From: Escherichia phage JEP8
Length of the DNA: 64,000 nt
Sequence record: MT764208.1
Direction: 5' to 3' (one strand)
A program made the translations under genes and the position numbers. How positions within the stretch are numbered: position 1 is the first letter of the stretch; each line of letters starts with the position of its first letter. Positions 1 to 64,000 of this stretch are shown piece by piece. A model generated the notes under the pieces. It was not told the origin of the DNA and ran no database searches. It saw only the letters and a program-made list of their open reading frames with translations.

Positions 1-657
1 CGCGATCATATAAGATACGGTTTCACTTGCCAGCCATACAGCCTTACGGCGAGTGAAGCTCAGTTTGTAATCACCGAAGTCAGTAGCAACCAGTTTCATG
101 TTGTCTTTACGAATAAAGAAATGGAAGTCGGCGGTTCCGGTATATTCGCCCATGTCAAGACAAAACATCTCATTAGGATTGTTTTTGTCAATCTCTTCCC
201 AGCCTTTGATCATCAGACGACCATCAATCGGTAGAAATTCAAGGCGGTCCACTTTAAGCTGATTGCTCATTTTCATAAGCTGTTTCAGATCGTCGTTGCT
301 CAATTCGTAATCTACATCGCTTGCAGGTGGAGTAACTCGGCCTTTCGGTGATACGATAGCGGCAGCACTAGCACCAGGATAGTTAATTTTCAGTCGATCG
401 TTAGACACACGAATGTTTCCAGTGCGGTTATCAACCGTAATATCTGCTTCATCGCCTACCAGATTCAGAATACCCAAGAAAGAGTTAAGATCGTAAATCC
501 CAATTTCGTGTTCCAGTTCTTGATTCAGAGTCGCTTCACCATATACAACGTTTGTCATGTTTTTGGTGATCAGCACATTTCCTTTTTTCAGGATGATACC
601 TGGGTTAATAGCGGAAAAGTTTTTCAGGGTAGCAATGGTTTCTTTAGTCAGTTTCAT
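1..657 (-). CDS. 45: Sliding clamp gp45, C-terminal end cut by window edge
   Basis: Not in ORF track (no stop in window). Minus-strand translation from ATG at 655-657 reads MKLTKETIATLKNFSAINPGIILKKG...IYDLNSFLGILNLV, matching T4 gp45 as recalled; lies next to gp46 as in T4. Confidence 0.8.
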   Translation of the reverse strand, partial: MKLTKETIATLKNFSAINPGIILKKGNVLITKNMTNVVYGEATLNQELEHEIGIYDLNSFLGILNLVGDEADITVDNRTGNIRVSNDRLKINYPGASAAAIVSPKGRVTPPASDVDYELSNDDLKQLMKMSNQLKVDRLEFLPIDGRLMIKGWEEIDKNNPNEMFCLDMGEYTGTADFHFFIRKDNMKLVATDFGDYKLSFTRRKAVWLASETVSYMIA

Positions 658-687
658 CAAATCACCTTTATCATGTTAATCAATTAA

Positions 688-1065
688 TTACGGGTTCACT
701 TCGTGCTCATTTTGAATCTTTAGCATTCTTTCGATAAATTTTTTCTCGGCTTCCTTATCGGATGAGTGAGTATACTTCAATCCAATGTAAGCTGTCAAGT
801 ATTGTTGCAGAGCATAGACAGTAACAGGATTCTTTGCGGTCTTTTTTCCGTCGAGATATACCAGATCACCACGAACATCAAACGCAAGTTTACGACGAAT
901 CACATCATCAACAAATTTATCTAGGACAAAATACCACTCAATACACTCTATCCCGTGACGGTAGTTCATTACATCATTATCTTTGATATAATCAAACGGA
1001 ATATGACATAATTTACTATTTTGTAGGATGAATAGCATTTGTTCTTTTAAGCTCATACGTTTCAT
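688..1065 (-). CDS. Hypothetical protein (rpbA/45.2 position)
   Basis: ORF track 688-1086; start moved to ATG after SD GGGAAG (MKRMSLKEQ...). No recognisable motif. Confidence 0.45.
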   Translation of the reverse strand: MKRMSLKEQMLFILQNSKLCHIPFDYIKDNDVMNYRHGIECIEWYFVLDKFVDDVIRRKLAFDVRGDLVYLDGKKTAKNPVTVYALQQYLTAYIGLKYTHSSDKEAEKKFIERMLKIQNEHEVNP

Positions 1066-1069
1066 TCTA

Positions 1070-1447
1070 TCACTTCCCATCAGCAATTGCGATCAGACGA
1101 GTTACTACTACGCTAGCGGCTTCAATCAGCAGTTCATCAGTGTCAATCTGATAACTTTTTTCGAGAATATCTTTACCTCGAATAGTTTTAGCGCCTTTAG
1201 CAATTGAATCATCGTAATACTTGCGCATTGCAGCGATCCATTCTTTTTGCACCATATCATCAATATGCGCGTACAGTTCAAAGCGTGCTTGCTGCGGGAT
1301 AACCTTCATTTTAGCTTTCTCGCTTTCTGGCATTTGTAGTACCCACGCTTTACGGATCTTGTTCATTGCTCGGTCAAATTCGAGACTGGTTTTCTTGTTC
1401 TGAATGTCTGCTACAGTAATTTTAGCCAGGTTTGCGGAAGTAGTCAT
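1070..1447 (-). CDS. Hypothetical protein
   Basis: ORF track 1070-1462; start moved to ATG 9 nt after GGAG (MTTSANLAK...). Confidence 0.45.
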   Translation of the reverse strand: MTTSANLAKITVADIQNKKTSLEFDRAMNKIRKAWVLQMPESEKAKMKVIPQQARFELYAHIDDMVQKEWIAAMRKYYDDSIAKGAKTIRGKDILEKSYQIDTDELLIEAASVVVTRLIAIADGK

Positions 1448-1477
1448 AATATTAATCTCCAAAATAAAATCAGTATA

Positions 1478-1708
1478 TCACGTTCTAAAGTTTGTTGCAA
1501 CCCCAGCATCAGGGTAATCAAGTTTATCAAATTTGGGGACCAGCATAAACTCATGATGACGACAAGACAACATTTTTGTTATGTCTTCATCGCTGTATAT
1601 GCTGTTTTTCATATCCCCCATACTAACTACATATTCTTCACCGGAATATAGATTGATTAATGTATACAATTCTAACTCCGGCTGCGTTACTCTGTCAAAT
1701 GTTAACAT
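1478..1708 (-). CDS. Hypothetical small protein
   Basis: 76-aa ORF whose ATG overlaps the gp46 stop; possible translational coupling. Confidence 0.35.
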   Translation of the reverse strand: MLTFDRVTQPELELYTLINLYSGEEYVVSMGDMKNSIYSDEDITKMLSCRHHEFMLVPKFDKLDYPDAGVATNFRT

Positions 1709-3392
1709 TCATTTCAGTGAATCGCCCACGTTTAACCATCTTGAGATGACGGCTAAAATCATCAGGGTTATGGTCACGATGGCTGATAATATACACGTTA
1801 TCATCTAACTTGTCAATGATGGAATCAAGTGCTTTTACGCCTTGAACGTCAGTAGCCCCATCATAGATTTCATCGAGTACCAACAAAGAAATATTAGTAC
1901 CAGATACTTTACCAGCAACATCACGCCATGTAAAGAGCATCGCAAGATCAATACGTGCTTTTTCGCCTTGACTGAATGATGTATACGAAAACGATTCACG
2001 CCCCCGTGATTTGATTGTTTCGTTAAACTCTTCATCTAACGTAAAGATATAATCCGCTTCCATGATCTCCAGATAATAAGCAATTCGATCATTGAAATAT
2101 GGAATATATTTCTTGACGATAGACGCCTTAACACCGGAATCCTTCAACATTTCTGTTACAAATCCGCGATGATATTTTTCAAGAACTAGTTTTGATTTTT
2201 CATTGGTAATCTCTACCAGTTCGTGTTCCAGTTTAGCAAGTTCTTCGGAATTGTCAACCCTTTCTTTTTGTAATTCCTGAATTGCTTTCTGGATCTGTTT
2301 AGCCCGACCTACAGATGCCGTTAAATTAGCTCTCTGTGACTCTATAGCGCGTTTAATTTCCAAGACCTTAGTTTGTGCTGTCTGGAAAGAATTGGCTTTC
2401 TCTGCGTATTCTACGCGCTTCTCGTCAATCAGAGACAGCTTATGTTCTGCTTGTGCTTTTTGCTCGCGCACCGCTTGATCATTACCCTGAATGATCGGTT
2501 GTGTACACGTAGGACAGACACCGCCTTTCTCGTGCATATGGATAACACGATCAAAGTTCTGGATCTGTGCCCCAATCTGTGCGATAGCCGTATTAATTTT
2601 AGCCAATGCCGCGCTGGGATCTTCCGGCATAACAACAGCCAATAGCTCATCGGTCAAGCGAGTTTCTTCGGCTTTAAATGCTTTAGCCGATTCCACCTCT
2701 TTATCATACATATTCTGTAAACGCTGGAGATTCTCGGCACTCGCCTTGCTAGCGTCTTCTATGTACTTTTTATGAGTGTTGATTTGTTGCTGAACGTGAT
2801 TAGCTTTCATTTCCTGCATTTGGATATTCTGGGTAATCTCGCGCACATACGCTTTATTCAGTTTATCCATTTCGCCTAGCGTAGCAATATCAAGCAAATC
2901 CTCGACCAGCTTACGGCGACCCGCTGCCGGAAGACTCATAAACGGAACATAACCCGCAGTGCCTAAAACAACAATCTGCTTAAAGCTGGCTAGGTTCATG
3001 CCTATGATACCTTCAAAATATTCCTGAAAGTCTTTGGTGCTTGCGCTCTCATCGATCTTTTGACCGTCGCGATGCACTTCGAATACTTCCGGCTTTTGTC
3101 CACGTTTAATATAAAATTCTTTCCCGTCCAGTTCAAACCAGACTTCGACTAACAGTTTCTTTTTGTTGACGCTGTTAATCAATTGGCCTTTCTTGATACT
3201 ACGAAACGGTTTACCAAACAATACAAAGCAAAGCGCCTCGATCATTGTTGATTTACCAGCACCGTTAACACCAGTGATCAGTGTCTTTTTGAATCCGTCT
3301 AGCTGAATCTCAACAGGTTCAGCACCCACGCTCATTATATTTTGATAGCGCAAGGTTTTAAAATTTAACTTTGCCATTAAGCCACTCCGCAA
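1695..3392 (-). CDS. 46: Recombination endonuclease subunit gp46 (SbcC/Rad50-like ATPase)
   Basis: 565 aa; Walker A GVNGAGKST, long coiled-coil middle, C-terminal LVLDEIYDGATD; adjacent to gp47 as in T4. Confidence 0.9.
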   Translation of the reverse strand: MRSGLMAKLNFKTLRYQNIMSVGAEPVEIQLDGFKKTLITGVNGAGKSTMIEALCFVLFGKPFRSIKKGQLINSVNKKKLLVEVWFELDGKEFYIKRGQKPEVFEVHRDGQKIDESASTKDFQEYFEGIIGMNLASFKQIVVLGTAGYVPFMSLPAAGRRKLVEDLLDIATLGEMDKLNKAYVREITQNIQMQEMKANHVQQQINTHKKYIEDASKASAENLQRLQNMYDKEVESAKAFKAEETRLTDELLAVVMPEDPSAALAKINTAIAQIGAQIQNFDRVIHMHEKGGVCPTCTQPIIQGNDQAVREQKAQAEHKLSLIDEKRVEYAEKANSFQTAQTKVLEIKRAIESQRANLTASVGRAKQIQKAIQELQKERVDNSEELAKLEHELVEITNEKSKLVLEKYHRGFVTEMLKDSGVKASIVKKYIPYFNDRIAYYLEIMEADYIFTLDEEFNETIKSRGRESFSYTSFSQGEKARIDLAMLFTWRDVAGKVSGTNISLLVLDEIYDGATDVQGVKALDSIIDKLDDNVYIISHRDHNPDDFSRHLKMVKRGRFTEMNVNI

Positions 3393-3621
3393 TCACACAT
3401 TCCATAATATTAAATGCTAACACATCTTCATCAATGTTGTAAACACTTGCAGCCTTCACTTTAACTAGTGTGTCTCTGCGATCTGGCAACATGATCACAT
3501 AATCCAGTGTCGCCGGATCATATGTCATAAAGGGATCAATGTAAATCCCTTTATTCAATGCCAGATATTCGCGAAGACCTTCTATAACCCTGTGTCTAAG
3601 GTAGGTCATCGATAGAATCAT
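3358..3621 (-). CDS. Hypothetical protein
   Basis: 87-aa ORF between gp46 and gp47 (T4 46.1/46.2 position). Confidence 0.4.
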   Translation of the reverse strand: MILSMTYLRHRVIEGLREYLALNKGIYIDPFMTYDPATLDYVIMLPDRRDTLVKVKAASVYNIDEDVLAFNIMECVIAEWLNGKVKF

Positions 3622-4214
3622 TTTAGTTTATGTTCCTCTAAAAATTCTTCAATTTCACCTTGCAGGTCTTCCGCTTGCTGTTCCAGAATATCGCGAAATT
3701 CACCTACAGTCAAGCGGTGATCACATTTCACCAGTCTATGCGGGAGAATATACCCCTTGTACATTGTCTCTGACGCTTCCAGGAATACCCCGCTATGCAT
3801 GACAGAGATCCAACCTGTTAGAGTCAATGGAGTATTCGGAAAATAATATTTGCTGGATTGTTTCCACTGGACGAAAGCACCATATACAATCGGATTATAT
3901 TCACCAACCACACTCTTAATAATAGCTTCTACTTTGTCTTTTACAAATACGCCCATATCCATATTGATCATCAATTCTTGTGGATGTATCACTTTAAGAT
4001 AACGATGATAACCATCATCATAATACAGCTTAACCACTGGCTGACCCCACGTAGATGAAATATTCGCTTTCAGATAACCATAAATCGGATTCTTGTAATG
4101 TGATTGTTTTATCGTGTAGTTATGCAACAGCGTAATAAAATGTTGCATTACCAATTTATCTGGATCAGCCGCGACCATAGTCGTATTCATAATATGTTCC
4201 CCCTTCAATCTCAT
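3618..4214 (-). CDS. Hypothetical protein
   Basis: 198-aa ORF; start uncertain (overlaps upstream ORF by 50 nt). Confidence 0.45.
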   Translation of the reverse strand: MRLKGEHIMNTTMVAADPDKLVMQHFITLLHNYTIKQSHYKNPIYGYLKANISSTWGQPVVKLYYDDGYHRYLKVIHPQELMINMDMGVFVKDKVEAIIKSVVGEYNPIVYGAFVQWKQSSKYYFPNTPLTLTGWISVMHSGVFLEASETMYKGYILPHRLVKCDHRLTVGEFRDILEQQAEDLQGEIEEFLEEHKLK

Positions 4215-4482
4215 ATTGTTTCAGGTCTTCTAAAAGTTCATCCATTGCTTGTTTCAGCACATGACGCAGCGTAAAGTAATAGCTTTCATCAAATTCTATT
4301 TCATCGCGAGGAATAGAGCGAAACTTACACTTAACGGTAGTGTCAGTGAGTCGCTTTTCGAGCATCATCCGAACTTCTTCATGCTCTTTGGAATACCATA
4401 CATCAACGGAGATCCCCTTACGGCGAGCAAACATAGGCAACGCTGCATTAAATTCCATTACTTTTTGTGCAAGTGTTTTCAT
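4165..4482 (-). CDS. Hypothetical protein
   Basis: 105-aa ORF, co-oriented and tightly packed. Confidence 0.4.
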   Translation of the reverse strand: MKTLAQKVMEFNAALPMFARRKGISVDVWYSKEHEEVRMMLEKRLTDTTVKCKFRSIPRDEIEFDESYYFTLRHVLKQAMDELLEDLKQYEIEGGTYYEYDYGRG

Positions 4483-4730
4483 CGTACAGACTCCATAGAC
4501 CCACGAGCAATAACATTCTGGGTAATATCAGCAACCTTACGGGATACGATGGTTGCTAGTTCCAGTCTAGTGATATTGTCTCGGTCGAAAGGAATTTCAT
4601 CATGTGTCCACATCCCGTAATTAGAACGGAAGGATAGCATATGTTGACCATTCCGAACAACCTCAAAAACTCGGATCTTAGTAAACTTCTCTAAACTTGC
4701 GTTAAATTCTTTCAGTGTGTCGGTAATCAT
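4479..4730 (-). CDS. Hypothetical protein
   Basis: 83-aa ORF with SD GGGAGG before ATG. Confidence 0.5.
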   Translation of the reverse strand: MITDTLKEFNASLEKFTKIRVFEVVRNGQHMLSFRSNYGMWTHDEIPFDRDNITRLELATIVSRKVADITQNVIARGSMESVR

Positions 4731-4756
4731 AATAACCTCCCATCAATTTTTTAGAG

Positions 4757-4785
4757 AGTATAACGGGGATTTCTCCCCGCGTCAA
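4757..4785 (-). promoter_or_regulatory. PeSL-like early promoter (TTGACG - GGGG..CCCC hairpin spacer - TATACT)
   Basis: Minus strand reads TTGACG cggggagaaatccccgt TATACT; 17-nt spacer forms a hairpin. Confidence 0.55.
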
Positions 4786-5811
4786 CTAACTTTTTGCGCT
4801 ATTTACTTCGGCTAAAAGCTCATCGGAGATACGCTTAACTGCCGCAAGTTCTTCCGGTTCTAGGTTTTGTTCTTCCAGATATTCATAGACCATCTGAATA
4901 GTGCTTTTAACTTCAATAACACCTGTTTCCTGTGATGCGCTACTCTCCAGCTTATGGACCACTTTTAGCTTGTGTACAACGGCCTCTAACGCGCTTTCTA
5001 ACTTAGTTAACCCATTATCAGCGACCGTTGCAATTAGGCGCACACTAAGCCCTTTAAAGCGTTCTACATCGATTTTATCATCTGACGGGTAAGTGATACG
5101 CACATGATAAGTTTTGTCATTCTGGATAAACTCCTTTTTGTGTGTATCTGTATCGAATACCCAAAAACCACGCGGATCATTTTCGTCGCCAGCCGTTAGT
5201 GTGTATGGTGTACCGATATACGTTACGTTACCGCCATCACTGATAGTATGAAAGTGACCGGAAAACACTTCACGGTATTTCTTGAGGAAGTCCGCGCTAT
5301 AACCTTCGGATTTTAACCCTTTATAGAAATAGTAGCCGGACAATTCCCAATGGCCTACACAATATTCGCTGAATGAATTTTGAATAAACTCTAAAACCTC
5401 GGATTTATTGTCATCACAAAACCACGGGAACAGGTCGAATGATACCCCATCAAAGGTAACTGTTTCCGGCTTATCAATAACCTTAATGCAATCATACTGG
5501 CTTAACACTTCGCGCGGTGCGTTAGGCTGGATCTTATTGCGTTTAAACATATCATGATTCCCGACCGTGATATAACAGGTGATTCCTGCCTCTTCCAGTA
5601 ATGGGATGACCTTAGTACGGTTAAATTTCATGGTTTCATGTGTGATAGCCTTGCGACAATCAAACCAATCCCCTGTTTGAATCCATATCTTAATACCATT
5701 TTCTTTAGAATAATCAACAGCTTTCTTGATCGTGTCTAAAATATACTCATGCACCCACGGATCATCGCCACCGATACCAGTATGCAGATCACCCAAAAGC
5801 AAAATTTTCAT
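4786..5811 (-). CDS. 47: Recombination endonuclease subunit gp47 (SbcD/Mre11-like nuclease)
   Basis: 341 aa; calcineurin-like phosphoesterase motifs GDLH, GDWFD, GNHD, GHFH; SD GAGGAAGAG; pairs with gp46. Confidence 0.9.
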   Translation of the reverse strand: MKILLLGDLHTGIGGDDPWVHEYILDTIKKAVDYSKENGIKIWIQTGDWFDCRKAITHETMKFNRTKVIPLLEEAGITCYITVGNHDMFKRNKIQPNAPREVLSQYDCIKVIDKPETVTFDGVSFDLFPWFCDDNKSEVLEFIQNSFSEYCVGHWELSGYYFYKGLKSEGYSADFLKKYREVFSGHFHTISDGGNVTYIGTPYTLTAGDENDPRGFWVFDTDTHKKEFIQNDKTYHVRITYPSDDKIDVERFKGLSVRLIATVADNGLTKLESALEAVVHKLKVVHKLESSASQETGVIEVKSTIQMVYEYLEEQNLEPEELAAVKRISDELLAEVNSAKS

Positions 5812-5855
5812 AGTCTCTTCCTCTCTTCGTTTTCGATGCTCTCACTATATCATAG

Positions 5856-5890
5856 AAAAATAAAAAGGGAAACCCCTTTCGGAGTCTCCC
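5856..5890 (-). terminator. Rho-independent terminator (minus strand)
   Basis: Minus-strand hairpin gggagactcc-GAAA-ggggtttccc followed by TTTTTATTTTT, just after ORF 5902-6189. Confidence 0.55.
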
Positions 5891-5901
5891 TTATAAAGCC
5901 A

Positions 5902-6189
5902 TTACAGCATACTTAATACCGTTTGCCGTGTACTAATCCACATAGCAGAAAGCAGTTCTGGCGTGTGTGGCTGTTTGTAGATATCACGTAACTTTCCGAT
6001 AGCGTAGATATACGCATCACGGTTATCATCGATGATAGCTTGTTCAGCCCACCGCTTAAGGCGTGCAATCTCTCGCGAGTTCTTACGCAAGATCTTTTCC
6101 GCTTTCTTAGCGGCTTTAGCCTCTAGTTCTGCTTGTACTTTGTCTACTTCATTCACTGCAATCTTGTCATGCTGTTCATCGTAAGTCAT
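5902..6189 (-). CDS. Hypothetical protein
   Basis: 95 aa, charged/coiled-coil-like; SD GAGG before ATG. Confidence 0.5.
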   Translation of the reverse strand: MTYDEQHDKIAVNEVDKVQAELEAKAAKKAEKILRKNSREIARLKRWAEQAIIDDNRDAYIYAIGKLRDIYKQPHTPELLSAMWISTRQTVLSML

Positions 6190-6190
6190 G

Positions 6191-6424
6191 TTATTTTACC
6201 TCTGGGATATAATCAATTATTAAAGAAAATTCATCTTCTGATACATTATAGCTATGTGAGATTGTACCCGTCAAGACCTCAAGATCCGGTGATTTGATAT
6301 TGCACGGATCGATAATCACCGGAACGCCGCAATCTCTCAAAAATAATTTGGCGAAATACGGCACGAGGTCAGTTTCAAACTCTGCTTCTTCCAGCAAACG
6401 GGAAATGTTAATTTTCAATCTCAT
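6191..6424 (-). CDS. Hypothetical protein
   Basis: 77-aa ORF overlapping the 3' end of gene 55 by 17 nt. Confidence 0.4.
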
Positions 6425-6941
6425 AAAATTGGTCCAGGCTAGGCAATTCCTCAGTCAATACATCTTCAACCTTTGGCGCTTTCGGTTTATTGACCGATTC
6501 CTCGTAGTTGTTGATTTTATCGTAAATGTCCTGTATGAATGCCTCATCAGCAATCTGGCACATATCAGCGTCGCGTTCGTCATATACATGATGCACAAAA
6601 TATTTGTATTTTGCGGCTGTCGCTGTTCTCTCTTTTTTAATGCGCTGTACAAAAGCATTAAAGCACGCTTGCGTGATGTAAGCATGAGGATTTTTATACT
6701 TTGTCTCGTCAAAATTAATCAAACCCTTGACCGCCGCTTCGATTCCGTCGTCGATCATTTCTTCGCGCCATGTTTGACTATAACCAGAAAAGTTAAAACG
6801 ACGTGATAGATTTTTAGAGATTTGCATAATTGCTAGGCCGATTTGATCGCTCATTGGAACTTGCCGACCTTCTGCTGCAATTTGTTGTTTCCAACGGCAA
6901 ATTTCTTCGTAAAGCTCTTTATTGTTTACATAATCAGACAC
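6408..6941 (-). CDS. 55: Late-transcription sigma factor gp55
   Basis: 177 aa; long stretch FNFSGY...[28 protein letters not shown] matches T4 gp55 as recalled. Apparent GTG start after SD GAGGG (no in-frame ATG upstream). Confidence 0.9.
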
Positions 6942-6981
6942 TTCGCACCCTCGCTATTATTTAGGAAATAACCCTTTCGGG

Positions 6982-8451
6982 CTATTCCCCATTACCATTA
7001 TACTTTCTTTGCTTAGTTATCCACACTCTAACCATCTCTACTGATTCACCGTCAGACGGATCAAGAGTTTTTCCTTTTTTCTTCATGCGATACTTAAATC
7101 CGTTAAATCTTGCATTCTCTTGCTCGTTAAAGTCGAACATCTTTTTAAATGATTTTCTCCCTTTACGCTCACCACATTCTAGCGGAATCATTCGGTCTGT
7201 TATTACATTGGCATTAGGTAGAAACGTTTTTAGATAATCCACCAACGCCCAATCAGGAACATATAGATTAACATTCTCCTTGCTCTCGTTGTCTCTCAGG
7301 TTACAACGCAAACATAATTGAAATGCTGGTTCCAGATAATCAGACACATGACGCGCTTTCAAAAACTCGTTTGTCGGGAGATCACAACTATTAGCAAGAC
7401 CTTTTAAAATATCAATCTCCCATCGTTGAGGGTTAAAGCTGAACATCACAGCAACATTTTTATGATGAATGTAAGAGTTAAGACCATAAGATCCGTAAGG
7501 TATCCGCTCACCAATACCATTTGTGCACGCTTCACGGTCCCGATTCACGGTATAAATGAAGTCATCGCCACATTCATTTTTAACCATATCAACAAGACGT
7601 TCAAAGGTATTGTTTGTTTCTGACTGGTGACGCGACCAGCGTTCGGAGTCAGTCATAAGGATGATGTTAACTCTATCTGTATTTTTATACTCTTTGAAAT
7701 ATAGTCTGGATTCTAGCGCACTCGGAACAAAATCGCAATTTGCATAGTATCGTAGATACTTCCCACTATATGTATCAAAGAGATTTGCACATGCTATCGT
7801 AACCTTTTTAAAGTCTCCCCACGTACCGTGTTTGTTATCGTTCAAGAAAACAATTTTCGACCCATTCTTCCGGTGTCCTTCGTTATGTTTTACCATAACG
7901 TTGATTTTCTTCTCTAATAACGCCTCATAAAGCCCTCTAAGAGAAGAATCGATCATATCAGTACCATCCTTTGCACTTTCTATCTTTTCTTTGATAGCGG
8001 CCTTCTCAGAGTCTTTTAGAACTAAGTTCTGTAGGCATTCCGATTCGTCGGCGATTGGTTCGCAATGCTTCGTGATAAGTTCAAGATTAGACTTAAACGG
8101 ATACTCATTAAATTCAACCAGTTGAGGAACTTCATCAATGTAAAGAGCATATTCACCAAACATTTTTGAACGTTCCATATTAGATAACGCTGTATGTGTA
8201 ATGAATATCACATCAGCACCGTCTTTAACTGATTGCATTATCGACGCTTGCACTGTCTTAAGGCTTCTTAGTCTTGTGCTATCGATCAAGACAGCACGAC
8301 CGCCCATTCTTTTAAACTTATTGTAAGATTGTTCACTTAAAACACGAGATGGCGAAGCAATAACCGCTTTTTCTTTTGTCTCTAGGACGTGGGAAAGTAT
8401 AGCATCAGTTTTCCCCGCCGCTGGCAATGCGATTAATGTTTCAATCTTCAT
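6982..8451 (-). CDS. P-loop NTPase of unknown function (helicase-like N-terminal motifs)
   Basis: 489 aa; Walker A-like ALPAAGKT, then IASPSR, Walker B-like ALYIDEV. Occupies the position immediately upstream of gene 55; no alpha-glucosyltransferase-like gene present. Confidence 0.6.
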   Translation of the reverse strand: MKIETLIALPAAGKTDAILSHVLETKEKAVIASPSRVLSEQSYNKFKRMGGRAVLIDSTRLRSLKTVQASIMQSVKDGADVIFITHTALSNMERSKMFGEYALYIDEVPQLVEFNEYPFKSNLELITKHCEPIADESECLQNLVLKDSEKAAIKEKIESAKDGTDMIDSSLRGLYEALLEKKINVMVKHNEGHRKNGSKIVFLNDNKHGTWGDFKKVTIACANLFDTYSGKYLRYYANCDFVPSALESRLYFKEYKNTDRVNIILMTDSERWSRHQSETNNTFERLVDMVKNECGDDFIYTVNRDREACTNGIGERIPYGSYGLNSYIHHKNVAVMFSFNPQRWEIDILKGLANSCDLPTNEFLKARHVSDYLEPAFQLCLRCNLRDNESKENVNLYVPDWALVDYLKTFLPNANVITDRMIPLECGERKGRKSFKKMFDFNEQENARFNGFKYRMKKKGKTLDPSDGESVEMVRVWITKQRKYNGNGE

Positions 8452-8738
8452 TAGAAACCCTTACGTCGTGCTTTCTGGCATTTCTTGATCATTTTATCAG
8501 AAATTTCGCGCTTAGGTGCAAGCTCTTTCACACCGAAAGCACTAATGCCAAATTCAGAGAGAATATATTCAACCAACAATTCACGCACACGCGCTTTACC
8601 GATATTCACGCCGTTATTTTTCAGATATGTCTGGCCTTCGACTTGCATCAGATCTAAATCAGCGTCGGTAATATTGATTTCTTCCATGCGCCCAAATCGA
8701 GAGTAAACCATGTGTGCGATTGCATTGTGTACTAACAT
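8451..8738 (-). CDS. Hypothetical protein
   Basis: ORF track 8451-8756 starts at TTG; moved to ATG after SD GAGGAA (MLVHNAIAHM...). Confidence 0.45.
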   Translation of the reverse strand: MLVHNAIAHMVYSRFGRMEEINITDADLDLMQVEGQTYLKNNGVNIGKARVRELLVEYILSEFGISAFGVKELAPKREISDKMIKKCQKARRKGF

Positions 8739-8759
8739 AATATATTCCTCACTCAAGAA

Positions 8760-8867
8760 TTACTTAATGATACTTACTTTACCAGATCCATGACAATGAG
8801 CGCAACACCCATCACCACGTAATCCTGTTCCGTTACAGTGTTTACACTTCTTCAACGGTAAAGTCAT
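8760..8867 (-). CDS. Mini-protein with two DnaJ-type CxxCxGxG zinc-finger repeats (35 aa)
   Basis: Below ORF-track cutoff. Translation MTLPLKKCKHCNGTGLRGDGCCAHCHGSGKVSIIK; repeats CKHCNGTG and CAHCHGSG. No clear SD. Confidence 0.35.
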   Translation of the reverse strand: MTLPLKKCKHCNGTGLRGDGCCAHCHGSGKVSIIK

Positions 8868-8907
8868 TATAGCAAATAAAGCAATAATGAACACCGAAAC
8901 TAAATTC

Positions 8908-9177
8908 TCAATAATCATAAATCGCCCTCAGTTCTTTATAGCCTCCAATGTGCTCGTTGTCAATGAATATCTGGGGGTATACAAACCGGAGGCTCTTTGA
9001 GTTCAGCCTCCCCGCCAGTTCTTCAATCATATCACGGTCGGGAATAATGTCAACCCCGACCTGCTTGAATACTGGTTTAAGTGTATACGGAATACCCAGA
9101 TCATCCAGTAGCTTCATTGCACTAATACAACCATAACAATGATAAGCCTCTTTAGGTATACCGTATATCTCGATCAT
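8908..9177 (-). CDS. nrdH: Glutaredoxin-like protein (NrdH-like)
   Basis: 89 aa; CxxC active site (CYGC) near N-terminus; located next to the nrdG/nrdD cluster. Confidence 0.7.
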   Translation of the reverse strand: MIEIYGIPKEAYHCYGCISAMKLLDDLGIPYTLKPVFKQVGVDIIPDRDMIEELAGRLNSKSLRFVYPQIFIDNEHIGGYKELRAIYDY

Positions 9178-9650
9178 TTCTCAGCCTTTAATCTTTCTAG
9201 TTCTTCTTCCAGTTCCTTGATCCGTTGGTCACGTTCAAAGTCACGCTGTAACTTAGTGGCGAATACTCGTTTAAACTGATTGTAATCATCGATTTTAAAC
9301 ACTTCTTCTTCGCCATAGCGACGCACAGAAACTTCGTAGTTATTGAAGAATTGTTGCATCATTGCTTCGGATGATAGTTCTGCTGATACTACTTTAAAAT
9401 ATTGATCTTCGGTAGGTGAAAACCAATTACAAGCATAAAGATAAACCTTTTCATTGTCTGGACACTGATAAGCCTTACCATCGATTTCAATCACAGAAAC
9501 ATATTCAGGTATACTGGATGAATCAATAGCTAAGACTTTAAACGCACGGTCCCCGATAAACTCGGAGATCACACGATTCGCATCACTGGTTGCAAATGCT
9601 TTACGCGCTTGTTCGTTTTTCCACTGATAGGTCATACCAACAACAAACAT
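9174..9650 (-). CDS. Paralogous family member A (GKTY/DGK/ERK-F-F module)
   Basis: 158 aa; GMTYQW, IEIDGKAY, EDQYFKVV; charged C-terminal tail (ELEEELERLKAEK). Confidence 0.55.
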   Translation of the reverse strand: MFVVGMTYQWKNEQARKAFATSDANRVISEFIGDRAFKVLAIDSSSIPEYVSVIEIDGKAYQCPDNEKVYLYACNWFSPTEDQYFKVVSAELSSEAMMQQFFNNYEVSVRRYGEEEVFKIDDYNQFKRVFATKLQRDFERDQRIKELEEELERLKAEK

Positions 9651-9651
9651 A

Positions 9652-10476
9652 TTACCAACCTCGCTCTTTACCGATCAAAAATTCAACTTCACGACGTTTA
9701 ATATCTTCTTGAAGGTCTTTAATCTTCTGGCGATCTTGCATGATTTCGTCCATCTTGTCAAGTGCTGTAATGAAATCATCGAAACGTTCAAAGGTTTTAC
9801 CTTCATTTGCTTCGCCAAATTTAACCATTGTCAGGCCGTAACGACTACTAAACAGACGTTTCAACTGTCCAACGATCTTAGAATCAGTAGTGACGACTTC
9901 CAATTCTTCTACTTCTTGAAAGAATTTTCTATCAGAATCAATAAACCAGCTAATTCCTTTATGGTCTTTATCTTCGGTTGCACTCATTAGAGTATGGTCT
10001 TTACCATCAATTTCAATTACATCAATTTGCCCACATGGACTAACCTTTTTAACAGTAAAAGGTCTATAATTTATTGCTCGTGCAATAACATAATTAAGGT
10101 TTGATACGTTTTCAGCATAATGGCAGAAGTCGGTCATAGCATTCGCATCTTTCCAAGTATAAGTTTTACCAACTTCCCATTTCTGGGGAACTTCTTCGAC
10201 TTCACGAAAGAATTTTCTATCGAATGGACTAAAGAAATATGTTGCAGTCCAAATGTCTTTTCCTGTAGCAGTTTTCGCCGTATGATAAACACCGTCTAGC
10301 TCTATTGCATCAATCCAACCGTTACCCTCGATCTCGATGATGGTAAATGGCTTGTCACCAATAGCTGCACTAATATCGCTGTTAAGTGGAGAAAGAACAC
10401 CTTCTCCGTTAGTAATAAACTCAGTTTTAGCGTTTTCGTCTTTCCAAGTGTAAGTTTTACCAATTTCCCATTTCAT
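9652..10476 (-). CDS. Paralogous family member B (two tandem modules)
   Basis: 274 aa; MKWEIGKTYTWKD...IELDGVYH...DRKFFREV then KWEVGKTYTWKD...IEIDGKDH...DRKFFQEV. Confidence 0.6.
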   Translation of the reverse strand: MKWEIGKTYTWKDENAKTEFITNGEGVLSPLNSDISAAIGDKPFTIIEIEGNGWIDAIELDGVYHTAKTATGKDIWTATYFFSPFDRKFFREVEEVPQKWEVGKTYTWKDANAMTDFCHYAENVSNLNYVIARAINYRPFTVKKVSPCGQIDVIEIDGKDHTLMSATEDKDHKGISWFIDSDRKFFQEVEELEVVTTDSKIVGQLKRLFSSRYGLTMVKFGEANEGKTFERFDDFITALDKMDEIMQDRQKIKDLQEDIKRREVEFLIGKERGW

Positions 10477-10488
10477 AATATATTCCCC

Positions 10489-10974
10489 TTAACCGATTTT
10501 ATCAAGTTCGTTTAATGCTTTCTCTGCTTCCTGTATAGCTTGCACTCTTTCCGGCATTTTGTCAAGAAAATCTTTCAACTCTTCAAAACTGGAGATATGA
10601 CGCAAGGCATTAGCACCGATAGCCGCATGTGATTTGCATTCAAAGCGGATTTTATAATTATCCATAGCCAATTTGAGAAGATCAATTAGATCATGTTCAT
10701 GACCAGGCAATAAAACTTCTTTGAAGCACGCTCGGTCGTCATCGGAAAACCATATATTATCACCAACATCGATAGAACTAATATAATCCCCTTCGTGATT
10801 ATAGATTGAACGTACATTACCCCAACGGTCTACCGTAGCGACAGTAAATGGTTTATCTAGATATGTAAACACACCATCAATATTAGGTTTTTGTTCGTAA
10901 CGCCAACAATCACGCAAAATACGCTTTTCGTCCTCACCAACCAACTTATATGTCTTCCCTTCTTCCCATTTCAT
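10489..10974 (-). CDS. Paralogous family member C
   Basis: Start moved to MKWEEGKTYKL (SD GAGAGATGA); DRACFKEV motif; coiled-coil tail. Confidence 0.6.
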   Translation of the reverse strand: MKWEEGKTYKLVGEDEKRILRDCWRYEQKPNIDGVFTYLDKPFTVATVDRWGNVRSIYNHEGDYISSIDVGDNIWFSDDDRACFKEVLLPGHEHDLIDLLKLAMDNYKIRFECKSHAAIGANALRHISSFEELKDFLDKMPERVQAIQEAEKALNELDKIG

Positions 10975-10978
10975 AATA

Positions 10979-11506
10979 TCATCTCTCATTTTTGATACGT
11001 GATTCTAATTGGATCATACGGTCGCGCGTTTGCTTATATTCGCGGATAGCACCGATTCGGCTAGGCATACCATCCAGTACGCTCTTAATACCTTCTAGGG
11101 TAGTGATTTTAGCAATGCTATTATGCAATCCTGTCTTATCGATCAACTGAATGTCGTAGGCTTCCATAAGCAGACCCAGACGTTCTAAAGTTAGGTCTTC
11201 TTCTTTTTCTTCCGATTCTGGAATCTTAGGTTCAATAGTAACTTCGGTAAAGAAACGACGCTCACCAGCCCAAAACCACACACCGGAACAGCCAATAGGG
11301 GATTCTTTTAACGTCATAGAGTCGAAATCACTACCAATAATAGTAATTTCTCTAACATCACCATCATCGTCAATGTCTTCTACCATAAACGGGCGACCAG
11401 CCAACAAGTCCACAATACATCTGTTAATAGACGACGAAAATTTAGTCAGTTCGGCTTTCGACGCTTCGCATTCAATCTTGTAAGTTTTACCAACTTCCCA
11501 TTCCAT
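10979..11506 (-). CDS. Paralogous family member D
   Basis: Start moved to MEWEVGKTYKI (SD GAGGTGA); ERRFFTEV motif; charged tail. Confidence 0.6.
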   Translation of the reverse strand: MEWEVGKTYKIECEASKAELTKFSSSINRCIVDLLAGRPFMVEDIDDDGDVREITIIGSDFDSMTLKESPIGCSGVWFWAGERRFFTEVTIEPKIPESEEKEEDLTLERLGLLMEAYDIQLIDKTGLHNSIAKITTLEGIKSVLDGMPSRIGAIREYKQTRDRMIQLESRIKNER

Positions 11507-11516
11507 AATAATCACC

Positions 11517-12020
11517 TCAAATAATTTTCACTGGAATACTATTAACAATCTTGTATTGTACTTGATTGTCAGACCCCCGCCACGGCTTCTTCGTTGGCAT
11601 ATCTTTAATATAACGCCCATCGATGAACATGTCAACTGATTCTACAATTTTTCTTTGCTCATCATTCAATTGGTCAAGGGTATAACCGGACCATAGCCAA
11701 ATATCTTTATTTGGCATCCATGATTTTACTTCATCGATGATCCGCTGTACACCCTTTAAATTGCGTTTATACAGTGGATCGCCACCTAAGAATGTTAGCC
11801 CCTGAATAAAATCAGGACTAAGCAGATCCAGAATCAATCCCATTGTATCATCGGTGAATGGTTCCCCGTTCTTAGGATTGAGTATACTGGAATTAAAACA
11901 ACCATCACATGCGTGTGAACATCCGGTAACGTAAAGGGAGACTCTCACTCCCTCACCGTTAACCATATCACAATCTTTAATATCGGCATAGCGTAGTTTG
12001 CCGTATGTATCAGAACTCAT
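11517..12020 (-). CDS. nrdG: Anaerobic ribonucleotide reductase activating protein (radical SAM)
   Basis: ORF track starts at TTG; ATG at 12018-12020. Radical-SAM cluster motif CSHACDGC (Cx3Cx2C); adjacent to nrdD. Confidence 0.85.
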   Translation of the reverse strand: MSSDTYGKLRYADIKDCDMVNGEGVRVSLYVTGCSHACDGCFNSSILNPKNGEPFTDDTMGLILDLLSPDFIQGLTFLGGDPLYKRNLKGVQRIIDEVKSWMPNKDIWLWSGYTLDQLNDEQRKIVESVDMFIDGRYIKDMPTKKPWRGSDNQVQYKIVNSIPVKII

Positions 12021-12162
12021 ATTCAATTACCCCGAACTCGTTTACAATCTGCGCTTTATAGTAACCACCGCGAGATGCCAATAGATAAGCTGGTCTTAGG
12101 TATTCGTATTCACGGATTTCTACTTGTGCGTTTTCAGTTTCCCAAATCAGTAAAGTCCACAT
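12010..12162 (-). CDS. Small hypothetical protein (50 aa) overlapping nrdG start
   Basis: Below ORF-track cutoff; ATG preceded by the cassette RBS GGAGAATCAAAT; translation MWTLLIWETENAQVEIREYEYL... Confidence 0.3.
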   Translation of the reverse strand: MWTLLIWETENAQVEIREYEYLRPAYLLASRGGYYKAQIVNEFGVIEYEF

Positions 12163-12204
12163 ATTTGATTCTCCTGTAAAGTTGTATCTCGTCTTGATGA
12201 ATAT

Positions 12205-12233
12205 AGTATAGGGGATCTCGCGATCCCCGTCAA
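12205..12233 (-). promoter_or_regulatory. PeSL-like early promoter
   Basis: Minus strand TTGACG ggggatcgcgagatcccc TATACT (hairpin spacer). Confidence 0.55.
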
Positions 12234-12237
12234 GAAT

Positions 12238-12765
12238 TTATTTTAAATTTTTTCGAATGTATTCAGACCATTCCTTCCCTGTCATTTCGGACCCGTTCTG
12301 GAAACTGAAATATTCATAAGGCATCGAGTCAAGATAAAACAGGATCATACATCGCGCCATATAATACCAATCACGATTAAAGTAAACTACGTTATCACCA
12401 GTGCCATCAACCCCTTTATCATAACCATCGCGGGTACGGGCTACCCATTGAATAGTATCAGTTTTCTCACGGATAGTAACAGGTTCCCAATATCCAGCAC
12501 ATCCAGCATGACCACACGAACAAGTAAGGAAGTATTGGCCTTTTGCTTTGTTGTCATCCCATTCACGATGGATTGGTTCGACCTCGTGAAACAGTACCAA
12601 ACAATCATGATTATGCAACACTGGCTTACCATCAATCAATGCATGGAATGTATACAAACGACCAGTAGACAAATAGCTATCCTCACGCTCAACCAGTTCA
12701 ATAGCAATCTTTTTAGCTCGTTCTTTGTGTCGTTGTGCTTTACGCTTACGGTTTAATGATTTCAT
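12238..12765 (-). CDS. Hypothetical protein
   Basis: Start moved to MKSLNRKRK (SD GAGGTGAAT); basic N-terminus, Cys/His-rich middle (CSCGHAGCAGYW). Confidence 0.5.
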   Translation of the reverse strand: MKSLNRKRKAQRHKERAKKIAIELVEREDSYLSTGRLYTFHALIDGKPVLHNHDCLVLFHEVEPIHREWDDNKAKGQYFLTCSCGHAGCAGYWEPVTIREKTDTIQWVARTRDGYDKGVDGTGDNVVYFNRDWYYMARCMILFYLDSMPYEYFSFQNGSEMTGKEWSEYIRKNLK

Positions 12766-12782
12766 ATTCACCTCACACATTA

Positions 12783-13325
12783 TCAAAGGTCGCGATATAG
12801 TACATTATGAAAATGAGAACTTGCATTACCAATATTGTAGATAATAAATTCTTCATCCGGCGCTTGCGCTACAAATTGAGTATGAGCAACCGCCACAACC
12901 TTAAAAATACGATCCGTGATCTTGTGTTTAATTTCTGCCCCTACTTCCATAGGAACATATTCATTTGTTTCTGTTTCAGTCGCAAAACAGCCATCTTCTT
13001 CATAAGCACGAACAAATCGGTCGCAATCAGTACGCTTAACAAATTCAAGAGTATATAATTCTCGTGAATTGTCGGTATAGACCAATACAGAATTATTATG
13101 ATAGCGAATCACATACAGGTTATTATCATCGTCAATTACGCAAAAGCTACGGATTCCTTCGCCTTGACTCCAGCAGATATTAACCACCGTTCCTCTAATA
13201 AAAAAACTTTCCTTTAAATTAAAACTAGTCAATGTGCTAGCGTGCATTTTAACAACAACACCATCGCCAATTTCCAGTTTACGAAGTTTAACTTCTTTGC
13301 TCAGTACACAAAACATCATCATCAT
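12783..13325 (-). CDS. Hypothetical protein
   Basis: 180 aa; SD GAGAGGA before ATG. Confidence 0.5.
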   Translation of the reverse strand: MMMMFCVLSKEVKLRKLEIGDGVVVKMHASTLTSFNLKESFFIRGTVVNICWSQGEGIRSFCVIDDDNNLYVIRYHNNSVLVYTDNSRELYTLEFVKRTDCDRFVRAYEEDGCFATETETNEYVPMEVGAEIKHKITDRIFKVVAVAHTQFVAQAPDEEFIIYNIGNASSHFHNVLYRDL

Positions 13326-13354
13326 GTTGTCCTCTCGTTGTTTTCGATGTGAGC

Positions 13355-13382
13355 ATTATACATTAGCTAATCAAGTTGTCAA
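13355..13382 (-). promoter_or_regulatory. Early promoter (TTGACA-16-TATAAT) with conserved leader
   Basis: Minus strand TTGACA acttgattagctaatg TATAAT, then leader CACATCGAAAACAACGAGAGGA. Confidence 0.5.
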
Positions 13383-13392
13383 CACCCCAAAA

Positions 13393-13420
13393 CGAAAAAG
13401 CCGACCCTTTCGGATCGGCT
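13393..13420 (-). terminator. Rho-independent terminator downstream of nrdD
   Basis: Hairpin agccgatccgaaagggtcggct followed by TTTTTCGTTTT on the minus strand. Confidence 0.6.
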
Positions 13421-13425
13421 GAAAA

Positions 13426-15288
13426 TTACATGTGCTTAACGCGGTTTACCATCTCGGAGTGTTTCCCGTGGTTAAATGGACGCAGATCAACAGATCCAAG
13501 ATATCCACTAACGCGACGGATAACATTCATCTTTTCCAGATTGTCATTGCCGCAATCAGGGCAAACAAAACCAGACTCGGTCGCTCTCATTTCCTTATTA
13601 GATCCACATACATGACATACATCAGAAGGAGTATTAACACCGAAGTAGTGCAATTTATCCATTGCATAGTCTACTACAGTTTCAAGACCTTTCAGGTTGT
13701 TTTTCATGTCTGGGAACTCAACATAAGAGATCATGCCACCGGACGCCAGCCAGTGATAATCTTTCTCAAAGTCGATTTTCTCAAATGGTGTGACTTTCCG
13801 GTCTACGTCAAGGTGGAATGAGTTGGTGTACCAGTCTTTATCGGTAGCACCCTTAACAATACCAAATTGCTCTCTGTCCAGTCGATTAAATCGATAGCAA
13901 AGGCTCTCGGCTGGCGTACCGTAAAGACTAAACCCAAGTCCGGTTTCATCCTTCCATTTTTCAGTATAATGACGCAAGATCTTAAGAATATGTTTACCGT
14001 ATCGCTGCGCATCTTCCGAATCAAACGGATGAACACCAAACAGGACGCTCAATACCTCATGTAAACCAATATATCCAAGAGAGATACTAGCGCGACCATC
14101 TTTCAACACTTCCAAAATTTCATCGTTTTGATGAATACGGAAAAATGCACCTTCTGTATACAGCACCGGAGCAACATTGGCTTTAGCGCCTTTTAAAGCG
14201 TCTACGCGACTCATGAGCGCATCAAAGCAAATAGGCATACGATTGGCTAGCTCTTGTTCGAATAGCTCAATTCTGCGCATTACAGACGCTTTACCAGCAC
14301 GACGCGCGGCAATAAGGGCAATACGCGGAAGATTCAGAGTCACAACACCTAAGTTATTACGTCCGTCTAATACTTCTTCTCCTTTCTCATTATGCCACAC
14401 ACCCAGGAAGCTACGACAACCCATCGGGCTAACCGGAACACTAGATCCGGTGATACTACGGTTATTCTTCGCAGAGATATAATCAGGGTAAAGACGCTTA
14501 CTAGAACATTCCAATGCAAGTTGCTTAATGTCGTAGTTCGGATCTTCCGGTTTAAGGTTTAATCCTTCTTCTAAGAACATCACCAGCTTAGGAAACACCG
14601 GAGTGATACCATCTTTACCTAAACCTTTAGTTCGAACGTTCAGGATCGCTTTCTGAATCAGTTTTTCTTCCCAGCTAGTACCCATACCAAAGGTTAAAGT
14701 CACAAAAGGCGTTTGACCGTTGGTGGAGAACAAAGTGTTGATTTCATATTCCAACGCTTGATACCCGTCTAAAGTTTCTTTTTCTGTCTTCTCTTGTGCA
14801 TAGAGAGTATCAGCTTTGATTCCGTAGGTTTCGGCATCAGCAAGGTGTTTATGATATGTTTTCTCAACATACGGTGCTAACACCTGATCGATGTTTGCGA
14901 TTGTGGTCCCTCCATATTGATGACTTGCCACCTGTGCGATAATTTGAGCGGTCACAGCACATGCAACACCGATCGATTTAGGACTTTCGATTTGTGCGCT
15001 ACCCAATTTAAAACCATTCTCTAACATGTCTTTGAGATTAACAAGACAGCAGTTAGTAAACGGCATAGCGGGTGCATAATCCATATCATGATAATGAATA
15101 TCACCGTCTACATGCGCTTTATAGATGTGCTCAGGTAACACGGTTTTAGCAATCTGTTTAGACACAGCACCAGCAATCAGATCTCGACGTGTCGGGAATG
15201 TTCGCGCGTCTTTGTTCGCGTTCTCTTTACTTACTTCGTTTTCTTTACCCGTTGCGATCTCTGTAATGTCTTTGATTAGTTTTTCCAT
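13426..15288 (-). CDS. nrdD: Anaerobic ribonucleoside-triphosphate reductase
   Basis: 620 aa; C-terminal glycyl-radical motif RVSGYLG and Zn-ribbon cysteines (CHVCGS...CPDCG); uninterrupted ORF. Confidence 0.92.
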   Translation of the reverse strand: MEKLIKDITEIATGKENEVSKENANKDARTFPTRRDLIAGAVSKQIAKTVLPEHIYKAHVDGDIHYHDMDYAPAMPFTNCCLVNLKDMLENGFKLGSAQIESPKSIGVACAVTAQIIAQVASHQYGGTTIANIDQVLAPYVEKTYHKHLADAETYGIKADTLYAQEKTEKETLDGYQALEYEINTLFSTNGQTPFVTLTFGMGTSWEEKLIQKAILNVRTKGLGKDGITPVFPKLVMFLEEGLNLKPEDPNYDIKQLALECSSKRLYPDYISAKNNRSITGSSVPVSPMGCRSFLGVWHNEKGEEVLDGRNNLGVVTLNLPRIALIAARRAGKASVMRRIELFEQELANRMPICFDALMSRVDALKGAKANVAPVLYTEGAFFRIHQNDEILEVLKDGRASISLGYIGLHEVLSVLFGVHPFDSEDAQRYGKHILKILRHYTEKWKDETGLGFSLYGTPAESLCYRFNRLDREQFGIVKGATDKDWYTNSFHLDVDRKVTPFEKIDFEKDYHWLASGGMISYVEFPDMKNNLKGLETVVDYAMDKLHYFGVNTPSDVCHVCGSNKEMRATESGFVCPDCGNDNLEKMNVIRRVSGYLGSVDLRPFNHGKHSEMVNRVKHM

Positions 15289-15334
15289 TGTATCACCTAT
15301 GAAAAAGCGGGATTTTCTCCCGCTCGTTGATAGT

Positions 15335-15829
15335 TTATTTTACCAGTTCTGCTAATTCTTTTTCTTTAGCTTCCAGTTCAGCTTTAAGCTGTTTAATCTC
15401 TTGTCGCTTCTTATTAGCGGCTTCCTGCTTACTATTGCGGATAATCTGATCTAGATACAACTCCCAATCCTGAATATTTTTGATAATATAACCGTCAACA
15501 TTAATTGGTCGGATATTTAGTACAGCTTCCAGTTTAGTCGCAAAAACTTTAATTGCTGGTGTGAAGTATTCATATTCGTTATCTTCAAACCAATAACCTA
15601 GACTTGCATTCTCAATACGAAGACGAAGTTCAAGATCAAGGTCTTTATCTTCGGTGTAAAGATCTTGCACATGCCCCATCGAACTAACAACAACTTTAAA
15701 ACGAATTTTATCAACACCACCAAACACATCAGTAAGGATACCAGCAATTGAGCTATTAGCGCAAGATTGGTCGCTGAATGCGTCAAGGTTTTCTTTAGTT
15801 ACAGTATACCAAACATCTTGTACCCACAT
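15335..15829 (-). CDS. Paralogous family member E (divergent)
   Basis: 164 aa; NEYEYFTPAI motif and coiled-coil tail (KQLKAELEAKEKELAELVK); SD GAGAGGA. Confidence 0.5.
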   Translation of the reverse strand: MWVQDVWYTVTKENLDAFSDQSCANSSIAGILTDVFGGVDKIRFKVVVSSMGHVQDLYTEDKDLDLELRLRIENASLGYWFEDNEYEYFTPAIKVFATKLEAVLNIRPINVDGYIIKNIQDWELYLDQIIRNSKQEAANKKRQEIKQLKAELEAKEKELAELVK

Positions 15830-15859
15830 AATATAATCCTCTCGTTGTTAAGTGGGAGT

Positions 15860-15887
15860 ATTATAGCATACTCCCTTCGCATGTCAA
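15860..15887 (-). promoter_or_regulatory. PeSL-like early promoter
   Basis: Minus strand TTGACA ...gggagtatgc TATAAT actccc; hairpin spans the -10. Confidence 0.5.
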
Positions 15888-17062
15888 GCACTAACTTTTT
15901 TCTTTACTGCTTTCACCTTCTGGCGAATTGCTCGAATCTCTTCGATCTCTTTTTCAGTCTCTTTAACAATTTCTTTGCGATTCTGAATATCTGTATCGAG
16001 ATTATCATCAAGTTTAGGCAGCATGTCAATCAAGAACTTTTTAAAGTCTTTCAGGTTTCGGATAACAGCACCTTCACCCATTACCGCCACCCCTACACCA
16101 TCCGGCAGATCACCAAACAGCTTAACCAGTTCAGACAGATGATCATGATCTTCTAGTGCTTCTTCCGGTTCAGATGGCAGTTCAACAAAGTTATAACGTT
16201 CATCATTGCTGATCAAGTGATACCAGCAAAGCCCAAAAGATTTAGGAGTATATTCTACACCATCAACTTCAACCGCGTCAACACTTCCGAAAGAATCTAC
16301 TTTAGTTGCCTTAAATCCGTGTTCCAGCTTTTGAACAATTTCAATAACATGACTGGATACGGTTTCCGTATTAAACCAATGAGGCAAATTATGTGGATTT
16401 GGCTTGTAGCGTTCGCCTACTTTAAATCTCTGACCACGCTCTTGCATACGGACATATTCAACTCGCGTGATTTCCGCGAAGTATTCAAATTCGCCACCGT
16501 CAAACACACAAGCCCATTGATCACAAAAACGATCTGCCTTAACAGTTTCACCTTTCGCGGTGATCATGGTAGCTGATCCGTGCAATTCTTCTTCAACTAA
16601 AAAGCCATATTCGACAAAATCAACAAGTTTCATAGCTTCTTTGTGATCTGGATCATGCTCTCCCCAGAATCGCTTAAATTCTTGCAAACCTTCTGGGGTA
16701 AACGAATAACATTTACCTTTTTCAAAGTAAGTCGGCATTGCATCCTCTTTCTTGTTCATCGCTTCGTATGCCTCTTTTGAGATGCGTTTAAAGTATTTAC
16801 GCTCATTGTGCATAATCATAGTAGCCCAATAATCAACAATATCATTAGCGGAATAAACTACATCTCCAGCTTCAATAGTAATAACATGACCGTGGTCATC
16901 TTTTTCTAATACTTTAAAGCCCTTTTCTACGATTTCAGCAACCCGAATATGACCACGGCGCGAAGCATCGGTCAGAATAATTGAATAGCGAGAAAAGTCT
17001 AGAAACTCATCTTTACCACCTTCACGGAATGCATAGTAATGACCTTCAAAGAATTTAGCCAT
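15884..17062 (-). CDS. Paralogous family member F (multi-module, 392 aa)
   Basis: ERKYFKRI and ERYNFVEL motifs, VDAVEVDGVEY; C-terminal coiled-coil. Confidence 0.6.
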   Translation of the reverse strand: MAKFFEGHYYAFREGGKDEFLDFSRYSIILTDASRRGHIRVAEIVEKGFKVLEKDDHGHVITIEAGDVVYSANDIVDYWATMIMHNERKYFKRISKEAYEAMNKKEDAMPTYFEKGKCYSFTPEGLQEFKRFWGEHDPDHKEAMKLVDFVEYGFLVEEELHGSATMITAKGETVKADRFCDQWACVFDGGEFEYFAEITRVEYVRMQERGQRFKVGERYKPNPHNLPHWFNTETVSSHVIEIVQKLEHGFKATKVDSFGSVDAVEVDGVEYTPKSFGLCWYHLISNDERYNFVELPSEPEEALEDHDHLSELVKLFGDLPDGVGVAVMGEGAVIRNLKDFKKFLIDMLPKLDDNLDTDIQNRKEIVKETEKEIEEIRAIRQKVKAVKKKVSA

Positions 17063-17093
17063 AATATAATCCTCTCGTTGTTTAGATGTGAGT

Positions 17094-17122
17094 ATCTTAC
17101 TACTCCCGTTTCATCATGTCAA
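17094..17122 (-). promoter_or_regulatory. PeSL-like early promoter
   Basis: Minus strand TTGACA tgatgaaacgggagtag TAAGAT actccc. Confidence 0.55.
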
Positions 17123-17685
17123 GCGTTAAATGACTTTTGGATCTCTTTCAGTTCAGCTACTTTATCGGCGCTGAATTTAGCGTAGGTATCATGTCGAATA
17201 ATTTCACTTTCAAGAAAGGTTTCCAGCCGAGATCTATTTTCAATAAGGAACTCTTTCAGGTCTTCCGCGTTCTTGATAAAGATTTTATTGTCAGTAATGT
17301 CATCTTCAATCGCAAAGGAGATAGAGCGAACTTTACCAAACAAGTTAATCAGATCTTCCAGAGATTCTTCTTTCTTAACTGGTTTCATTTCTTCAAACTG
17401 CTTTTTAGTGATGCGTTTAAAGTATTTGCGCTCGCTTGCATCAATCATGATTGACGCACCCTCATAATCATGAGTTTCTACCAAATACACTTTACCCATA
17501 ACATTAACCGTAAGAACTTTAAAGCCCCTGTGAAGCACACCATACAGGAACTTGTTATGTTGTGGATAGCGTTTAACAAATTCCTCTGCGGACTCAGCAT
17601 TACGGAAAGTGTAATAACGACCTCGTTCAAAAACAGCATCATTTGAAGACTTAGCTGGATACAATTTATACGTTTTCTGTACCAT
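17119..17685 (-). CDS. Paralogous family member G
   Basis: Start moved to MVQKTYKLY (SD GAGGA); ERKYFKRI motif; coiled-coil tail. Confidence 0.6.
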   Translation of the reverse strand: MVQKTYKLYPAKSSNDAVFERGRYYTFRNAESAEEFVKRYPQHNKFLYGVLHRGFKVLTVNVMGKVYLVETHDYEGASIMIDASERKYFKRITKKQFEEMKPVKKEESLEDLINLFGKVRSISFAIEDDITDNKIFIKNAEDLKEFLIENRSRLETFLESEIIRHDTYAKFSADKVAELKEIQKSFNA

Positions 17686-17699
17686 AATATAATCCTCTA

Positions 17700-17972
17700 T
17701 CATTTCACTAATTGAACAGCACGGAACAGAATGCGCTCACACGGAAGCAGCATAAATTCCCAACGCGGATCAAAGTCTTTAGCGGTGTATGTTTTCCCAT
17801 CAACCGAGATTTCACTTACATAACCAACAGGTGACACTTTAAGAACAGTAAATCCATTCTTGATGACTTCGTAGGTATCTTTCACTCCTTCGTATTCATC
17901 ATCTAAGAAGTCTTTACGTGCTTGCTCAGATTTAAAAACATAGGCAACACCGGATTTAAACATCTTACGCAT
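17700..17972 (-). CDS. Paralogous family member H (single module, 90 aa)
   Basis: Start moved to MRKMFKSGVAYVFK after RBS GGAGAATCAAC; ISVDGKTYTAKDF motif. Confidence 0.5.
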   Translation of the reverse strand: MRKMFKSGVAYVFKSEQARKDFLDDEYEGVKDTYEVIKNGFTVLKVSPVGYVSEISVDGKTYTAKDFDPRWEFMLLPCERILFRAVQLVK

Positions 17973-18003
17973 TGTTGATTCTCCTTCTTGATTAGATGGG
18001 AGC

Positions 18004-18032
18004 ATTTTACTACTCCCATTTCTTATTGTCAA
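18004..18032 (-). promoter_or_regulatory. PeSL-like early promoter
   Basis: Minus strand TTGACA ataagaaatgggagtag TAAAAT; lies inside the TTG-extended ORF-track ORF, supporting the shorter CDS. Confidence 0.55.
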
Positions 18033-18035
18033 CTA

Positions 18036-18509
18036 CTATCTTAAACTTTTTATGAATTGTTTCTTATACTTCTTCGTGATCTCTTCTCTTGTATCAGCGT
18101 CGCAGTAATCGAAACCTTCTGCGTCCATAATAGCAACCATCTCCGCGCGGGTCAAGCGTGAAAATAGTTTTACTTTATCAACGGCATATTGAGGATGTAA
18201 ATGATTGTTGGTGTAGTCTCCTTTGATGTAATTAACATAGTTTGTAGCCCAAACAACGAAATCAGCACCTAAAGCACCAACACCAAACCGCTTAAAGTCT
18301 CCGGTCAACGATCCTTCTAGGCGGTTGCAACACGAATGAAGCAATCCCCTTACGCGGCCTTGCCCTTTCCCATCTAGATCATGATCATGGTCAAGATGGT
18401 TTTTGCTCATATCCTCAAAAAGTGGCAATTGACAAAGGGGGCAAATGCCCCCCTGTTTTTCGAATAGTTCTTGTTTGTACTCTTTAGCACTCTTAGCAGT
18501 CAGTAACAT
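18036..18509 (-). CDS. 49: Endonuclease VII (Holliday junction resolvase) gp49
   Basis: 157 aa from ATG (MLLTAKSAKEY) after SD GGAGGGTGA; Zn-binding CPLC...HLDHDHDLDG...GLLHSCCN resembles T4 endo VII. Confidence 0.85.
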   Translation of the reverse strand: MLLTAKSAKEYKQELFEKQGGICPLCQLPLFEDMSKNHLDHDHDLDGKGQGRVRGLLHSCCNRLEGSLTGDFKRFGVGALGADFVVWATNYVNYIKGDYTNNHLHPQYAVDKVKLFSRLTRAEMVAIMDAEGFDYCDADTREEITKKYKKQFIKSLR

Positions 18510-18533
18510 AAATTCACCCTCCAAAGAAGGTAT

Positions 18534-18815
18534 TTAACCATTAATCTTGTTTTTGACTACAAAGGATCTGAACTCATCAAAACCACCTATATAATCACCA
18601 TTATAGAAAATCTGCGGCATGGTGGCAATAACTTCTACCCCTGAGCGATCCTGAATGTCGGCAATGATAGAATCAATCTTTACCGGACGACCGTTTTCGT
18701 CTACACCATCATTAACCGGAATGTAGATGTAAGGGATCTTACGCGATTCACAAAGGCGCTTTGCATTCTGGCAATACTTACAGTTGTAACCTTCAAAACC
18801 AAAAATTTCTACCAT
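18534..18815 (-). CDS. nrdC: Glutaredoxin/thioredoxin NrdC
   Basis: 93 aa from ATG (MVEIFGFEGYNCKYCQNAKRL...TMPQIF...IGGFDEF); CxxC redox motif; resembles T4 NrdC. Confidence 0.8.
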   Translation of the reverse strand: MVEIFGFEGYNCKYCQNAKRLCESRKIPYIYIPVNDGVDENGRPVKIDSIIADIQDRSGVEVIATMPQIFYNGDYIGGFDEFRSFVVKNKING

Positions 18816-18823
18816 GTTATACC

Positions 18824-19636
18824 TCAATCTACGTTAGTTACATAAACTTCTTGCGTATCAGAAGACTTACCACCTGAACGATCTAGGCAATAGGTCTTAT
18901 TCAACAGGACGCAGTTTAAATCATTCCGCTTGATAAAGTCAAGGAGATGATCATTTACCTTTCCCTTATGATGTGTGACATTACTGATACCAAACTGAAA
19001 ACCACGCGCCATAATAGATTCTACCCACTGATAGAATTTAATCTCTTCCTCGTTACTCCAGAACTTATTGTATTCCGCAGAAGTGATAAGGTACGGCGGG
19101 TCCAAATAAACGAAATCACCTGGCAAGATCTCGATCTCGTCATAGCGACCAGACGTAAAACTGATTCGACCGTCTTTGTTTTCTTCCTTAAAATTCAGGA
19201 CACGCTCTACCGCGTTTTCGTTAAAAGTCCGGCGACCAAAATTAGCATTAAATTCTCCCTTTCGGTTATGGCGGTTAATGTTGCTAAAACTGTGCTGAAT
19301 CAACACAAACAGAGATAGCGGATCTGGATTCTCGTTATACTTCTTACGGAATATCATGTAAGCGTCTTTATCATCACGAGACAAATCATTTTCGGCAATA
19401 ATACGCTTGATCGTAGAAACCGGATCAGGACACTCGTCAATCGCTTTGTACGCGTCAATTAAGCGGTGATCATAGTCATTAGCCAGCACATCACCTTCGA
19501 CGTACAGAGACACGCTCAAGCCGCCACAGAAGGCATCAACAAAGCGGTTATAGCGCTTAGGGAAATACTTACTAACACCGGGCAATAGCTTTTCCTTATT
19601 GCCAGTATAGGGAATTAAACCTAATGCTTTCTTCAT
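18824..19636 (-). CDS. dam: DNA N6-adenine methyltransferase Dam
   Basis: 270 aa; PYTGNKEKLLP...FVDAFCGGLSVS...DFVYLDPPYLIT...YNKFW match T4 Dam as recalled; DPPY catalytic motif. Confidence 0.88.
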   Translation of the reverse strand: MKKALGLIPYTGNKEKLLPGVSKYFPKRYNRFVDAFCGGLSVSLYVEGDVLANDYDHRLIDAYKAIDECPDPVSTIKRIIAENDLSRDDKDAYMIFRKKYNENPDPLSLFVLIQHSFSNINRHNRKGEFNANFGRRTFNENAVERVLNFKEENKDGRISFTSGRYDEIEILPGDFVYLDPPYLITSAEYNKFWSNEEEIKFYQWVESIMARGFQFGISNVTHHKGKVNDHLLDFIKRNDLNCVLLNKTYCLDRSGGKSSDTQEVYVTNVD

Positions 19637-20067
19637 TATCCCTTCCTCAAATAAGTTCGCTCAATCTCTACCAGTTCGAAAAAATCTTGCCAGTCGCAAG
19701 GAAAATTGCAGTTTCCGAAATGATCCTCTTTGTAAAGTTCTTTACCGGATGGCAGCTTAATATCTGTTACGCTGTAGTATCCGCAACAATCGCAATCACC
19801 ATCTGTATATTCTGTTTTGGTAGGAATATCCATCATTGCCAGATACAAAGGTACATCGTCTTGCTCAAAGTTCATGTAACCTTCATGGTCGAATGAAACA
19901 AAGTTATCATCGCCACCGAAAGGGATATAATGGTCATAATCGGTTACAGGTTGACCGTGCAATTCCCATTCTACAATTTTAACATTACCGCTAAACTTGA
20001 TGCCCATAATTTCAACAAGAAAATGAGTATCGTCAATGTAAATCTTACTAGGAGTTGGATAACCCAT
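19636..20067 (-). CDS. Hypothetical Cys-rich protein
   Basis: 143 aa; DGDCDCCGYY...GNCNFPCDW. Confidence 0.5.
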   Translation of the reverse strand: MGYPTPSKIYIDDTHFLVEIMGIKFSGNVKIVEWELHGQPVTDYDHYIPFGGDDNFVSFDHEGYMNFEQDDVPLYLAMMDIPTKTEYTDGDCDCCGYYSVTDIKLPSGKELYKEDHFGNCNFPCDWQDFFELVEIERTYLRKG

Positions 20068-20077
20068 TATATAATCC

Positions 20078-20374
20078 TCATATCTCAGAGAATAGAATCT
20101 CTGTTAGCTTCACTGACTGCTCTCTGAATGTTAGCGTATACTCGAAAGGAAAGTCAACACCCAACTTCAAAAGAGAATAGCCTACCGCCTCTTTATGCTT
20201 ATCGGTTAGGGCGATCCTAACCAATTCCCGTTGAATCTCTTTAGGCGGTGAATGGATAGTAACACGGGTATCATGTAATGTCCAGTCACCATTTCGAATT
20301 AAGATTAACGGTTTATCATCATTGAAGATCACCGACCCCTTTCCGGTCGGTGAATGTTTTATATTAATCATCAA
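20078..20374 (-). CDS. Hypothetical protein
   Basis: 98-aa ORF, co-oriented. Confidence 0.45.
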   Translation of the reverse strand: MMINIKHSPTGKGSVIFNDDKPLILIRNGDWTLHDTRVTIHSPPKEIQRELVRIALTDKHKEAVGYSLLKLGVDFPFEYTLTFREQSVKLTEILFSEI

Positions 20375-20585
20375 ATTCTAAGAAATATTCTGGAACGATA
20401 TAACCGTTAAAGTCATTGCACTTATAAAAATGTGGTGCATTCAATGCTGGATGAGCATTAGTAAAGAGTTTACCCTCTAGAAACAGAATGTAATTAATCG
20501 GTCTAATACCGACAGAATCAGGATCTAAACCTTTTTCTTTCAGTTCAGCCAGCGTTAAAACTCGTCCAGATCGTAACTTAGCCAT
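20364..20585 (-). CDS. Hypothetical protein
   Basis: 73-aa ORF. Confidence 0.4.
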   Translation of the reverse strand: MAKLRSGRVLTLAELKEKGLDPDSVGIRPINYILFLEGKLFTNAHPALNAPHFYKCNDFNGYIVPEYFLEFDD

Positions 20586-20871
20586 GATTTACCCCCAATT
20601 CATCAAGATTATGTCGCAGCATTTCAGAGTATTTTTCTACTTCCTTGATCTTAGTGTGGATCTCCACGATCTCATCTTCACTATCAGATAGTTTAATGGC
20701 AATCGCGAGCGTGCTTTTACCAGCTTTCATAGTCTCTTTCCGTTCAACCAATAGATCCGCGTGTTTCAATAGCAATTCTTCACGTCGAACATAAGCGACG
20801 GTCAAAGCCTCATCAGCGATTTCTAAAGCATTTTCAGCGACACCAACAACCATTTTACGAGTAGACAGCAT
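20578..20871 (-). CDS. Hypothetical protein
   Basis: 97-aa ORF, helical/charged. Confidence 0.45.
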   Translation of the reverse strand: MLSTRKMVVGVAENALEIADEALTVAYVRREELLLKHADLLVERKETMKAGKSTLAIAIKLSDSEDEIVEIHTKIKEVEKYSEMLRHNLDELGVNHG

Positions 20872-20885
20872 AAATTCACCTCACA

Positions 20886-21194
20886 TTATTTCACGTTAAC
20901 GCCGTCATCAATCCAGCCGACGCTATTTTGTTTAACAGTTTTACCATAGGATGCATACTTAATCAAGCATGGTTTAACATCATTATCAAATCTTCCTAAA
21001 CGTACTCCCAAATCAGGAATATCCATGTATGCGGCTTTATATCCCCATGTGCCGTATTCAGAATCAATCTCAACCGGACGGCCTTTAAAAGCATACACTA
21101 CACCGTGACGGTCAACGATAACATAGCGATAGCCAGCCGGAAGATACACAGTTTCGCCGTAAACTTTAACTGGAGTAGCAGAAGAGATAAACAT
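20886..21194 (-). CDS. Hypothetical protein
   Basis: Start moved to MFISSATPVKVYG after SD GAGGA. Confidence 0.45.
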   Translation of the reverse strand: MFISSATPVKVYGETVYLPAGYRYVIVDRHGVVYAFKGRPVEIDSEYGTWGYKAAYMDIPDLGVRLGRFDNDVKPCLIKYASYGKTVKQNSVGWIDDGVNVK

Positions 21195-21220
21195 AATATA
21201 ATCCTCACATCGTTCATTTG

Positions 21221-21257
21221 ATGCGGTCATTATATGATAACCGCATTTTCATGTCAA
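21221..21257 (-). promoter_or_regulatory. PeSL-like early promoter
   Basis: Minus strand TTGACA tgaaaatgcggttatca TATAAT; gcggt/accgc hairpin spans the -10. Confidence 0.45.
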
Positions 21258-21264
21258 CAGTTTT

Positions 21265-21603
21265 TTAAAAATCTTCTTCCGGTTTATATCGACCGTCATC
21301 GACTGGTTTTGGACTGAATCCTTTATGCGTGCGCGGCTTCGCTTCCGGTTTACCAGCAATCATCAAACCAAAACATTTCAGCCCCTTATAACACATAACA
21401 ATATCAACCACGGTCCACGTTATAGGCCATACGATTGCAGCAATACAAAATGCTCCTGTATCGACCTCTTTGGTGTCCTTGTCGAATCTGGCGTACAAGC
21501 AGAATACTAGATACGAGATCATTGCACCAGTAGTCCAGATATAAAGCACATTAACAATATCTTGTGTTGTCACATTATCCTCCTTACATGTCTTGCAGTG
21601 CAT
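21265..21603 (-). CDS. Hypothetical membrane protein (start uncertain)
   Basis: Two hydrophobic segments (LYIWTTGAMISYLVFCLYA, AFCIAAIVWPITWTVVDIV). Confidence 0.4.
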   Translation of the reverse strand: MHCKTCKEDNVTTQDIVNVLYIWTTGAMISYLVFCLYARFDKDTKEVDTGAFCIAAIVWPITWTVVDIVMCYKGLKCFGLMIAGKPEAKPRTHKGFSPKPVDDGRYKPEEDF

Positions 21604-21862
21604 AAAAGCATTTTTCTTCATAGTCATAGAAAATGTCAAAGTATGCTTTTTCCACATACTCGCCATTAATCCAAGCGGCAGTAACAATCAGAGTGGTCCA
21701 GTTAGATCCGCTCTCAACGGTAAAGGTTTTAATACCCAGCTTCGCTGCCAAGTCGAACGCAAACCGGACGCAACCACGGCAGGAAGTGATATTGGAAGTT
21801 TTGATTTTAAAGCCACCGCGAGTTTTAGAAATTTCTACTTTAGCGAAAGACAGGTTGCTCAT
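21584..21862 (-). CDS. Hypothetical protein
   Basis: 92 aa from ATG (MSNLSFAKVEI...) after cassette RBS AGGAGAATCAAA. Confidence 0.5.
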   Translation of the reverse strand: MSNLSFAKVEISKTRGGFKIKTSNITSCRGCVRFAFDLAAKLGIKTFTVESGSNWTTLIVTAAWINGEYVEKAYFDIFYDYEEKCFYALQDM

Positions 21863-21904
21863 TTTGATTCTCCTTAAGAAAGTGTGTTTCGTTTTGATGT
21901 GTGT

Positions 21905-21933
21905 AGTATAGGGGATCACCGATCCCCTGTCAA
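21905..21933 (-). promoter_or_regulatory. PeSL-like early promoter
   Basis: Minus strand TTGACA ggggatcggtgatcccc TATACT; perfect 17-nt hairpin spacer. Confidence 0.6.
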
Positions 21934-21941
21934 CAACTTTT

Positions 21942-22205
21942 TTATGATTTTAGTGAATTAACCACCACATCAAAATGATGTACAGAGTACACCTTATTAA
22001 ACACATATTCATCGTGTTTAGGAATCGCCCCTAATCGCTCTATTTCGCTCGCTAACACGATAAAACGTTTATCCGGTGCATTTACCTTATATGCTTCAAC
22101 AACGCACGGAAAACGCGTTTTAGCGAGTTCGGGATAGTTTTCTGACTCCATCAGGACAATGAATACCCTATTACATTGATTGTAGAATCCGGTTTTTGAT
22201 TTCAT
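21942..22205 (-). CDS. Hypothetical protein (start uncertain)
   Basis: ORF track 21942-22271 begins with GTG; likely ATG at MKSKTGFYNQ. Confidence 0.35.
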   Translation of the reverse strand: MKSKTGFYNQCNRVFIVLMESENYPELAKTRFPCVVEAYKVNAPDKRFIVLASEIERLGAIPKHDEYVFNKVYSVHHFDVVVNSLKS

Positions 22206-22509
22206 CAAGTTTTCTTCTCTGTGAAATTCGTGCAATCTTCCTTTCATGATTTCGTTGGTTCTTGTCTTCACAGTTTACCCACTCAACAAGGTCTTTACCT
22301 AACTCGAAAGCCCATTCTCGGTCCTGCTTTACGTTTTGTAGGTATGGACTTTCCGACACTCGAAGAAGTGATCTTGTCGTAACAAGAATGATCTCAGGAA
22401 TGTTCGGATGTTCCTTTCCATATACAATAGGACGCGAGTCACTATCAATACCCTGTAAGAAGGTGTATCCTGAATCACTTAGAATCATATACTTTTTCAT
22501 TTCACACAT
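22171..22509 (-). CDS. Hypothetical protein
   Basis: 112 aa from ATG after SD GAGGAA. Confidence 0.45.
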   Translation of the reverse strand: MCEMKKYMILSDSGYTFLQGIDSDSRPIVYGKEHPNIPEIILVTTRSLLRVSESPYLQNVKQDREWAFELGKDLVEWVNCEDKNQRNHERKIARISQRRKLDEIKNRILQSM

Positions 22510-22766
22510 CACAGTTTCCTCAACCAGTTATTAAAGCGAGCAAACCATGACGCTTTTCGTGCTTCTTTTACTTTATGTGCACGCAAACCACTGAAACACC
22601 ATTCATAATCATCACTGAAATATGATTCAACAGGAACACCCGCATTTCGTAGTTCTCTGGTCTTTATCATGAATCCTTGACATAAGGGGCGACCTTCAAC
22701 AATGATAGGAAGTTTAACTTTTTCCATGAAAGTATACCCAGCACGGTCAATAATTTCAATTTTCAT
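22509..22766 (-). CDS. Hypothetical protein
   Basis: 85 aa; SD GGAGATAA. Confidence 0.45.
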   Translation of the reverse strand: MKIEIIDRAGYTFMEKVKLPIIVEGRPLCQGFMIKTRELRNAGVPVESYFSDDYEWCFSGLRAHKVKEARKASWFARFNNWLRKL

Positions 22767-23010
22767 TTACATTATCTCCATAGATCTTTCCATCAATATC
22801 AATTTCACCAGCACGAACATCTAGGATAAGATGCGGTAGGTGAATGCAGTTTTCCCACCCTACTCGCTTCATTTCTGAAACAGTGACGTAAGCCCACCCG
22901 TTCGCTGTAATAAAGTCTACTTCAACCTTGAGAGGAAAGCAAGACTTTTCTATGTCTTCAAATCCGATAATGTGTTTTGTCGTTGAATATGGAATATATC
23001 CGGTGATCAT
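22756..23010 (-). CDS. Hypothetical protein
   Basis: 84 aa; SD AAGGAGA. Confidence 0.45.
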   Translation of the reverse strand: MITGYIPYSTTKHIIGFEDIEKSCFPLKVEVDFITANGWAYVTVSEMKRVGWENCIHLPHLILDVRAGEIDIDGKIYGDNVNEN

Positions 23011-23441
23011 TTTGTGATCTCCTTATACTCAACACACCATAAGCGGGTAGCCCATGATAAACGCTCATAACGCTGGCAGAAATCGGACCATAGATATTGT
23101 GTACCGTCTTGCATGGTTGAAATATGCGTTTTCTCACCTACTTTCACGAAAGAAGTATTCGATTTTGTGATCTCGACCGGAGTATATCCGAAAGCGGGTT
23201 CCAAGCCAACATCTGAACTAAATGCCAATTTAACAGAATTTGTTTTTCTGACCGCTGTCCGGTTTCCTTCTGGGTACAGCACAGCAGGTTTAGCGCCTAA
23301 GCGGATAAACTCAGTGTTTTTAATAAACAGAATATCATGATAACCGTCATATTCCGACACTTCCATAGTAACAGGAAAATCGACATGTTCTAAACCTGGT
23401 AGATCTCGCATATCATGAAAGGTCGCCATCAACTTTTTCAT
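23007..23441 (-). CDS. Hypothetical protein
   Basis: Start moved to MKKLMATFHDM after SD GAGGAA. Confidence 0.45.
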   Translation of the reverse strand: MKKLMATFHDMRDLPGLEHVDFPVTMEVSEYDGYHDILFIKNTEFIRLGAKPAVLYPEGNRTAVRKTNSVKLAFSSDVGLEPAFGYTPVEITKSNTSFVKVGEKTHISTMQDGTQYLWSDFCQRYERLSWATRLWCVEYKEITK

Positions 23442-23451
23442 TCTATATTCC

Positions 23452-23649
23452 TCACTCTTCTGTTTCATTTCTTTTATATGGTACTATAACAGGATTAATA
23501 CAGCAAGCACCAATTACGTTATGAGCACCACAATTTAAGCATTTATAATCATGGAACTTATTAAGGAATCGACCAAACTCATAACCGACTAGCGCCGCAT
23601 GTACTTGAGTCTCGATCTCATCCATATCAGCCAATGTTTTAACCTTCAT
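23452..23649 (-). CDS. Hypothetical small Cys-containing protein
   Basis: Start moved to MKVKTLADMDEI after SD GAGGA; contains CLNCG...CC. Confidence 0.4.
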   Translation of the reverse strand: MKVKTLADMDEIETQVHAALVGYEFGRFLNKFHDYKCLNCGAHNVIGACCINPVIVPYKRNETEE

Positions 23650-23659
23650 AATATAATCC

Positions 23660-23950
23660 TCAAATTGTAGTTTTGCGAAGATGGTCATTACATGCTTTTA
23701 ATGCATCGGTCGCGGTGTCATAGCGAGTATTATCATAGCACCAATAACCATCTGTCAACTGATAAATTAATCCATCCTTTTTAGCTTCGATGAAAGACAA
23801 TTCTTTGAAAGTTTCTACTTTCTTTGCTGATACTCCACGGTCACGTCGCTTATACAGTTTAGCTAAAATGCGTTCAGCTTGTTCCTCTTTATCTCCAGAC
23901 AGATCCCAGATGATGTTTCGGATATGCTTGATTAATTGTTCAGTGGTCAT
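23660..23950 (-). CDS. Hypothetical protein
   Basis: 96 aa after cassette RBS AGGAGAATCAAAG. Confidence 0.5.
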   Translation of the reverse strand: MTTEQLIKHIRNIIWDLSGDKEEQAERILAKLYKRRDRGVSAKKVETFKELSFIEAKKDGLIYQLTDGYWCYDNTRYDTATDALKACNDHLRKTTI

Positions 23951-23969
23951 CTTTGATTCTCCTTAGTTG

Positions 23970-23997
23970 GTATGCGTGCATTATAGCATTGTGATTA
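23970..23997 (-). promoter_or_regulatory. Early promoter (TTGACA-16/17-TATAAT) with conserved leader
   Basis: Minus strand TTGACA ...TATAAT then leader and GGAGAATCAAAG. Confidence 0.5.
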
Positions 23998-24051
23998 TCT
24001 TTGTCAACACCCAAAAACAAAAAAGGCTACCCCGAAGGATAGCCCATAAAA

Positions 24052-24831
24052 TTACACGCGAGCACCGTAGATCGTGCCTACTTTATCCCAGCGAGGGGCA
24101 TTGCCAGTAACAGCCTTACCAGCCGCTCCGCCATTATATTCCGATCCCCGTCCACGGATATTACATTTACCACCAGCGCCACCAGCATCACCACCGTTAC
24201 CGCCATTATATACACCGTTGACAGACCCTTTACCTGGCGCGGAAATAGTACCAGCAGTAGCACCCTGTTCCATTTTAGCAGACCCACCAGCAGCGCCAAA
24301 TGGACGACCGCCGCCACCTCCAAAAGTCAATTTCATTTGTGGAAAAGGAGACCAGTATCCTCCGCCACCACCACCACCGCCACCGCAAATAGCGCCGTTA
24401 TTTGTGATGCGTAAGCGTGTGCCTATACCGTTGTTAATTGCATTACCACCAGCACCACCAGCGGAGTTATTGCCACCATTACCACCACGCCCCCAAACAT
24501 GAACACCTGCATTAATGATCAATGTTACATATTCGTTTGTTAACGAGCTAGGGAAGTCAAGACAAGGAACGCCAGTAGATTGGGAAACAATATTACCCGT
24601 GATAGTAATTACTACCGGAGTAGATCCTTGTGCTTTCATCCAGTTAATAAGAGTGTCTTTATTGTAAGAGTTACTAGCACCAATGCTATAATGAATCTCT
24701 TTAGAGCGTCCGACCATTGCCGACATATACGCCGGACGACCTAAGCGTACAGCTTGCATTGCGGCGCTCATCCACCGTTGACCAGTCTCGGACACCGCAG
24801 ATGATCCTACCCATCCAGAAGATATTGCCAT
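24052..24831 (-). CDS. Glycine-rich protein resembling T2/T6-type gp38 tail-fibre adhesin
   Basis: 259 aa; N-terminus MAISSGWVGSSAVSETGQRWMSAAMQAVRLG..., then glycine-rich blocks (GRGGNGGNNSAGGAGGN, GGGGGGGGGYW, GGGGGRPFGAAGG, GGNGGDAGGAGG). Resemblance to gp38 is from memory, not a search. Confidence 0.55.
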   Translation of the reverse strand: MAISSGWVGSSAVSETGQRWMSAAMQAVRLGRPAYMSAMVGRSKEIHYSIGASNSYNKDTLINWMKAQGSTPVVITITGNIVSQSTGVPCLDFPSSLTNEYVTLIINAGVHVWGRGGNGGNNSAGGAGGNAINNGIGTRLRITNNGAICGGGGGGGGGYWSPFPQMKLTFGGGGGRPFGAAGGSAKMEQGATAGTISAPGKGSVNGVYNGGNGGDAGGAGGKCNIRGRGSEYNGGAAGKAVTGNAPRWDKVGTIYGARV

Positions 24832-24845
24832 AAAATTTCCTCACA

Positions 24846-24868
24846 AGAAAAGCCCCAATTAAGGGGCA
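24846..24868 (-). terminator. Rho-independent terminator (minus strand)
   Basis: Hairpin gccccttaattggggc followed by TTTTCTTGT, directly upstream of the gp38-like gene. Confidence 0.5.
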
Positions 24869-24885
24869 TTGATTGATAATATTAC

Positions 24886-25107
24886 TTAGATGACCTCTGC
24901 TTCACCATCCAGGAAGAAAGACCATGTTTTGTTAGGATAGCGAAGCGCCCATGATTCAGCAGTTTTAACACCAGCTTCGAACAATTGACGGCTGGTTACT
25001 TTAGCCATACCATCTTCGATGGCAACGTTTTCAATAATCATCGGGTACTTAGCGCCACGCATGAAACCGAAACCAGCGGAAGATTTGATAATTTTAACAG
25101 TTGCCAT
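24886..25107 (-). CDS. Hypothetical protein
   Basis: 73 aa after cassette RBS AGGAGAATCAAAA. Confidence 0.5.
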   Translation of the reverse strand: MATVKIIKSSAGFGFMRGAKYPMIIENVAIEDGMAKVTSRQLFEAGVKTAESWALRYPNKTWSFFLDGEAEVI

Positions 25108-25148
25108 TTTTGATTCTCCTAGAAAGTGTATCTCGTTTCGATGTGTGT

Positions 25149-25177
25149 ATTATGCAATAACACCGGAACGCTGTCAA
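25149..25177 (-). promoter_or_regulatory. Early promoter (TTGACA-17-CATAAT) with conserved leader
   Basis: Minus strand TTGACA gcgttccggtgttattg CATAAT then CACACATCGAAACGAGATACAC leader. Confidence 0.5.
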
Positions 25178-25195
25178 CACTTTCTAAGAAAAATT

Positions 25196-25480
25196 TTAAA
25201 CTAATCGAATGTAGCCCAAAATTTCAGCACTTTTAGCCAGATCTAAAATTTCCCATTCAAGATCGCCGTAGTCATAATTTGCAACCATCAACTGACCATT
25301 TTTCATGCAGCAATCATGAGAGAAAATTTGCCCCGCATAAACTACGATAGTGATAAACTTTCCTGATTCTGGCGGTGTGGAAGACAAAGCGACCATATGA
25401 CCATTCAGCTTAGTCACCAGTGATGGAACAATAAAATTCGGGCTTACCTTAATACCGTTAAATTCGTTTGTGTCTTTCAT
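25196..25480 (-). CDS. Hypothetical protein
   Basis: 94-aa ORF. Confidence 0.45.
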   Translation of the reverse strand: MKDTNEFNGIKVSPNFIVPSLVTKLNGHMVALSSTPPESGKFITIVVYAGQIFSHDCCMKNGQLMVANYDYGDLEWEILDLAKSAEILGYIRLV

Positions 25481-25827
25481 GCCAGACCTCGCAAAACACT
25501 AATAGCATAATCATGCTGGTTATTCATAATATCAATTGCATTGTGATAACGAGCTAAACCATCAAGGATAAATTCTTGTTTATCCTGTTTCAGTTTGGTA
25601 TCACGCGCAGCCATAAGAGCATCGAGAACAGGTCCAAAGTGATTATCTAATTCATCTTCGGTTGCAATGTTTCCTATTGCCTCGTCGATCCGTGATTCTA
25701 ATGCTTGCTTTTCGTTGATCACTTGCTGGGTATATTCCAACACATCAAGAATATCGCGGGTAACGTCGCCGTGATAAGGTATTCCCGCATGAAGATGATC
25801 AATTAATCGCTGAATATCGATGTTCAT
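25477..25827 (-). CDS. Hypothetical protein
   Basis: 116-aa ORF, helical. Confidence 0.45.
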   Translation of the reverse strand: MNIDIQRLIDHLHAGIPYHGDVTRDILDVLEYTQQVINEKQALESRIDEAIGNIATEDELDNHFGPVLDALMAARDTKLKQDKQEFILDGLARYHNAIDIMNNQHDYAISVLRGLA

Positions 25828-26162
25828 TTGTAACCCTCCTCTGAAAGCACATCCCAGATCGTTGAGTCAAGGTGCATTAAATTCCACATAATAGAGTCAT
25901 AACTACCGAAGCCAGAAGTAAAAATTACATCACACTGGCGATAGGTCTTATGAAAATCGGTGGCTGTCTCTGCATCAATCGGCATATCGTCACCAGAAAG
26001 CACCAGACATTTAAGAATCATAACTCTGTTAGCCGTTGGCGCTTGCTTAGTCTTTTCAGCATATTTTTCGATGATCCGTTTTGCCTTTTCTTCTTTGATA
26101 CGTCCAGACCAAATCCGGTTTCGGTATTGATTCATAATAATTTCAATCACATCATTTTGCAT
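25824..26162 (-). CDS. Hypothetical protein
   Basis: 112-aa ORF. Confidence 0.45.
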   Translation of the reverse strand: MQNDVIEIIMNQYRNRIWSGRIKEEKAKRIIEKYAEKTKQAPTANRVMILKCLVLSGDDMPIDAETATDFHKTYRQCDVIFTSGFGSYDSIMWNLMHLDSTIWDVLSEEGYK

Positions 26163-26361
26163 TCTTCACGGTCTCCATAATTGTTTTGTAAGCCAGTTTA
26201 AGATGATCACCGAAAAACTTTGCAGTGTTACCCTTCGGATCGCGGAGCATGGTTTCTACGATCTCATCGGCAGTAACAATTTCTCCTTTCTTTGCTGCAT
26301 GTTCTACCATATACTTCAAAGTTTCTTCGGAAGCAAGTGCTGCGGCTACTGGATTAATCAT
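26152..26361 (-). CDS. Hypothetical protein
   Basis: 69 aa after cassette RBS AAGGAGAATCAAA. Confidence 0.45.
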   Translation of the reverse strand: MINPVAAALASEETLKYMVEHAAKKGEIVTADEIVETMLRDPKGNTAKFFGDHLKLAYKTIMETVKNAK

Positions 26362-26390
26362 TTTGATTCTCCTTTGTTGTCGATGTATGC

Positions 26391-26419
26391 ATTATGCTAT
26401 ACCCTATTCCGGTTGTCAA
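26391..26419 (-). promoter_or_regulatory. Early promoter (TTGACA-17-CATAAT)
   Basis: Minus strand TTGACA accggaatagggtatag CATAAT. Confidence 0.5.
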
Positions 26420-26430
26420 CACCTAAAAAC

Positions 26431-26460
26431 GAAAAAGCCACCCTTTCGGATGGCTTTTGA
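26431..26460 (-). terminator. Rho-independent terminator (possibly bidirectional)
   Basis: Hairpin agccatccgaaagggtggct flanked by A-run and T-run. Confidence 0.55.
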
Positions 26461-26688
26461 TTATATTTTATTCTAATCCATTTGTATAGTAGTGTTTGAA
26501 TCGACCTTTGCTAAACTCGTTAAACATAGTAACCAATTTACCACCACTTTCCAATGATAGCACTTCCTCGTCTTAGACGGGTCTTCCGATTCGGCAGTAA
26601 TTGAACACGCGAAAGTATGAGGAAGCCAAATAGTTGTGTTAATGCTAGTATTCTTTTACTTCTGGTATGCATCCCACAGTGACTAACA

Positions 26689-27087
26689 TTAAGCCAGTCG
26701 AGTGAGTTTATAAATTGTTTTAAAGCATAGAGCTTTGATATCGTCTAAAACGCTCTGTAACGAGCTATCAACATCATTATAAATCTCACTAGCCATTTGC
26801 GTTAACTCTTGCAAATAGGCAATTTCGCTCATCTCCTTGCGGACGACCAACGTTGGCTGATAACGACCAGTGATCCCAATATTGGTTTCAGTGAAATCAT
26901 CAACCAATTCTTGCATTTCAAGATAGAACTCTTCTAGAGCCTTATGTTTTGCATAAGATCCAGGACCAGTTACTCCAAAATGCGCAGAATGCATATAAGT
27001 AACACTCATCAGACATTCACCGATAAAGCGGTCAACTTTATTAGCTTTCCCCTCTTCGGACGTCTTTAGAAAATCAATGAATTTCAT
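26689..27087 (-). CDS. Hypothetical protein
   Basis: Start moved to MKFIDFLKTSEEG after SD GGAGAA. Confidence 0.45.
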   Translation of the reverse strand: MKFIDFLKTSEEGKANKVDRFIGECLMSVTYMHSAHFGVTGPGSYAKHKALEEFYLEMQELVDDFTETNIGITGRYQPTLVVRKEMSEIAYLQELTQMASEIYNDVDSSLQSVLDDIKALCFKTIYKLTRLA

Positions 27088-27376
27088 GTTCTTTATTCTC
27101 CATATTATGCAACATAACAAACTGTTGTGCGGCATATTCCCCCATAATAAAACACTGCTTAGAATCCATACATTTACTACGAGCATACATCTTCATAATA
27201 TGGGCATGAAATTTCTGGCTGGTTTCAATGGAAGGAGATATTTTGTTTACATATACTATCATTGCACCGTCGAAATAATCAGTAAAGTCACCAGTTGGAT
27301 CATATTGATCAGCACTGACGCTTCCGACCGCAGTAAAGCATATTGCCGCTGTTAGAGTTTTACGAATAAATGACAT
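27074..27376 (-). CDS. Secreted/periplasmic protein with signal peptide
   Basis: 100 aa; N-terminal MSFIRKTLTAAICFTAVGSVSA looks like a cleavable signal peptide. Confidence 0.5.
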   Translation of the reverse strand: MSFIRKTLTAAICFTAVGSVSADQYDPTGDFTDYFDGAMIVYVNKISPSIETSQKFHAHIMKMYARSKCMDSKQCFIMGEYAAQQFVMLHNMENKEHEIH

Positions 27377-27445
27377 AAGTCATTCCCCCAGATTTAAAAA
27401 TATTCAGTTATATTTATAATCTGGGGCTTTATTTATGATTAACTC

Positions 27446-28042
27446 TTAGTTGGTAGTACCATCAATAAAATGTTTACGGCACACAGAAACATATTTATCC
27501 TCTGCACCAACTTCGATTTGAGCACCATCGCGAATAACATTACCCTCTTTATCTACACGAAGGACCATTGTTGCTTTCTTGCCACAATGACAAATACCCT
27601 TCATTTCGACCAGTTTATCAGCAAATGCCATTAATGCCGCAGATCCTTCAAATAGATTGCCCTGAAAGTCAGTGCGAAGGCCATAGCACAGTACAGGGAT
27701 ATTTGCATCATCAACAAGCGCACACAAGCCTAAAACATGCTCTTTAGTCATAAATTGGGCTTCATCTACAAAAACTGCATCTGGACGCCATCGATCCGGT
27801 CTACGCTTACCTAACGATTCACGATAAACCAAGTCGAAAAGATCATCCGATTTAGTGAAGGTGATCGCTGGAGCACTTAGGCCAATTCGGGAAACAACTT
27901 CACTTTCTGAATCTCGATTATCAATCGCTGGCTTAAGAATTAATACTCGCATATCACGTTCGGTATAGTTATAAGCACTTTGTAACAGGGAAGTTGATTT
28001 GCCAGCGTTCATAGATGCATAGTAGAAATATAATTGCGCCAT
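27446..28042 (-). CDS. tk: Thymidine kinase
   Basis: 198 aa; Walker A MNAGKST, FVDEAQF, C-terminal Zn cysteines (CHCGKKA...VCRKHF); typical TK1-family layout. Confidence 0.9.
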   Translation of the reverse strand: MAQLYFYYASMNAGKSTSLLQSAYNYTERDMRVLILKPAIDNRDSESEVVSRIGLSAPAITFTKSDDLFDLVYRESLGKRRPDRWRPDAVFVDEAQFMTKEHVLGLCALVDDANIPVLCYGLRTDFQGNLFEGSAALMAFADKLVEMKGICHCGKKATMVLRVDKEGNVIRDGAQIEVGAEDKYVSVCRKHFIDGTTN

Positions 28043-28335
28043 TAATTAATCTCCAAAAATCCAGCAAGACCTAAACCGATATAAACCCAGATACAAAGGA
28101 AAAAGAAGCAAACACCCATAGCAAAGATAAATCCGCGTAGTGTCTTTGGATAACCTACCCAATATTCCCGACCATCTTCTAACCGGATCAGCTTATTTCC
28201 TTGAGAGTCCATATCAATTACAACATGTTTATTTCTGGATTGTAACAGATACTGCTTGACAATCTCAATACCCGCCATAATAACAATAACGAAAATAAAA
28301 GTCCACACAACAAGATTAATGATAGTCTCAAGCAT
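28042..28335 (-). CDS. Membrane protein (two TM segments)
   Basis: 97 aa; hydrophobic N- and C-terminal helices. Confidence 0.5.
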   Translation of the reverse strand: MLETIINLVVWTFIFVIVIMAGIEIVKQYLLQSRNKHVVIDMDSQGNKLIRLEDGREYWVGYPKTLRGFIFAMGVCFFFLCIWVYIGLGLAGFLEIN

Positions 28336-28570
28336 TTTCTATCACCTCCACCCAATCAGGTGTTTCCTGAAAGACTCCTTCGCCTTCATGATGGTCGCAA
28401 CCTTTATTGCTGCAATACATCCACCAATCCCACATTCCCCACGGTAAACGATGCATATCGTCGTTACAGCAAGTGAAGATGATAGGCCAACCACATCTAC
28501 CACAACGGCAGTTTTCCTTCATGTGAGCGGTATTAGGCTTCTTCATAGATGACTCCAATATAATCGACAT
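28328..28570 (-). CDS. Cys-rich small protein
   Basis: 80 aa; CRCGRCG...CCNDD...CSNKGCDHHEG. Confidence 0.4.
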   Translation of the reverse strand: MSIILESSMKKPNTAHMKENCRCGRCGWPIIFTCCNDDMHRLPWGMWDWWMYCSNKGCDHHEGEGVFQETPDWVEVIENA

Positions 28571-28737
28571 TTACATTTAGGGCAATGCGGTTCTTTAATA
28601 TAATACCCGTCTGTCTTCGGAACACTAACAGGAGCGGTTTTTATATTGTATTCAGTGAAACAACGAAAACAAGTTACGTTTTCTACAGACTGACGTTTCA
28701 CCCAATCACCGGAATATAGATCATTTTTATTTGTCAT
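28543..28737 (-). CDS. Zinc-ribbon small protein
   Basis: Start moved to MTNKNDLYSG after SD GGTGG; CFRCF...CPKCKC. Confidence 0.4.
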   Translation of the reverse strand: MTNKNDLYSGDWVKRQSVENVTCFRCFTEYNIKTAPVSVPKTDGYYIKEPHCPKCKCRLYWSHL

Positions 28738-29182
28738 ATTCAACCACCACAATGTTAATGTCTGGAGTAGCAATATTAATGATCTCTTCTACACATTCCC
28801 ACTCAAGGCCACCGATACCGCAACCGATTTTAGGAATATAGAAAGGCTGTATAGCACCCTCAAAAACATCATTGAGAGACTCAAATCCTTTCAGGATAGC
28901 ACCATATTCAGCATTTGGACCCGGTCGGAATTGGGTATAGAGATTCACCCCGCACCAGTTATAACCATTAACTTGATGCGTCCAGATACTAAACCCACCC
29001 AACTTTTCTACCTTACCGCGAGAAGTTTGCTTGTCAATCTCTAACGCTTGCGGGAACTCTTTCGCGATCTTCGCAGCAATACCAGCGCCCATAGTATGAA
29101 AACAATTACAACCATGAATTAAATGACCGTTTCCTTGTTTAAACAGGGCGATGAGATCGCCCTTTACAGTATCAATAATCAT
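28727..29182 (-). CDS. Macro-domain protein (ADP-ribose binding/processing)
   Basis: 151 aa; HGCNCFHTMGAGIAAKIAKEF and IGCGIGGLEW are typical macro-domain signatures. Confidence 0.65.
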   Translation of the reverse strand: MIIDTVKGDLIALFKQGNGHLIHGCNCFHTMGAGIAAKIAKEFPQALEIDKQTSRGKVEKLGGFSIWTHQVNGYNWCGVNLYTQFRPGPNAEYGAILKGFESLNDVFEGAIQPFYIPKIGCGIGGLEWECVEEIINIATPDINIVVVEYDK

Positions 29183-29197
29183 AATATAAACCTCTCA

Positions 29198-29557
29198 TTA
29201 GTCACGGGAAGACAACCCAGCCATAAAACGGCTTAACAGTGTGTCGCGATAAGCAAAGCATAATTGCTTATCAGGGGCAGTATCACACAGGTTGCGTTTT
29301 GTTTTAGCAAAGCTGGCAATACTCAGATCCCATGCTCGATTTTTTCGTTTTTCGTCTCGACCTTGTTTATATGCTTCATCAAGTTCGAGCGCGATAAAAT
29401 CACTACACATGTTATCATCATCACAGAAAGTTTTAATGATCTTTTTGTTGATCTCAAATCCTTTGTATTCGAACTTTGGATAAGGGCGCTCATTACTAGC
29501 AAGCGCACCAGCCGAGAACATCATAACAATCATAGCAATTATTGTCAACTTTTTCAT
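29198..29557 (-). CDS. Secreted Cys-containing protein (signal peptide)
   Basis: 119 aa; N-terminal MKKLTIIAMIVMMFSAGALA; four cysteines in the mature part. Confidence 0.5.
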   Translation of the reverse strand: MKKLTIIAMIVMMFSAGALASNERPYPKFEYKGFEINKKIIKTFCDDDNMCSDFIALELDEAYKQGRDEKRKNRAWDLSIASFAKTKRNLCDTAPDKQLCFAYRDTLLSRFMAGLSSRD

Positions 29558-29564
29558 ATATTCC

Positions 29565-30155
29565 TCAATAGCGTTTAGTCTTAAGAATGCCTTTACTCTT
29601 TAGATGGTTAGCCTTTTTTAGTACGTCATCAGCATAACCTAATCCGGCTTTATAGTTCCATCCAGCATTGTAAGAAGCTAGCGCGAGTCTGATATTACCG
29701 TTTCGAATATCCAGCCAGTATGCTAACTCATCCATCGCGTAGAATGCAGAAACCTCGCGATTCATGATAAAGTTGATAGTCTGGCGATCACTCATTTTAA
29801 CACCGCGCTTTGCATTTTTCGCTTTCACCGTTTTAAGGTAATTTTGAAATAATCCATAAGCATGATGATTTTTCTTTGGTGCTAAGTTTGCACCCGCGCT
29901 TGATTCTTGCCATGCGATACCCGCCAGGATGTGACCTAAACCCTTTCCGTTATAGCGAATATTCGGATGGTACTTTTTCAACTTACCGCTTTTCTCGAAT
30001 TGCTCGCCGTATTGATAGGCGAAATGTAAATTATCTAGTTGGTGTGCTGTAAAGTTGTCTATCGGCGCTTTTTTGATCGGTGCGCTAGTCGATGCGTGTG
30101 TAGCACCAACGGCTAGTGACAGACTCAATACTATCGCTTTTAGAACTTTTAACAT
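29565..30155 (-). CDS. Secreted lytic transglycosylase-like protein (SLT domain)
   Basis: 196 aa; signal peptide MLKVLKAIVLSLSLAVGATHA; SLT motifs AWQESS, YGLFQ, ASYNAG. Confidence 0.6.
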   Translation of the reverse strand: MLKVLKAIVLSLSLAVGATHASTSAPIKKAPIDNFTAHQLDNLHFAYQYGEQFEKSGKLKKYHPNIRYNGKGLGHILAGIAWQESSAGANLAPKKNHHAYGLFQNYLKTVKAKNAKRGVKMSDRQTINFIMNREVSAFYAMDELAYWLDIRNGNIRLALASYNAGWNYKAGLGYADDVLKKANHLKSKGILKTKRY

Positions 30156-30240
30156 TAATTTCTCCTGTTTGGCTTAACTTTCTGATTTCATAATATAGCC
30201 CTATCACCAGAAAGTCAAGCATTAACTCAACCAATTTCCA

Positions 30241-30663
30241 TTATTGGTCTACCTTCAAAACAACCGCCGACATTTTACCCGCCAGTCGTTTTGGATTCTC
30301 TATAATCATTCGGCAGCATAGACCGTGATATGGCTTACCCTCTTCGATTAGATCTACTGTCATCCCGATCCACATGTTACCGTCAGTAATTTCTAATCGA
30401 TTAGGTCGGTCTTCCATTTTCAGGAAGTCGAAGATCTCCGGCAAACGAGTTTCTATCTTATTGAATAGTTCCATTGTCTTATGTTCATCGATATGACGAT
30501 CGGTTAGACGGTCGATCATATGCGGACTAAAGCGAATGAAAATATACTCGCCGTAACCATCATTCAAGCACTTTTCTTTGATCTGCGCATTGGTTTTGCG
30601 CATTTCGGTTTCGAAGAATCTACGCAGCTTACTACGGCGAACATGTACGTTAATTGTTTCCAT
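30241..30663 (-). CDS. Hypothetical protein
   Basis: Start moved to METINVHVRR after SD AAGGA. Confidence 0.45.
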   Translation of the reverse strand: METINVHVRRSKLRRFFETEMRKTNAQIKEKCLNDGYGEYIFIRFSPHMIDRLTDRHIDEHKTMELFNKIETRLPEIFDFLKMEDRPNRLEITDGNMWIGMTVDLIEEGKPYHGLCCRMIIENPKRLAGKMSAVVLKVDQ

Positions 30664-30667
30664 TTTA

Positions 30668-31003
30668 TTATCCTTTCTTAAACAAATTGCGAAGCCAGTA
30701 TACAAACGGGATTTCTTTAAACTTGAACTTGTCAATAGTTAATTCTTTAGTAGCAAGATGAATACCATAAGCATCATGTGTAACTATATGCCATTTTCTA
30801 TAGTCCAAATGTGAACAACCGTCTGGATCTAGGTTAATAAGAGTTTCTCGCTCACTAGGATTATTTTTCCACAATTTTGTAATAGGATCGCACATAATTC
30901 GACCTAGCGTACCATGAATAATCTCACAACGGTAAAGTTTTCCAGCAGTGAGATAGGCGCACCCGTCATAGTCGGTATAAACAAACACTTCTTTAACACT
31001 CAT
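30668..31003 (-). CDS. Small paralog 3 (C[SA]HL motif family)
   Basis: Start moved to MSVKEVFVYTDYDG after SD AAGGAG; DGCSHLDYRKWHIV. Confidence 0.45.
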   Translation of the reverse strand: MSVKEVFVYTDYDGCAYLTAGKLYRCEIIHGTLGRIMCDPITKLWKNNPSERETLINLDPDGCSHLDYRKWHIVTHDAYGIHLATKELTIDKFKFKEIPFVYWLRNLFKKG

Positions 31004-31031
31004 TTTAATACTCCTTTGTTTCGATGGGGGT

Positions 31032-31060
31032 ATATTACTACCCCCGATCATGTGTGTCAA
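31032..31060 (-). promoter_or_regulatory. PeSL-like early promoter
   Basis: Minus strand TTGACA cacatgatcgggggtag TAATAT; gggggta..taccccc hairpin. Confidence 0.5.
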
Positions 31061-31306
31061 CTACTTTTTCAAGATTTTTTTGATCACATTCCAAAGACCT
31101 TTATTCTCAGGTTGTTTTGGTTCTTCGATCAGTGTCCATGTTCGACCGTCTAAGTGTGCACAATTTTTAAGACAAATAAAAATCTGGTGTCCCTTATCAT
31201 CACGGATATAACCACTATTCGCAAATCTTTCATGTGGTGTATATTCATACAGTGTATTTGGTGTAATATACTTGCGGTTACTATAAGGTGTCATCACATA
31301 CATCAT
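31061..31306 (-). CDS. Small paralog 2 (C[SA]HL motif family)
   Basis: Start moved to MMYVMTPYSN after SD GGGAG; CAHLDGRTWTLI. Confidence 0.45.
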   Translation of the reverse strand: MMYVMTPYSNRKYITPNTLYEYTPHERFANSGYIRDDKGHQIFICLKNCAHLDGRTWTLIEEPKQPENKGLWNVIKKILKK

Positions 31307-31497
31307 GGTACTAACTCCCATTTATCACCGCGAAGATGAGAACATCCACCATCAAGAAGGATCGTAATACGAAACCCCGCATCATCTTCAATATACCCGA
31401 TAGTCGGTGGATGTTCGTCGTCTCGTGCCGGGGTAAAATCATACATCTTCCCCGGTGTGATATCATTGCCTTTATTGCTATTGGTATAAACTTGCAT
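31303..31497 (-). CDS. Small paralog 1 (C[SA]HL motif family)
   Basis: 64 aa; GGCSHLRGDKWELV. Confidence 0.45.
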   Translation of the reverse strand: MQVYTNSNKGNDITPGKMYDFTPARDDEHPPTIGYIEDDAGFRITILLDGGCSHLRGDKWELVP

Positions 31498-31518
31498 TTT
31501 CTTAATCTCCTATATTAA

Positions 31519-32217
31519 CTAACCACGGGTATAGTGTTCCAGAACAACTGTCAGATGAATATATTCTAATAGATCTTTCCAAAAGTCAACATCTGGTTCT
31601 TCCGGCATACCGTTTTTCTTTGCCTCTTCACGAGCGAGTTTAACACGCTCGTAGAGATCTTTCAATTCTTCCCGCACATTATCAAAGGTTCTTTCTCCTA
31701 ACTTACACGCTAAAATCGAAGAACGTCTCGCGAGCGGGAATTGTATATCACCTGTCTGATAGATTTCAAGTAGCTGATAACCAACACGCAGAGCATGAGA
31801 AAGATCTTTCCAGTTACTGAAATACTTTTCAGATTTGGCTACCTGTTTCTTGAGATAACCAGACAAACCCCACATACCAACATGATAGAATTTATCGCGA
31901 TGTGTTCGGATGTATTCCCATTCTCTGGAGGATTCAACCAACATGTTACTAGGCGCGTGCACCATGTCAATAGCACCGATATCGCCTTTACATGCCAGAT
32001 TGATAAACCGTTTTAGACTGAACATATTAACGTCAATATCGTCTTTGGTGTTCTTGATACCTTGACCGCTAGTGCTTTGGTCATAGTGTTCTTTCATCGA
32101 TCCTAAGATAATTTCTTTCGCAGTCGGAACAAAGATACCACGATAATCTTTATCGGAATTTTCAGTATCAAGGCCGTATAAGTGAGACCCGAAGACCATT
32201 TTAACCATTGTATGCAT
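31519..32217 (-). CDS. Predicted nucleotidyltransferase (Pol-beta-like fold)
   Basis: 232 aa; N-terminal VFGSHLYGLDTENSDKDYRGIF fits the G[GS]x9-13 D-x-[DE] signature; SD GAGGG. Confidence 0.55.
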   Translation of the reverse strand: MHTMVKMVFGSHLYGLDTENSDKDYRGIFVPTAKEIILGSMKEHYDQSTSGQGIKNTKDDIDVNMFSLKRFINLACKGDIGAIDMVHAPSNMLVESSREWEYIRTHRDKFYHVGMWGLSGYLKKQVAKSEKYFSNWKDLSHALRVGYQLLEIYQTGDIQFPLARRSSILACKLGERTFDNVREELKDLYERVKLAREEAKKNGMPEEPDVDFWKDLLEYIHLTVVLEHYTRG

Positions 32218-32303
32218 AATTAAACCCTCAGTTGATTAAGAGATTGCATCATACCATCATAAAAATAAAAAGCCAACCCTTTTCGGATTGGCTTGATGAA
32301 AAA

Positions 32304-32720
32304 TTAGAGAGATTCGGTAAAGGTACGAGCGATAACATCACGTTGCTGGTCTGGAGTCAGACTATTGAAGCGCACTGCGTAACCAGAAACGCGAATTGTA
32401 AGCTGCGGGTACTTCTCAGGATGTTCAACAGCGTCCAGCAACATTTCTCGTAACAATACATTAACATTCAAATGCTGACCACCTTCGACAACCGGAGCAC
32501 CATTATCTACAATGACAGGACGGAAGCTAGTTGTGTGCAGTGCCAGCGAATCGACGTCTTCTGCGGTGATCACATGGTCTTCTGCGAAAGTTTTACTAAC
32601 AATTACTTTAGCACCGATCAGTGCTTTCGGTTCGGATACCAGAATCATAGGCGCGAAGTGTCCACCAATAATAGTACCTTTATGCTCACCTTTCATGATT
32701 TGAATTGCTTTAAATTCCAT
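32304..32720 (-). CDS. grcA: Autonomous glycyl-radical cofactor (GrcA/YfiD-like)
   Basis: 138 aa; C-terminus [11 protein letters not shown]...[39 protein letters not shown] nearly identical to E. coli GrcA as recalled; glycyl-radical motif RVSGYAV. Confidence 0.85.
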
Positions 32721-32855
32721 AATTCACCTCTTATAGATCAGGACGTTCGTCATTAACTTTTCCAACCAAAACACCATAGAGTTTATCAGGTTGGACTTTA
32801 CGATTCTTTTTAATTGTAGCACGAAATCGACGAGCTACGCTATCTTTATTTTTCA

Positions 32856-33341
32856 TTAGTTGATACCTAAGCCAATGAAAATAGGTTGGTCTTCTACATT
32901 ACCCATCCCAACACTAAGTCGATTCACTTCTAAAAACTGCAATACGCTGTCAGTAAATCCGCGCATGGTAGTATCTAGGATAAAAATTGTTTTGTCAAGA
33001 CTACGACCTCGCCATGTGATCGGATTCAGGAAAGTTCGGATCGACGTACAATCTACATTTGAAATATTTACATTTTCACCGCGACCGCGATCTCGGATCG
33101 TTTTGGCATGTTCCCGCGTCGTTGAAACGATAAAGACACTATAGCCTTTTCTAGTATAATGGTCATATAACTTGATTGTAGCGTCTGTATGCCCTGTCTG
33201 ACGTCCTAAATTGATTGAGACGATGGAATCTAGGTCATCAGCAAAATTGCGTCGCTTACGACGTTCTATGATGCCATTTACGGCAGATACACACGCAGCA
33301 TAAATCAAATCTTTACTTTCTAATTTTACATCAATATTCAT
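32856..33341 (-). CDS. Hypothetical protein
   Basis: 161 aa; SD GGAG. Confidence 0.5.
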   Translation of the reverse strand: MNIDVKLESKDLIYAACVSAVNGIIERRKRRNFADDLDSIVSINLGRQTGHTDATIKLYDHYTRKGYSVFIVSTTREHAKTIRDRGRGENVNISNVDCTSIRTFLNPITWRGRSLDKTIFILDTTMRGFTDSVLQFLEVNRLSVGMGNVEDQPIFIGLGIN

Positions 33342-33403
33342 GGTAAAGTCTCCAGTGAACGGGGAGAGATCCTTAGATTGTCTCCCCGTTGATGGTTAAT
33401 ATT

Positions 33404-33793
33404 TTATTTTGGATCTGGGTATTTGCTGTGTGGTAATTGTAGATGAGGACCATCTTTAAAACTAGTCCAATCCCCACCCCATTCAACAGGAACACCCAAT
33501 TCTCGACCAGCTTGTTTAAATGCATCAGCGATCATGCGGTAATATTTCATGTTCCATGTATCTTTATCTTTCGGATACGCTACAACGTCAACCGCGAAAC
33601 CGTGAAGATGACGAGATTTCATAGTCTTAGATTTACCTTCCGCAACATATTTCTTTTGCGTTTCTAGACTACGCACACCTTCCGTAATACCAAAATCGAC
33701 CGGAGTCAGTTCTAATGCACGATGAACGACTTTTACCAGGTCTGGATGTACACCAACAAGCCGATCTTTGCTTCTTTGAGATAATCTAAACAT
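33404..33793 (-). CDS. Endolysin, L-alanyl-D-glutamate peptidase (peptidase M15, T5-like)
   Basis: 129 aa; VHPDLVKVVHRALELTPVDFGITEGVRS...SRHLHGFAVDV...WGGDW resembles T5-type endolysin; HxxxxxxD and H motifs for Zn binding. Confidence 0.75.
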   Translation of the reverse strand: MFRLSQRSKDRLVGVHPDLVKVVHRALELTPVDFGITEGVRSLETQKKYVAEGKSKTMKSRHLHGFAVDVVAYPKDKDTWNMKYYRMIADAFKQAGRELGVPVEWGGDWTSFKDGPHLQLPHSKYPDPK

Positions 33794-33821
33794 TATTCAC
33801 CCCCTTTGTGAGTGATAATAT

Positions 33822-34013
33822 TTAGATTCCTGCAATCCTGCATAGAGTTCTTGTATTAGCACCAATCAGGATAGCATTGACTACAACCATTCCCCAATCA
33901 ACCCACGGATTATTATAAATGCTAAATCCGTTTGTTATGCCAAATACAAGCATTCCGGTACACATACTCAGAGCAATAATCAACATCACGGTAAAACCAA
34001 ATGCAAATTTCAT
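33822..34013 (-). CDS. Small membrane protein
   Basis: 63 aa, two hydrophobic helices. Confidence 0.45.
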   Translation of the reverse strand: MKFAFGFTVMLIIALSMCTGMLVFGITNGFSIYNNPWVDWGMVVVNAILIGANTRTLCRIAGI

Positions 34014-34014
34014 A

Positions 34015-34281
34015 TTATTTTCCTTTTCTCTGTTTACGTTTATAAAAGTAATACATTACCTCATCGCGTCCGGTGATCCAACATGCTAGGGCAGTAAACA
34101 GGTTTACAATTCCCAACACACCTACTGACGCGGCGCTGTCAACAGACATAGGAACAGTAAAGGCCATAGCTAACATAGCAATGCCACAAATGACATTAAG
34201 CACCATTATAATAAGACCGAAGAAAACCATTGTCAATCCTCCCAAATAAGAAAACCAACAATCACGCCAGTGATAAGACAT
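34015..34281 (-). CDS. Small membrane protein
   Basis: 88 aa, hydrophobic, basic C-terminus. Confidence 0.45.
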   Translation of the reverse strand: MSYHWRDCWFSYLGGLTMVFFGLIIMVLNVICGIAMLAMAFTVPMSVDSAASVGVLGIVNLFTALACWITGRDEVMYYFYKRKQRKGK

Positions 34282-34412
34282 GATGCGCCGCTAATAAGAC
34301 AACCAGCACCAAGTGATTCCCACCAGATCAGAGAAGCGACAATAACGCAAATTCCCCAGACTACCGCAATCACAACATAGGCAAGGGTCGCCCAAAACAT
34401 ATATTTGTTCAT
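34233..34412 (-). CDS. Small membrane protein (59 aa)
   Basis: Below ORF-track cutoff; ATG overlaps the upstream stop in ATGA; MNKYMFWATLAYVVIAVVWGICVIVASLIWW... Confidence 0.4.
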   Translation of the reverse strand: MNKYMFWATLAYVVIAVVWGICVIVASLIWWESLGAGCLISGASCLITGVIVGFLIWED

Positions 34413-34597
34413 AATAAACCCAACTCACCAAACAAATAAGAAAAAAGCCATATCAACAGAAACGAGGCAATTGATCCGACAAGCAAAATGATATTAGAGA
34501 ATCCACCGTCTACCCAGGCAACAAAACAGAATACGCTAGTATAGAAGCATAAACCCATTACAAAGCATACTATAAGCAACCATAGATAAAACGTCAT
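34409..34597 (-). CDS. Small membrane protein
   Basis: 62 aa, hydrophobic. Confidence 0.45.
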   Translation of the reverse strand: MTFYLWLLIVCFVMGLCFYTSVFCFVAWVDGGFSNIILLVGSIASFLLIWLFSYLFGELGLL

Positions 34598-34658
34598 AGA
34601 AAGTCCTCCAGCGAGATAAATTAGTGCGGGTAGTGGAATGTACTACCCGCTTTGTTAA

Positions 34659-34817
34659 TCAACGCAGAGCTTCTTCTAGCGCGATCCCAAACCATCCACA
34701 AACAACGCCCATACAGACAGCTACAAGAAGATTCATTCTCTCTTTAGGGATCATTGCAATCATAACAACAACCATACAGAAAGCCATTACCATTGATGTT
34801 AACATTTGTTCAACCAT
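34659..34817 (-). CDS. Small membrane protein (52 aa)
   Basis: Below ORF-track cutoff; SD AAGGTG; MVEQMLTSMVMAFCMVVVMIAMIPKE... Confidence 0.4.
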   Translation of the reverse strand: MVEQMLTSMVMAFCMVVVMIAMIPKERMNLLVAVCMGVVCGWFGIALEEALR

Positions 34818-34819
34818 TA

Positions 34820-35152
34820 TCACACCTTTAAAGTCATAGACGCATAAACATTAATGCCAGGCCAGTTAGGATCGCAATTATACTCAACATCCCACAAATA
34901 AAGCGGTTTAGATGTATCAGCCAAGTTTTTAAAATCTTCTACCCACATTTCAAGGCTATATGATGGATAAACTAGGCTATCATATCCGCCGTAACGTTGG
35001 CCTACTGGTCGGTCAGTAAAAACTACCTCAAGATCCGGTAATTCTTTTTCAAGGATAACCGCCAGCGCATAAATCAGACGGTCTTCCTTGTTACGCTGCC
35101 GAAGGACCGTTGTCAGTTGGTTTTTCTGGTTCACTAGCAAGCACCTCCACAT
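34820..35152 (-). CDS. Hypothetical protein (start uncertain)
   Basis: ORF track 34820-35158 begins with GTG; overlaps the upstream ORF. Confidence 0.35.
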   Translation of the reverse strand: MWRCLLVNQKNQLTTVLRQRNKEDRLIYALAVILEKELPDLEVVFTDRPVGQRYGGYDSLVYPSYSLEMWVEDFKNLADTSKPLYLWDVEYNCDPNWPGINVYASMTLKV

Positions 35153-35411
35153 TTTCACAGAATGAAATTTTCACAGACACAATTTTACCATAAGTGAAGA
35201 ATGAATATACATTATCGATATATTCAACGTCACCTACAATCACATCAAACTGCGGATCAGCAACCGCCGCAACATATTCTACCAGTTCATCAAGAGAATG
35301 CAACTTAATTTCATCAATTCGGCTGTATTTGGTTGCATCTTTGATTTTAAAACCACGTTCTTTCAGCTTATCAATTAGAATTTCACGCGGAGTTTCAAAC
35401 AGTTTGCTCAT
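35091..35411 (-). CDS. Hypothetical protein
   Basis: 106 aa; SD GAGGA. Confidence 0.45.
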   Translation of the reverse strand: MSKLFETPREILIDKLKERGFKIKDATKYSRIDEIKLHSLDELVEYVAAVADPQFDVIVGDVEYIDNVYSFFTYGKIVSVKISFCENVEVLASEPEKPTDNGPSAA

Positions 35412-35432
35412 AATATAATCCTCACATTAAAT

Positions 35433-35633
35433 CTAAAATTTGTTAACGACGAATTGCATAATTAGACTAATCATAAACATTGCAAACCAAGTATAAATGC
35501 AACAGATAAAAGCTACATACAATTCAATCTGGTCAGAGAATACACCGGGTAAAAGCATTAGCAAAATAACAACAGTAAAGACGCTAGCGATACCCGCAAC
35601 AAAACCAATATCATTTTTACTAATCGTCATCAA
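35433..35633 (-). CDS. Small membrane protein
   Basis: 66 aa, two hydrophobic helices. Confidence 0.45.
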   Translation of the reverse strand: MMTISKNDIGFVAGIASVFTVVILLMLLPGVFSDQIELYVAFICCIYTWFAMFMISLIMQFVVNKF

Positions 35634-35827
35634 GTCACCGTTTTGTAAAGAAACACAATAAAATCCAAGACAAGAAAGACAGTGTAAATGATCATCGTCA
35701 AGACAGTAAACACTGTCAAATTTTCATCGTTAGTTAATTCATAGTCGCCCATCCATACAATAACAAGATATAGCATTGAAAGAATGGAAGCACCTACTAA
35801 GTTAAAAAACATATTCTTTAGCGTCAT
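35630..35827 (-). CDS. Small membrane protein
   Basis: 65 aa; ATGA overlap with upstream gene. Confidence 0.45.
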   Translation of the reverse strand: MTLKNMFFNLVGASILSMLYLVIVWMGDYELTNDENLTVFTVLTMIIYTVFLVLDFIVFLYKTVT

Positions 35828-35828
35828 G

Positions 35829-36011
35829 TTAACAATCCTCGCGGCTTAAGTCAACAGCAATTGCATACAGAATAATGAATATACTAGCAGATCCGAGAAT
35901 CAATGCACCGTCACATTTTGAAACTCGCTCATCAAAATGCAACATTATCCATCCGAGGATGTTAAAGGCGCACACCGCGCCTATGTTATCTAACCAATTA
36001 ATCTTTTTCAT
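35829..36011 (-). CDS. Small membrane protein
   Basis: 60 aa, hydrophobic. Confidence 0.4.
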   Translation of the reverse strand: MKKINWLDNIGAVCAFNILGWIMLHFDERVSKCDGALILGSASIFIILYAIAVDLSREDC

Positions 36012-36019
36012 AATATACC

Positions 36020-36346
36020 TTAGAAAGAAACAGTTTTCAAGAAATCCAGATTTTCAGTACCGAATACAGAAAAGTAGTGTTTTCCTTTTTCGGTTTTAGA
36101 GAAAGCGATTGTCTTCTCTACATGGTGACGGAAGCCAGACAGACGATCACCCAGGTCAAGGCGGCAAGCGTAAGTAGTGCCGTTTTCGAAAGTAACCTCG
36201 ATTTGAGTTTTGTCGTATTCGCTTTCATAGGCTTTTGCTGCCGCTTCCAGTGCTTTACGCTCGAAGTCTTCGAAGTGGAATACTTCGTTTGCGTTAGCGA
36301 ATACAGAAGATTCAGAGAAGATAACTTTAACAGATACTGGTTTCAT
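36020..36346 (-). CDS. Hypothetical protein
   Basis: 108 aa, soluble. Confidence 0.5.
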   Translation of the reverse strand: MKPVSVKVIFSESSVFANANEVFHFEDFERKALEAAAKAYESEYDKTQIEVTFENGTTYACRLDLGDRLSGFRHHVEKTIAFSKTEKGKHYFSVFGTENLDFLKTVSF

Positions 36347-36387
36347 TTGATACTCCTTAGTAGTTCGTGTTTCGTTTCGATGGGTGT

Positions 36388-36416
36388 ATTATGCTATACA
36401 CCCTCTCGTGTGTCAA
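36388..36416 (-). promoter_or_regulatory. PeSL-like early promoter
   Basis: Minus strand TTGACA cacgagagggtgtatag CATAAT; gggtgta..tacaccc hairpin spans the -10. Confidence 0.5.
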
Positions 36417-36424
36417 CAACTTTT

Positions 36425-36613
36425 TTAGTCTTTTTTCATAATTTCTAGAGCAGTTTCTACAGCACCTTTCCAACCCTCCCACATAATGGACATAGTAATG
36501 AAGTTAAAGCACCCGCAGGAATCAGCCTTTTTAGAAATAAACCATTCTGCAAACTCTTCGCTCATACCATGCTCTTTAGCGGATTCGCGTAATTGTTCAA
36601 TTTGGTCTTCCAT
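36425..36613 (-). CDS. Hypothetical protein
   Basis: 62-aa ORF. Confidence 0.4.
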   Translation of the reverse strand: MEDQIEQLRESAKEHGMSEEFAEWFISKKADSCGCFNFITMSIMWEGWKGAVETALEIMKKD

Positions 36614-36622
36614 AGTATCACC

Positions 36623-36823
36623 TCAACACTTAACGTTATTCAAACGATTTTGAAAGTACATATAGCAAGCATAATTTTGTTTTGGCTGTACCGTATCAGA
36701 TAAGCACGCTTTTACAGCCTCGCGGTCCGATGGGTCTACGCCCTCAGCGTTAAGCAATGCTAAGATCTGATAATAGCGTACTCTCAGTTGCGTTAATGGT
36801 TTCTCTCCCATAAAACCCTCCAA
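36623..36823 (-). CDS. Hypothetical protein
   Basis: 66-aa ORF. Confidence 0.4.
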   Translation of the reverse strand: MEGFMGEKPLTQLRVRYYQILALLNAEGVDPSDREAVKACLSDTVQPKQNYACYMYFQNRLNNVKC

Positions 36824-37051
36824 TTAAAGTTGTTCTGCAATGTATGCGGTGCATTTACGGAGTTTAGCCATCGCACCACCTTTCATGTCGCTTGCACCTA
36901 CAAGGTTCATAATCTCTAAGCGGTCAGCCGGATTCAGTCTAGTAGCCCAGATCTGGTTAGCCAGTTCCATTTTACCCATCTGCGGTTCCATCTCTAACAG
37001 TTCGCGCTCAAATTCGATAATTTCTTTTGCTGCGTCTTTAAAGTTAATCAT
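36824..37051 (-). CDS. Hypothetical protein
   Basis: 75-aa ORF. Confidence 0.45.
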   Translation of the reverse strand: MINFKDAAKEIIEFERELLEMEPQMGKMELANQIWATRLNPADRLEIMNLVGASDMKGGAMAKLRKCTAYIAEQL

Positions 37052-37080
37052 TTTGGTCCTCCCGTTTCGTTGATGGTTAT

Positions 37081-37109
37081 ATTGTAGGGGAGTTATCCTC
37101 CCCTGTCAA
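37081..37109 (-). promoter_or_regulatory. PeSL-like early promoter
   Basis: Minus strand TTGACA ggggaggataactcccc TACAAT; perfect hairpin spacer. Confidence 0.55.
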
Positions 37110-37117
37110 CACTTTTA

Positions 37118-37303
37118 TCAGAAATATGCAATATAGTTTGCCAGTCCTACAGAGTCATCATTCGGCATTGCTTTTACTGCCAGTTCAAACCCTGCTTCAA
37201 CTTTCTGTTTAGCGGATTCTTCGTTATAACCCCAGATTACCAGAATAGCTACTACGTTTTCTTTGCTTACTGCTTTAAGTGCTTTAGTGATGCGACGTGC
37301 CAT
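37118..37303 (-). CDS. Hypothetical protein
   Basis: 61 aa after cassette RBS GGAGAATCAAATT. Confidence 0.45.
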   Translation of the reverse strand: MARRITKALKAVSKENVVAILVIWGYNEESAKQKVEAGFELAVKAMPNDDSVGLANYIAYF

Positions 37304-37349
37304 AATTTGATTCTCCGTTTAAGAAAGTGTGTTTCGTTTCGATGGGTGT

Positions 37350-37378
37350 ATTATGCTATAGGCCGGATCTGGTGTCAA
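37350..37378 (-). promoter_or_regulatory. Early promoter (TTGACA-17-CATAAT)
   Basis: Minus strand TTGACA ccagatccggcctatag CATAAT then conserved leader. Confidence 0.5.
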
Positions 37379-37403
37379 CAACTTTTTTAAAAAAATTTTA
37401 GGC

Positions 37404-37431
37404 AATAAAAAAGCCACTCCGAAGAGTGGCT
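37404..37431 (-). terminator. Rho-independent terminator
   Basis: Hairpin agccactcttcggagtggct followed by TTTTTTATT on the minus strand. Confidence 0.55.
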
Positions 37432-37576
37432 TATAGGGAAGGTAGCGAATCTTCCTTGTCTCCAACCTGCTAGCGGACTAGCAAGTGAATGCTTTAGCGT
37501 ACCGGATCGCCCACATACGCTGTAATAAATGCGGCTAGGTGACGTCCAAATCATTCTAACCGCGCTGTCTTTAGTT
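37432..37576 (-). ncRNA. Candidate small structured RNA (late-promoter to terminator, no ORF)
   Basis: About 150-190 nt without an ORF of 12 aa or more; bounded upstream by minus-strand TATAAATA (37583-37590) and downstream by the terminator; four or five predicted hairpins; GC-richer than flanks. Confidence 0.25.
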
Positions 37577-37581
37577 CACTA

Positions 37582-37800
37582 TTATTTATATCGCTTTCTC
37601 TCGCGACGTTTTTGATCTTCTTCCTTGATAGAGTTAAATGCATCAAAAAGACACATGACACTGATAATGAACATAACCGTATTTTCTACGATATCCCACG
37701 GCTTCGCATCAGTACAGATCCCCCAAACGGTAAGAAATGCAAATAAGGCAGAAGAGATCACAAGCATGATACTTGCTAAGATATAAAAAGTCATTTTCAT
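37582..37800 (-). CDS. Small membrane protein
   Basis: 72 aa; hydrophobic with basic C-terminus (KRRERKRYK). Confidence 0.45.
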   Translation of the reverse strand: MKMTFYILASIMLVISSALFAFLTVWGICTDAKPWDIVENTVMFIISVMCLFDAFNSIKEEDQKRRERKRYK

Positions 37801-37991
37801 GGTTTTACCTCAATTCTTCGATATTCATCACACATCCACGCAGTAAGCAAGAATCCCAACACATAAGCAACAAAATACGTTAATGCTTCTTCTGGTTCGG
37901 TGCTATGCGCCATCATCAGACCAGCGAGAAAGGTCTTAACAATTACATTTAAAATAATTAGCCACGCAAATAATTTCATCGTTTGCCCCAT
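37797..37991 (-). CDS. Small membrane protein
   Basis: 64 aa; ATGA overlap with upstream gene. Confidence 0.45.
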   Translation of the reverse strand: MGQTMKLFAWLIILNVIVKTFLAGLMMAHSTEPEEALTYFVAYVLGFLLTAWMCDEYRRIEVKP

Positions 37992-38200
37992 TTCGGACGA
38001 GTCTGTTCAAACTTATACATTACGTAACAATCTCGAATCATCCACGTAACAAGAGCACCAGTCAACACAGACAACACACAGAAGAAGTAAAACGGTCCGG
38101 TTGCATTATCAACATGAGCAAGCCATGTAAAGAAAACACATGCAAGGAATGTAAAGAACATCATAAAGCACAAAAAAGCGAAATATTTTATACTACTCAT
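37976..38200 (-). CDS. Small membrane protein
   Basis: ORF track starts at TTG; ATG at MSSIKYFAFLCFMMFF... Confidence 0.45.
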   Translation of the reverse strand: MSSIKYFAFLCFMMFFTFLACVFFTWLAHVDNATGPFYFFCVLSVLTGALVTWMIRDCYVMYKFEQTRPKWGKR

Positions 38201-38307
38201 ATCGCCACCATACAACAGATCATAAGAAAACCCAACGCAATAAGAATTGCATCAAATTTAGTGAACTCCGGTCCACCTATCAACATCATTCGTTCCTGTT
38301 CAGTCAT
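38197..38307 (-). CDS. Small membrane protein (36 aa)
   Basis: Below ORF-track cutoff; ATGA overlaps at both ends; MTEQERMMLIGGPEFTKFDAILIALGFLMICCMVAI. Confidence 0.3.
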   Translation of the reverse strand: MTEQERMMLIGGPEFTKFDAILIALGFLMICCMVAI

Positions 38308-38546
38308 AGATCACAGATCCATCTAAAAGCACCACATACAGCGATCAGGAGTGTAGGAACACTTGAGAAGAAAACCAACGTACAAAAATCATCTAGTGTA
38401 ATACCGGAATAACTACCGACTGCAATCACACCGATGATCAGACACAGAAAGAAAACAAATGCAATCAGAAACAAAGTATTGCTAAACAGTTTAGTGATCA
38501 TTAGACACCCCACGACGATCAATTTCAAAAACTTTTTTATCATCAA
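38304..38546 (-). CDS. Small membrane protein
   Basis: 80 aa, three hydrophobic segments. Confidence 0.45.
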   Translation of the reverse strand: MMIKKFLKLIVVGCLMITKLFSNTLFLIAFVFFLCLIIGVIAVGSYSGITLDDFCTLVFFSSVPTLLIAVCGAFRWICDL

Positions 38547-38694
38547 CGAAGCATGTCACAACTGCCTCGTTGACTTCCGCAAATTGTTGTGTTACCCACT
38601 TAAGGTCAGATCGAAACAATGTTCTATTAATAACAAATGTTTTACCGCTCTTATCCTTACCCATAAATTTTGCTTTAACCATATCCAATTCCAT
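38491..38694 (-). CDS. Hypothetical protein
   Basis: 67 aa; SD AAGGTGA. Confidence 0.45.
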   Translation of the reverse strand: MELDMVKAKFMGKDKSGKTFVINRTLFRSDLKWVTQQFAEVNEAVVTCFVDDKKVFEIDRRGVSNDH

Positions 38695-38703
38695 ATTATC
38701 ACC

Positions 38704-38862
38704 TTATTTGCTAATCGCTAAACCTAATCCGAAGAGAGCACCCGAGGCTACAGTATACCCGAAAGTTTCAAAGGCAGTAAAGACATCTAAGCCACCAGCT
38801 AACAGAGTTGCAGTAAACAGAGTACCAGCTACGAACATAAAAGTTTTACCGATAAATTTCAT
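38704..38862 (-). CDS. Small membrane/secreted protein (52 aa)
   Basis: Below ORF-track cutoff; cassette RBS GGAGAATCAAAAA; MKFIGKTFMFVAGTLFTATLLAGG... Confidence 0.4.
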   Translation of the reverse strand: MKFIGKTFMFVAGTLFTATLLAGGLDVFTAFETFGYTVASGALFGLGLAISK

Positions 38863-38898
38863 TTTTTGATTCTCCTTTCGTTTCGTTTCGATGGGAGT

Positions 38899-38927
38899 AT
38901 CTTACTACCCCCGTTTCATGTTGTCAA
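38899..38927 (-). promoter_or_regulatory. PeSL-like early promoter
   Basis: Minus strand TTGACA acatgaaacgggggtag TAAGAT then conserved CGAAACGAAACGAAAGGAG leader. Confidence 0.5.
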
Positions 38928-38933
38928 CTATTT

Positions 38934-39308
38934 TTAAGAATATTTTACTTCGTCTACAATGTCTTTCATGACATTGATTTCCATTCCGGTCAGAACACGT
39001 TGGAACATGTGCTGCACATACGCTTTCAGATATTCATTTGATGGCTTGCTATCGAAAGTCTTTTTAGTGTAGTAGTCATCACCGAAAGCTACTGTAATTA
39101 CATTTTCGTCGTCGTTCCAAGCGATATAAGCAAATTTGCCGTTATCCCAGAAGCGAGCACTAATTGCTACTTTTGTTGAATCGAATCCTACTTCGCTGTG
39201 AGATTCAAGAACTACTTGCGTGCCAGTTTCTTTATGAATGTAGTAGCGGGATACTAAGTCAAAGTTACGGGTGTAGTGACATTCGAATTTATCTTTAAAC
39301 ATCATCAT
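38934..39308 (-). CDS. Hypothetical protein
   Basis: 124 aa; cassette RBS GGAGAATCAAAAA. Confidence 0.5.
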   Translation of the reverse strand: MMMFKDKFECHYTRNFDLVSRYYIHKETGTQVVLESHSEVGFDSTKVAISARFWDNGKFAYIAWNDDENVITVAFGDDYYTKKTFDSKPSNEYLKAYVQHMFQRVLTGMEINVMKDIVDEVKYS

Positions 39309-39342
39309 TTTTTGATTCTCCTAAGTGTGTTTCGATGTGTGC

Positions 39343-39371
39343 ATTATGCTATAGTCGTTTATGGTTGTCAA
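39343..39371 (-). promoter_or_regulatory. Early promoter (TTGACA-17-CATAAT)
   Basis: Minus strand TTGACA accataaacgactatag CATAAT. Confidence 0.5.
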
Positions 39372-39381
39372 CACATAAAAA

Positions 39382-39407
39382 CAAAAAACCCCGAAAAATT
39401 TTCGGGG
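39382..39407 (-). terminator. Rho-independent terminator downstream of gp57B
   Basis: Hairpin ccccgaaaatttttcgggg followed by TTTTTTGTTTTT on the minus strand. Confidence 0.6.
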
Positions 39408-39414
39408 TATAAAA

Positions 39415-39879
39415 TTACAGTTTGGTCGTCCACTCCAGGTCTAGATCTTCGACATACTCATGAGATCGGACAATCTCTAAATCGAACTCTAGGTCAGTGC
39501 CAAATTTACGCGCACCAACATCATAAGAAAGCGTGATATGCGGTACATATTCAGGATAATCCCACGTCGCACCTAAAGCAGTTCCGATATCGTGTCTGAA
39601 TTGCATGTAGTCGCTTTCAAATGCCAGCACAAGTGCATTAGTACCGGATTGAGTTTCAAACACTTTAAGATGACACAGAGAGCCTAAGAACTTTTCCCCT
39701 TCTTCTGGGATAAACGGAACATAGACACGAGAATATAAGATAGTGCTATGCAGTTTATCACGAGGAACGGCATTAGGCAGATCGTAGAACTCCTGCAATT
39801 TTTCAATGCGGTCTAGTGTATCCTCAGTGAATTTAACAGCCGCATATGTACCTTTAACGGATTCTCGAAACGGGGTCAT
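39415..39879 (-). CDS. 57B: gp57B-like protein
   Basis: 154 aa from ATG after SD GGAGG; size and position relative to 57A/gene 1 match T4 57B. Confidence 0.6.
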   Translation of the reverse strand: MTPFRESVKGTYAAVKFTEDTLDRIEKLQEFYDLPNAVPRDKLHSTILYSRVYVPFIPEEGEKFLGSLCHLKVFETQSGTNALVLAFESDYMQFRHDIGTALGATWDYPEYVPHITLSYDVGARKFGTDLEFDLEIVRSHEYVEDLDLEWTTKL

Positions 39880-39881
39880 AA

Positions 39882-40142
39882 TCAAGCCTCCGTGATCAGT
39901 TCTACTTCCTCTTTATCGTCTTCCGCTGCTTCGTCTTTAGGGAGAAGTGCTTTCACTTCTTCGACAATAGCATCAAGGGAAACAGTGCCGTTTTCGTCTG
40001 GCTGAATACCCAGAATGCGTACCAGTTCCATCAATACACGCTCACGATCTTTCAGTTGGCCTTCTAAGAATGCGGCCTTTTCTTGAGTGTCAAACAGACG
40101 TACTTTCAGGACATTAATCATTTGTTCATGCTGATTGGACAT
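39882..40142 (-). CDS. 57A: Tail-fibre assembly chaperone gp57A
   Basis: 86 aa from ATG after SD AGGAGATG; small acidic coiled-coil protein; position before gene 1 as in T4. Confidence 0.7.
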   Translation of the reverse strand: MSNQHEQMINVLKVRLFDTQEKAAFLEGQLKDRERVLMELVRILGIQPDENGTVSLDAIVEEVKALLPKDEAAEDDKEEVELITEA

Positions 40143-40174
40143 ATTCACATCTCCTACTTGTTGATAACTTTTTA

Positions 40175-40831
40175 TTAAATGTTCGCGAGAATCGCGCTTT
40201 CAAATTCTTCTAATGTGCCATTATTTATAATGATGGTTTCACCGTCAATAGGCAAAATTCCTTTTTCGGTGGAGTGAGTCGATACAATACCAGTATCACG
40301 CTGAATATGCAACACCTTAGCACCCATAGCACGCATGAGAGCAATTTCAATAGGCTGACGCACATCAACCACTACAAAATACCCTTCTTCATTTTTGCGC
40401 TTCATAAACTCATCCACAAAGAGATTACACCAATAAAGCGGATTGATCAAGTTAACCATTATATCAGTACCGAGAGTGGTTAACATGAGACGAATAGACC
40501 AGACGTTATTATGTTTTTCGCCGATCTCATTAACAACCTTGTAAATCTCAGCCAGACGATCACAAGTAAAGGAGCTACCGCCATACTTCGAATCTAGCAT
40601 AAGCAGACACTGAATAAACCACTTATGCGCGGTATAGGTATCAATACCTAGATCGGCTTCTCTGTCACGCCCTAACCCGTCAAAGTCAAGATAAGTCAGA
40701 CCTAAGTCTGGTTGACATTCGCATAAGATTTCTTTGATCGGTGCTGCCAGTTGATAACTGTGTCCATCAATGATTAACGCGGCAGTGTCTTTTCCTACTC
40801 GCTTTTTACCACAAAGTGCAATCAATTTCAT
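40175..40831 (-). CDS. 1: Deoxynucleoside monophosphate kinase (gene 1)
   Basis: 218 aa; P-loop CGKKRVGKDT; LTTLGTDIMVN and VDVRQP resemble T4 dNMP kinase as recalled. Confidence 0.85.
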   Translation of the reverse strand: MKLIALCGKKRVGKDTAALIIDGHSYQLAAPIKEILCECQPDLGLTYLDFDGLGRDREADLGIDTYTAHKWFIQCLLMLDSKYGGSSFTCDRLAEIYKVVNEIGEKHNNVWSIRLMLTTLGTDIMVNLINPLYWCNLFVDEFMKRKNEEGYFVVVDVRQPIEIALMRAMGAKVLHIQRDTGIVSTHSTEKGILPIDGETIIINNGTLEEFESAILANI

Positions 40832-40846
40832 TATATAAGCCTCTTA

Positions 40847-41437
40847 TTATTTTCTAAAAACAGGGTGCATAGCTTTAATACCTTCCACCCGCTGACGATC
40901 CGCCGCCTGAATTGCTGGGCGAGGAACGATCAGTTGACCATCACGTTCAATGCTCATTGTTTTAAAGGGAAGAATTGCAGTACACACCAGAGATTCATGC
41001 ATATCATCGGTGTATGTTAACTCAAGTTCCCCCAATTGTGAACACCAACAACCATAAAAGTTAAAGGTGCAAACAATGTTACGGCGTTCATTGTCCATCA
41101 TGTGGACTTGAACGGCTTCCGGCATTGAATCCTTCCACGCTGTGGAGTTACCGTTATTGTAGTCTACTATAGAAAGCATCCATGTGTAAAGGTTTAGATA
41201 GCTTTCCAAATGCTCATCGACAATAAACCGGACTACCAACGGGTCAAACTCCACATGACTAGACGGATAATCAGCAACCGCCAAACCATATTGACCAGCA
41301 ACTTGCTTAGTCGGTGGAATGGTTATAGCAGGAAGTGTAACACCTTGAGCATTTAAAGTAAAGCCTTTTGTTAGCTGTCCATCTGGAATATTGATCTGCC
41401 AGTTACTAGGGTTAGCATAGTTAAAGAGATTAGACAT
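40847..41437 (-). CDS. 3: Tail completion/sheath stabiliser protein gp3 (by synteny)
   Basis: 196 aa between gene 1 and gp2, the T4 gp3 position. Confidence 0.55.
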   Translation of the reverse strand: MSNLFNYANPSNWQINIPDGQLTKGFTLNAQGVTLPAITIPPTKQVAGQYGLAVADYPSSHVEFDPLVVRFIVDEHLESYLNLYTWMLSIVDYNNGNSTAWKDSMPEAVQVHMMDNERRNIVCTFNFYGCWCSQLGELELTYTDDMHESLVCTAILPFKTMSIERDGQLIVPRPAIQAADRQRVEGIKAMHPVFRK

Positions 41438-41626
41438 TACTGATTCCTCAAATGAAAATATTTATTAACAATTGTCGCTTTGCGACGTGCCGTAGGCACT
41501 GACTAATTTTTAACCGAAACAAATTTTTATTATTCTAAAGATCTTTCTTCGTTTTGGTTATGTTTTAACCAATAACTATATTTTTATACAGTAATAAATA
41601 AAACGGGTACTATACGAGGACTTCTT

Positions 41627-41881
41627 ATGACAGAAGACATTTTGTTAAAACTCTATGATCGTTTGGATAACGAATTAGCAACATTGCGGGGTGAAGTTCT
41701 CTATTTGTCTAAATGCAATACAGATCTGCTTAAGCAGATTGCAGAAAGGGATGATCAAATAAAATCCCTTTCAGGTGCATTACGTGATCGCGACAAGGCA
41801 TTAGAGATTTTACAGCGTGTTACCAATAAGGAAGAATTAAAAGACTTCTTACATGGTTATGCTCATGCCATCGATCTATAA
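41627..41881 (+). CDS. Small coiled-coil protein on the opposite strand between gp3 and gp2
   Basis: 84 aa; SD GAGGA 6 nt before ATG; near-late-promoter AATAAATA about 30 nt upstream; ends at a bidirectional terminator. Confidence 0.5.
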   Translation: MTEDILLKLYDRLDNELATLRGEVLYLSKCNTDLLKQIAERDDQIKSLSGALRDRDKALEILQRVTNKEELKDFLHGYAHAIDL

Positions 41882-41907
41882 TAAAAAAGCCCGTCATTGA
41901 CGGGCTT
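41882..41907. terminator. Bidirectional terminator between convergent ORF 41627-41881 and gp2
   Basis: Palindrome gcccgtca-t-tgacgggc flanked by A-run (plus) and T-rich sequence. Confidence 0.55.
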
Positions 41908-41911
41908 AATC

Positions 41912-42733
41912 TTATGCATCCTTCCAAACTTTCCTTGCGTCGTATTTCTTGCCTTTTGACATAAACTGATATGTAGGCATATAGATAATATTGCTCCAGT
42001 CTTTCGGGCTAATCTCAACAAGTTTTGTTTTAATGTGTCCCGGTAGATATGCTTTGATCATATGGTCACTACCACGCATACCTTTTACATCGCTCCATTT
42101 GATTTTTAAGCGTGTTTTATTGCTCAAGGTAGGAGTAGATGCATATTGCTTTAAAAGTGCCTCTAAAAACTGCTGACGGGCTTTAGGAGTTACATAGTGT
42201 AAGTTAAGACCCAACATTACAGTATTACCCGCCTTTGTCTTAGAATCACCCAGACAAATGATCAGCGGGAAAACATCCCAATATGGCAAAGTGTCTTTAT
42301 ACTTCGCATCATACATAAAGGTATAGATTCGCCCTACTTGCGGTTTTACAATCTGGTGTCCCTTTATTCCCGCTTTTATTGTTTTAGTAAACCACTCCTG
42401 TGATTTTTCTTTAGGGCGACTCTTTGATACAGCACGCATAGACGCACGAAAATCATTAATCATCATCATTGCGCGTTGCTGCTTATTGAGACCCTTTGCG
42501 CCTTTCCCTTTTAGTTTTTCAACTTCTATTGCTGTTTTAATTTCGCTGGCATAACGAGACATACTTTTAGTGAAAGTCGCATAGGCTATTCCCTTAGAAT
42601 CTGCAAATGCTTTAGCTGTCATGCCTTTGGCTTTTGCTTTCGCAAATTCTACACCCAATTCGACCCACTGTTTAGACTTTCGTTTTTGGGGAGACGGCTT
42701 TTCGTCTTCGGTGATTATTTCAAATACGCTCAT
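41912..42733 (-). CDS. 2: DNA end protector protein gp2
   Basis: 273 aa (T4 gp2 about 274 aa), basic; position between gp3 and gp4. Confidence 0.7.
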   Translation of the reverse strand: MSVFEIITEDEKPSPQKRKSKQWVELGVEFAKAKAKGMTAKAFADSKGIAYATFTKSMSRYASEIKTAIEVEKLKGKGAKGLNKQQRAMMMINDFRASMRAVSKSRPKEKSQEWFTKTIKAGIKGHQIVKPQVGRIYTFMYDAKYKDTLPYWDVFPLIICLGDSKTKAGNTVMLGLNLHYVTPKARQQFLEALLKQYASTPTLSNKTRLKIKWSDVKGMRGSDHMIKAYLPGHIKTKLVEISPKDWSNIIYMPTYQFMSKGKKYDARKVWKDA

Positions 42734-42744
42734 AATATTATCCT

Positions 42745-43221
42745 CTATTTGTTAAGCCCTTTAAAGCCAAACACTTTCTTTAATGCATGTTCGGTTATGA
42801 TCTTAAACTCCATGTTATGCTTTTGGCACAAATCAACCGCAGCTTTCCACTTTTCCGTGTTTACAGTATATGTGTAACACTCTTGCATGTATCTTTGCTT
42901 AGTCTTAGTGGTTATTCTTTTTGGCCTTTCCGGTGGCCGTGTCTCTTTTGCCGGTTTAACTTCCCACAAGAACTCTTTACCATCTACAAATTTCACCCAA
43001 AAATCCATATGATACTTTCTGGATCGTTTATCTGCGCTAGACCAGTAAGGTATAATCACACACTCAGAGTTCCATTTAGACACGCTAGGACTACGGTCCA
43101 AAAATTTCATTATGTGCAATTCCCAGCTTGATCTATAAGTGATTTTATGCAAGTTGTTTCCTTTGTACTTCTCAGGATTTTCTGGCTTGAACTTGCCCTT
43201 ATAAGTGTTAGATCCTCCCAT
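42745..43221 (-). CDS. 4: Head completion protein gp4
   Basis: 158 aa; MGGSNTYKGKFKPENPEKYKGNN...ITYRSSWEL...KPAKETRPPE resembles T4 gp4 as recalled. Confidence 0.8.
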   Translation of the reverse strand: MGGSNTYKGKFKPENPEKYKGNNLHKITYRSSWELHIMKFLDRSPSVSKWNSECVIIPYWSSADKRSRKYHMDFWVKFVDGKEFLWEVKPAKETRPPERPKRITTKTKQRYMQECYTYTVNTEKWKAAVDLCQKHNMEFKIITEHALKKVFGFKGLNK

Positions 43222-43236
43222 TTTAGCACCCTTTAT

Positions 43237-43244
43237 TATAAATA
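43237..43244 (+). promoter_or_regulatory. T4-type late promoter TATAAATA upstream of gp53
   Basis: Exact TATAAATA about 33 nt upstream of the gp53 ATG, followed by CATAATACTATT. Confidence 0.6.
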
Positions 43245-43276
43245 CATAATACTATTTATCAATTGAGGGTGCTAAA

Positions 43277-43831
43277 ATGCTCTTTTCTTTCTTCCCTGCC
43301 ATTGAATACAACGGCAAGATGATTACTGACATTGTGCGCAATTACCGCGCATATTTCAACGCAATAATTTCTGATTATAACATACAAACATATTACATTC
43401 AAGGTAGTCCACGACCGGAACAAGTTGCATATGAAGTATACGGAAACCAACAACTTTATTGGATCTTGCTGATGCTTAATGACGTATACGATCCGTTCCA
43501 TGACTGGATCACCGATCAAGAGACAGCATATGAATCAGCCGAACAACGATATGCAAACGTAGGAGGAAATCAAGTATTATACCACGTTGATATTGACGGA
43601 AACAAGTATTGGAATCTTACCGAATATCCGAAAGGATCAAGCAATTGGTATGATAAAGGGGATATTCATCATCGTCATTTGCAGTTTCAAGGTGCATTAT
43701 CGGCGGTAGACACACTGGAAGATGCGATCCTCCGCAATGAGGAACGACGCAAGATCAAGATCATAGATCCTACACAAATTAAACAATTTATTAACGCATT
43801 CATTCGAGAAATGGAAAAGGCTGATGTGTAA
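43277..43831 (+). CDS. 53: Baseplate wedge protein gp53
   Basis: 184 aa; MLFSFFPAIEY...YYIQGSPRPEQVAYEVYGNQQLYWILLM resembles T4 gp53 as recalled; precedes gp5. Confidence 0.85.
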   Translation: MLFSFFPAIEYNGKMITDIVRNYRAYFNAIISDYNIQTYYIQGSPRPEQVAYEVYGNQQLYWILLMLNDVYDPFHDWITDQETAYESAEQRYANVGGNQVLYHVDIDGNKYWNLTEYPKGSSNWYDKGDIHHRHLQFQGALSAVDTLEDAILRNEERRKIKIIDPTQIKQFINAFIREMEKADV

Positions 43832-43842
43832 GGTGATTAATT

Positions 43843-45642
43843 ATGCTAATGTTTAATAACTCCGTTAAATGGTTTACCGGAATTGTAGAAAACAGGGAAG
43901 ACCCATTAATGCTGGGGCGTGTTCAGGTTAGGATTCATGGTATACATCCCTCGCTATCCGCGCACGGTGACATTCAAGGTCTTCCAACCGAAGATCTATT
44001 ATGGATTACGCCAGTACAAGATATTACAAGCGCGGCGATCTCCGGTATAGGTCAAAGCCCTACTGGTATTGTTGAAGGTTCAATGGTATTTGGTTTGGCT
44101 TTAGATGAACGTTATTTAAACTGCGTTATTCTTGGTACTATTGCCGGACAATATACAGAGAAACCACTCACTACAGAAGGTTTTTGCGACCCTTCTGGTG
44201 CATATCCTCGTTATATTGGTAATGATGTTAATATTCTTGCTCGTGGCGGTATTAACCCAGAAACCGGGCAAACAACAAAACCTGATAGTGTCTATATTCG
44301 AGATGAAAACACTGGAGTTGCAGTAAATCCAGACGACGAGCCATTAGACCAAATTCCGGTTGATGATAATCCTGATTTTACAATAGAAAAAATGCTGCGG
44401 GGCGATGAGGGATATCGCGAGAAATGGTATCTTGATTCAGAAGGATATCCGACAATAGGCATCGGGCATTTGATCATTTATAAGAAAACCAGTGATCTTG
44501 ATATTATCAATAATGAACTTTCTAAGCTGGTAGGGCGTGAAGTTACAAACGGAAGACTTACCGCCGAAGAAGTTAGTAAAGTATTTGCCGACGATATAGA
44601 AAAGACTCGTCGTGATATGCGCAAACATCCACGAATTGCACCTGTCTATAATAAATGTAATGCCTCACGTCGTATGGCATTAGAAAATATGGCGTTTCAA
44701 ATGGGTGTTGGTGGATTGGGTAAATTTAAGAATAGTCTTGCTGCGATGTTAGCGGAAGAATGGAAACAAGCCTATGATGGATTACGTCAATCGGTATGGG
44801 CTAACCAAACTCCAGGACGATCCAGCCGTGTTTCTAAAATTATTCTTACTGGCAACTTAGAATCATATGGCGTAATTGCTCCAAAGAAAGAGGAATCAAT
44901 TTCTGATGATCCGCGAGCACGTTTGAGAAATGCCCGTATTGCTGCCTATAAGACGCAGAGAGCAGAAGAAGACCCAGAAGCACCGTTTACCCCACAAGAC
45001 ACACGAATCATGTTTAAAGAGCCTAAGAGTTCGTATTCTGCAAGGTATCCTTATAACCATGTGTACGAGTCAGAGAGCGGTCATATTATCGAGATTGATG
45101 ATACTCCTTCTCATGAGCGATATCATCGTAAACATCCTTCGGGTACATTTGAAGAAACCAGACCGGACGGAACGAGGGTAGAAAAGATTGAAGGCGATGA
45201 TTATCTGATCGTTAAACAAGGCCGGAAAGTAAACGTTAAGGGTAATTTGCAAGTTGTTGTTGAAGGTGACGCGCAAGTTTATTATATGGGTAATGTGATG
45301 CAAACCGTTGATGGTAACGTCACTGAATTTATTCGTGGTAATGTTAATCAGACCGTTGAAGGTACTGCTAACATGCATGTTGTAGGTGATGTTACCGCTC
45401 AGCTTGACGCTAATTTGACGGCTAACGTCAAGGGTAATGCTGAATTAATGATCGAGGGTAACACTACCGAAACAATTAAAGGTAACTATGATTTAACCGT
45501 TGAGGGTAATTTTAATATGACCGTCAATGGCACTAAATCAGATCAGGTTAATGGTGACTGGTCCCGTAATTGTGGTGCAAGCGTTAAAGATATTGCATCT
45601 GGTACAGTTAAAATTGATGGTAGCCGTATTGATCTTGGGTGA
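43843..45642 (+). CDS. 5: Baseplate hub/central spike protein with lysozyme domain gp5
   Basis: 599 aa; N-terminal OB-like part, T4-lysozyme-like segment (YLDSEGYPTIGIGHLI), C-terminal VxGxxxxxV beta-helix repeats. Confidence 0.9.
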   Translation: MLMFNNSVKWFTGIVENREDPLMLGRVQVRIHGIHPSLSAHGDIQGLPTEDLLWITPVQDITSAAISGIGQSPTGIVEGSMVFGLALDERYLNCVILGTIAGQYTEKPLTTEGFCDPSGAYPRYIGNDVNILARGGINPETGQTTKPDSVYIRDENTGVAVNPDDEPLDQIPVDDNPDFTIEKMLRGDEGYREKWYLDSEGYPTIGIGHLIIYKKTSDLDIINNELSKLVGREVTNGRLTAEEVSKVFADDIEKTRRDMRKHPRIAPVYNKCNASRRMALENMAFQMGVGGLGKFKNSLAAMLAEEWKQAYDGLRQSVWANQTPGRSSRVSKIILTGNLESYGVIAPKKEESISDDPRARLRNARIAAYKTQRAEEDPEAPFTPQDTRIMFKEPKSSYSARYPYNHVYESESGHIIEIDDTPSHERYHRKHPSGTFEETRPDGTRVEKIEGDDYLIVKQGRKVNVKGNLQVVVEGDAQVYYMGNVMQTVDGNVTEFIRGNVNQTVEGTANMHVVGDVTAQLDANLTANVKGNAELMIEGNTTETIKGNYDLTVEGNFNMTVNGTKSDQVNGDWSRNCGASVKDIASGTVKIDGSRIDLG

Positions 45643-45650
45643 GGTAACTA

Positions 45651-46217
45651 ATGGTTGAAATTCTTCCGATGAGTTCAAAATTGGAGGATATCAGCGAGCG
45701 AGAAATCTTTGAGGTGGTGTTCTCTTATAAAGCAACGCCACCGGATGCAAATACCACATACACGATTAAAGAGTTTAAGATCAGCGAGTATCGCCCTAAT
45801 AAGGGCGTTACCGTTGAAGAAACTAAAATATCTGGTGAGTATCGGGATAGTTTTTCGCTTGGCACGGATTCTCTTAAATATATAACGAAAGATAGAATTA
45901 AAAAATCTGCCGGAAGTTTTGATGATTTACCAGATCCAACTACCGCAGATCTATATTATTTTAACGCTCCTACACGTCTACAGGAGGTTTATACTTATAA
46001 AGTCACCCTAACCTATATCCAATCTGTTTCAGAGTCTTCTGGTGGTTCTGGTGAAGGAAATAGTGGTGGTTCCAATAGCCGAGAGGGTGCTGGTGAAACT
46101 AATCCGCCTCCGGTAGTAACCGAACACACAATAGAGAAAGTTTATACTCAAACCGTTTTTGGAAATTGGGATGTGTGGTCGCAGCAACTAAGAGATTATG
46201 TACATAGGGGTGTTTAA
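45651..46217 (+). CDS. Hypothetical protein (gp5.1 position)
   Basis: 188 aa directly after gp5; Gly/Ser-rich linker SSGGSGEGNSGGSNS. Confidence 0.5.
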   Translation: MVEILPMSSKLEDISEREIFEVVFSYKATPPDANTTYTIKEFKISEYRPNKGVTVEETKISGEYRDSFSLGTDSLKYITKDRIKKSAGSFDDLPDPTTADLYYFNAPTRLQEVYTYKVTLTYIQSVSESSGGSGEGNSGGSNSREGAGETNPPPVVTEHTIEKVYTQTVFGNWDVWSQQLRDYVHRGV

Positions 46218-46283
46218 TGGCTGGCGGGTGTCGATGCCCCGCCGTCATAAATAGTTATATAATGATTTAATATGAGGTGTTTT

Positions 46284-47024
46284 ATGATTAAAGTGCATGA
46301 CGATTTCAAAGAACTTTATAATGTATGCTCTGAACGTTTTTATTATGATGAAACGAGCGGAACAATTAGACGAAAATATGATTGTAAGAGCAATCATTAT
46401 AAAGCGGGTGATGTAGTAGGATATAAAAGAAAACAAAAAAGAACAAATAGTGAAGATGATGTGTGCTATCTGTTTACTAAGATTGATGGAGTTTCTTATT
46501 CAATTCAACAAATTGTCTTCTTGCTTACCGACGGATATATACCAAATTGCATCGATCATATTAACAGAGACACACTAGATAATCACCGTGAAAATCTTCG
46601 TGATGCATCGCGAAGCGGAAATGCTCGCAATAAGTGCAAAGTATATAAAAATGGTTTCGCCTCTTCCGATTACATTGGTGTGTCTAAGCGGGGTTCTGGA
46701 TTTAGGTGTCGTATTAGAATAAACCATGTTATTGCATATGATGAAACGTTCGAAAATGAAACATCTGCTGCATATGCATATAACGTAGAATGTATAAAAT
46801 TAGGTGTCAGTGAGTATACCAACTTTAATAAATTTGAAGACGAAGAATCTGTTAGGAAACTTTACGAAAAAGAGAAAGAAAATAAAGAGTTTCAAGAATA
46901 TTGGAAGGGAACACATAAACAGGGTAAAAGATGGGGTGCTAAAGTTAAGAGTGTGCGTTTGGGTACATTCGAAACAAGGGAAGAAGCTAGACTAGCTATA
47001 ATTCGCTACAAAGAGGGGTTTTGA
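46284..47024 (+). CDS. Free-standing HNH homing endonuclease with AP2-like DNA-binding domains
   Basis: Start moved to ATG 46284 after SD GAGGTG; HNH motif [26 protein letters not shown]; two AP2-like segments ([19 protein letters not shown]; [22 protein letters not shown]). Inserted between gp5.1 and gp5.4. Confidence 0.75.
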
Positions 47025-47317
47025 TGGCTGGTTTATCATATGACAAAGCAAAAACTACTGGACATGGTAATTACGGTCCGACAATAATTAATGCAACTCA
47101 ATCTAAGGTATTTGTTGAGGGTATCCCTGTATTAGTCGAAGGAGACCCAATTACACCACACACAAAAACAACAAAGCCTTATGATACACACGGGGGAACT
47201 ACGGTCGCCAGTACCCCGAAAGTATTTGTTACCGGAAAGAAAGCAATTCAAATGGCAGATCGTATTAGCTGTGGCGATACCGTCGCTATGGCATCACCGA
47301 AGGTATTCATAAAATGA
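47021..47317 (+). CDS. 5.4: PAAR-repeat spike tip protein gp5.4
   Basis: 98 aa; size, position before gp6 and repeated G..V..G.P segments fit gp5.4/PAAR. Confidence 0.7.
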
Positions 47318-49218
47318 CAAAGCAAAAGATTACACAAATTCCTGATATTTTTAATGCTGCTACATTCGATGAAATTAAAAGCGCATTAACAGACTGGATG
47401 AGAAACCAGGAAGAATTTAAAGATTTTGATTTTAATGGTGCTGGTATTAACGTATTGATGGACTTGCTCGCATATAACACTCTGTATATTCAGCAATTCG
47501 CTAACGCCGCGCTATATGAATCTTTTATCAGAACTGCAATTAAGCGTAGTTCAGTTGTTCAAGCCGCGCAAGATTTAGGATATTTGCCAGCAAGTAAAAC
47601 TAGTGCATCGACTACAATTATGTTGCACGTAACACATCCTCGAAATCCGGCAAGTATTCGAATCCCACGAGGAACTAAATTTATTGCAAGTGTGGACCGC
47701 CAGACGTCTTATACGTTTGTTACTACAGAAGACGTTGTGAGCGTTTTAGGTTCAAATGGTTTATATACGCCTATGCTTAAAGTCGCGCAAGGTCGTATTG
47801 TTCGTACAGAAATGTTATTTGATCCGAAGAAACAAATTCTGATCCGCGATCCAGATATTGACCGCGCTCAGGTTAAGTTGTGGGTAGACGGTGCTGAATG
47901 GAAAGACTGGACGCGAGAAAGTATTGTTAATGCAACTGGCGCTAGTAATATTTTCTATATGCGTGAAACCGTAGACGGTCATACCGAAATCTTCTTTGGT
48001 GAAGGTGAATCAACTTTATCTGCTGCTGGCGGTGCACTGGAAGCAAATTATATTGGTGGACTTAAGCCGTCAACTGGTGCTAATATCGTAATTGAATATA
48101 TTAGCACTAAAGGCGCGGAAGCAAACGGATCTGTCAATTTCACATACGCGGATACCCTTGCATCTATCTCTATTGTTAAAATTATTGAGAATCCGACAAA
48201 TGATCGTGATTATGTCGGTGCAGATGGTGGTGGTGATCCTGAATCAATCGAACGTATTCGTGAACTTGCTCCGGTAATGCGTGAATCTCAGCGTCGTTGT
48301 GTTACTGCTTCCGACTATGAGGCTTTTGTGTCTAGCCGTTTTGGTAGTATTGTTCAGGCGGTACAATGTTTCACCGACCGAGAAAAACCGGGTTATGCTT
48401 TTGTTGCGGTTAAGCCTAAATCTGGCTTGCGCTTGACAACTGTTCAAAAAGAAGATATGCGGGATTATCTGGCAAAATATAATCTTGCCCCTATCACGCC
48501 GAGCATCATTGACCCTAACTATCTGTATATTAAACAGAATATTAAAGTTTCCTATTCAATCAATGACTTGTCAGAATCAGAGCAGTGGTTGCGCGGTGCG
48601 GTTATTGATCAGATTGATGCATATTATACCGACGAAGTGGAAATTTTTAACCAGACCTTTAGTAAGTCTAAAATGCTTGCGCGTATTGACAAAGCTGATG
48701 TATCTGTGATAGGTTCTAGTGCAGAAATCGAGATGGTGCGAGAGATCGACAACTTCTATAAAGCACCGATGGCTGGAATCAAGTTTTTAAACCAGTATAA
48801 GAGCGGAATCAAGTCTAGTTCATTCAACTTCGAAAAGGACGACAAGCAATATCCGATCCATTATGTAAGTACAGAAATGAACAAAGAATCCGGTTTAGCT
48901 AAATTGCTGGTTGGACCTTTCCCTGTTGGTTCTGCAATCGCTTTACCGCACTATTCCGGCACTGATTTTGATAAAGAGGTTATCGACGGTGCAGACCTAT
49001 ACTTTGAGGTTGGAGAGGTTCAGCATTATGAAGACCTTATTTCATGGGATCTGGGTAAACTGAATATCAATAGCGATCGCTTTACGGGTTCATATATTGA
49101 GTTGACAGCTAAACCGATTGCTGATAACATCTTTACTAAAGACGGTTCTTTGATCGTGTTTGAAAACGATCTCCGTCCTCAGTACACAACTATTAGTCTG
49201 GAGGCAATTGCTCAATGA
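47314..49218 (+). CDS. 6: Baseplate wedge protein gp6
   Basis: 634 aa; N-terminus [54 protein letters not shown] resembles T4 gp6 as recalled. Confidence 0.88.
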
Positions 49219-52200
49219 TTAAAGCGCCTAGTGTAACTAGCTTGACAATAGAAAAATTGTCTGCTAATCAGGCGTATATCACATGGGATGACGTAGGCGA
49301 AAACTTCTTTTATTTTGTGGAGTTAGCCGAAACCAGAACACGAGACGGGGAGATCATCCCCGTCGATGAGTTAAGCTGGGTAAACCTGGGATATACTGCC
49401 GAACAAAACTGGTTTGAGGATAAAAACCTTTTTCCAGAATATTATTACAAATTTCGTGTAGCAGTAGCCGCAGAAGGATTTGAACAAAGTAAATGGATTG
49501 AAACCGAAGAGTTTCAGACATTTAAAACAAACGCATATAATTTTTCTATGATGCGAGAGTTCAACCTTGCAAACGAGTTTGTTAAGCAAAAGTTTACATA
49601 TGATAATCGTGATTATATTAAATTCAATACTGATTTAATTCAAGCATCATTGATGAAGGAAGATTTTGTCTTTAGTCCTGAATATGCAAACATGACAAAT
49701 ATCTCAAACTACATTGTAGTTGATGAGAACTTTCATGAAATACAGGATCACATAGAAAAAGTTTGTATTGATATAAACCGCACTATGTTAGCGGAAATGA
49801 ACGGTGTTTTGTACCTTTTCGAACGGTTCCAGCCGATCGTGAAAGTGTCAAATGATAAAGGTCAATCATGGAAAGCATACAAGGCTTTTAATGACCGTGT
49901 AGGAAATCCGGTTTCCCGCACATGCGTTTATCAGTCTAAAACCACTACTTACGTTTTAGGATATGACCGAATCTTTTACGGACGACAAGCTAGAGATACT
50001 CGATGGAGCGCGGACGATGTTCGATTTAGTGATGATACGATCACTTTTGCAAAGGTTGGTGACGAGAACGATTTAGGCTTTGACGTTGAGGTCTTTGGTG
50101 TGTTTTCCAGATTAACAGGGGACACCACAAAATACGCCGAAGCTATGGCGTGCAGTGATGACTATTTGTGGGTTGGTGCTAAAGATGTTATTCGCCGGAT
50201 TCGTCTTAAGAATACTCCAGTTGATACCGTACAGGGTTCGCCTACGTTTGGCGAAAAAATATTCGACCCTGATGTTATCCGAGTAACAGGAAATGATAAA
50301 GCTGTCATTCAGAAAATGGATGTGATCGACGGTAAATTGCTTGTGTTTGTTACTGGTGAAGTTAAACAGCGTTATCAAGATCCAACTAAACCAGAAAACG
50401 TTGTTCCGTCAGATGATGCGGGTGTATACTTAATCGAGAGTGATGGTCTGTCTTTTCAGAGAGTATTTGGCAACACTCCGCAGGAAAGGGAATATATTCA
50501 GCATGGGTTCAGTAATATGTCAACCAATGGTGATGAGGTGTTCATAAGCCATTATAATCATCACTTCGAAAGCATTTTACCTGATCCAGAAACTGCCGCG
50601 AAATATGAATTAAGCGAAGCCGTAAAATATTCTCAGGAGCCAACTTATCTAACTGATAAGAAAATACATCAAACTACTTTCAGAGCAAGTTATGATGATT
50701 TGCGTATCTGGGAGTTAGGACCGCAAGCGTATTATAATGAGGCTGATTATACATGGATGCGTCGAAACGGTGTTCGTGTGTGGATCACAAATGATAATCG
50801 CCCGTTGGTTGTTTATCCAGAGGTTATCTATACTCAAGAAGTTGATACGTCTGGCATTCTTGACCAAAATAGGGTTAACCGAGAAGTTTATGATAAGGGG
50901 ACCGTGACCTGTTATCTGAACAATGTTAAATTTGAAGGATTCAAACAATATGCATCCGGTGTAATGTTCCATAAAAACACGGGAGAGATCATAGGATTCT
51001 ATCAATTTAATTACCGTGTTCGTGATCAAGTTGGTGTATACTGGAAGCCAACAAATGTAGCATTTGTTGCTGAATTGCAAAATCAGGTTCGAGAGGTTCC
51101 CTGGGTTCCGGTTCACTACGATCGAGAGCAAGATCCAGATTTGCGACCTTTACTGAATAAGATGACACCGGATAGCTTTTTACTTGAGAACGAAAATTTC
51201 AGAAAATTCTCTGAATATTATCTGCAATTCTTAAGTGATGGTTCAGGAACATATTATAATAAACTAAAAAATCTGATTAAAAACAAATATCCACGCGAGC
51301 AAGATGCATATGAGTATCTTTGGTCAGAAATGAACAAACGAAACATCTATGCAGACAAAAACAAGCGAGATGCGGTAGTAAGATTCTTTGAATCCCGCAA
51401 ATCAGATTTTTATTCCACTAAGGGCGTGGAGGCTTCTTATAAGTTCCTGTTTAAGTTACTGTATAATGAAGATGTGGAAATTGAGGTTGAATCGCAAGCC
51501 GGACTAGAGTATGATATTGTCGTTAGTTCAACGAACATTGACGAGGATATCGTAGGTCGCACGATCTATACTCAAACCGGACGGGCTAACGTGACGTATC
51601 TTGAAAGGGAATATGAAGGTGGTCGCCTACGCTGGCGAGTAACCATTCATAACCTGATCGGGCGGTTCGAAGAAGGTCAAGTGATCAAATCAGAGAAAAC
51701 AGCGTTTGAAGGGATGATCCTTGTTGGTGTACGTGGTAAAGAGTTGTTGAGTAGTTCAATCGACTATATCAACCGCTCACGAAGCCAATACACCATGAAG
51801 ATTAAAAGTGCATTGCCAGTTTCTCGCTATGCAAATGATGTAATGCGATTCGTTCATCCTGTCGGCTTTGGGTTTATCGGTGTTACCCTGCTTACGATGT
51901 TCATTAACAGCGGGTTAAGCATGAAACACACAGAGACGATAATTCAATCTCTAAAAAATTATAAGTTTGACAGCGGATTGCCTAGCGTGTATCCTGATCG
52001 GGTGGCAGACCTTGACGTTGACGGAAACATTAAGAAAGACCCGCTTACCGGAAAAGCATTATACTTAACGTCACCGACAATGGGCGAAGAGTTCCCCGTT
52101 CCTCCTGAATATGATCAGGAGAACAGCGAATTGTTCCACGGACTTAAAGCAAGCGAACGAAGATTTGCAATGAGTCCACTGTTTGACCAGTCGGCGGTAA

Positions 52201-52301
52201 CATTCTCTATGTTCCGTGAACTTGTAGATAAACGGTTGAAGGATAATATAGGGAATCCACGAGATCCGAAGAATCCGACACAGAGGAAAATTAATGGCTA
52301 A
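49215..52301 (+). CDS. 7: Baseplate wedge protein gp7
   Basis: 1028 aa; N-terminus [39 protein letters not shown] resembles T4 gp7; size matches. Confidence 0.88.
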   Translation: MIKAPSVTSLTIEKLSANQAYITWDDVGENFFYFVELAETRTRDGEIIPVDELSWVNLGYTAEQNWFEDKNLFPEYYYKFRVAVAAEGFEQSKWIETEEFQTFKTNAYNFSMMREFNLANEFVKQKFTYDNRDYIKFNTDLIQASLMKEDFVFSPEYANMTNISNYIVVDENFHEIQDHIEKVCIDINRTMLAEMNGVLYLFERFQPIVKVSNDKGQSWKAYKAFNDRVGNPVSRTCVYQSKTTTYVLGYDRIFYGRQARDTRWSADDVRFSDDTITFAKVGDENDLGFDVEVFGVFSRLTGDTTKYAEAMACSDDYLWVGAKDVIRRIRLKNTPVDTVQGSPTFGEKIFDPDVIRVTGNDKAVIQKMDVIDGKLLVFVTGEVKQRYQDPTKPENVVPSDDAGVYLIESDGLSFQRVFGNTPQEREYIQHGFSNMSTNGDEVFISHYNHHFESILPDPETAAKYELSEAVKYSQEPTYLTDKKIHQTTFRASYDDLRIWELGPQAYYNEADYTWMRRNGVRVWITNDNRPLVVYPEVIYTQEVDTSGILDQNRVNREVYDKGTVTCYLNNVKFEGFKQYASGVMFHKNTGEIIGFYQFNYRVRDQVGVYWKPTNVAFVAELQNQVREVPWVPVHYDREQDPDLRPLLNKMTPDSFLLENENFRKFSEYYLQFLSDGSGTYYNKLKNLIKNKYPREQDAYEYLWSEMNKRNIYADKNKRDAVVRFFESRKSDFYSTKGVEASYKFLFKLLYNEDVEIEVESQAGLEYDIVVSSTNIDEDIVGRTIYTQTGRANVTYLEREYEGGRLRWRVTIHNLIGRFEEGQVIKSEKTAFEGMILVGVRGKELLSSSIDYINRSRSQYTMKIKSALPVSRYANDVMRFVHPVGFGFIGVTLLTMFINSGLSMKHTETIIQSLKNYKFDSGLPSVYPDRVADLDVDGNIKKDPLTGKALYLTSPTMGEEFPVPPEYDQENSELFHGLKASERRFAMSPLFDQSAVTFSMFRELVDKRLKDNIGNPRDPKNPTQRKING

Positions 52302-53289
52302 TGAAAATAGTGTGATCTATCGCTCAATAATTACTAGTAAATTTAGAACGGAAAAACTTCTGAATTTCTATAATTCTGTAGGCGATGAGGCAAATCAAAT
52401 TACAATTTATGGAACGTTTGGACGTTCGGAGCCGTGGTCAGAAAACGAAAAAGAGGTGGGCTTTGCCCCACCTTATCCGACCGATTCAACGGCTGGCGTT
52501 GTTGATATGTGGACCCATATGATGGGGGCGGTTAAGATTAACAAATCACTTCTTGATGCGGTTATCCCTCGTAAAGATTGGGGTGATACCGGACAGGATA
52601 ACCCGCGCACGTTCTTTATCAATGACGTTGTTGTTGTAAACTCAGCACCATATAACCGTACAGATGTTGGTAGCGGTTGGATGGTGTATCGAGTGACAGA
52701 TGTTCCTGATCGCGGTTATTGTTCTATTTCAAGCATTGACGCAAAAGTAGAGTGTTTGAAATTGGGTGGAAAATGGACCCCTACGCATGAATCAATCGCG
52801 CCACCAGTAGGGAAAGGCGATTCTATTGATATGGGTGACGGATATCGTTGGGAATATTTGTACACAATTCCACCTGATGCGGCGATCAACCGTTGCACCA
52901 ATGAACATATTGTTGTACCGTTCCCCGATGAACTGCGACAAGATCCGGCGCGTTGGGGCTATGACAATGTGATCACCTGGTATAATGACTATAATCTGCT
53001 TTATCGGCTGAAAGTAGTAACTTTGCGTTTTCAGGCTTATATGGACTCTGCGCAATTCCCAACTACCGCGTTAGTGGGTAATACTGGTTTCCGTCAGTTA
53101 AGCATTATCCTTAACCCATTGGAAAAGAAAGCACGCCCTAGCGATCCAGACGTTAAAGCGGTTAAAGATCAGTACCGTCCGCAAGACTTAGAGCCACACT
53201 CAGGAGAAATGATCTACATGGAAAACCGACAACCTATCGTTCGGTCATTAGATCAAACAGAACTTGTTTCTGTATTGTTTGAGTTCTAA
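52294..53289 (+). CDS. 8: Baseplate wedge protein gp8
   Basis: 331 aa; SVIYRSIITSKFRTEKLLNFYNS...FGRSEPWSENEKEVGFAPPYPTDS resembles T4 gp8. Confidence 0.88.
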   Translation: MANENSVIYRSIITSKFRTEKLLNFYNSVGDEANQITIYGTFGRSEPWSENEKEVGFAPPYPTDSTAGVVDMWTHMMGAVKINKSLLDAVIPRKDWGDTGQDNPRTFFINDVVVVNSAPYNRTDVGSGWMVYRVTDVPDRGYCSISSIDAKVECLKLGGKWTPTHESIAPPVGKGDSIDMGDGYRWEYLYTIPPDAAINRCTNEHIVVPFPDELRQDPARWGYDNVITWYNDYNLLYRLKVVTLRFQAYMDSAQFPTTALVGNTGFRQLSIILNPLEKKARPSDPDVKAVKDQYRPQDLEPHSGEMIYMENRQPIVRSLDQTELVSVLFEF

Positions 53290-53303
53290 GTGTATGATTT
53301 AAA

Positions 53304-53336
53304 AGCCAATTCGAGAGAGTTGGCTTTTCTGTTTTT
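53304..53336 (+). terminator. Rho-independent terminator after gp8
   Basis: Hairpin agccaattcgagagagttggct followed by TTTTCTGTTTTT. Confidence 0.6.
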
Positions 53337-53340
53337 GGTG

Positions 53341-53369
53341 TTGACAATCTTGTCTGGTAAAGGTATAAT
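53341..53369 (+). promoter_or_regulatory. Consensus sigma70 promoter (TTGACA-17-TATAAT) inside the late module
   Basis: TTGACA atcttgtctggtaaagg TATAAT, then leader GCTCACATCTAAACAACGGAGGATAAATT-ATG (same leader family as the minus-strand cassettes). Confidence 0.7.
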
Positions 53370-53398
53370 GCTCACATCTAAACAACGGAGGATAAATT

Positions 53399-53632
53399 AT
53401 GGCACGTCGTAAATTTACAGATAATTGTGAAGCAATTCAGGTATCCCCTTGCGGTTGGGATGTGATCGCGAACGGTGAAAAGATCGGAGAGATCATCGAT
53501 CATACTCATTCATCATTAGCCGATTACACCGATGAACTATGGGAGGGTATCAACTTCATGAATGACACTAAACGATTCAAGACTATCGACGAAGCTATCT
53601 ATTTTGTGTATAATCCAACTTTCGGTATGTGA
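53399..53632 (+). CDS. Hypothetical protein, cassette ORF 1
   Basis: 77 aa (MARRKF...); SD GGAGGA. Confidence 0.55.
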   Translation: MARRKFTDNCEAIQVSPCGWDVIANGEKIGEIIDHTHSSLADYTDELWEGINFMNDTKRFKTIDEAIYFVYNPTFGM

Positions 53633-53643
53633 GGAACTAGAAA

Positions 53644-53976
53644 ATGGCACGCGTAAATATTAAATTGCATTACACAATGAATAAAGCTAAGTTCCCAATG
53701 CAAAAGCATTACTATGGTCTACGTGCACAAGATCCTAAACTCTATGGTACTCATTGGTTTTGTAAACATGATAACCAATGGCACACATACGAAGAAATGC
53801 ACGAGATGATGAAACAGGGTATTGAATTTAGTTATTCTAATTATGACCATCGTATAACTTGCATTCGAAAATTGAAACGATGGATTCGTAAGAATCCGCA
53901 ATTTAAAAACTTTGTGTTCTTTATGTCTCATGTTTATTTGGGGCATAGCGTTACCGTCACAGCAAAGGTTAAATAA
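53644..53976 (+). CDS. Hypothetical protein, cassette ORF 2
   Basis: 110 aa (MARVNI...), His/Tyr/Trp-rich; SD GAGGAA. Confidence 0.55.
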   Translation: MARVNIKLHYTMNKAKFPMQKHYYGLRAQDPKLYGTHWFCKHDNQWHTYEEMHEMMKQGIEFSYSNYDHRITCIRKLKRWIRKNPQFKNFVFFMSHVYLGHSVTVTAKVK

Positions 53977-54815
53977 TGGCACGACTTTCTAAACAAGAAC
54001 AAAAATTACACGACCGAGCAATGGAGTTGATTAATTCAGATCGCCCATTGACATATGAAGAAAAAGAATTTTGCTATAATAACTATCATGGCGATGGGCT
54101 AGGTGGTTCCGGTGCATTCTTTACCCCAGAAGGGCTTGCATGGGATTTTACCATCGATGCACATTGCACAGGAAAAGTATTGGATCTTTGTGCTGGGATC
54201 GGTCGCTTATCTTTTTGTATGTTACATCGTTGTAAGCCAGAAAAGATCGTATGCGTCGAACTCAATCCAGAATTTGCGCGGATTGGCAAGCGACTATTAC
54301 CGGAAGCAGAATGGATCACCAGCGATGTATTCGAATTTGAGTCAAACGAAAAATTCGATGTTGTAATTAGCAATCCACCTTTCGGGAAAATCAATACAAC
54401 CGACACAAAGGATGTATTTGAGTACACTGGCGGCGAATTTGAATTTAAGGTTATGACGCTAGGGCAAAAGTTTGCCGATGTTGGCTATTTTATTGTTCCT
54501 GTGGGTTCCGCTGGTTTTGCTTATTCCGGCAGACCTTATTATGACGGGACCATGAAGTCTAATAAATATCTAAAATGGAGCAAACAAACTGGTTTGGTGA
54601 CTTATGCCGGATGTGGGATCGATACATCAATCTATCGCGATGAATGGCACAGTACCAACGTTTTAACAGAAGTGGTTGAGGTTCGGTATTACGAGAAAGA
54701 AGCCGTAGAAGCGCCTAAATCGCGTCCTAACGAACAAATAGAAGAAAGTAAGGAGATTACCTTACCGAAACAGGAAAGCGAGTCTGGGACGCTCTCAGAT
54801 TTGTTTGACATTTAA
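53976..54815 (+). CDS. SAM-dependent amino-methyltransferase (putative DNA N6-adenine/N4-cytosine MTase), cassette ORF 3
   Basis: 279 aa (MARLSK...); motif I VLDLCAGIGRLS then motif IV NPPFG (gamma-class order); target cannot be resolved from sequence. Confidence 0.6.
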   Translation: MARLSKQEQKLHDRAMELINSDRPLTYEEKEFCYNNYHGDGLGGSGAFFTPEGLAWDFTIDAHCTGKVLDLCAGIGRLSFCMLHRCKPEKIVCVELNPEFARIGKRLLPEAEWITSDVFEFESNEKFDVVISNPPFGKINTTDTKDVFEYTGGEFEFKVMTLGQKFADVGYFIVPVGSAGFAYSGRPYYDGTMKSNKYLKWSKQTGLVTYAGCGIDTSIYRDEWHSTNVLTEVVEVRYYEKEAVEAPKSRPNEQIEESKEITLPKQESESGTLSDLFDI

Positions 54816-54819
54816 TTAT

Positions 54820-54846
54820 AAGCCGTCCTTGTGGGCGGCTTTTTTG
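54820..54846 (+). terminator. Rho-independent terminator after the MTase cassette
   Basis: Hairpin aagccgtccttgtgggcggctt followed by TTTTTTG. Confidence 0.55.
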
Positions 54847-54855
54847 TATGTATTT

Positions 54856-54863
54856 TATAAATA
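54856..54863 (+). promoter_or_regulatory. T4-type late promoter TATAAATA upstream of gp9
   Basis: Exact TATAAATA 28 nt upstream of the gp9 ATG. Confidence 0.6.
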
Positions 54864-54890
54864 ATACATCATAACATGAGGAATTAAACA

Positions 54891-55745
54891 ATGGCACAAG
54901 TTCCAAAGAAAAGAATAGACACAGGTACTGTCGGCAATCCATCGACTGGCGATATCTTATATGATGGCGGCAATAAAATTAACGATAACTTTGATTCAAT
55001 ATATGACGCATTTGCTGATCAGCGGTTTAAAGACGTAGACCACGGTGTGGGAAGAATGGTTATTCATGCAACCGGATACTATCAGAAGCATCCACGTCAA
55101 AGCTACGCTGGTTCCGCTGTTGAGATTGGGAGTCTACACGATATCGATACAACTCAAGGCGCACTTATTGCTATTCTACCTAAAGCAAAGGTCGGCGAGG
55201 GTGTTGTATTCATAAATAGTAACGGTAGCCTTTCAACGACGACACCGCTCAATATTCGAACTCAAGCAGGTGATTCTATTAGCGGTTATTCCGGTGATGC
55301 TACAATAACACAACCATTTTCAAAAGTCACTGTTTGGTGTACTGCCGTTGAAGGTAGTCGCGTAACGTGGCGATTGGGTATCGAAAGTATGTTTACCGAT
55401 ACAACAACGCCATTAGATAAAACAGTTAACGTAACTGGAGTAGCAACAAACGTTGCTATTGCCGCAAAAACAGAATACGTTTCCATCAAATTATTAACTA
55501 CCGCTAGCAATACATCCGGTTCAAAAATGCGTTCAAGTGAAACGCTACTGATGATTGATTCTAAAGCCGGAAAAGTTTATGCGACGGAATATGCAGTTTT
55601 GCAGAAGACAGAAGATGAACTATACACGGTTCGTTATTTCATCGGTTCCGGCGATAAAGTATATGCAGAGTATAAGGCTACTGGCGAAAATATTCGTTTA
55701 GCAGTTAAAGCCGTAGACACTATTAAAATCGGGGTTGCTACATGA
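54891..55745 (+). CDS. 9: Baseplate wedge / long-tail-fibre attachment protein gp9
   Basis: 284 aa; IDTGTVGNPSTGDILYDGGNKINDNFDSIYDAF resembles T4 gp9. Confidence 0.88.
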   Translation: MAQVPKKRIDTGTVGNPSTGDILYDGGNKINDNFDSIYDAFADQRFKDVDHGVGRMVIHATGYYQKHPRQSYAGSAVEIGSLHDIDTTQGALIAILPKAKVGEGVVFINSNGSLSTTTPLNIRTQAGDSISGYSGDATITQPFSKVTVWCTAVEGSRVTWRLGIESMFTDTTTPLDKTVNVTGVATNVAIAAKTEYVSIKLLTTASNTSGSKMRSSETLLMIDSKAGKVYATEYAVLQKTEDELYTVRYFIGSGDKVYAEYKATGENIRLAVKAVDTIKIGVAT

Positions 55746-57544
55746 AACAATTAATTAATATCGGTAACGTTGTTGATGACGGTACAGGTGATTATCTAAG
55801 AAAAGGTGGTCAAAAGATTAATGACAACTTTTCTGAACTTTATAATAAGCTGGGGGATGGTGATATCCCTCATGCATCCGGCGCATGGAAAACTCACACA
55901 CAACCAGTATTAAAACCAAATTTTGGTGATGCATGGGCGATTAATACAACGAACAACGCTGTTTCTGTTGAATTGCCTAAAGGAAGCGCGAGTGATTATA
56001 ATAAAACAATTAAACTTCGTGATGTTTGGCGCTCATGGGCTGCACATAACGTAACGTTGAAGCCAGCACAAGGTGATACCATTAAGGGATCTCCAATCGA
56101 CCGTGAGTTGTATAAAGATTTCATGGATGTTGAATTGGTTTATTGTGCGCCTGGACGTTGGGAATATGTCGAAAATAAACGAGTAGATACTATCACCACT
56201 TCCGATTTAAGCACAGTCGCCAAAGAAGTTTATATTGCAACCGAAGGACAAACAGACTTCCCCAATGTGTTTGGTTCCAATACTTACAATATTCGAAATG
56301 TTGAAGTGTATTATCGCGGTAACTTGCTTTATTATGGCAAGGATTTAACCGATGATTCTAACTATGGTTCAATCGGTGAAAACGGTGATATTGTTCCGCT
56401 GGACGGTAAAAGCATTAAATTACGCTTCCCTTGTTCGGCTGGTGATACCATTCAAATCATCACTTATATGGACGGTATCGCATCTTTCCGGTCAAGCTAT
56501 ATTACTCATACAATCCGCGTTTATGAAACAGGAATGACCACTTTGGAATCCATCCCTGGTGAAGTTTGGGTTGGTGAACTGGCTAATAAGAAAGAATTTA
56601 CTAATGCGGAATTAGGCGTAAGTAAGAGAGATCTTATTAATCCAAATTCATTTGAATTGCTGATCAACGGCACACAAATGATTAAAGCGGGTGATGCTGA
56701 TTTACCTTCCTTTATTTGTGAAGGCGCTGACGGTGAAACGGAAGAAACCTGCGTACTTGCTGGCGGTCAATGGGTGGAATCTGGGGAAGATTATTCATTG
56801 ATGTTCGACGAAAACAGCGTGGTGACTGGTATTAAATTATCTAAAGCACTAGATAACCGAGATACTATCACAATTCGCTGGTTTAATAATGATATCGGAA
56901 CATTAATGGAATGGGACGGTGTAGGCGGTATTAAAGAAAAAGCAGATAAAATCTATCTTAATAACGAAGATGAAGTTACTCTGACAAATCGAATTGAATA
57001 TACCGATTTCCAGAATCCAAGCCAAGCAACTAAACGCCCAATGGAAGATTATACAGGTCGTGTGATGGATATCTATTCCATATTCGATATTTTCTATCCT
57101 ATAGGCACAATTTATGAAAATGCGCATAACCCAGCTAACCCAGCGACATATATGGGATTTGGTACATGGGTACGTTATGCAGAAAAAGAATTTTTAGTTG
57201 GTTGGTCTTCTGACGCAAGCGATCAAAACTTCGCACTAAACAACAACGATCTTGATACACATGGTCAACCTACACACACCGCAGGTGGTAACGGTGGTGA
57301 TGTTGCATACCAGATCAAGAAAAATATGATTCCTGAATTACAGAGCGACGTTCGAGTTCTTGTAAAAGATGATAACGGAAATATTATCATTGGTGGTTGT
57401 CAGGTAGACCCTGATGCAGTAGGTCCAGCGTTTACCAAATATCGCGAAGATAATGTTAAAGTTAATCAGGGAAATACCGACCCATCAATGATTGGTATTC
57501 TTCCTCCATACAGAACTGTCTATCGTTGGCTAAGGGTAGGTTAA
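55742..57544 (+). CDS. 10: Baseplate wedge / short-tail-fibre attachment protein gp10
   Basis: 600 aa; MKQLINIGNVVDDGTGDYLRKGGQKINDNF and C-terminal YTKYRED...YRWLRVG resemble T4 gp10. Confidence 0.88.
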   Translation: MKQLINIGNVVDDGTGDYLRKGGQKINDNFSELYNKLGDGDIPHASGAWKTHTQPVLKPNFGDAWAINTTNNAVSVELPKGSASDYNKTIKLRDVWRSWAAHNVTLKPAQGDTIKGSPIDRELYKDFMDVELVYCAPGRWEYVENKRVDTITTSDLSTVAKEVYIATEGQTDFPNVFGSNTYNIRNVEVYYRGNLLYYGKDLTDDSNYGSIGENGDIVPLDGKSIKLRFPCSAGDTIQIITYMDGIASFRSSYITHTIRVYETGMTTLESIPGEVWVGELANKKEFTNAELGVSKRDLINPNSFELLINGTQMIKAGDADLPSFICEGADGETEETCVLAGGQWVESGEDYSLMFDENSVVTGIKLSKALDNRDTITIRWFNNDIGTLMEWDGVGGIKEKADKIYLNNEDEVTLTNRIEYTDFQNPSQATKRPMEDYTGRVMDIYSIFDIFYPIGTIYENAHNPANPATYMGFGTWVRYAEKEFLVGWSSDASDQNFALNNNDLDTHGQPTHTAGGNGGDVAYQIKKNMIPELQSDVRVLVKDDNGNIIIGGCQVDPDAVGPAFTKYREDNVKVNQGNTDPSMIGILPPYRTVYRWLRVG

Positions 57545-57545
57545 T

Positions 57546-58190
57546 ATGATTTCGAAAACACGTTCAAAAGCTAGTGTATTTTCCAGCGATGCGGCGTTTA
57601 TTTCATACGATCCAGGATCGAAAGATCCTGTTATCGGTGGTTCTCGTCCTATTGGTGGTGTTAATGTCGATCAATCAAGAAAAGGTTCCTATGTAAGCAA
57701 CGTTCAATCTGCAATTGATGACCTTTATTCATTGTCAATGATCCGAATTGGTGATGTGTTGGTTACAACCAACTCAACTCCACCACAAGCCGCAGGACAG
57801 ATTGAAACTCTGTCATTTTCTGGTTCTGTTAACAATCAGCATAATCCAGACGCAAACAAAGTATTAATTGATGTTTTGGGTTATCCATTTATTGTTGATG
57901 TTGGGTCTTCCGGTGTTTCTCTATGTGAAAAAGTAACGGAAAAATTTACCGAACTAATGAATAAAAACATTATGTTCAAAGAAGTAAAAAGAAAAGGAAG
58001 TAGCAACGACCAATTAGAAATTCATTATATCGATTCTCTTGAACATCCACCAACCGATATTAACAAGTACGGAATTACAATTACAGGAAATGTTGATTCT
58101 CCTGCTCGTGTTGGTTATGGTTCATGGTCTCGAATGGGTACAGAAGAGAAATTTGGAACTACCCTATATTATTTCAAACGTATTGCATAA
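57546..58190 (+). CDS. 11: Baseplate wedge protein gp11
   Basis: 214 aa (T4 gp11 219 aa); position between gp10 and gp12. Confidence 0.8.
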   Translation: MISKTRSKASVFSSDAAFISYDPGSKDPVIGGSRPIGGVNVDQSRKGSYVSNVQSAIDDLYSLSMIRIGDVLVTTNSTPPQAAGQIETLSFSGSVNNQHNPDANKVLIDVLGYPFIVDVGSSGVSLCEKVTEKFTELMNKNIMFKEVKRKGSSNDQLEIHYIDSLEHPPTDINKYGITITGNVDSPARVGYGSWSRMGTEEKFGTTLYYFKRIA

Positions 58191-58201
58191 GGTGATGTAT
58201 A

Positions 58202-59602
58202 ATGGCAAACAATACTATTAACCATGTAAAAGACGATGCTCAATACGTCAAGTTTAACCCTGTAAATGATTGGCCTCAAAGCATTACCAACGTACAAGCG
58301 GCTTTAGCCGCTATTAATGGCTTTGCCGTAAATGGATTACCAGACGCTACGGAAGATACAGCCGGGATCGCTGCAATCGCAACTCAGGAAGAAGTAAACG
58401 ACGGGACAGTAGACAATAAGATCGTGACTCCAAAAACACTGGCTGTTAAAATGTCACGTCCAGATGCCACAAAAGAAGTAAAAGGCATTACCCGATTTGC
58501 CACGATGGAAGAATCGCTGCAAGAGAGCAACGAGAACATGGCAATCGGTCCAGACACACTAAACCATTACTTCACCACTAAAAAGGCGTCAGAGAGCGTT
58601 CAGGGGACTATTAAGATATGTTCTCTTGAGGCGGCAAAGATTGGCAGTGATGACACAATGGCAGTAACACCGAAAAAGATGCACACTGCCATTGCACAGA
58701 TTGTACCTGGATTAATTCCAGATCAAAACACAGCAACCGAAAGCGCACAGGGTTTAGTTCAGTTAGCAACCAATGCGCAAGTTTTACAAGGCCAGATTCG
58801 AGAAGGTTTTGCAATTAGTCCTTATGCATTTGCAAATGCTCGCGCCAATGAGAATCAGGCGGGTACTGTTAAGATCGCCAGTCAGTCACAGATGAATGCT
58901 GGTTCAGATGATACTGTAGTTGTTTCTGCTAAGAAGTTTGCAAGCACTAAGGCAACAACGTCTCAATACGGTATTGTTAAACTACGAGACACCGTAGGAA
59001 GTGAGGCTAACGCTGCACTATCAGCAAATGCTAAGGTTCTTCCTAGCACTGGCGGTACGGTAAGCGGAAACGTCTATAAAGGTTCAAACTCAGACGGCAA
59101 CCAGTTTGTTACTAAAAATGAATTAGCAAATCACGCAATGCCAATTGGTGGTATTATCCTTTCTGGATTCAATGCCGATCGAGGTGACTTTCTGATCTGT
59201 AATGGTCGTTCACTGAATAAAAATCAATATCCGCAATTATTTTCTGCGATTGGTTATACATTTGGTGGTTCAGGTGACAATTTTAACATTCCTGATATGC
59301 GCGGTTTAGTTGCTCGTGGTTGCGATCATGGAAGAAACCTTGATCCAGGTCGTCGATTTGGTTCTTATCAAGAAGATGCAATGCAGAGAATTACTGGTAA
59401 ATTCCCTGTAGCTGACCGCTGGCGCGGTTGGTATGGTGGCGCATTTACTGCCCAGCGCGGTCAATGGAGCACGAACTATAAAAACGGTGGTGGTGATGAT
59501 TGGGGTACTACTGTTAACTTTGACTCAGGAAGATCCGTAAGAACGGCTAACGAGACTCGCGTCAAGAGTCTGGCATTAAACTATATCATAAGGGTGCGCT
59601 AA
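58202..59602 (+). CDS. 12: Short tail fibre protein gp12
   Basis: 466 aa; N-terminus and C-terminal LNYIIRV resemble T4 gp12; shorter than T4 (527 aa). Confidence 0.85.
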   Translation: MANNTINHVKDDAQYVKFNPVNDWPQSITNVQAALAAINGFAVNGLPDATEDTAGIAAIATQEEVNDGTVDNKIVTPKTLAVKMSRPDATKEVKGITRFATMEESLQESNENMAIGPDTLNHYFTTKKASESVQGTIKICSLEAAKIGSDDTMAVTPKKMHTAIAQIVPGLIPDQNTATESAQGLVQLATNAQVLQGQIREGFAISPYAFANARANENQAGTVKIASQSQMNAGSDDTVVVSAKKFASTKATTSQYGIVKLRDTVGSEANAALSANAKVLPSTGGTVSGNVYKGSNSDGNQFVTKNELANHAMPIGGIILSGFNADRGDFLICNGRSLNKNQYPQLFSAIGYTFGGSGDNFNIPDMRGLVARGCDHGRNLDPGRRFGSYQEDAMQRITGKFPVADRWRGWYGGAFTAQRGQWSTNYKNGGGDDWGTTVNFDSGRSVRTANETRVKSLALNYIIRVR

Positions 59603-61371
59603 TGATTGAACAATTAAACATCCACGAGATCCCACATGTTGACGGTGTACCAAGCGAAGGACAGCACCGTATTAACTGGATCAAGAATGGCGAATGTTTA
59701 AGCGCAGCAACGACACAGACTGGCAATGACGGGACGCTTAACCGCGCCCCGGTTGCAATTCAAGAAAACGTTGCACGCGTAAACGAAAACGCAAAATCAA
59801 CCGTTGCTAAAGTTAACGAGGTTGTAACGGCGGTTAACGATATTAAAACAACTTTAGGGGTAATTTCTGACGGAAGTATCATTGATGTGGTTAACCAGAC
59901 TGTCGCAAAAGTTGAATCCGTCGAAGAGAACTTAGGAGAAACAGCAAGAACTCTACAAACAACGGTAGACGCTGTATCAGAACTTAACATCAAGATTGGT
60001 GATCGCCCCGCTGCCGATCCGAGCACAAGAACAATCTATGATGACATTTCTTTCATCAAACAAGAAATGGGTTCTTATCCTAACTTTAATATCAATGGTT
60101 CCCCTGATGCTGGCAGTTCCGGTTCTGGCATCAAATACCGAGTTATTCAGAATACCGCAGCATTAAATGACCACGGTCGCCGAATCATTCAGCTTGAAAA
60201 CGACTGGCAAGATTCTGACGTAGGCGAGTTAACAAGACAAGTTAACAAAATGCGCAGTGAGATCGGCGACACGTCTCTTGCAACACAAGAAAATGTGTAT
60301 GTTCGTCTCCGCACCAACGCAAGAAACATTGCTAACTTATCAAACGAAGTTCTAGAAGTCAAGAAAGCAATTTTGTTTGATTCAATCCCTGATATCGGGA
60401 CTAAAGTCACTACGCTGGGAACTAATTATGAACGTCTAAACAATGATGTTAATGGTGTAGATTCCGGTATTCGTCCTCGTCTTCTGGCTGTCGAGAATAA
60501 GATCGGAACGCCTCAATCGGCTGGAAGCATTGACTATCGATTAACCAACACAGAGCGAGAATTTTTAGATCTTAAACAGGTTGTTGGTGTAAGCGGTGCT
60601 GACGGTTTGCGCGGTGAAGTTGTTCGACTTTCCAATGAGATTGGCACTGACAGCGATCGACATACTCTAGCCGGACGTATTAAAGTTGTAGAAAACACTC
60701 AGGGTCGGTTAGAAGCAAGCGTACAGGACATGGAACAGCTTGTAGGTGATCGCGAATCAGGTTTGACCGCTGGCGTTATTAAACTATCAAGTGATATCTA
60801 TGGCGATGATGGTTCAGAAGATCCATTTACTCAGAAAGGCGTGATTAAAATCGTCAAAGAGCTACAAACATCTAACGGAAACAAAGTAGATGATGTACCT
60901 GATGACGGTTTCCATTATCTGCGTAAGCGCGGAGAATGGGTGCAAGTTGCATATGCTGCTGGAGCATTTAAAAATACCGCAGATATTACGGTTGAACTTG
61001 ACGAACAGGATGTTTATAAACCGATTCCGCTAAACGATATGACCGAAGAAGTTCCTGCGCGTGGAATGGTTAAGAGCGAATCTCTTGTTACGGTTAACGA
61101 CAAAGGCTTATTCCGTTGTGATTTCCGTTGTTCTGTAAATGCGGCACATAACGCTACTTTCGTAGTCGGTATTGCTAAAAATGGTCTGATTGTACATGAG
61201 GTACGAAATGGTCATTATGGAGCTGATGATTTAATTAGCTATTCTACCAGTGCTTTCCTAAATATTGAAAAGGGCGACCGGATCGATATTCGCATTAAGG
61301 GCGTATCCGAAGAAGCATTAGCGCAACAGCTACAAATTAAAGAGTTCCTCTTTGGGATTTCTCCGGTATAA
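59602..61371 (+). CDS. wac: Fibritin (whisker/neck fibre, wac) with extra C-terminal domain
   Basis: 589 aa; N-terminus IPHVDGVPSEGQHRINWIKNGE resembles T4 fibritin; coiled-coil middle; foldon-like DDGFHYLRKRGEWVQV followed by about 130 more residues. Confidence 0.8.
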   Translation: MIEQLNIHEIPHVDGVPSEGQHRINWIKNGECLSAATTQTGNDGTLNRAPVAIQENVARVNENAKSTVAKVNEVVTAVNDIKTTLGVISDGSIIDVVNQTVAKVESVEENLGETARTLQTTVDAVSELNIKIGDRPAADPSTRTIYDDISFIKQEMGSYPNFNINGSPDAGSSGSGIKYRVIQNTAALNDHGRRIIQLENDWQDSDVGELTRQVNKMRSEIGDTSLATQENVYVRLRTNARNIANLSNEVLEVKKAILFDSIPDIGTKVTTLGTNYERLNNDVNGVDSGIRPRLLAVENKIGTPQSAGSIDYRLTNTEREFLDLKQVVGVSGADGLRGEVVRLSNEIGTDSDRHTLAGRIKVVENTQGRLEASVQDMEQLVGDRESGLTAGVIKLSSDIYGDDGSEDPFTQKGVIKIVKELQTSNGNKVDDVPDDGFHYLRKRGEWVQVAYAAGAFKNTADITVELDEQDVYKPIPLNDMTEEVPARGMVKSESLVTVNDKGLFRCDFRCSVNAAHNATFVVGIAKNGLIVHEVRNGHYGADDLISYSTSAFLNIEKGDRIDIRIKGVSEEALAQQLQIKEFLFGISPV

Positions 61372-61380
61372 GAAATTAAA

Positions 61381-61403
61381 GGGGCGTTAAGCCCCTTTTT
61401 CGT
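61381..61403 (+). terminator. Rho-independent terminator after wac
   Basis: Hairpin ggggcgttaagcccc followed by TTTTTCGTTT. Confidence 0.6.
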
Positions 61404-61417
61404 TTATAGGTGATATT

Positions 61418-62350
61418 ATGTCAGGATATGTAACAAATAACCCAAGAGAATTAAAAGACGCTATTCTGCGTCGTTTAGGCGCACCAGTAATTAACGTAGA
61501 AGTAACAGAAGACCAGATTTACGATTGTATTCAGAGAGCACTAGAACTCTATGGGGAATATCATTTCGATGGTGTGAATAAAGGATATAAAGTATTTCGT
61601 GTTAGTGCAGAGCAAGCGCAACACGGGGTATTTGATTTAAGCGATTCTGGGGTATTCGCAGTAACTAAAATAATTAGAACAAACGTAGGTAGCGCGGCTA
61701 CGATGGATGGCACTGCCGTTTATCCGTGGTTTACTGACTTTCTGTTGGGTTTAGCTGGTGTAAATGGCGGTTTAGGATCTGGATGTAGTAAATTTTATGG
61801 TCCAAATGCAATGGGCGGTGATCTAGGATATTTCGAACAGCTTATGAGCTATCGAGCCACTATGCAAAATATGCTTAATCCACTGCCAGACTATTGGTAT
61901 AATAGCGCAAACGGACAACTTAAGATTACAGGAAACTTCCGAGAAGGTGATCTCATTGTTGTTGAATTATATGTTAAAAGCTATGTAGACGTTCCTGATA
62001 TGATCGGCGCGGTTGCTGGTTATGCTCATGCTGGAGGATGTTCTACCGCTGGCGGGATTAGCGCCGTTTATGATAATCCAACTGCTGGTTTAAGCGGGAT
62101 TGTTGCTGGCATGGGACCGATCAGTGAGAACAAGCAGGGCGCATATAATAACCGTTGGGTTAAAGACATGGCAACCGCTTTCACTAAGGAGGTGTGGGGG
62201 TCCATCATGGCTAAACATCAAGGTCTGCAATTACCAGGTGGTGTCACTGTTGATGGTATCCGAATCATTGAAGAAGCACGCGCCGACATTGAGAAATTGC
62301 GACAAGAACTAGAATTATTAGATCCTCCGTTCGGCATCCTCATGATTTGA
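61418..62350 (+). CDS. 13: Neck protein gp13
   Basis: 310 aa (T4 gp13 309 aa); SD GGTGA; position before gp14. Confidence 0.8.
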
Positions 62351-62356
62351 TTTATT

Positions 62357-62372
62357 GGGGGAGTATTCCCCC
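62357..62372 (+). promoter_or_regulatory. Intercistronic stem-loop between gp13 and gp14
   Basis: GGGGG-agtatt-CCCCC hairpin immediately upstream of the gp14 SD (GGAG); no strong U-tract. Confidence 0.35.
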
Positions 62373-62386
62373 ATTTGGAGTAACAT

Positions 62387-63127
62387 ATGTTTAACAACAC
62401 TCTTTTTGCTCGCCTTGAATCGCAAAAGGATTATGAGAATACACGACAAACAGAGATTCTTAATCCTTATGTGAACTTTCACAAATATACAAATACTCAG
62501 ACGTTAGCCGACGTTATGGTCGCCGAAGCTATACAGATGCGAGGTGTAGAATTATATTACATCCCTCGTGAATTTGTCAAGCCAGATATGATCTTTGGTG
62601 AGGATGTTCAAAGCAAATTTACTAAAGCATGGAAATTTGCGGCTTATATTAACTCATTTGATGGGTATGAAGGAGCGGGTAATTTCTTCTCTAGTTTCGG
62701 GTATCAAGCTAATGACGAACTAACTTTTACGGTTAACCCCAACCTATTCAAACATCAAGTAGATGATCAAGAGCCAAAATCAGGTGACTTGATTTATATT
62801 CCAATGAGTAATGATCTATTTGAAATTAATTACGTCGAGCCATATCAGCCGTTTTTTCAGGCTGGCAAAAATGCCATGCGTAAAATTATTGCAGAGAAAT
62901 TCGTGTATAGCGGCGAGGAATTGCGACCAGAATTACAACGCAATGAGGGCATTAATGTTGATGAGTTCGCAGATCTGGATCTTGCACCGATCACTAATCT
63001 GGACGGGTTAACAGATATCAACTTAGATCAGTACAAAGAAGATAAGCAATTCAGAAGCGAAGGACAAGATTTTATTGATCCGTTTGATCCTATTAATGGC
63101 ACTGGTTCACCTTTGGCTAATTTTTGA
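62387..63127 (+). CDS. 14: Neck protein gp14
   Basis: 246 aa (T4 gp14 256 aa); position between gp13 and gp15. Confidence 0.8.
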
Positions 63128-63987
63128 TAAATACTCATAAACAAGGGGGTCAAATGTTTGGATGGCACTACAATTCGTCACTACGAAGATATATTGTATT
63201 GCTGGGTAATTTATTCTCCGGCGTACAAATTAAAAGGGTGCGTAGCGACGGTGAGCGTTTTATTAAAGTTCCTATCACCTACGCAAAGAAAGAAAAATTC
63301 ATGATGAGTCTGGACAAATATAACAATATCTCAAGTGAGGAAGACGTAGCAAAGGTAGAAACTATTTTACCACGTATGTGTCTTTCTTTGATTGATATGA
63401 CATACGCCCAGAACTTTAAAACCAATATTGCAAATAAGACAGTACCAAAATATACAGCGGATGGAATCAGGAGCGTAACACAATATAATCCTGTACCATA
63501 TAAGTTTACTTTCGAGTTAGGGATTTATACGCGTAACGAAGATGATATGTTTCAGATAATTGAACAGATTCTTCCTTACTTCCAGCCTCATTTTAACTGT
63601 AAGATTAAAGAACTACACGGTAATGATGTATGGATTGATCGAGATATTCAGGTCACAATTAGTTCTATTACTCCAGATGAACAGGTAGGCGAAGATAAGT
63701 TTTCTCGTCGTCGTCTTGAGTGGACCATTATGTTTGAGTTCATCGGGTTTATCTATCCTCCAGCTACCGACGTTAAGGGGGAAATTAGAACGATTTATCT
63801 TGATTTTCATGCCAATTCTCGTGAATTGAATCCTAGCGGTAATTTTGAATCAGTGGATCACGAGGTCGTTAAACGTGATGTTGAGCAAGAAGAATGGGAC
63901 GGAACTATCAAAGAATCATATTCTAGTGATATTCCAATACCAGTTGCGCCGACTCCACCGGGTCCACGTATTGTAAGAGAATTTTAA
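63124..63987 (+). CDS. 15: Tail sheath stabiliser / tail completion protein gp15
   Basis: 287 aa; [27 protein letters not shown]...[16 protein letters not shown]...[19 protein letters not shown] resembles T4 gp15. Confidence 0.88.
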
Positions 63988-64000
63988 GAGGTATTTTATT

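Follow-up and report, generated by a model that had tools for sequence, protein, structure and literature searches.

A probable autonomous glycyl radical cofactor gene of the T4 vs.6 family in an RB49-like Escherichia phage

The vs.6 gene and its neighbourhood

The window studied here is a 64,000-nt stretch of DNA from Escherichia phage JEP8 (record MT764208.1), a Krischvirus (RB49-like) 98.8% identical to phage kaaroe. Its minus strand carries an intact ORF with an ATG at 32718–32720 and a TAA at 32304–32306, encoding a protein of 138 aa (15.2 kDa). The gene is named vs.6 in RB49 and Phi1, autonomous glycyl radical cofactor in kaaroe, and GrcA in kaaroe, T4 and JK32; in what follows we use the name vs.6. 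The gene, its parts, its expression signals and the two genes upstream of it are:

32304–32720, minus strand: vs.6, putative autonomous glycyl radical cofactor gene of the vs.6/Y06I type (ORF list, Pfam, PDB sequences, PHROG)
32493–32720, minus strand: phage-type N-terminal region, residues 1–76 (alignments, model)
32307–32492, minus strand: C-terminal glycyl-radical domain, residues 77–138, corresponding to PflB 698–759 and GrcA 66–127 (alignment, model)
32373–32393, minus strand: glycyl-radical motif RVSGYAV, residues 110–116 (read from the sequence)
32725–32732, minus strand: Shine-Dalgarno sequence AAGAGGTG (read from the sequence and ORF list)
32260–32294, minus strand: intrinsic terminator, a 10-bp stem AAGCCAATCC/GGGTTGGCTT followed by a T-run (terminator scan)
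32731–32856, minus strand: 41-aa ORF upstream of vs.6 (ORF, PHROG)
32856–33341, minus strand: vs.8-like gene, 161 aa (ORF, PHROG)

The Shine-Dalgarno sequence is strong; 4 nt separate it from the ATG, and it shares bases with the stop codon of the 41-aa ORF upstream. On the other side of the gene a GC-rich terminator hairpin begins 10 nt past the stop codon, with a predicted RNA fold of −17.9 kcal/mol (z = −2.96); the same element carries a terminator annotation in phages GEC-3S and G5211, and it appears to close a unit made up of the vs.8-like gene, the 41-aa ORF and vs.6. There is no T4-type late promoter (TATAAATA) near vs.6, the nearest in the window being at 27411 and 37583. Matches to sigma-70-like promoters around the gene numbered 14, against a shuffled expectation of 8.1 ± 3.3, and since this is not far above expectation no promoter was assigned to vs.6. 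One TG-extended sigma-70-like match, at 32276–32248, overlaps the terminator.

Across 1.9 kb around vs.6, identity to the 25 Krischvirus coliphage records that match best (kaaroe, GEC-3S, Phi1, RB49 and others) is 97.8–98.8%, and the vs.6 protein itself is 100% identical to a protein of phage Skers and 99.3% identical to RB49 vs.6. The 161-aa protein is weakly homologous to T4 vs.8 (26% identity, E = 2e-6); between them, this protein and the 41-aa ORF match PHROGs 1488 and 13848, and the order of vs.8-like gene, 41-aa ORF and vs.6 parallels the T4 order vs.8-vs.7-vs.6. The match of vs.6 to PHROG 1209 covers the full length (E = 3.4e-51, residues 3–138 against profile positions 1–121 of 121). 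This full-length match and the position in the early region, downstream of vs.8, place the gene in the T4-like vs.6 family. With about 60% identity to T4 Y06I over 98% of the length, it would, judged by sequence, be the RB49-lineage orthologue of T4 Y06I/vs.6. Relatives are widespread: tblastn found them in 1580 records of phages; T4-like, T5-like and jumbo types are represented, and the hosts include Escherichia, Salmonella, Klebsiella, Yersinia, Aeromonas and Vibrio. Many of these genes are annotated as GrcA or ‘pyruvate formate-lyase’.

Directly downstream of vs.6 lies a nrdC.11-type nucleotidyltransferase gene (31519–32217, minus strand) matching Pfam RlaP (E = 2.2e-14), the RNA-repair-pathway DNA polymerase beta family. 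Upstream of the vs.8-like gene, the endolysin gene at 33404–33793 (minus strand) encodes a product of the Peptidase_M15_4 family (E = 4.4e-12), not a T4 e-type lysozyme. In phage JK32 the region just upstream of vs.8 is wholly different, holding an AP2/ERF-annotated ORF, with identity to the window at background level. Runs of small (54–88 aa), very hydrophobic ORFs, probably encoding membrane proteins, occupy 33822–34597 and 35433–36011 (minus strand), downstream and upstream of the lysis and early-gene region.

Radical domain and N-terminal half

The sole Pfam match of vs.6 is to Gly_radical (PF01228), at residues 78–119 (E = 1.5e-16; 61.3 bits against a cut-off of 22.2). Among PDB sequences searched with phmmer, the best match is E. 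coli GrcA/YfiD (6OWR; E = 5.8e-33, residues 37–138 against 29–127), and PflB (1H16, 1CM5) is matched at E of about 6e-27 by residues 77–138 against 698–759. In the last 62 residues, 56 are identical to E. coli K-12 GrcA and 50 to PflB. A preliminary description of this locus had called the C-terminal 60 residues nearly identical to GrcA/YfiD, and the count bears this out, at 92% identity with the K-12 protein. It had also named absence of the radical motif as grounds for giving up the idea; the motif is intact at residues 110–116, with the radical glycine at Gly113 (codon GGT, 32382–32384). The heptapeptide RVSGYAV is the same in vs.6, GrcA, PflB and T4 Y06I, and in an alignment of 37 diverse homologues it is invariant, as are 25 columns of the radical domain. 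A GrcA-like identity of this extent cannot be due to chance.

The AlphaFold model of the protein has a mean pLDDT of 79.6 and a pTM of 0.46, with pLDDT reaching 88–94 across residues 91–130. Its top Foldseek matches in the PDB are 6OWR (YfiD) and 2PFL/1CM5 (PFL), which match the C-terminal domain only; ribosomal and KOW-like matches to the whole chain (E > 0.3) were taken as noise. The protein is of the small (~14 kDa) stand-alone kind in which no domain other than the radical domain is recognisable, and it has the PFL-type RVSGYAV loop, the sequence that PFL-activating enzyme binds. By sequence and model, its radical domain appears near enough to PflB 698–759 to substitute for it. Comparison with GrcA and PflB gave dN of 0.07–0.13 with dS saturated, and dN/dS of about 0.05 against pflB; purifying selection acts strongly on the radical glycine and the residues around it.

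The N-terminal half is of another character. Residues 1–76 are only 15–20% identical to the N-termini of bacterial GrcA and about 30% identical to the T4 type, and carry the motifs GEHKGTI and IVSKTF.ED, in that order; both are common to T4-type and jumbo-phage homologues and missing from bacterial GrcA. RB49-type proteins have in addition an N-terminal insertion of ~18 residues relative to T4 Y06I. AlphaFold predicts short beta strands in this region at pLDDT 59–86, and Foldseek returned no significant PDB fold match for the N-terminal half. Since this half is unlike both GrcA and T4 Y06I, and holds an insertion, docking or regulation could differ from theirs.

The phage-specific half also accounts for a shortfall against the equivalog model NCBIfam TIGR04365 (spare_glycyl), where vs.6 scores 133.8 bits against a cut-off of 170 and matches with residues 37–138 only. 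T4 Y06I, which is biochemically validated, likewise fails at 151.1 bits, and E. coli GrcA passes at 234; the cut-off therefore delimits bacterial GrcA and not the phage branch, and we do not count the shortfall as evidence against function.

Host DNA and homing endonucleases around the 3′ half

The comparisons in this section use the following features:

7558–7920 of the T4 sequence (L002): T4 vs.6, compared with E. coli K-12 grcA at 1067–1450 of L003
~32231–32260 of the window: vs.6/nrdC.11 intergenic region, the endonuclease insertion site of relatives
1965–2495 of L005 and 1965–2558 of L006: HNH/NUMOD4 endonuclease genes of relatives

Of the window vs.6, nothing but the 3′ 185 nt had a match in a sensitive blastn search of 5426 complete E. 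coli genomes, at 75% identity at best. The best DNA match was pflB in all 5426 genomes, and tdcE was also matched. Over the last 60–62 codons, DNA identity is 73–74% with the grcA and pflB genes of E. coli and with Nissabacter grcA; the GrcA proteins of Nissabacter (P0062) and Chimaeribacter, each with 57 of 60 residues identical, have the most similar bacterial radical domains in the alignment. About 60% of conserved codons differ synonymously between the window gene and the bacterial genes, and dS is saturated. GC and GC3 are homogeneous along the gene, at 0.44 and 0.37 in the 5′ half and 0.46 and 0.40 in the 3′ half, near the phage-wide average of 0.40. Among the best 120 protein matches, none joins a bacterial-type N-terminus to an identical C-terminus. 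The nucleotide identity of 73–74% to E. coli grcA and pflB, the saturated synonymous sites and the phage-like GC exclude, for the window phage, the recent host capture that the preliminary description had put forward for scrutiny; capture from E. coli in particular was rejected on the DNA identity of at most 75% and the even GC and GC3.

The T4 allele has a different history. In DNA it matches E. coli K-12 grcA at 98% over the last 60 codons (dS 0.07), and this segment has sharp edges, one at the EGGQH codons and the other five bases short of the stop codon. Composition shifts along the T4 gene from GC 0.33 (GC3 0.18) in the 5′ part to 0.48 (GC3 0.42) in the 3′ part. These features indicate that the T4 3′ segment probably arose by a recent host-to-phage gene conversion, one absent from the window allele: the T4 3′ module has host-like GC and 98% identity to E. 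coli grcA, whereas that of the window has 73% and a phage-like composition.

Among RB49 relatives the 3′ half of vs.6 is a mosaic hot spot. Some proteins, from metagenomes and phages, equal the window protein at every one of the first 66 residues, yet over the last 60 their identity to it is only 65–72%. At the DNA level, 011D4 and JK32 are 97–100% identical to the window on the flanks and 57–80% identical across ~32294–32504 (32294–32473 for 011D4). Both have a free-standing HNH/NUMOD4 homing-endonuclease gene of 0.53–0.59 kb between the vs.6 terminator and nrdC.11. Two different endonuclease genes occur, each paired with its own recoded vs.6 3′ allele: the 011D4 type is found in JSE, Whisky and 011D4, with a related form (80% identity) in phiS, and the JK32 type in nine records, with JK32, MIZ4 and AV108 among the carriers. 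The vs.6 3′ allele is replaced in all 13 of 13 records with an HNH gene just downstream, and the window has the endonuclease-free RB49 allele. A strict coupling of diverged allele to endonuclease gene was rejected, as it is broken by two phages that have no endonuclease gene: the allele is of the 011D4 type in KFS-EC and a chimera in kvi, where only gene nt 249–283 are 011D4-like. The pattern is the one to be expected of homing-endonuclease co-conversion with later loss. JSE has been described as having more homing endonuclease genes than RB49 (PMC2993671).

We offer tentatively, as a possibility to which we give rather less than even weight, that selfish and host DNA drive recombination at the 3′ half of vs.6, making it a hot spot, and that in RB49-like phages this half holds the putative cleavage target of the HNH/NUMOD4 enzymes. 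Genomes with the endonuclease gene would then bring along a 3′ allele that is recoded and ‘immune’ yet remains functional, and co-conversion would account for chimeras like the kvi allele. The window allele, being endonuclease-free, would presumably be cleavable, and in T4 the matching segment has been overwritten by E. coli grcA itself.

Function, rival readings and known systems

We consider it likely, with good confidence, that vs.6 encodes a working autonomous glycyl radical cofactor of the phage type, orthologous in the RB49 lineage to Y06I/vs.6 of T4. By the account of Andorfer et al. (2021, PMC8683613), who cite Wagner et al. (2001), E. coli YfiD and T4 Y06I are the only two validated spare part proteins; PFL-activating enzyme puts a glycyl radical on each, and each, once activated, complexes with oxygen-cleaved PFL and restores its activity. 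The preliminary description's reading of vs.6 as a GrcA-like protein that rescues PFL thus coincides with the function established by experiment for its T4 homologue, as described there. Elsewhere it is reported that the radical passes from GrcA G102 to PflB C419, and that GrcA acts in vivo on full-length inactive PflB-G734A (PMC12338860).

By analogy with these proteins, host PflA would recognise the RVSGYAV loop and, using SAM, take a hydrogen from Gly113, whereupon the 15-kDa phage protein would carry a stable glycyl radical. Where host PflB has been cleaved by oxygen at Gly734, or is otherwise radical-less, the phage radical domain would dock at the place of the lost PflB C-terminal domain and re-supply the radical to Cys419, so that pyruvate would again be turned into acetyl-CoA and formate. 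Both steps have been shown by others for T4 Y06I and would carry over to the window orthologue. The benefit to the phage, we infer, would be that fermentative ATP and acetyl-CoA production keeps going in hosts that see oxygen transients, and that formate supply is maintained, formate being the reductant that class III ribonucleotide reductases, of which the phage NrdD is one, usually employ; it is the source of reducing equivalents for most characterised members of that class (PMC4493059). What the data from the window show is gene integrity, homology, motif conservation, purifying selection and expression signals. A literature search for an infection phenotype or benefit of any phage GrcA or vs.6 found none, and a review of T4 genomes does not mention vs.6.

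The genes on which the NrdD link turns are:

13426–15288, minus strand: nrdD, class III ribonucleotide reductase, 620 aa (Pfam NRDD, E = 2.6e-175)
11517–12026, minus strand: nrdG, radical-SAM activase of NrdD, 169 aa (Pfam Fer4_12, E = 1.4e-43)

The Radical_SAM Pfam match of NrdG is sub-threshold (23.1 bits against 29.5), and in kaaroe the gene bears the annotation of an NrdG homologue. Vs.6 had been placed alongside NrdD/NrdG; all three genes do lie in the window on the same strand, but they are not adjacent: the distance from vs.6 is 17.0 kb for nrdD and 20.3 kb for nrdG, and dozens of small early ORFs lie in the gap. NrdD has a complete Gly_radical domain (residues 496–598, loop RRVSGYLG, Gly595), with a Zn-ribbon (Pfam A2L_zn_ribbon, 557–581) adjoining the radical loop. 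At residues 590–598 the window and RB49-type NrdD read PFL-like RRVSGYLG, and T4 NrdD reads RRTCGYLG. Between nrdG and nrdD, at 12238–13325 on the minus strand, are two ORFs (182 and 180 aa) in the place that the homing endonuclease gene mobC has in T4; neither has a Pfam match, and both are hypothetical in kaaroe.

Three other readings of vs.6 compete with that of a PFL repair part. The protein might be a modulator, competing with GrcA and PflB for PflA, or occupying PflB or TdcE, and so throttling or redirecting fermentation; in a variant of this reading its main target would be full-length PflB that carries no radical, or TdcE, and not cleaved PflB. Three points speak for it: phages share an N-terminal half (GEHKGTI) of their own, a hint of an interaction adapted to the phage; GrcA is able to act on full-length inactive PflB-G734A in vivo (PMC12338860); and tdcE is the third E. 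coli locus that vs.6 matches. We nevertheless judge a modulator unlikely: T4 Y06I, which shares the phage-type N-terminal motif, restored PFL activity in vitro (PMC8683613), and the strong purifying selection at the radical glycine would be needless in a pure decoy. Far less probable still is that vs.6 is a recently captured host fragment without adapted function, or a mere landing site for homing endonucleases. Host DNA does enter vs.6, as the 98% identity of the T4 3′ 180 nt to E. coli grcA shows, and the 3′ half has been exchanged beside homing-endonuclease insertions in RB49 relatives. Yet the 3′ module of the window gene stands at only 73–74% to the E. coli grcA and pflB and Nissabacter grcA genes with synonymous sites saturated, in GC and GC3 it is like the remainder of the gene and the phage, and the protein is conserved, motif intact, in more than 1000 phage genomes.

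Oxygen cleaves NrdD, like PflB, at its glycyl radical, which speaks for the idea that vs.6 is a spare radical domain or donor for the phage's own NrdD. The window NrdD, moreover, has the PFL-like pentapeptide RVSGY where T4 NrdD has RTCGY, and spare parts for further glycyl radical enzymes are a matter of speculation in PMC8683613. We give this reading the slightest chance of all, and the preliminary suggestion of a radical donor module for NrdD does not survive comparison of the two proteins. BLASTP of vs.6 against the window NrdD finds nothing beyond RVSGY (E > 1), as against 81% to the PflB and 90% to the GrcA radical domain; vs.6 is without the NrdD-type Zn-ribbon; the window NrdD is intact, with a radical domain of its own; and the genes are 17 kb apart. 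T4 carries vs.6 and yet has the RTCGY form of NrdD, so that the motif match does not track presence of the gene. With neither similarity to the NrdD C-terminus beyond RVSGY nor adjacency to nrdD or nrdG, vs.6 does not qualify as an NrdD accessory. A metabolic link, in which PFL would supply formate to NrdD, appears better grounded than a physical one. It is also conceivable, with lower probability than the 3′ hot spot, that the phage NrdG, whose own substrate reads RVSGY, could activate vs.6 and give independence from host PflA.

The finding amounts to re-discovery of a known and already annotated phage gene family, characterised biochemically in 2001 (T4 Y06I) and routinely annotated as GrcA in phage genomes; it is real but ordinary, because a phage version of GrcA was already known. 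Even so, it illustrates well how an auxiliary metabolic gene of a phage may repair, not replace, a host enzyme, and suggests that many enterobacterial phages invest in fermentative pyruvate cleavage under fluctuating oxygen, as in the gut. The path from PFL through formate to NrdD offers a concrete, testable reason for the co-occurrence of vs.6 with nrdD and nrdG. The gene conversion from the host in T4 and the allele replacement at the endonuclease insertion site in RB49 relatives may be of interest for the mosaicism of T4-like phages and fit known principles. What remains new is the N-terminal insertion peculiar to RB49-type proteins, any phenotype in infection and the way the 3′ module recombines.

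The closest known system is T4 Y06I (vs.6, NP_049730, 120 aa; RefSeq name GrcA), which shares with the window gene its family, PHROG 1209 and its neighbourhood. The radical domains are identical at 54 of 62 positions, RVSGYAV is present in both, and so is the phage-type motif at the N-terminus (G.HKGTI ... IVSKTF.ED). The insertion in the N-terminal half makes the window protein longer by 18 residues, and vs.6 is followed by nrdC.11 in RB49-type genomes and by vs.5 in T4. E. coli GrcA/YfiD (P68066, 127 aa; NMR structure 6OWR) is likewise a small stand-alone glycyl-radical domain protein, and the C-terminal fold predicted for vs.6 matches its structure. The N-terminal ~35 residues of vs.6 are, however, unrelated in sequence to the AANDDLLNSFWLLD-type start of bacterial GrcA, and several radical-domain positions (REMLLDA) agree with PflB and not with GrcA. 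GrcA2 and GrcA3 (NCBIfam NF008341 and NF038360; ~80 aa) and the T5-like phage ORFs called ‘pyruvate formate-lyase’ are short bacterial and phage variants that share the radical domain and are missing most or all of the N-terminal half; vs.6 scores 106 bits with NF038360 and 85 bits with NF008341, below their cut-offs of 158 and 145. The T5-like phage ORFs align with vs.6 from residue 51 or 65 onwards, at 62–73% identity. In PflB the C-terminal domain (~698–759) is identical to vs.6 at 50 of 62 positions, the Gly734 loop included, and TdcE is also related; vs.6 is without the ~700-residue catalytic barrel of PflB that bears Cys418/Cys419, and is therefore no enzyme on its own.

What the first reader, a model, noticed from the sequence alone, without database searches (positions are those of the whole stretch)
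33404..33793. Endolysin is an M15 L-Ala-D-Glu peptidase rather than a T4-type muramidase
The protein resembles the T5-type endopeptidase endolysin, not T4 lysozyme e, implying replacement of the lysis enzyme in an otherwise T4-syntenic context.
Basis: partly seen in the sequence, partly recalled or inferred. Interest (0 to 1): 0.35.

Follow-up and report, generated by a model that had tools for sequence, protein, structure and literature searches.

The report
Known RB49-type M15 endolysin gene
This gene encodes the already well-studied cell-wall-cutting enzyme of RB49-like (T4-related) coliphages, a zinc peptidase used in place of T4 lysozyme; the only possibly new point is that its mRNA leader seems to carry the same "translate only late" hairpin switch that T4 uses for its unrelated lysozyme gene.

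Summary
Window 33404..33793 (minus strand) is a 129-aa ORF. It differs by one residue (R3K) from EndoRB49, the biochemically characterised L-alanoyl-D-glutamate peptidase of phage RB49 (PDB 23RI), and is 95% identical to LysECD7 (PDB 8Q2G). It matches Pfam PF13539 (M15C) and keeps the published zinc ligands H62, D69 and H117, catalytic D114, and W109.

The window is a Krischvirus genome segment, collinear with RB49 20.6-84.5 kb. T4 lysozyme e has no free-standing homologue in the window or in RB49; only the gp5 baseplate lysozyme domain matches it. The gene lies in the same interval (vs.6/vs.8 to 57B) that holds e in T4. RB49 keeps the T4-type holin t, antiholin rI and spanins. The "replacement" reading is therefore supported, but its direction is unresolved.

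"T5-type" holds only at family level. Identity to the T5 enzyme is 38%. The nearest relatives are 9NA/ChiX-like enzymes, and the T5 Ca2+ loop is absent.

One added finding seems unreported in the literature I could search. A strong hairpin sequesters the ribosome-binding site and AUG. A late-promoter box (TCTAAATA) sits in its 5' arm. The geometry matches that of T4 gene e, and three other Straboviridae genera show the same logic.

The parts
33404..33793 (-). Endolysin CDS (129 aa plus stop): M15C Zn2+ L-alanoyl-D-glutamate peptidase, the EndoRB49 orthologue with R3K
   Evidence: H62, D69, H117, D114 and W109 are all present, as defined for EndoRB49 in PMC10487532.
33798..33806 (-). Shine-Dalgarno region (AAGGGGGUG, -13..-5), lying in the 3' arm and loop edge of the leader hairpin
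   Evidence: Direct reading, and the fold.
33776..33835 (-). Leader hairpin (core stem 33831..33810 paired with 33802..33783). It pairs the late-promoter box and following bases with the SD, the AUG and codons 2-4.
   Evidence: MFE is -21.3 kcal/mol, z = -6.6, and 0 of 200 shuffles fold as well. Opening the SD/AUG costs 17.6 kcal/mol, rank 3 of 115 putative genes in the window. The hairpin is conserved in 6 other Krischvirus genomes.
33819..33826 (-). Late-promoter-like box TCTAAATA at -33..-26. The predicted late transcription start is about 33813 (-20).
   Evidence: It is the same octamer as the feature annotated 'late RB49 promoter' in NC_005066. Only 17 such boxes occur in 128 kb of both strands, and 10 of them lie 20-35 nt upstream of an SD plus start codon. 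The T4 rule places the box at -13..-6 from the start site (PMC1524935).
27074..27376 (-). rI antiholin (lysis-inhibition) gene, the only other dedicated lysis gene inside the window
   Evidence: PHROG 1246 'lysis inhibition', E 4e-26. RB49 annotation. Its translation start is also sequestered, behind a TATAAATA box.
44383..44868 (+). T4-lysozyme-fold domain inside baseplate protein gp5, the only T4 e homologue. It is a virion entry enzyme, not the endolysin.
   Evidence: tblastn with T4 e gives 42.6% identity over 162 aa, E 5e-37. RB49 gp5 annotation.

Best explanation
The ORF is the soluble endolysin of a Krischvirus (RB49-like, T4-related) coliphage. It is a single-domain Zn2+ metallopeptidase of MEROPS subfamily M15C. 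It hydrolyses the L-Ala-gamma-D-Glu bond of the peptidoglycan stem peptide.

It has no signal peptide or SAR (signal-anchor-release) segment. It should therefore accumulate in the cytoplasm and reach the wall only when the T4-type holin T forms holes. Timing would be modulated by RI, and the PseT.3/PseT.2 spanins would then disrupt the outer membrane. It fills the role, and the genomic interval, that the GH24 muramidase e has in T4.

Expression is probably gated as in T4 e. Early read-through transcripts fold a 19-22 bp hairpin that buries the SD and AUG. Transcripts started at the late promoter embedded in the 5' arm (TCTAAATA, start about -20) lack that arm and are translatable.

Shown here or in the literature: enzyme family, catalytic residues, bond specificity of the near-identical RB49 enzyme, absence of e, synteny, and the existence and statistical strength of the hairpin and box. 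Inferred: the in vivo role as sole endolysin, holin dependence, and the translational gate.
For: Identity and chemistry:
- establish the family and the near-identity to EndoRB49.
- PMC8140593 shows L-Ala-D-Glu cleavage by EndoRB49.
- PMC10487532 defines H62/D69/H117 and D114/W109 and reports no Ca2+ regulation.
- 8Q2G has the LysECD7 sequence (PMC6466606).

Context:
- The window is collinear with RB49 at 95-98% identity.
- Synteny with the T4 tk-vs-e-57B interval.
- T4 e matches only gp5.
- RB49 t matches PF11031 Phage_holin_T at E 5e-61, and the spanins and rI are annotated or confirmed (PMC6139136 lists RB49 in the T4 spanin families).

Gate:
- Hairpin z = -6.6.
- Rank 3 of 115 for the cost of opening the RBS. 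Gene 49, a known T4 case, comes out at rank 6 and serves as a positive control.
- Box statistics.
- Opening energy falls from 17.6 to 5.0 kcal/mol between read-through and predicted late RNA. T4 e gives 16.4 to 4.7, with its box at -34 against -33 here.
- The same logic, with unrelated leader sequences, occurs in Gualtarvirus, Pseudotevenvirus and Slopekvirus. It is absent from the non-T4 relative 9NA (z = +1.2).
Against: - I found no genetic evidence (knock-out or amber mutant) that this gene is required for lysis in any Krischvirus.
- Holin and spanin genes are outside the window. They are inferred from a 95-98% identical relative.
- The gate rests on folding predictions and a 7/8 promoter match. 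No transcript mapping is available.
- Leaders are too similar within Krischvirus, and not alignable between genera, so covariation cannot be tested.
- RB49's own hairpin is much weaker (-12.5 kcal/mol, z = -2.6).
- High RBS-opening energies also occur in some non-Straboviridae homologues next to terminators (maximum 19 kcal/mol). Energy alone is therefore not diagnostic.
- The stop codon of the upstream ORF lies inside the 5' arm, so translational coupling could open the hairpin on early RNA.
Confidence: 0.9

Rival explanations
1. The protein is a non-lytic M15 peptidase, such as a VanY-like D-Ala-D-Ala carboxypeptidase (as some GenBank records annotate it) or a ChiX-like secretion helper. The true endolysin would lie elsewhere.
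For: The Pfam model is named 'D-alanyl-D-alanine carboxypeptidase', and phage W115 carries that annotation. The second-best distinct PDB relative is Serratia ChiX, at E 5e-37. vs.1 has a marginal SLT-domain similarity reported in PMC1524935.
Against: The 99.2%-identical RB49 enzyme cuts L-Ala-D-Glu and lyses cells (PMC8140593, PMC10487532). LysECD7 is bactericidal (PMC6466606). In 9NA the homologue sits between holin and spanin genes. No other soluble muralytic gene replaces e in RB49. vs.1 coexists with e in T4, so it is not a substitute.
Confidence: 0.03
2. The leader hairpin is not a temporal gate. It would instead be a translational-coupling device, opened by ribosomes terminating at the upstream membrane-protein ORF. 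Alternatively it is an mRNA-stabilising or processing structure, and the TCTAAATA match is fortuitous.
For: The upstream ORF stop (TAA, 33822..33824) lies inside the 5' arm, so a terminating ribosome would melt it. The box is a 7/8 match. The hairpin is weaker in RB49. Other intergenic hairpins without obvious function exist nearby, for example 33359..33390.
Against: T4 e has the same geometry: the nudE stop is at the foot of the hairpin. There the early RNA is nevertheless translated about 100-fold less (PMC3014915). Boxes are rare (0.13 per kb per strand) and mostly sit upstream of starts. TCTAAATA is the octamer annotated as a late RB49 promoter. Four genera place a box so that the predicted late start removes the inhibitory arm.
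Confidence: 0.3
3. The M15 gene is ancestral at this locus in Straboviridae, and T4-like Tevenvirinae acquired e. That would be the reverse of the first reader's 'replacement of T4 lysozyme'.
For: M15C endolysins lie upstream of vs.8/vs.6...vs...tk in Krischvirus, Gualtarvirus, Pseudotevenvirus and Slopekvirus. PMC3014915 lists many T4-related phages with no gene e.
Against: The Straboviridae M15 enzymes are not each other's closest relatives. Krischvirus versus the RB43 group is 46-47% identical, against 61-67% to siphovirus or prophage enzymes. The RB43 group also carries a T5-like loop insertion. This suggests at least two acquisitions or later exchange. No rooted phylogeny was made.
Confidence: 0.35

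Closest known systems
EndoRB49 (phage RB49 NP_891673; PDB 23RI) and LysECD7 (phage ECD7 ASJ80195; PDB 8Q2G)
   Same: Same gene at the same locus. Identity is 128/129 to EndoRB49 and 123/129 (95%) to LysECD7, counted from the alignment. All catalytic residues are identical, the length is the same, and both are single-domain proteins.
   Different: Residue 3 is Arg (AGA) instead of Lys (AAA). The change is outside the catalytic core. At the RNA level it adds a G-C pair to the leader hairpin.
Phage T5 endolysin (L-alanoyl-D-glutamate peptidase, PDB 2MXZ/8P3A), prototype of M15C
   Same: Same fold family. It shares the H-x6-D...D-x2-H zinc and catalytic motif, the conserved Trp, and the bond specificity (PMC10487532).
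   Different: Identity is only about 38%. The T5 Ca2+-binding regulatory loop is missing, and EndoRB49 is not Ca2+-regulated (PMC10487532).
Salmonella phage 9NA gp57, related prophage endolysins, and Serratia ChiX (PDB 5OPZ)
   Same: These are the closest non-Krischvirus relatives: 61-67% identical for the phage enzymes and 50% for ChiX. Length and motifs are the same. In 9NA the gene sits inside a canonical holin-endolysin-spanin cassette.
   Different: Here the gene is not in a cassette. As in T4, the lysis genes are scattered. The 9NA leader has no RBS hairpin.
T4 lysozyme (gene e, GH24 muramidase) and its translational control
   Same: It has the same biological role and lies in the same genomic interval. 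The leader architecture is also the same: a late promoter embedded in an RBS-sequestering hairpin, with the box at -34 in T4 and -33 here, and opening energies of 16.4 to 4.7 in T4 against 17.6 to 5.0 kcal/mol here (PMC3014915).
   Different: The protein fold and the bond cleaved are unrelated: glycosidic in T4, peptide here. The leader sequences are not alignable. T4 has two boxes and the window has one.

Membership tests
MEROPS M15C / Pfam PF13539 phage L-alanoyl-D-glutamate peptidases | Profile match above the curated threshold | tested here: met
   PF13539 scores 46.8 bits against a cut-off of 25. PHROG 465 endolysin, E 2e-68.
MEROPS M15C / Pfam PF13539 phage L-alanoyl-D-glutamate peptidases | Zn2+ ligands His-x6-Asp...His, plus catalytic Asp and conserved Trp | tested here: met
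   H62, D69, H117, D114 and W109 are present in the translation. These are the residues defined for EndoRB49 in PMC10487532.
MEROPS M15C / Pfam PF13539 phage L-alanoyl-D-glutamate peptidases | [quoted passage not shown] | not testable with these tools
   Shown by NMR for the 99.2%-identical EndoRB49 (PMC8140593). Not shown for this exact sequence.
T5-type endolysin in the strict sense (Ca2+-activated EndoT5) | Ca2+-binding regulatory loop near the conserved Trp | tested here: not met
   The loop insertion is absent in the alignment. EndoRB49 is described as lacking Ca2+ regulation (PMC10487532).
T4 lysozyme e / GH24 (PF00959) | Sequence or profile similarity to T4 e | tested here: not met
   No Pfam hit other than PF13539. 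T4 e aligns only to gp5, at 44383..44868.
Canonical holin-dependent cytoplasmic endolysin | No signal peptide or SAR domain, and a holin present in the genome | tested here: inconclusive
   The N-terminus MFRLSQRSKDRLVGVHPD has no hydrophobic stretch (direct reading). Holin t (PF11031, E 5e-61) and the spanins were found only in the RB49 record, outside the window. rI is inside the window.
T4 e-type translational gate (late promoter inside an RBS-sequestering hairpin) | Stable structure pairing the SD and/or AUG in read-through RNA | tested here: met
   MFE -21.3 kcal/mol, z = -6.6. Opening energy 17.6 kcal/mol, rank 3 of 115.
T4 e-type translational gate (late promoter inside an RBS-sequestering hairpin) | A late promoter placed so that late transcripts lack the inhibitory 5' arm | tested here: met
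   TCTAAATA lies at -33..-26 and the predicted start is at -20. Late RNA opening energy is 5.0 kcal/mol. This is a sequence prediction only.
T4 e-type translational gate (late promoter inside an RBS-sequestering hairpin) | Early transcripts read into the gene yet are poorly translated | not testable with these tools
   There are sigma-70-like matches upstream, for example 34236..34208 at 11/12, and no convincing terminator between them and the gene. No expression data exist.

The most novel reading that the evidence does not exclude
The endolysin slot of T4-related phages may keep a conserved regulatory design whatever enzyme fills it. That design is a late promoter embedded in an RBS-sequestering hairpin, which silences early read-through mRNA. 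It appears with unrelated leader sequences on M15C peptidase genes in Krischvirus, Gualtarvirus, Pseudotevenvirus and Slopekvirus, and on the GH24 gene e of T4. In this window it is also predicted for rI. This would be repeated convergent re-creation of one control circuit after non-orthologous gene displacement. I found no report of it: the 2010 T4 review examined only gene e leaders and set RB49 and RB43 aside as lacking e.
Probability: 0.55. Interest if true: 0.4.

Novelty: already known. Interest (0 to 1): 0.2.

Why it matters
The main finding adds nothing new. RB49-type phages are known to use an M15C peptidase endolysin, which has solved structures and is being developed as an antibacterial (LysECD7).

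The modest added value is regulatory. If the predicted hairpin and late-promoter gate is real, selection in T4-like phages acts on when the endolysin is translated, independently of which enzyme is used. That is a simple, testable case of convergent evolution of an RNA switch. It would also matter to anyone engineering or swapping lysis genes in T4-like therapeutic phages.

Tried and rejected
- I searched IMG/VR for relatives to obtain diverged Krischvirus leaders for covariation. The best 80 loci were all 52-67% identical non-T4-like contigs with no Krischvirus among them, so they served only as a control set.
- A covariation test of the hairpin was not possible. Six other Krischvirus leaders are almost invariant, and leaders of other genera are not alignable.
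- RBS-opening energy alone was rejected as a discriminator. Some non-Straboviridae homologues reach 19 kcal/mol because a terminator abuts the start, and some of my start assignments there may be off by a few codons.
- An exact TATAAATA search found only 5 sites, fewer than the shuffles gave. I therefore used the relaxed box NNTAAATA with at most 1 mismatch, in line with the published RB49/Aeh1 late-promoter variation (PMC1524935).
- T4 vs.8 did not detect the RB49-annotated 'vs.8' at E below 1e-3, so that gene name rests on the GenBank annotation only.
- The 2018 EndoRB43/RB49 paper and the 2002 RB49 genome paper are not held in the library. I could not check whether they mention the leader structure.
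- Reading the hairpin as an intrinsic terminator was rejected, because no U-tract follows it.
- RegB control was rejected, because the SD contains no GGAG.

Full report
**What is at the coordinates.** Window 33404..33793 holds a 129-codon ORF on the minus strand, with ATG at 33793 and TAA at 33406..33404. Its only Pfam match is PF13539 Peptidase_M15_4, at 46.8 bits against a cut-off of 25. It matches PHROG 465 'endolysin' at E 2e-68. Against the PDB it is nearly identical to 23ri_A (E 2e-87) and 8q2g_A (E 9e-83). More distant hits are Serratia ChiX (5opz, E 5e-37) and the phage T5 L-alanyl-D-glutamate peptidase (2mxz/8p3a, E 1e-20).

**Where the window comes from.** The window is collinear with Escherichia phage RB49 (Krischvirus, Straboviridae) positions 20566..84490, at 95-98% identity. 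The translated ORF differs from RB49 NP_891673 only at residue 3, R versus K. The 23RI sequence equals the RB49 protein. The 8Q2G sequence equals the phage ECD7 endolysin ASJ80195, known as LysECD7 (PMC6466606).

**What the enzyme does.**
- Its zinc ligands (H62, D69, H117), catalytic D114 and essential W109 have been defined. Unlike EndoT5, it is not Ca2+-regulated (PMC10487532).
- All of these residues are present in the window protein.
- The N-terminus has no hydrophobic segment, so this is a soluble cytoplasmic endolysin that should need a holin. That last step is inference.

**'Rather than a T4-type muramidase'.** T4 gene e protein was taken from NC_000866. It aligns to a single place in the window, 44383..44868 (+), at 42.6% identity. 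It also aligns to a single place in the whole RB49 genome. In both cases the target is the lysozyme domain of baseplate protein gp5. There is no free-standing e. A 2010 review already lists RB49, phi-1, RB43 and RB16 as 'no apparent gene e' (PMC3014915).

**Synteny.**
- In the window the order is rI.-1, rI, tk, tk.4, vs, vs.1, regB, nrdC.11, vs.6, 'vs.8', endolysin, about 25 small ORFs, 57B, 57A, 1, 3.
- T4 has tk ... vs.6, vs.7, vs.8, denV, ipII, ipIII, e, nudE ... tRNAs ... 57B, 57A, 1, 3.
- The M15 gene therefore lies in the same hyperplastic interval as e.

**Other lysis genes.** RB49 keeps a T-type holin (PF11031, E 5e-61), the PseT.2/PseT.3 spanins and rI (PMC6139136). Only rI (27074..27376) is inside the window.

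**How 'T5-like' it is, and the direction of exchange.**
- Identity to the aligned part of EndoT5 is 38%, and to ChiX 50%.
- Identity to Salmonella phage 9NA gp57 is 61%, and reaches 66-67% to prophage-like IMG/VR contigs.
- Identity to the Gualtarvirus (Providencia phage PSTRCR_127) enzyme is 60.5%, but only 46-47% to the Pseudotevenvirus and Slopekvirus (RB43-like) enzymes. Those RB43-like enzymes carry a loop insertion where T5 has its Ca2+ loop.
- In all four Straboviridae genera the gene sits upstream of the vs.8/vs.6...vs...tk block.
- The data fit non-orthologous displacement at a conserved slot, probably more than once. They do not show which enzyme came first.

**An additional feature: the leader.** The 60 nt around the start codon fold into a long hairpin of -21.3 kcal/mol. 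Its z-score is -6.6, and 0 of 200 shuffles fold as well. The hairpin pairs AAUCUAAAUAUUAUCACUC with GGGUG-AAUAAUGUUUAGAUU. It therefore buries part of the SD, the AUG and codons 2-4.
- I made a crude gene call of 115 putative genes in the window. The free energy needed to open -13..+4 is 17.6 kcal/mol for the endolysin, rank 3, against a median of 5.1.
- Ranks 1, 2 and 6 are gene 53, rI and gene 49. Gene 49 is one of the documented T4 examples of this control (PMC3014915), so it acts as a positive control.
- The 5' arm contains TCTAAATA (33826..33819). This is the same octamer as the feature annotated 'late RB49 promoter' in NC_005066.
- Boxes of this type (NNTAAATA, at most 1 mismatch to TATAAATA) occur only 17 times in both strands of the window. 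Ten of them lie 20-35 nt upstream of an SD plus start codon. A chance occurrence in this 30-nt leader has a probability of about 0.004.

**Comparison of the leader with T4 e.** The T4 rule places the box at -13..-6 from the transcription start (PMC1524935). With that rule the late RNA would begin at about -20 (33813), lack the 5' arm, and need only 5.0 kcal/mol to open the RBS. T4 gene e gives almost the same numbers: box at -34, start at -21, and 16.4 falling to 4.7 kcal/mol. In T4 this hairpin reduces lysozyme synthesis from early read-through RNA about 100-fold (PMC3014915).

**The leader in other genera.**
- Gualtarvirus has AATAAATA at -32, and opening energy falls from 9.8 to 2.1 kcal/mol.
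- Pseudotevenvirus has CGTAAATA at -48, lying between an anti-SD and the SD, and opening energy falls from 10.2 to 3.1 kcal/mol.
- Slopekvirus has CATAAATA at -49, and opening energy falls from 9.7 to 5.9 kcal/mol.
- The z-scores of these folds are -2.9 to -5.3.
- The non-T4 relative 9NA has no such structure (z = +1.2).

**Limits of the leader evidence.**
- There are no transcript data.
- Covariation cannot be tested. Krischvirus leaders are almost invariant, and leaders of different genera are not alignable.
- RB49's own hairpin is weaker, at -12.5 kcal/mol and z = -2.6. The window carries AGA (Arg3) where RB49 has AAA (Lys3), and it has extra outer pairs.
- Some non-Straboviridae homologues also have high opening energies because of adjacent terminators.
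- The stop codon of the upstream ORF lies in the 5' arm, so translational coupling is a live alternative. T4 e shares that geometry, however.
- I found no paper containing both 'EndoRB49' and 'promoter'. The two most relevant papers are not held in the library.

**Verdict.** The enzyme is EndoRB49/LysECD7, with solved structures, and the lack of gene e in RB49-type phages has been noted since at least 2010. The finding is ordinary. The possibly unreported part is the predicted T4 e-like translational gate on the non-orthologous gene. It deserves a simple experimental check but is of modest general interest.

Noticed in passing
window 46272..47024 (+); also window ~5808..5812: A 250-aa ORF with an HNH motif and an AP2-like C-terminus is preceded by the late-promoter-like box CATAAATA at 46246. 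It forms an insertion of about 790 bp between gp5.1 and the PAAR gene relative to RB49. Conversely, RB49's HNH endonuclease gene after gene 47 (RB49 26380-26934) is absent from the window. These look like homing-endonuclease presence/absence polymorphisms.
   Followed up: partly
window 27074..27376 (-), 43277..43831 (+), 18036..18509 (-): rI (antiholin), gene 53 and gene 49 have the most (or nearly the most) strongly sequestered ribosome-binding sites in the window, at 20.1, 24.9 and 11.7 kcal/mol. rI and gene 53 have an exact TATAAATA box in the leader. The gene 49 leader shows only a weaker TTAAATA-like sequence that did not meet the box criterion. The same late-only translation design may therefore also apply to the lysis-inhibition gene.
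   Followed up: partly
window 33359..33390: A strong GC-rich hairpin (about -21 to -23 kcal/mol in 55-nt windows) fills the 62-nt gap between the endolysin stop and the vs.8 start. No U-tract follows it on the coding (minus) strand, so it is not a canonical terminator. It may be a processing or stability element.
   Followed up: no
window 33822..34823 (-): Five consecutive small (54-88 aa) very hydrophobic ORFs lie directly upstream of the endolysin. Each belongs to a separate PHROG of unknown function. The last one's stop codon lies inside the endolysin leader hairpin.
   Followed up: partly
window 32304..32720 (-): The vs.6 homologue is a GrcA/YfiD-like autonomous glycyl-radical protein. It matches PF01228 at E 1.5e-16 and is 58% identical to T4 vs.6.
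   Followed up: partly
window 33785..33787 (codon 3 of the endolysin): Arg3 (AGA) replaces Lys3 (AAA), which is found in RB49, ECD7, UPWr_E1, G37-3, AV108 and JSE. The best GenBank phage match is 99.2%, so no identical protein was seen. The G pairs with the C of TCTAAATA. Together with upstream changes, this strengthens the hairpin from -12.5 to -21.3 kcal/mol.
   Followed up: partly
L093 (phage JSE, EU863408) 458..847: The JSE endolysin as deposited diverges from all other Krischvirus copies after residue 103 and loses the conserved EWGGDW motif. Possible causes are a sequencing or frameshift artefact, or a recombinant C-terminus.
   Followed up: no

What the first reader, a model, noticed from the sequence alone, without database searches (positions are those of the whole stretch)
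33822..38862. Array of at least fourteen small hydrophobic proteins with ATGA-coupled overlaps
Between the endolysin and gp57B there are many 36-88-aa ORFs, each with one to three predicted TM helices, several joined by ATGA start/stop overlaps; four are below the ORF-track cutoff. Such proteins in T-even phages include immunity and exclusion factors; the density here is striking.
Basis: seen in the sequence. Interest (0 to 1): 0.5.

Follow-up and report, generated by a model that had tools for sequence, protein, structure and literature searches.

The report
Small membrane-protein genes in RB49-like phage
A 5-kb accessory stretch of an RB49-like (Krischvirus) T4-type coliphage really does carry 14 conserved genes for tiny one- or two-helix membrane proteins, but they are already-annotated, genus-restricted "hypothetical proteins" whose function (probably early host/competitor manipulation at the membrane) is still untested.

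Summary
The window is a Krischvirus (RB49/phi1/GEC-3S-like, about 97% nt identity). On the minus strand, 33822-38862 holds 22 packed genes. Fourteen (RB49 ORF103c-107c, 110c-112c, 118c-122c, 124c) encode 36-74-aa proteins with one or two hydrophobic helices. Five junctions are ATGA overlaps.

All 14 are intact and syntenic in 16 relatives. They are under purifying selection (dN/dS 0.12-0.65; pooled pN/pS 0.31, against 0.14 for soluble neighbours). The density is far above background: 14 of 22 genes, against about 8-11 of 97 elsewhere (p about 1e-7 to 1e-6).

They are 14 unrelated, genus-restricted ORFan families. None has a Pfam, NCBIfam, PADLOC or annotated-PHROG match, and none has a homologue outside Krischvirus-like contigs. 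They sit in two operons behind sigma-70 early-type promoters, one shared with the antitoxin gene dmd and next to Acb1 (gp57B).

The immunity/exclusion reading is plausible but unproven. There is no homology to Imm or Sp and no co-variation with tape-measure alleles. A canonical t holin and rI antiholin already exist. The genes have been annotated since 2003, and the region is a described hyperplastic region with PeSL cassettes. I rate it ordinary to moderately interesting.

The parts
33822..34013 (-). ORF103c-like gene, 63 aa. One strong TM helix (res. 8-26) plus a weaker hydrophobic stretch. Lies immediately upstream of the endolysin.
   Evidence: own PHROG 15016; dN/dS 0.22; intact in 15 relatives whose loci cover it
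34015..34230 (-). ORF104c-like gene, 71 aa (not 88). Two-TM hairpin with a basic C-terminal tail (KRKQRKGK).
   Evidence: RBS GGGAGGA; the upstream extension has stops in relatives; AF2 model has two helices, pLDDT 77; only 10 clusters among 5.8e9 proteins, of which the nine strong hits (E <= 8e-20) are >= 82% identical
34233..34412 (-). ORF105c-like gene, 59 aa, two-TM hairpin. Its start overlaps the 106c stop (ATGA).
34409..34597 (-). ORF106c-like gene, 62 aa, two-TM hairpin, very hydrophobic (GRAVY 1.8).
   Evidence: dN/dS 0.58
34659..34817 (-). ORF107c-like gene, 52 aa, two-TM hairpin.
   Evidence: alleles down to 67% identity keep two TMs
35433..35630 (-). ORF110c-like gene, 65 aa, two-TM hairpin. 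Its start overlaps the 111c stop by 1 nt (TGATG).
   Evidence: the JSE-type allele is only 33% identical but is still a two-TM hairpin of the same size
35630..35827 (-). ORF111c-like gene, 65 aa, two-TM hairpin.
   Evidence: absent from JSE, SFHK24, Whisky and L095
35829..36011 (-). ORF112c-like gene, 60 aa, one C-terminal TM helix.
37582..37800 (-). ORF118c-like gene, 72 aa. Starts Met-Lys-Met, has two TMs and a highly charged C-tail. Last gene of the dmd operon.
   Evidence: 6 clusters, all >= 83% identical, among 5.8e9 proteins; alleles at 67% identity
37797..37979 (-). ORF119c-like gene, 60 aa, two-TM hairpin, ATGA-coupled on both sides.
37976..38200 (-). ORF120c-like gene, 74 aa, two-TM hairpin with a basic C-tail.
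   Evidence: an exhaustive phmmer search of 1.84e9 representatives finds only near-identical sequences (>= 96% identity)
38197..38307 (-). ORF121c-like gene, 36 aa, polar N-terminus plus one C-terminal TM.
38304..38501 (-). ORF122c-like gene, 65 aa, two-TM hairpin. Its start overlaps the end of dmd by 11 nt.
   Evidence: two allele classes (74-80% versus 97-100%), dN/dS 0.45
38704..38862 (-). ORF124c-like gene, 52 aa, Gly/Ala-rich hydrophobic protein. First gene of the dmd operon.
   Evidence: borderline by Kyte-Doolittle
38491..38694 (-). dmd (antitoxin against RnlA/LsoA-type toxins), embedded among the membrane-protein genes.
   Evidence: Pfam Dmd 7.6e-16; annotated in relatives
38899..38927 (-). 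Sigma-70 early-type promoter (TTGACA-17-TAAGAT) for the operon 124c-dmd-122c-121c-120c-119c-118c.
   Evidence: annotated promoter in GEC-3S; member of repeat family D1/D2
36388..36416 (-). Sigma-70 early-type promoter (TTGACA-17-CATAAT) for the operon 113c-112c-...-103c-endolysin.
37350..37432 (-). PeSL-type cassette: terminator hairpin (37432-37411) ending the dmd operon, then an early promoter (37378-37350) for ORF117c.
   Evidence: GEC-3S annotation; concept from PMC2839356
37433..37581 (-). About 150 nt of conserved, highly structured non-coding RNA segment between the 118c stop and the terminator.
   Evidence: z = -3.7; 91-99.5% conserved, with changes in loops and one compensatory pair; no Rfam family
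34626..34650 (-). G+C-rich hairpin in the 61-nt gap between 107c and 106c, with no T-run on the coding strand.
33404..33793 (-). Endolysin (M15 L-Ala-D-Glu peptidase), the downstream flank.
   Evidence: Pfam Peptidase_M15_4 4.4e-12
39415..39879 (-). gp57B = Acb1 anti-CBASS phosphodiesterase, the upstream flank.
   Evidence: Pfam Acb1 1.5e-51; PMC9117128

Best explanation
The segment is one of the 'hyperplastic' accessory regions of a Krischvirus (RB49-like T4-type coliphage). It lies at the position where T4 carries ipI, its tRNA genes and e.1-e.8.

Fourteen of its 22 genes are genuine protein-coding genes. Each encodes a 36-74-residue protein made of one helix or a two-helix hairpin. These belong to 14 unrelated families found only in this phage genus.

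Shown computationally:
- The reading frames are preserved and under purifying selection.
- Hydrophobic helix number and length are kept even in alleles of 33-70% identity.
- The genes sit in two polycistronic units behind strong sigma-70 (T4-early-type) promoters.
- The units are packed with 1-4-nt stop/start overlaps.
- One unit also encodes the antitoxin Dmd and lies next to Acb1.

Inferred:
- Host RNA polymerase transcribes them in the first minutes of infection.
- The proteins insert into the inner membrane. The hairpins with basic C-tails would be N-in/C-in by the positive-inside rule.
- Each acts on its own as a small membrane-embedded binder. Targets would be host envelope or defence proteins, or the entry machinery of competing phages. 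The roles would be superinfection exclusion, counter-defence or host-membrane takeover, in the way T4 Imm binds the incoming tape-measure protein.
- Their fast, mosaic, allele-swapping evolution fits such conflict-driven accessory functions.

The confidence of 0.55 is for the whole statement. My own breakdown is about 0.9 that these are real small membrane-protein genes, about 0.75 that they are expressed early, and about 0.4-0.5 that their role is exclusion, counter-defence or host-membrane takeover.
For: - Identity and annotation: 58 Krischvirus records match at 90-99% nt. The ORFs are annotated as RB49ORF103c-124c, and phage W115 labels 11 of them 'putative membrane protein'.
- Coding status: all 14 are intact in the 16 relatives examined (9 GenBank plus 4 metagenomic loci; 3 more GenBank loci). 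Exceptions are replacement or loss of 110c/111c in some genomes and one locus that ends before cluster A. Per-gene dN/dS is 0.12-0.65, and pooled pN/pS is 0.31. Plausible RBSs or coupling are present.
- Membrane character: KD helices of 19 residues scoring 1.6-3.3. TM count is kept across nearly all alleles. The AF2 hairpin for 104c has pLDDT 77.
- Enrichment: Fisher p about 1e-7 to 1e-6. Other regions and genera are much sparser.
- Independence of the families: no pair exceeds 12% hhalign probability. Each has its own PHROG of unknown function.
- Genus restriction: tblastn of all 14 against 50,697 phages hits only the 58 Krischvirus records. For 104c, 118c and 120c, 5.8e9 and 1.84e9 proteins give only near-identical hits. 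Nothing was found in plasmids or E. coli genomes.
- Early operons: five TTGACA-17-(C/T)A(T/C/A)(A/G)AT promoters and two terminators. These match the GEC-3S annotation and the PeSL description in PMC2839356.
- Anti-defence neighbourhood: Dmd, Acb1 (PMC9117128) and an LPD25-domain protein.
- Hypervariable mosaic alleles: 107c and 118c reach 67%, 122c 74%, 124c 70% and 110c 33%, whereas the soluble neighbours 108c, 109c, 113c, 117c and 125c stay at or above 95%.
- Precedent: T4 Imm is a 9-kDa inner-membrane protein that binds the tape-measure protein (10.64898/2026.03.06.709160).
- RB49 lacks imm and sp at their T4 positions.
Against: - No transcript, ribosome-profiling, proteomic or genetic data for these ORFs were found.
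- There is no sequence or fold link to any protein of known function.
- No residue in any of the 14 proteins tracks the two divergent gp29 (tape-measure) allele classes in the genus. An allele-matched Imm-like role therefore has no support.
- Constraint is about 2.3-fold weaker than on soluble neighbours. Variable sites are spread evenly over TM and non-TM parts. Both could simply reflect the loose sequence requirements of membrane anchors.
- In individual isolates adjacent genes are annotated as a single longer ORF: AV108 at 110c/111c and Whisky at 105c/106c. I did not inspect these sequences. If they are real fusions they suggest dispensability.
- The promoter and terminator assignments are consensus matches, not mapped ends.
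Confidence: 0.55

Rival explanations
1. Some of the proteins are lysis-timing components (class II holin, pinholin, antiholin or spanin-like) serving the adjacent M15 endolysin. The candidates are the four just upstream of the endolysin (103c-106c) and 118c.
For: - 103c-106c directly precede the endolysin in the same transcription unit.
- 104c, 118c and 120c have the class II holin architecture: about 70 aa, two TMDs and a highly charged C-tail.
- 118c begins Met-Lys-Met, like the lambda S dual-start motif (own knowledge), and this is conserved in the one divergent allele inspected (67% identical, L092).
- There are weak sub-threshold Pfam holin hits for 104c and 120c (E 0.15-0.9).
Against: - RB49 already has the canonical T4-type holin t, and relatives have an rI antiholin (Pfam Antiholin).
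- No Pfam holin model reaches its threshold.
- No TATAAATA late promoter lies upstream of these genes. The only exact copy in the region follows 118c.
- The genes sit behind early promoters.
- The closest endolysin relatives in IMG/VR carry no homologues of any of the 14 next to them.
- 118c is 3.8 kb from the endolysin.
Confidence: 0.12
2. The translationally coupled neighbours (for example 122c-121c-120c-119c-118c) are subunits of one hetero-oligomeric membrane complex (a channel or scaffold) rather than independent factors.
For: - Four consecutive ATGA overlaps favour coupled, stoichiometric translation.
- The genes are always found together and in the same order.
Against: - ATGA coupling is a genome-wide habit of this phage.
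- Neighbouring genes swap alleles independently. For example, 118c is 67% identical in L092/L094 but 99% in L093/L095, while 120c is 96% in L092/L093 and 88-89% in L094/L095. 122c follows yet another pattern. That is not expected for co-adapted subunits.
- 110c/111c can be replaced or lost without affecting the rest.
Confidence: 0.08
3. They are host-toxic membrane-perturbing peptides (type-I-toxin-like or viroporin-like). They would depolarise or remodel the inner membrane to shut off host functions, with no specific protein targets.
For: - They are very hydrophobic 36-74-aa proteins (GRAVY up to 1.8) behind predicted early promoters.
- Sequence tolerance is high and variable sites are spread evenly. 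This would fit a role that depends on bulk physical properties.
Against: - Fourteen different ones would be redundant.
- Several have strongly conserved segments, which suggests specific contacts. In 104c, TM2 and the tail are nearly invariant. 120c has 4 variable sites in 38 TM positions.
- No similarity to known toxins was found in plasmids or E. coli.
Confidence: 0.1
4. They are largely functionless passengers: hydrophobic ORFs that arise easily in T-rich DNA and are merely tolerated in a recombination-prone region.
For: - They are ORFans with no homologues anywhere.
- Constraint is relaxed relative to neighbours.
- Two isolates annotate a single longer ORF across adjacent genes, and 110c/111c is replaced or lost in others.
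- The coding strand is T-rich (AT skew).
Against: - dN/dS is well below 1 for every gene, including the most divergent allele pairs where dS is 0.16-1.3.
- No frame disruptions occur across 16 relatives.
- Start codons, RBSs and helix architecture are preserved.
- The 33%-identity allele of 110c keeps length and topology.
Confidence: 0.07

Closest known systems
RB49/phi1 hyperplastic-region ORFans flanked by PeSL cassettes (Arbiol et al. 2010, PMC2839356)
   Same: It is the same phage group, and these are the very same ORFs (RB49ORF103c-124c). The region shows strong sigma-70-like early promoters with stem-loop terminators, database-orphan genes, and gene replacement or shuffling between close relatives.
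   Different: In the passages retrieved by my term searches, that work deals with the shuffling mechanism. It does not mention the membrane-protein character or density of this region. Only two of the five promoters here have the full terminator-plus-promoter structure.
T4 Imm (superinfection immunity protein, Pfam Imm_superinfect)
   Same: Both are small phage-encoded inner-membrane helical proteins. The genes here have early-type promoters, and T4 imm is an early gene (own knowledge). Imm works by direct binding of an incoming phage membrane-inserting protein (10.64898/2026.03.06.709160), the type of mechanism I favour here.
   Different: There is no sequence similarity. The genomic position differs, since T4 imm lies between genes 42 and 43 (own knowledge). 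No co-variation with gp29 alleles was seen. Function is untested.
T4 small membrane ORFs of the syntenic 57B-to-e region (trna.4, e.2, e.3, e.4)
   Same: They occupy the same genomic interval between 57B and the endolysin/vs.8. They are small predicted TM proteins of unknown function on the same strand. trna.4 is conserved in Jiaodavirus.
   Different: There is no detectable homology to any of the 14. T4 has 4 of 24 such genes, against 14 of 22 here. T4's region is dominated by tRNA genes, internal proteins and larger e.x genes.
Class II holins / pinholins (e.g. phage 21 S21; own knowledge)
   Same: They are about 70 aa with two TMDs and a charged C-terminus. 118c also has a Met-Lys-Met start, and 103c-106c are close to an endolysin.
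   Different: The promoters here are early-type, not late. No holin family match reaches threshold. The phage already has the T4-type t holin and rI antiholin.
T4 Sp (spackle)
   Same: In T4 it is a small envelope-directed protein encoded two genes downstream of dmd. Here the membrane-protein genes 122c-118c follow dmd.
   Different: Sp has a cleavable-signal-like N-terminus and a soluble periplasmic domain. The proteins here are almost entirely membrane-embedded, and there is no sequence similarity.

Membership tests
PeSL-associated ORFan cassettes of T4-type hyperplastic regions | Located in a variable (hyperplastic) region between conserved core modules. | tested here: met
   It lies between 57B/57A/gene 1 and the endolysin/vs.8. 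The content differs completely from T4, Hadassahvirus and Jiaodavirus at the same place.
PeSL-associated ORFan cassettes of T4-type hyperplastic regions | Strong sigma-70-like early promoter combined with a stem-loop terminator flanking the ORFs. | tested here: met
   There are five near-consensus promoters. Two are preceded by terminator hairpins (37432-37350 and 39408-39343). A 45-61-nt repeat family is present.
PeSL-associated ORFan cassettes of T4-type hyperplastic regions | Genes are database orphans. | tested here: met
PeSL-associated ORFan cassettes of T4-type hyperplastic regions | Insertion, deletion or replacement differences between close relatives. | tested here: met
   110c/111c are replaced by one divergent gene in JSE, SFHK24 and Whisky. 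Skers has extra small ORFs. Allele classes are mosaic.
T4 Imm superinfection-immunity family | Sequence membership (Pfam Imm_superinfect / Imm PHROG). | tested here: not met
   There was no hit even at E <= 1 in Pfam or E <= 0.01 in PHROGs.
T4 Imm superinfection-immunity family | Small helical inner-membrane protein. | tested here: met
   KD helices and the AF2 hairpin. This is a prediction only.
T4 Imm superinfection-immunity family | Interaction with the tape-measure protein gp29. | tested here: inconclusive
   Tested by proxy only. No residue co-varies with the two gp29 allele classes (54% identity) in the genus. Binding was not tested.
T4 Imm superinfection-immunity family | Blocks DNA entry of superinfecting phage. 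| not testable with these tools
   This needs EOP or DNA-injection assays.
Holins (class II / pinholin) | Two TMDs with a charged C-terminal tail, 60-100 aa. | tested here: met
   104c, 118c and 120c.
Holins (class II / pinholin) | Match to a curated holin family. | tested here: not met
   The best hits are Phage_holin_3_5/3_6 at E 0.15-0.9, far below gathering scores.
Holins (class II / pinholin) | Late expression together with the endolysin. | tested here: not met
   Only early-type promoters lie upstream. No TATAAATA precedes them. This rests on consensus scans only.
Holins (class II / pinholin) | Being the phage's required hole-former. | tested here: not met
   RB49 encodes the T4-type t holin, and relatives encode the rI antiholin.
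T4 Sp (spackle) | Signal-peptide-like N-terminus plus a soluble periplasmic domain; sequence similarity. | tested here: not met
   Comparison with T4 Sp shows no similarity and a different architecture.

The most novel reading that the evidence does not exclude
The array is a battery of membrane-embedded counter-defence and superinfection-exclusion factors. It would extend the Dmd-Acb1 anti-defence neighbourhood into the inner membrane.

Individual hairpins would bind and neutralise transmembrane effectors of abortive-infection systems (CBASS/Pycsar-type TM effectors, RexB-like channels and similar). Others would block the entry apparatus of rival phages, functionally replacing the Imm and Sp genes that RB49 lacks at their T4 positions.

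Nothing in my evidence excludes this. The supporting points are the predicted early operon shared with dmd, the hypervariable mosaic alleles, the genus restriction and the lack of paralogy. The only direct proxy test (gp29 co-variation) was negative.
Probability: 0.25. Interest if true: 0.65.

Novelty: already known. Interest (0 to 1): 0.3.

Why it matters
If some of these 14 proteins prove to be exclusion or counter-defence factors, they would be new families of very small membrane-embedded inhibitors. This class is almost unexplored, because most known anti-defence proteins are soluble. Krischviruses are also used in phage-therapy cocktails, where superinfection exclusion and host-range determinants matter.

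As it stands, the finding mainly documents that one already-annotated accessory region of RB49-like phages is unusually rich in conserved but fast-evolving microproteins. That makes it a compact, well-defined target for deletion and expression screens.

Tried and rejected
1. A concatenated 856-aa query of all 14 proteins against the 5.8e9-protein collection returned nothing, probably because the word index was swamped. That search was wasted. The same trick worked with tblastn on phages and plasmids.
2. Paralogy or tandem duplication was rejected. All-against-all BLASTP and hhalign on ortholog alignments gave at most 12% probability. The 104c/120c C-tail resemblance is not significant.
3. The idea that the endolysin arrived with its own membrane partners was rejected. 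Eighty IMG/VR loci with the closest endolysins (52-67% identity) contain no homologue of any of the 14.
4. Homology to T4 Sp, trna.4, e.2-e.4 or small TM ORFs after 57B in Hadassahvirus and Jiaodavirus: none.
5. Co-variation with tape-measure alleles: none.
6. A Foldseek search of the 104c model against viral structures gave only the phi1 ortholog. Other hits were generic hairpins with E > 0.4.
7. NCBIfam, PADLOC and Pfam: nothing at or above threshold.
8. Host origin: no blastn match in 5,426 complete E. coli genomes.
9. Rfam on the region found nothing above gathering scores, and there is no similarity of the non-coding stretch to T4 rnaC/rnaD.
10. Literature: no paper found deals with these ORFs functionally.
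11. The 88-aa reading of ORF104c and the 80-aa reading of ORF122c were rejected because of stops in relatives.

Full report
**What the window is.** A megablast of 33400-39400 finds 58 phage records, all Krischvirus (RB49, phi1, JSE, GEC-3S and others). The best is GEC-3S at 97.5% identity over 100% of the query. The finding lies on the minus strand and corresponds one-to-one to RB49ORF103c-ORF124c. These ORFs are annotated 'hypothetical protein' in RB49 (AY343333) and GEC-3S. One record, W115, already labels 11 of them 'putative membrane protein'. The interval is syntenic with the T4 interval between 57B and e/vs.8. In T4 that interval carries ipI, trna.2-4, the tRNA genes, rnaC/D, segB and e.1-e.8. 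ARAGORN finds no tRNA in the window.

**Checking the observation.** The six-frame ORF list and a Kyte-Doolittle scan (19-residue window, threshold 1.6) confirm 14 small hydrophobic ORFs. I refined the starts using RBS position and conservation.
- ORF104c is 71 aa, not 88. Its upstream extension is interrupted by stop codons in RB49 and in four metagenomic relatives, and it lacks the ATG in SFHK24.
- ORF122c is 65 aa, not 80.
- The sizes are therefore 36-74 aa with one or two predicted helices, never three.
- Junctions comprise five ATGA overlaps (106c/105c, 122c/121c, 121c/120c, 120c/119c, 119c/118c), one TGATG overlap (111c/110c), and several 1-2-nt gaps.
- The 'array' is really three blocks: 103c-107c; 110c-112c; and 124c plus 122c-118c. 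Eight soluble-protein genes separate them: 108c, 109c, 113c, 55.3, 115c, 116c, 117c and dmd.

**Is the density more than chance?** A crude non-overlapping gene model of the whole window gives about 8-11 TM-containing ORFs among about 97 outside the region, against 14 of 22 inside. Fisher p is 9e-8 to 9e-7. The comparison regions are much sparser:

| Region | TM genes |
|---|---|
| This region | 14 of 22 |
| RB49, first 22.5 kb (small ORFs only) | 2 of 18 |
| T4 syntenic region | 4 of 24 |
| Acinetobacter phage Minot (Hadassahvirus), after 57B | 6 of 16 |
| Klebsiella phage KP185 (Jiaodavirus), after 57B | 2 of 14 |

ATGA coupling is not special. Such junctions occur throughout the window (31 candidates) and elsewhere in RB49.

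**Are they genes?** I compared 16 relatives: 12 GenBank Krischviruses and four metagenomic contigs of a more divergent lineage. The latter came from the 104c homologue P0006. tblastn finds all 14 ORFs full-length and free of in-frame stops wherever the locus is covered. The exception is 110c/111c, which are replaced or lost in JSE, SFHK24, Whisky and L095. One internal stop was flagged in 120c in one relative in the ungapped extraction; I did not resolve it. Nei-Gojobori estimates give dN/dS of 0.12-0.65 for every gene, including the most divergent allele pairs where dS is 0.16-1.3. Pooled pN/pS is 0.31, against 0.14 for the 14 soluble neighbours. The ORFs are therefore coding and under purifying selection, but about 2.3-fold less constrained.

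Amino-acid divergence is strikingly uneven and mosaic. The lowest identities seen are 67% for 107c and 118c, 74% for 122c, 70% for 124c and 33% for 110c. The interleaved soluble genes 108c, 109c, 113c, 117c and 125c stay at or above 95%. Neighbouring genes switch allele class independently. Even the 33%-identical JSE-type 110c allele is a two-helix hairpin of the same length. Helix number is preserved in essentially all alleles. Variable positions are equally frequent inside and outside the helices (32% versus 30.5%).

**What they are related to.**
- Each protein matches its own PHROG end to end, and all are 'unknown function'.
- No Pfam model reaches its gathering score. The only hits are compositional ones, including two holin models at E 0.15-0.9.
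- NCBIfam and PADLOC give nothing.
- The 14 are not paralogues. BLASTP and hhalign on ortholog alignments give at most 12% probability.
- tblastn with all 14 concatenated hits only the 58 Krischvirus records among 50,697 phages and nothing among 72,556 plasmids.
- blastn of 4 kb finds nothing in 5,426 E. coli genomes.
- 104c has 10 clusters among 5.8e9 proteins. The nine strong hits are at least 82% identical, and several lie on contigs of about 170 kb. The tenth is a short weak fragment.
- 118c has six clusters, all at least 83% identical.
- An exhaustive phmmer search of 120c against 1.84e9 representatives finds only near-identical sequences (at least 96% identity) plus three low-complexity artefacts.
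- The AF2 model of 104c is a two-helix hairpin (pLDDT 77). In BFVD its only significant neighbour is the phi1 ortholog.
- The 80 closest endolysin loci in IMG/VR (52-67% identity, not T4-like) contain no relatives of any of the 14. The genes next to the endolysin therefore did not arrive with it.

**Expression signals.** Five near-consensus sigma-70 promoters lie on the minus strand at 39371, 38927, 37378, 37109 and 36416. There are intrinsic terminators at 39408-39388 and 37432-37411. All coincide with promoters and terminators annotated in GEC-3S. The promoters belong to a 45-61-nt repeat family. This is the 'promoter-early stem-loop' (PeSL) organisation described for RB49/phi1 hyperplastic regions rich in non-essential ORFans (PMC2839356). 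The inferred units are:
- P38927 > 124c-dmd-122c-121c-120c-119c-118c > 150-nt structured RNA > terminator.
- P36416 > 113c-112c-111c-110c-109c-108c-107c-(hairpin)-106c-105c-104c-103c-endolysin and onward.

The only exact T4 late-promoter box (TATAAATA) in the region overlaps the 118c stop. None precedes the membrane-protein genes or the endolysin.

**Context.** gp57B is Acb1 (Pfam 1.5e-51), the anti-CBASS nuclease of T4 (PMC9117128; 10.1101/2025.11.20.689424). dmd (Pfam 7.6e-16) is, from established knowledge, the antitoxin against RnlA/LsoA. 113c carries an LPD25 domain. In T4, dmd is followed by 61.4, sp and 61.2. In RB49 the T4 positions of imm (between 42 and 43) and sp (between 41 and 61) hold no such genes. 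RB49 has the canonical t holin. Relatives have an rI antiholin next to tk (Pfam Antiholin).

**Testing the immunity idea.** A 2026 preprint reports that T4 Imm works by binding the tape-measure protein gp29 (10.64898/2026.03.06.709160). gp29 has two allele classes in Krischvirus: at least 95% identity in most genomes, and about 54% in JK32, AV108 and PTE-Eco09, with part of Whisky at 66%. I fetched those genomes' arrays. No position in any of the 14 proteins, or in any neighbour, distinguishes the two gp29 classes. There is therefore no support for an allele-matched Imm-like partner. Binding to a conserved part of gp29, or to other targets, is not excluded.

**Interpretation.** The best-supported reading is that these are genuine, probably early-expressed, individually acting small inner-membrane proteins. 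They are accessory genes of a known hyperplastic region. Their hypervariable, recombining alleles and anti-defence neighbours point to roles in competition with hosts or other phages. The steps shown are coding status, hydrophobic architecture, operon signals, restriction to the genus, and evolutionary pattern. The steps inferred are timing, membrane insertion and topology, and the binder mechanism.

Four rivals remain:
- Lysis function. The architecture of 104c, 118c and 120c and the Met-Lys-Met start of 118c are holin-like. Against it, the t holin and rI antiholin already exist, the signals are early-type, and no family match was found.
- A single hetero-oligomeric complex, which independent allele swapping argues against.
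- Non-specific membrane toxins.
- Tolerated junk, which dN/dS and frame conservation argue against.

**Verdict.** Their function is unknown.

Noticed in passing
window 37405-37582 (- strand): About 150 nt of non-coding sequence lies between the ORF118c stop and the terminator. It folds into four hairpins (MFE -59 kcal/mol, z = -3.7). It is 91-99.5% conserved even where the flanking 118c is only 67% identical. Changes fall in loops, and there is one compensatory G-C to A-U pair. An exact TATAAATA late-promoter box sits at its 5' end. It is a candidate sRNA or structured 3' UTR at the place where T4 has its tRNA and rnaC/D genes. It has no Rfam match and no similarity to rnaC/D.
   Followed up: partly
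window 36367-36427, 37329-37389, 38878-38938, 39329-39373: A 45-61-nt direct-repeat family carries TTGACA-17-CATAAT-type early promoters followed by a conserved 'CCCATCGAAACGAAAC' leader. Two copies are preceded by terminator hairpins. These are the PeSL cassettes of Arbiol et al. 2010.
   Followed up: partly
RB49 AY343333 107252-108985 (gene 29; outside the window) and 58 relatives: The tape-measure protein gp29 has two sharply different allele classes within the genus: at least 95% identity in most genomes, and about 54% in JK32, AV108 and PTE-Eco09. Whisky is chimeric (66% over the first 63%).
   Followed up: partly
window 36020-36346 (-): ORF113c carries a 'large polyvalent protein associated domain 25' (LPD25, E = 3e-14). 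It is the first gene of the operon that contains eight of the membrane-protein genes.
   Followed up: no
window 39415-39879 (-): gp57B is a clear Acb1 (anti-CBASS) homologue (E = 1.5e-51). With dmd 0.7 kb away, this makes the locus an anti-defence neighbourhood.
   Followed up: partly
window 35091-35134 (-): ORF109c and ORF108c overlap by 44 nt in different frames. 108c starts at a GTG behind a GGAGGT RBS, and the GTG start is conserved in the nine GenBank relatives checked.
   Followed up: no
window 34626-34650: A perfect 10-bp G+C-rich hairpin lies in the 61-nt gap between 107c and 106c, without a T-run on the coding strand. It may be an RNA processing or stability element or an attenuator inside the long early operon.
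   Followed up: no
L003 (JSE) 7818-8393; L005 (JK32) 9769-10344; L008 (G2248) 8014-8589: Some relatives carry an extra 576-nt ORF inserted between the endolysin and vs.8. It is annotated HNH endonuclease in G2248, hypothetical in JSE, and mis-named in JK32. In exactly these genomes the endolysin drops to about 91% identity, with the DNA match ending at nt 351. This looks like a homing-associated co-conversion tract.
   Followed up: no
L099 (AV108) 2336-2731; L101 (Whisky) 4865-5170: In individual isolates two adjacent small membrane-protein genes are annotated as one longer ORF (110c+111c in AV108; 105c+106c in Whisky). These are either real fusions or sequencing and annotation artefacts.
   Followed up: no
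window 36824-37051 and 36425-36613 (-): Two soluble small proteins in the same region also have deeply divergent allele classes: 116c (65-71% versus 89-97%) and 55.3 (66% versus 94-97%). Hypervariability is therefore not confined to the membrane proteins.
   Followed up: no
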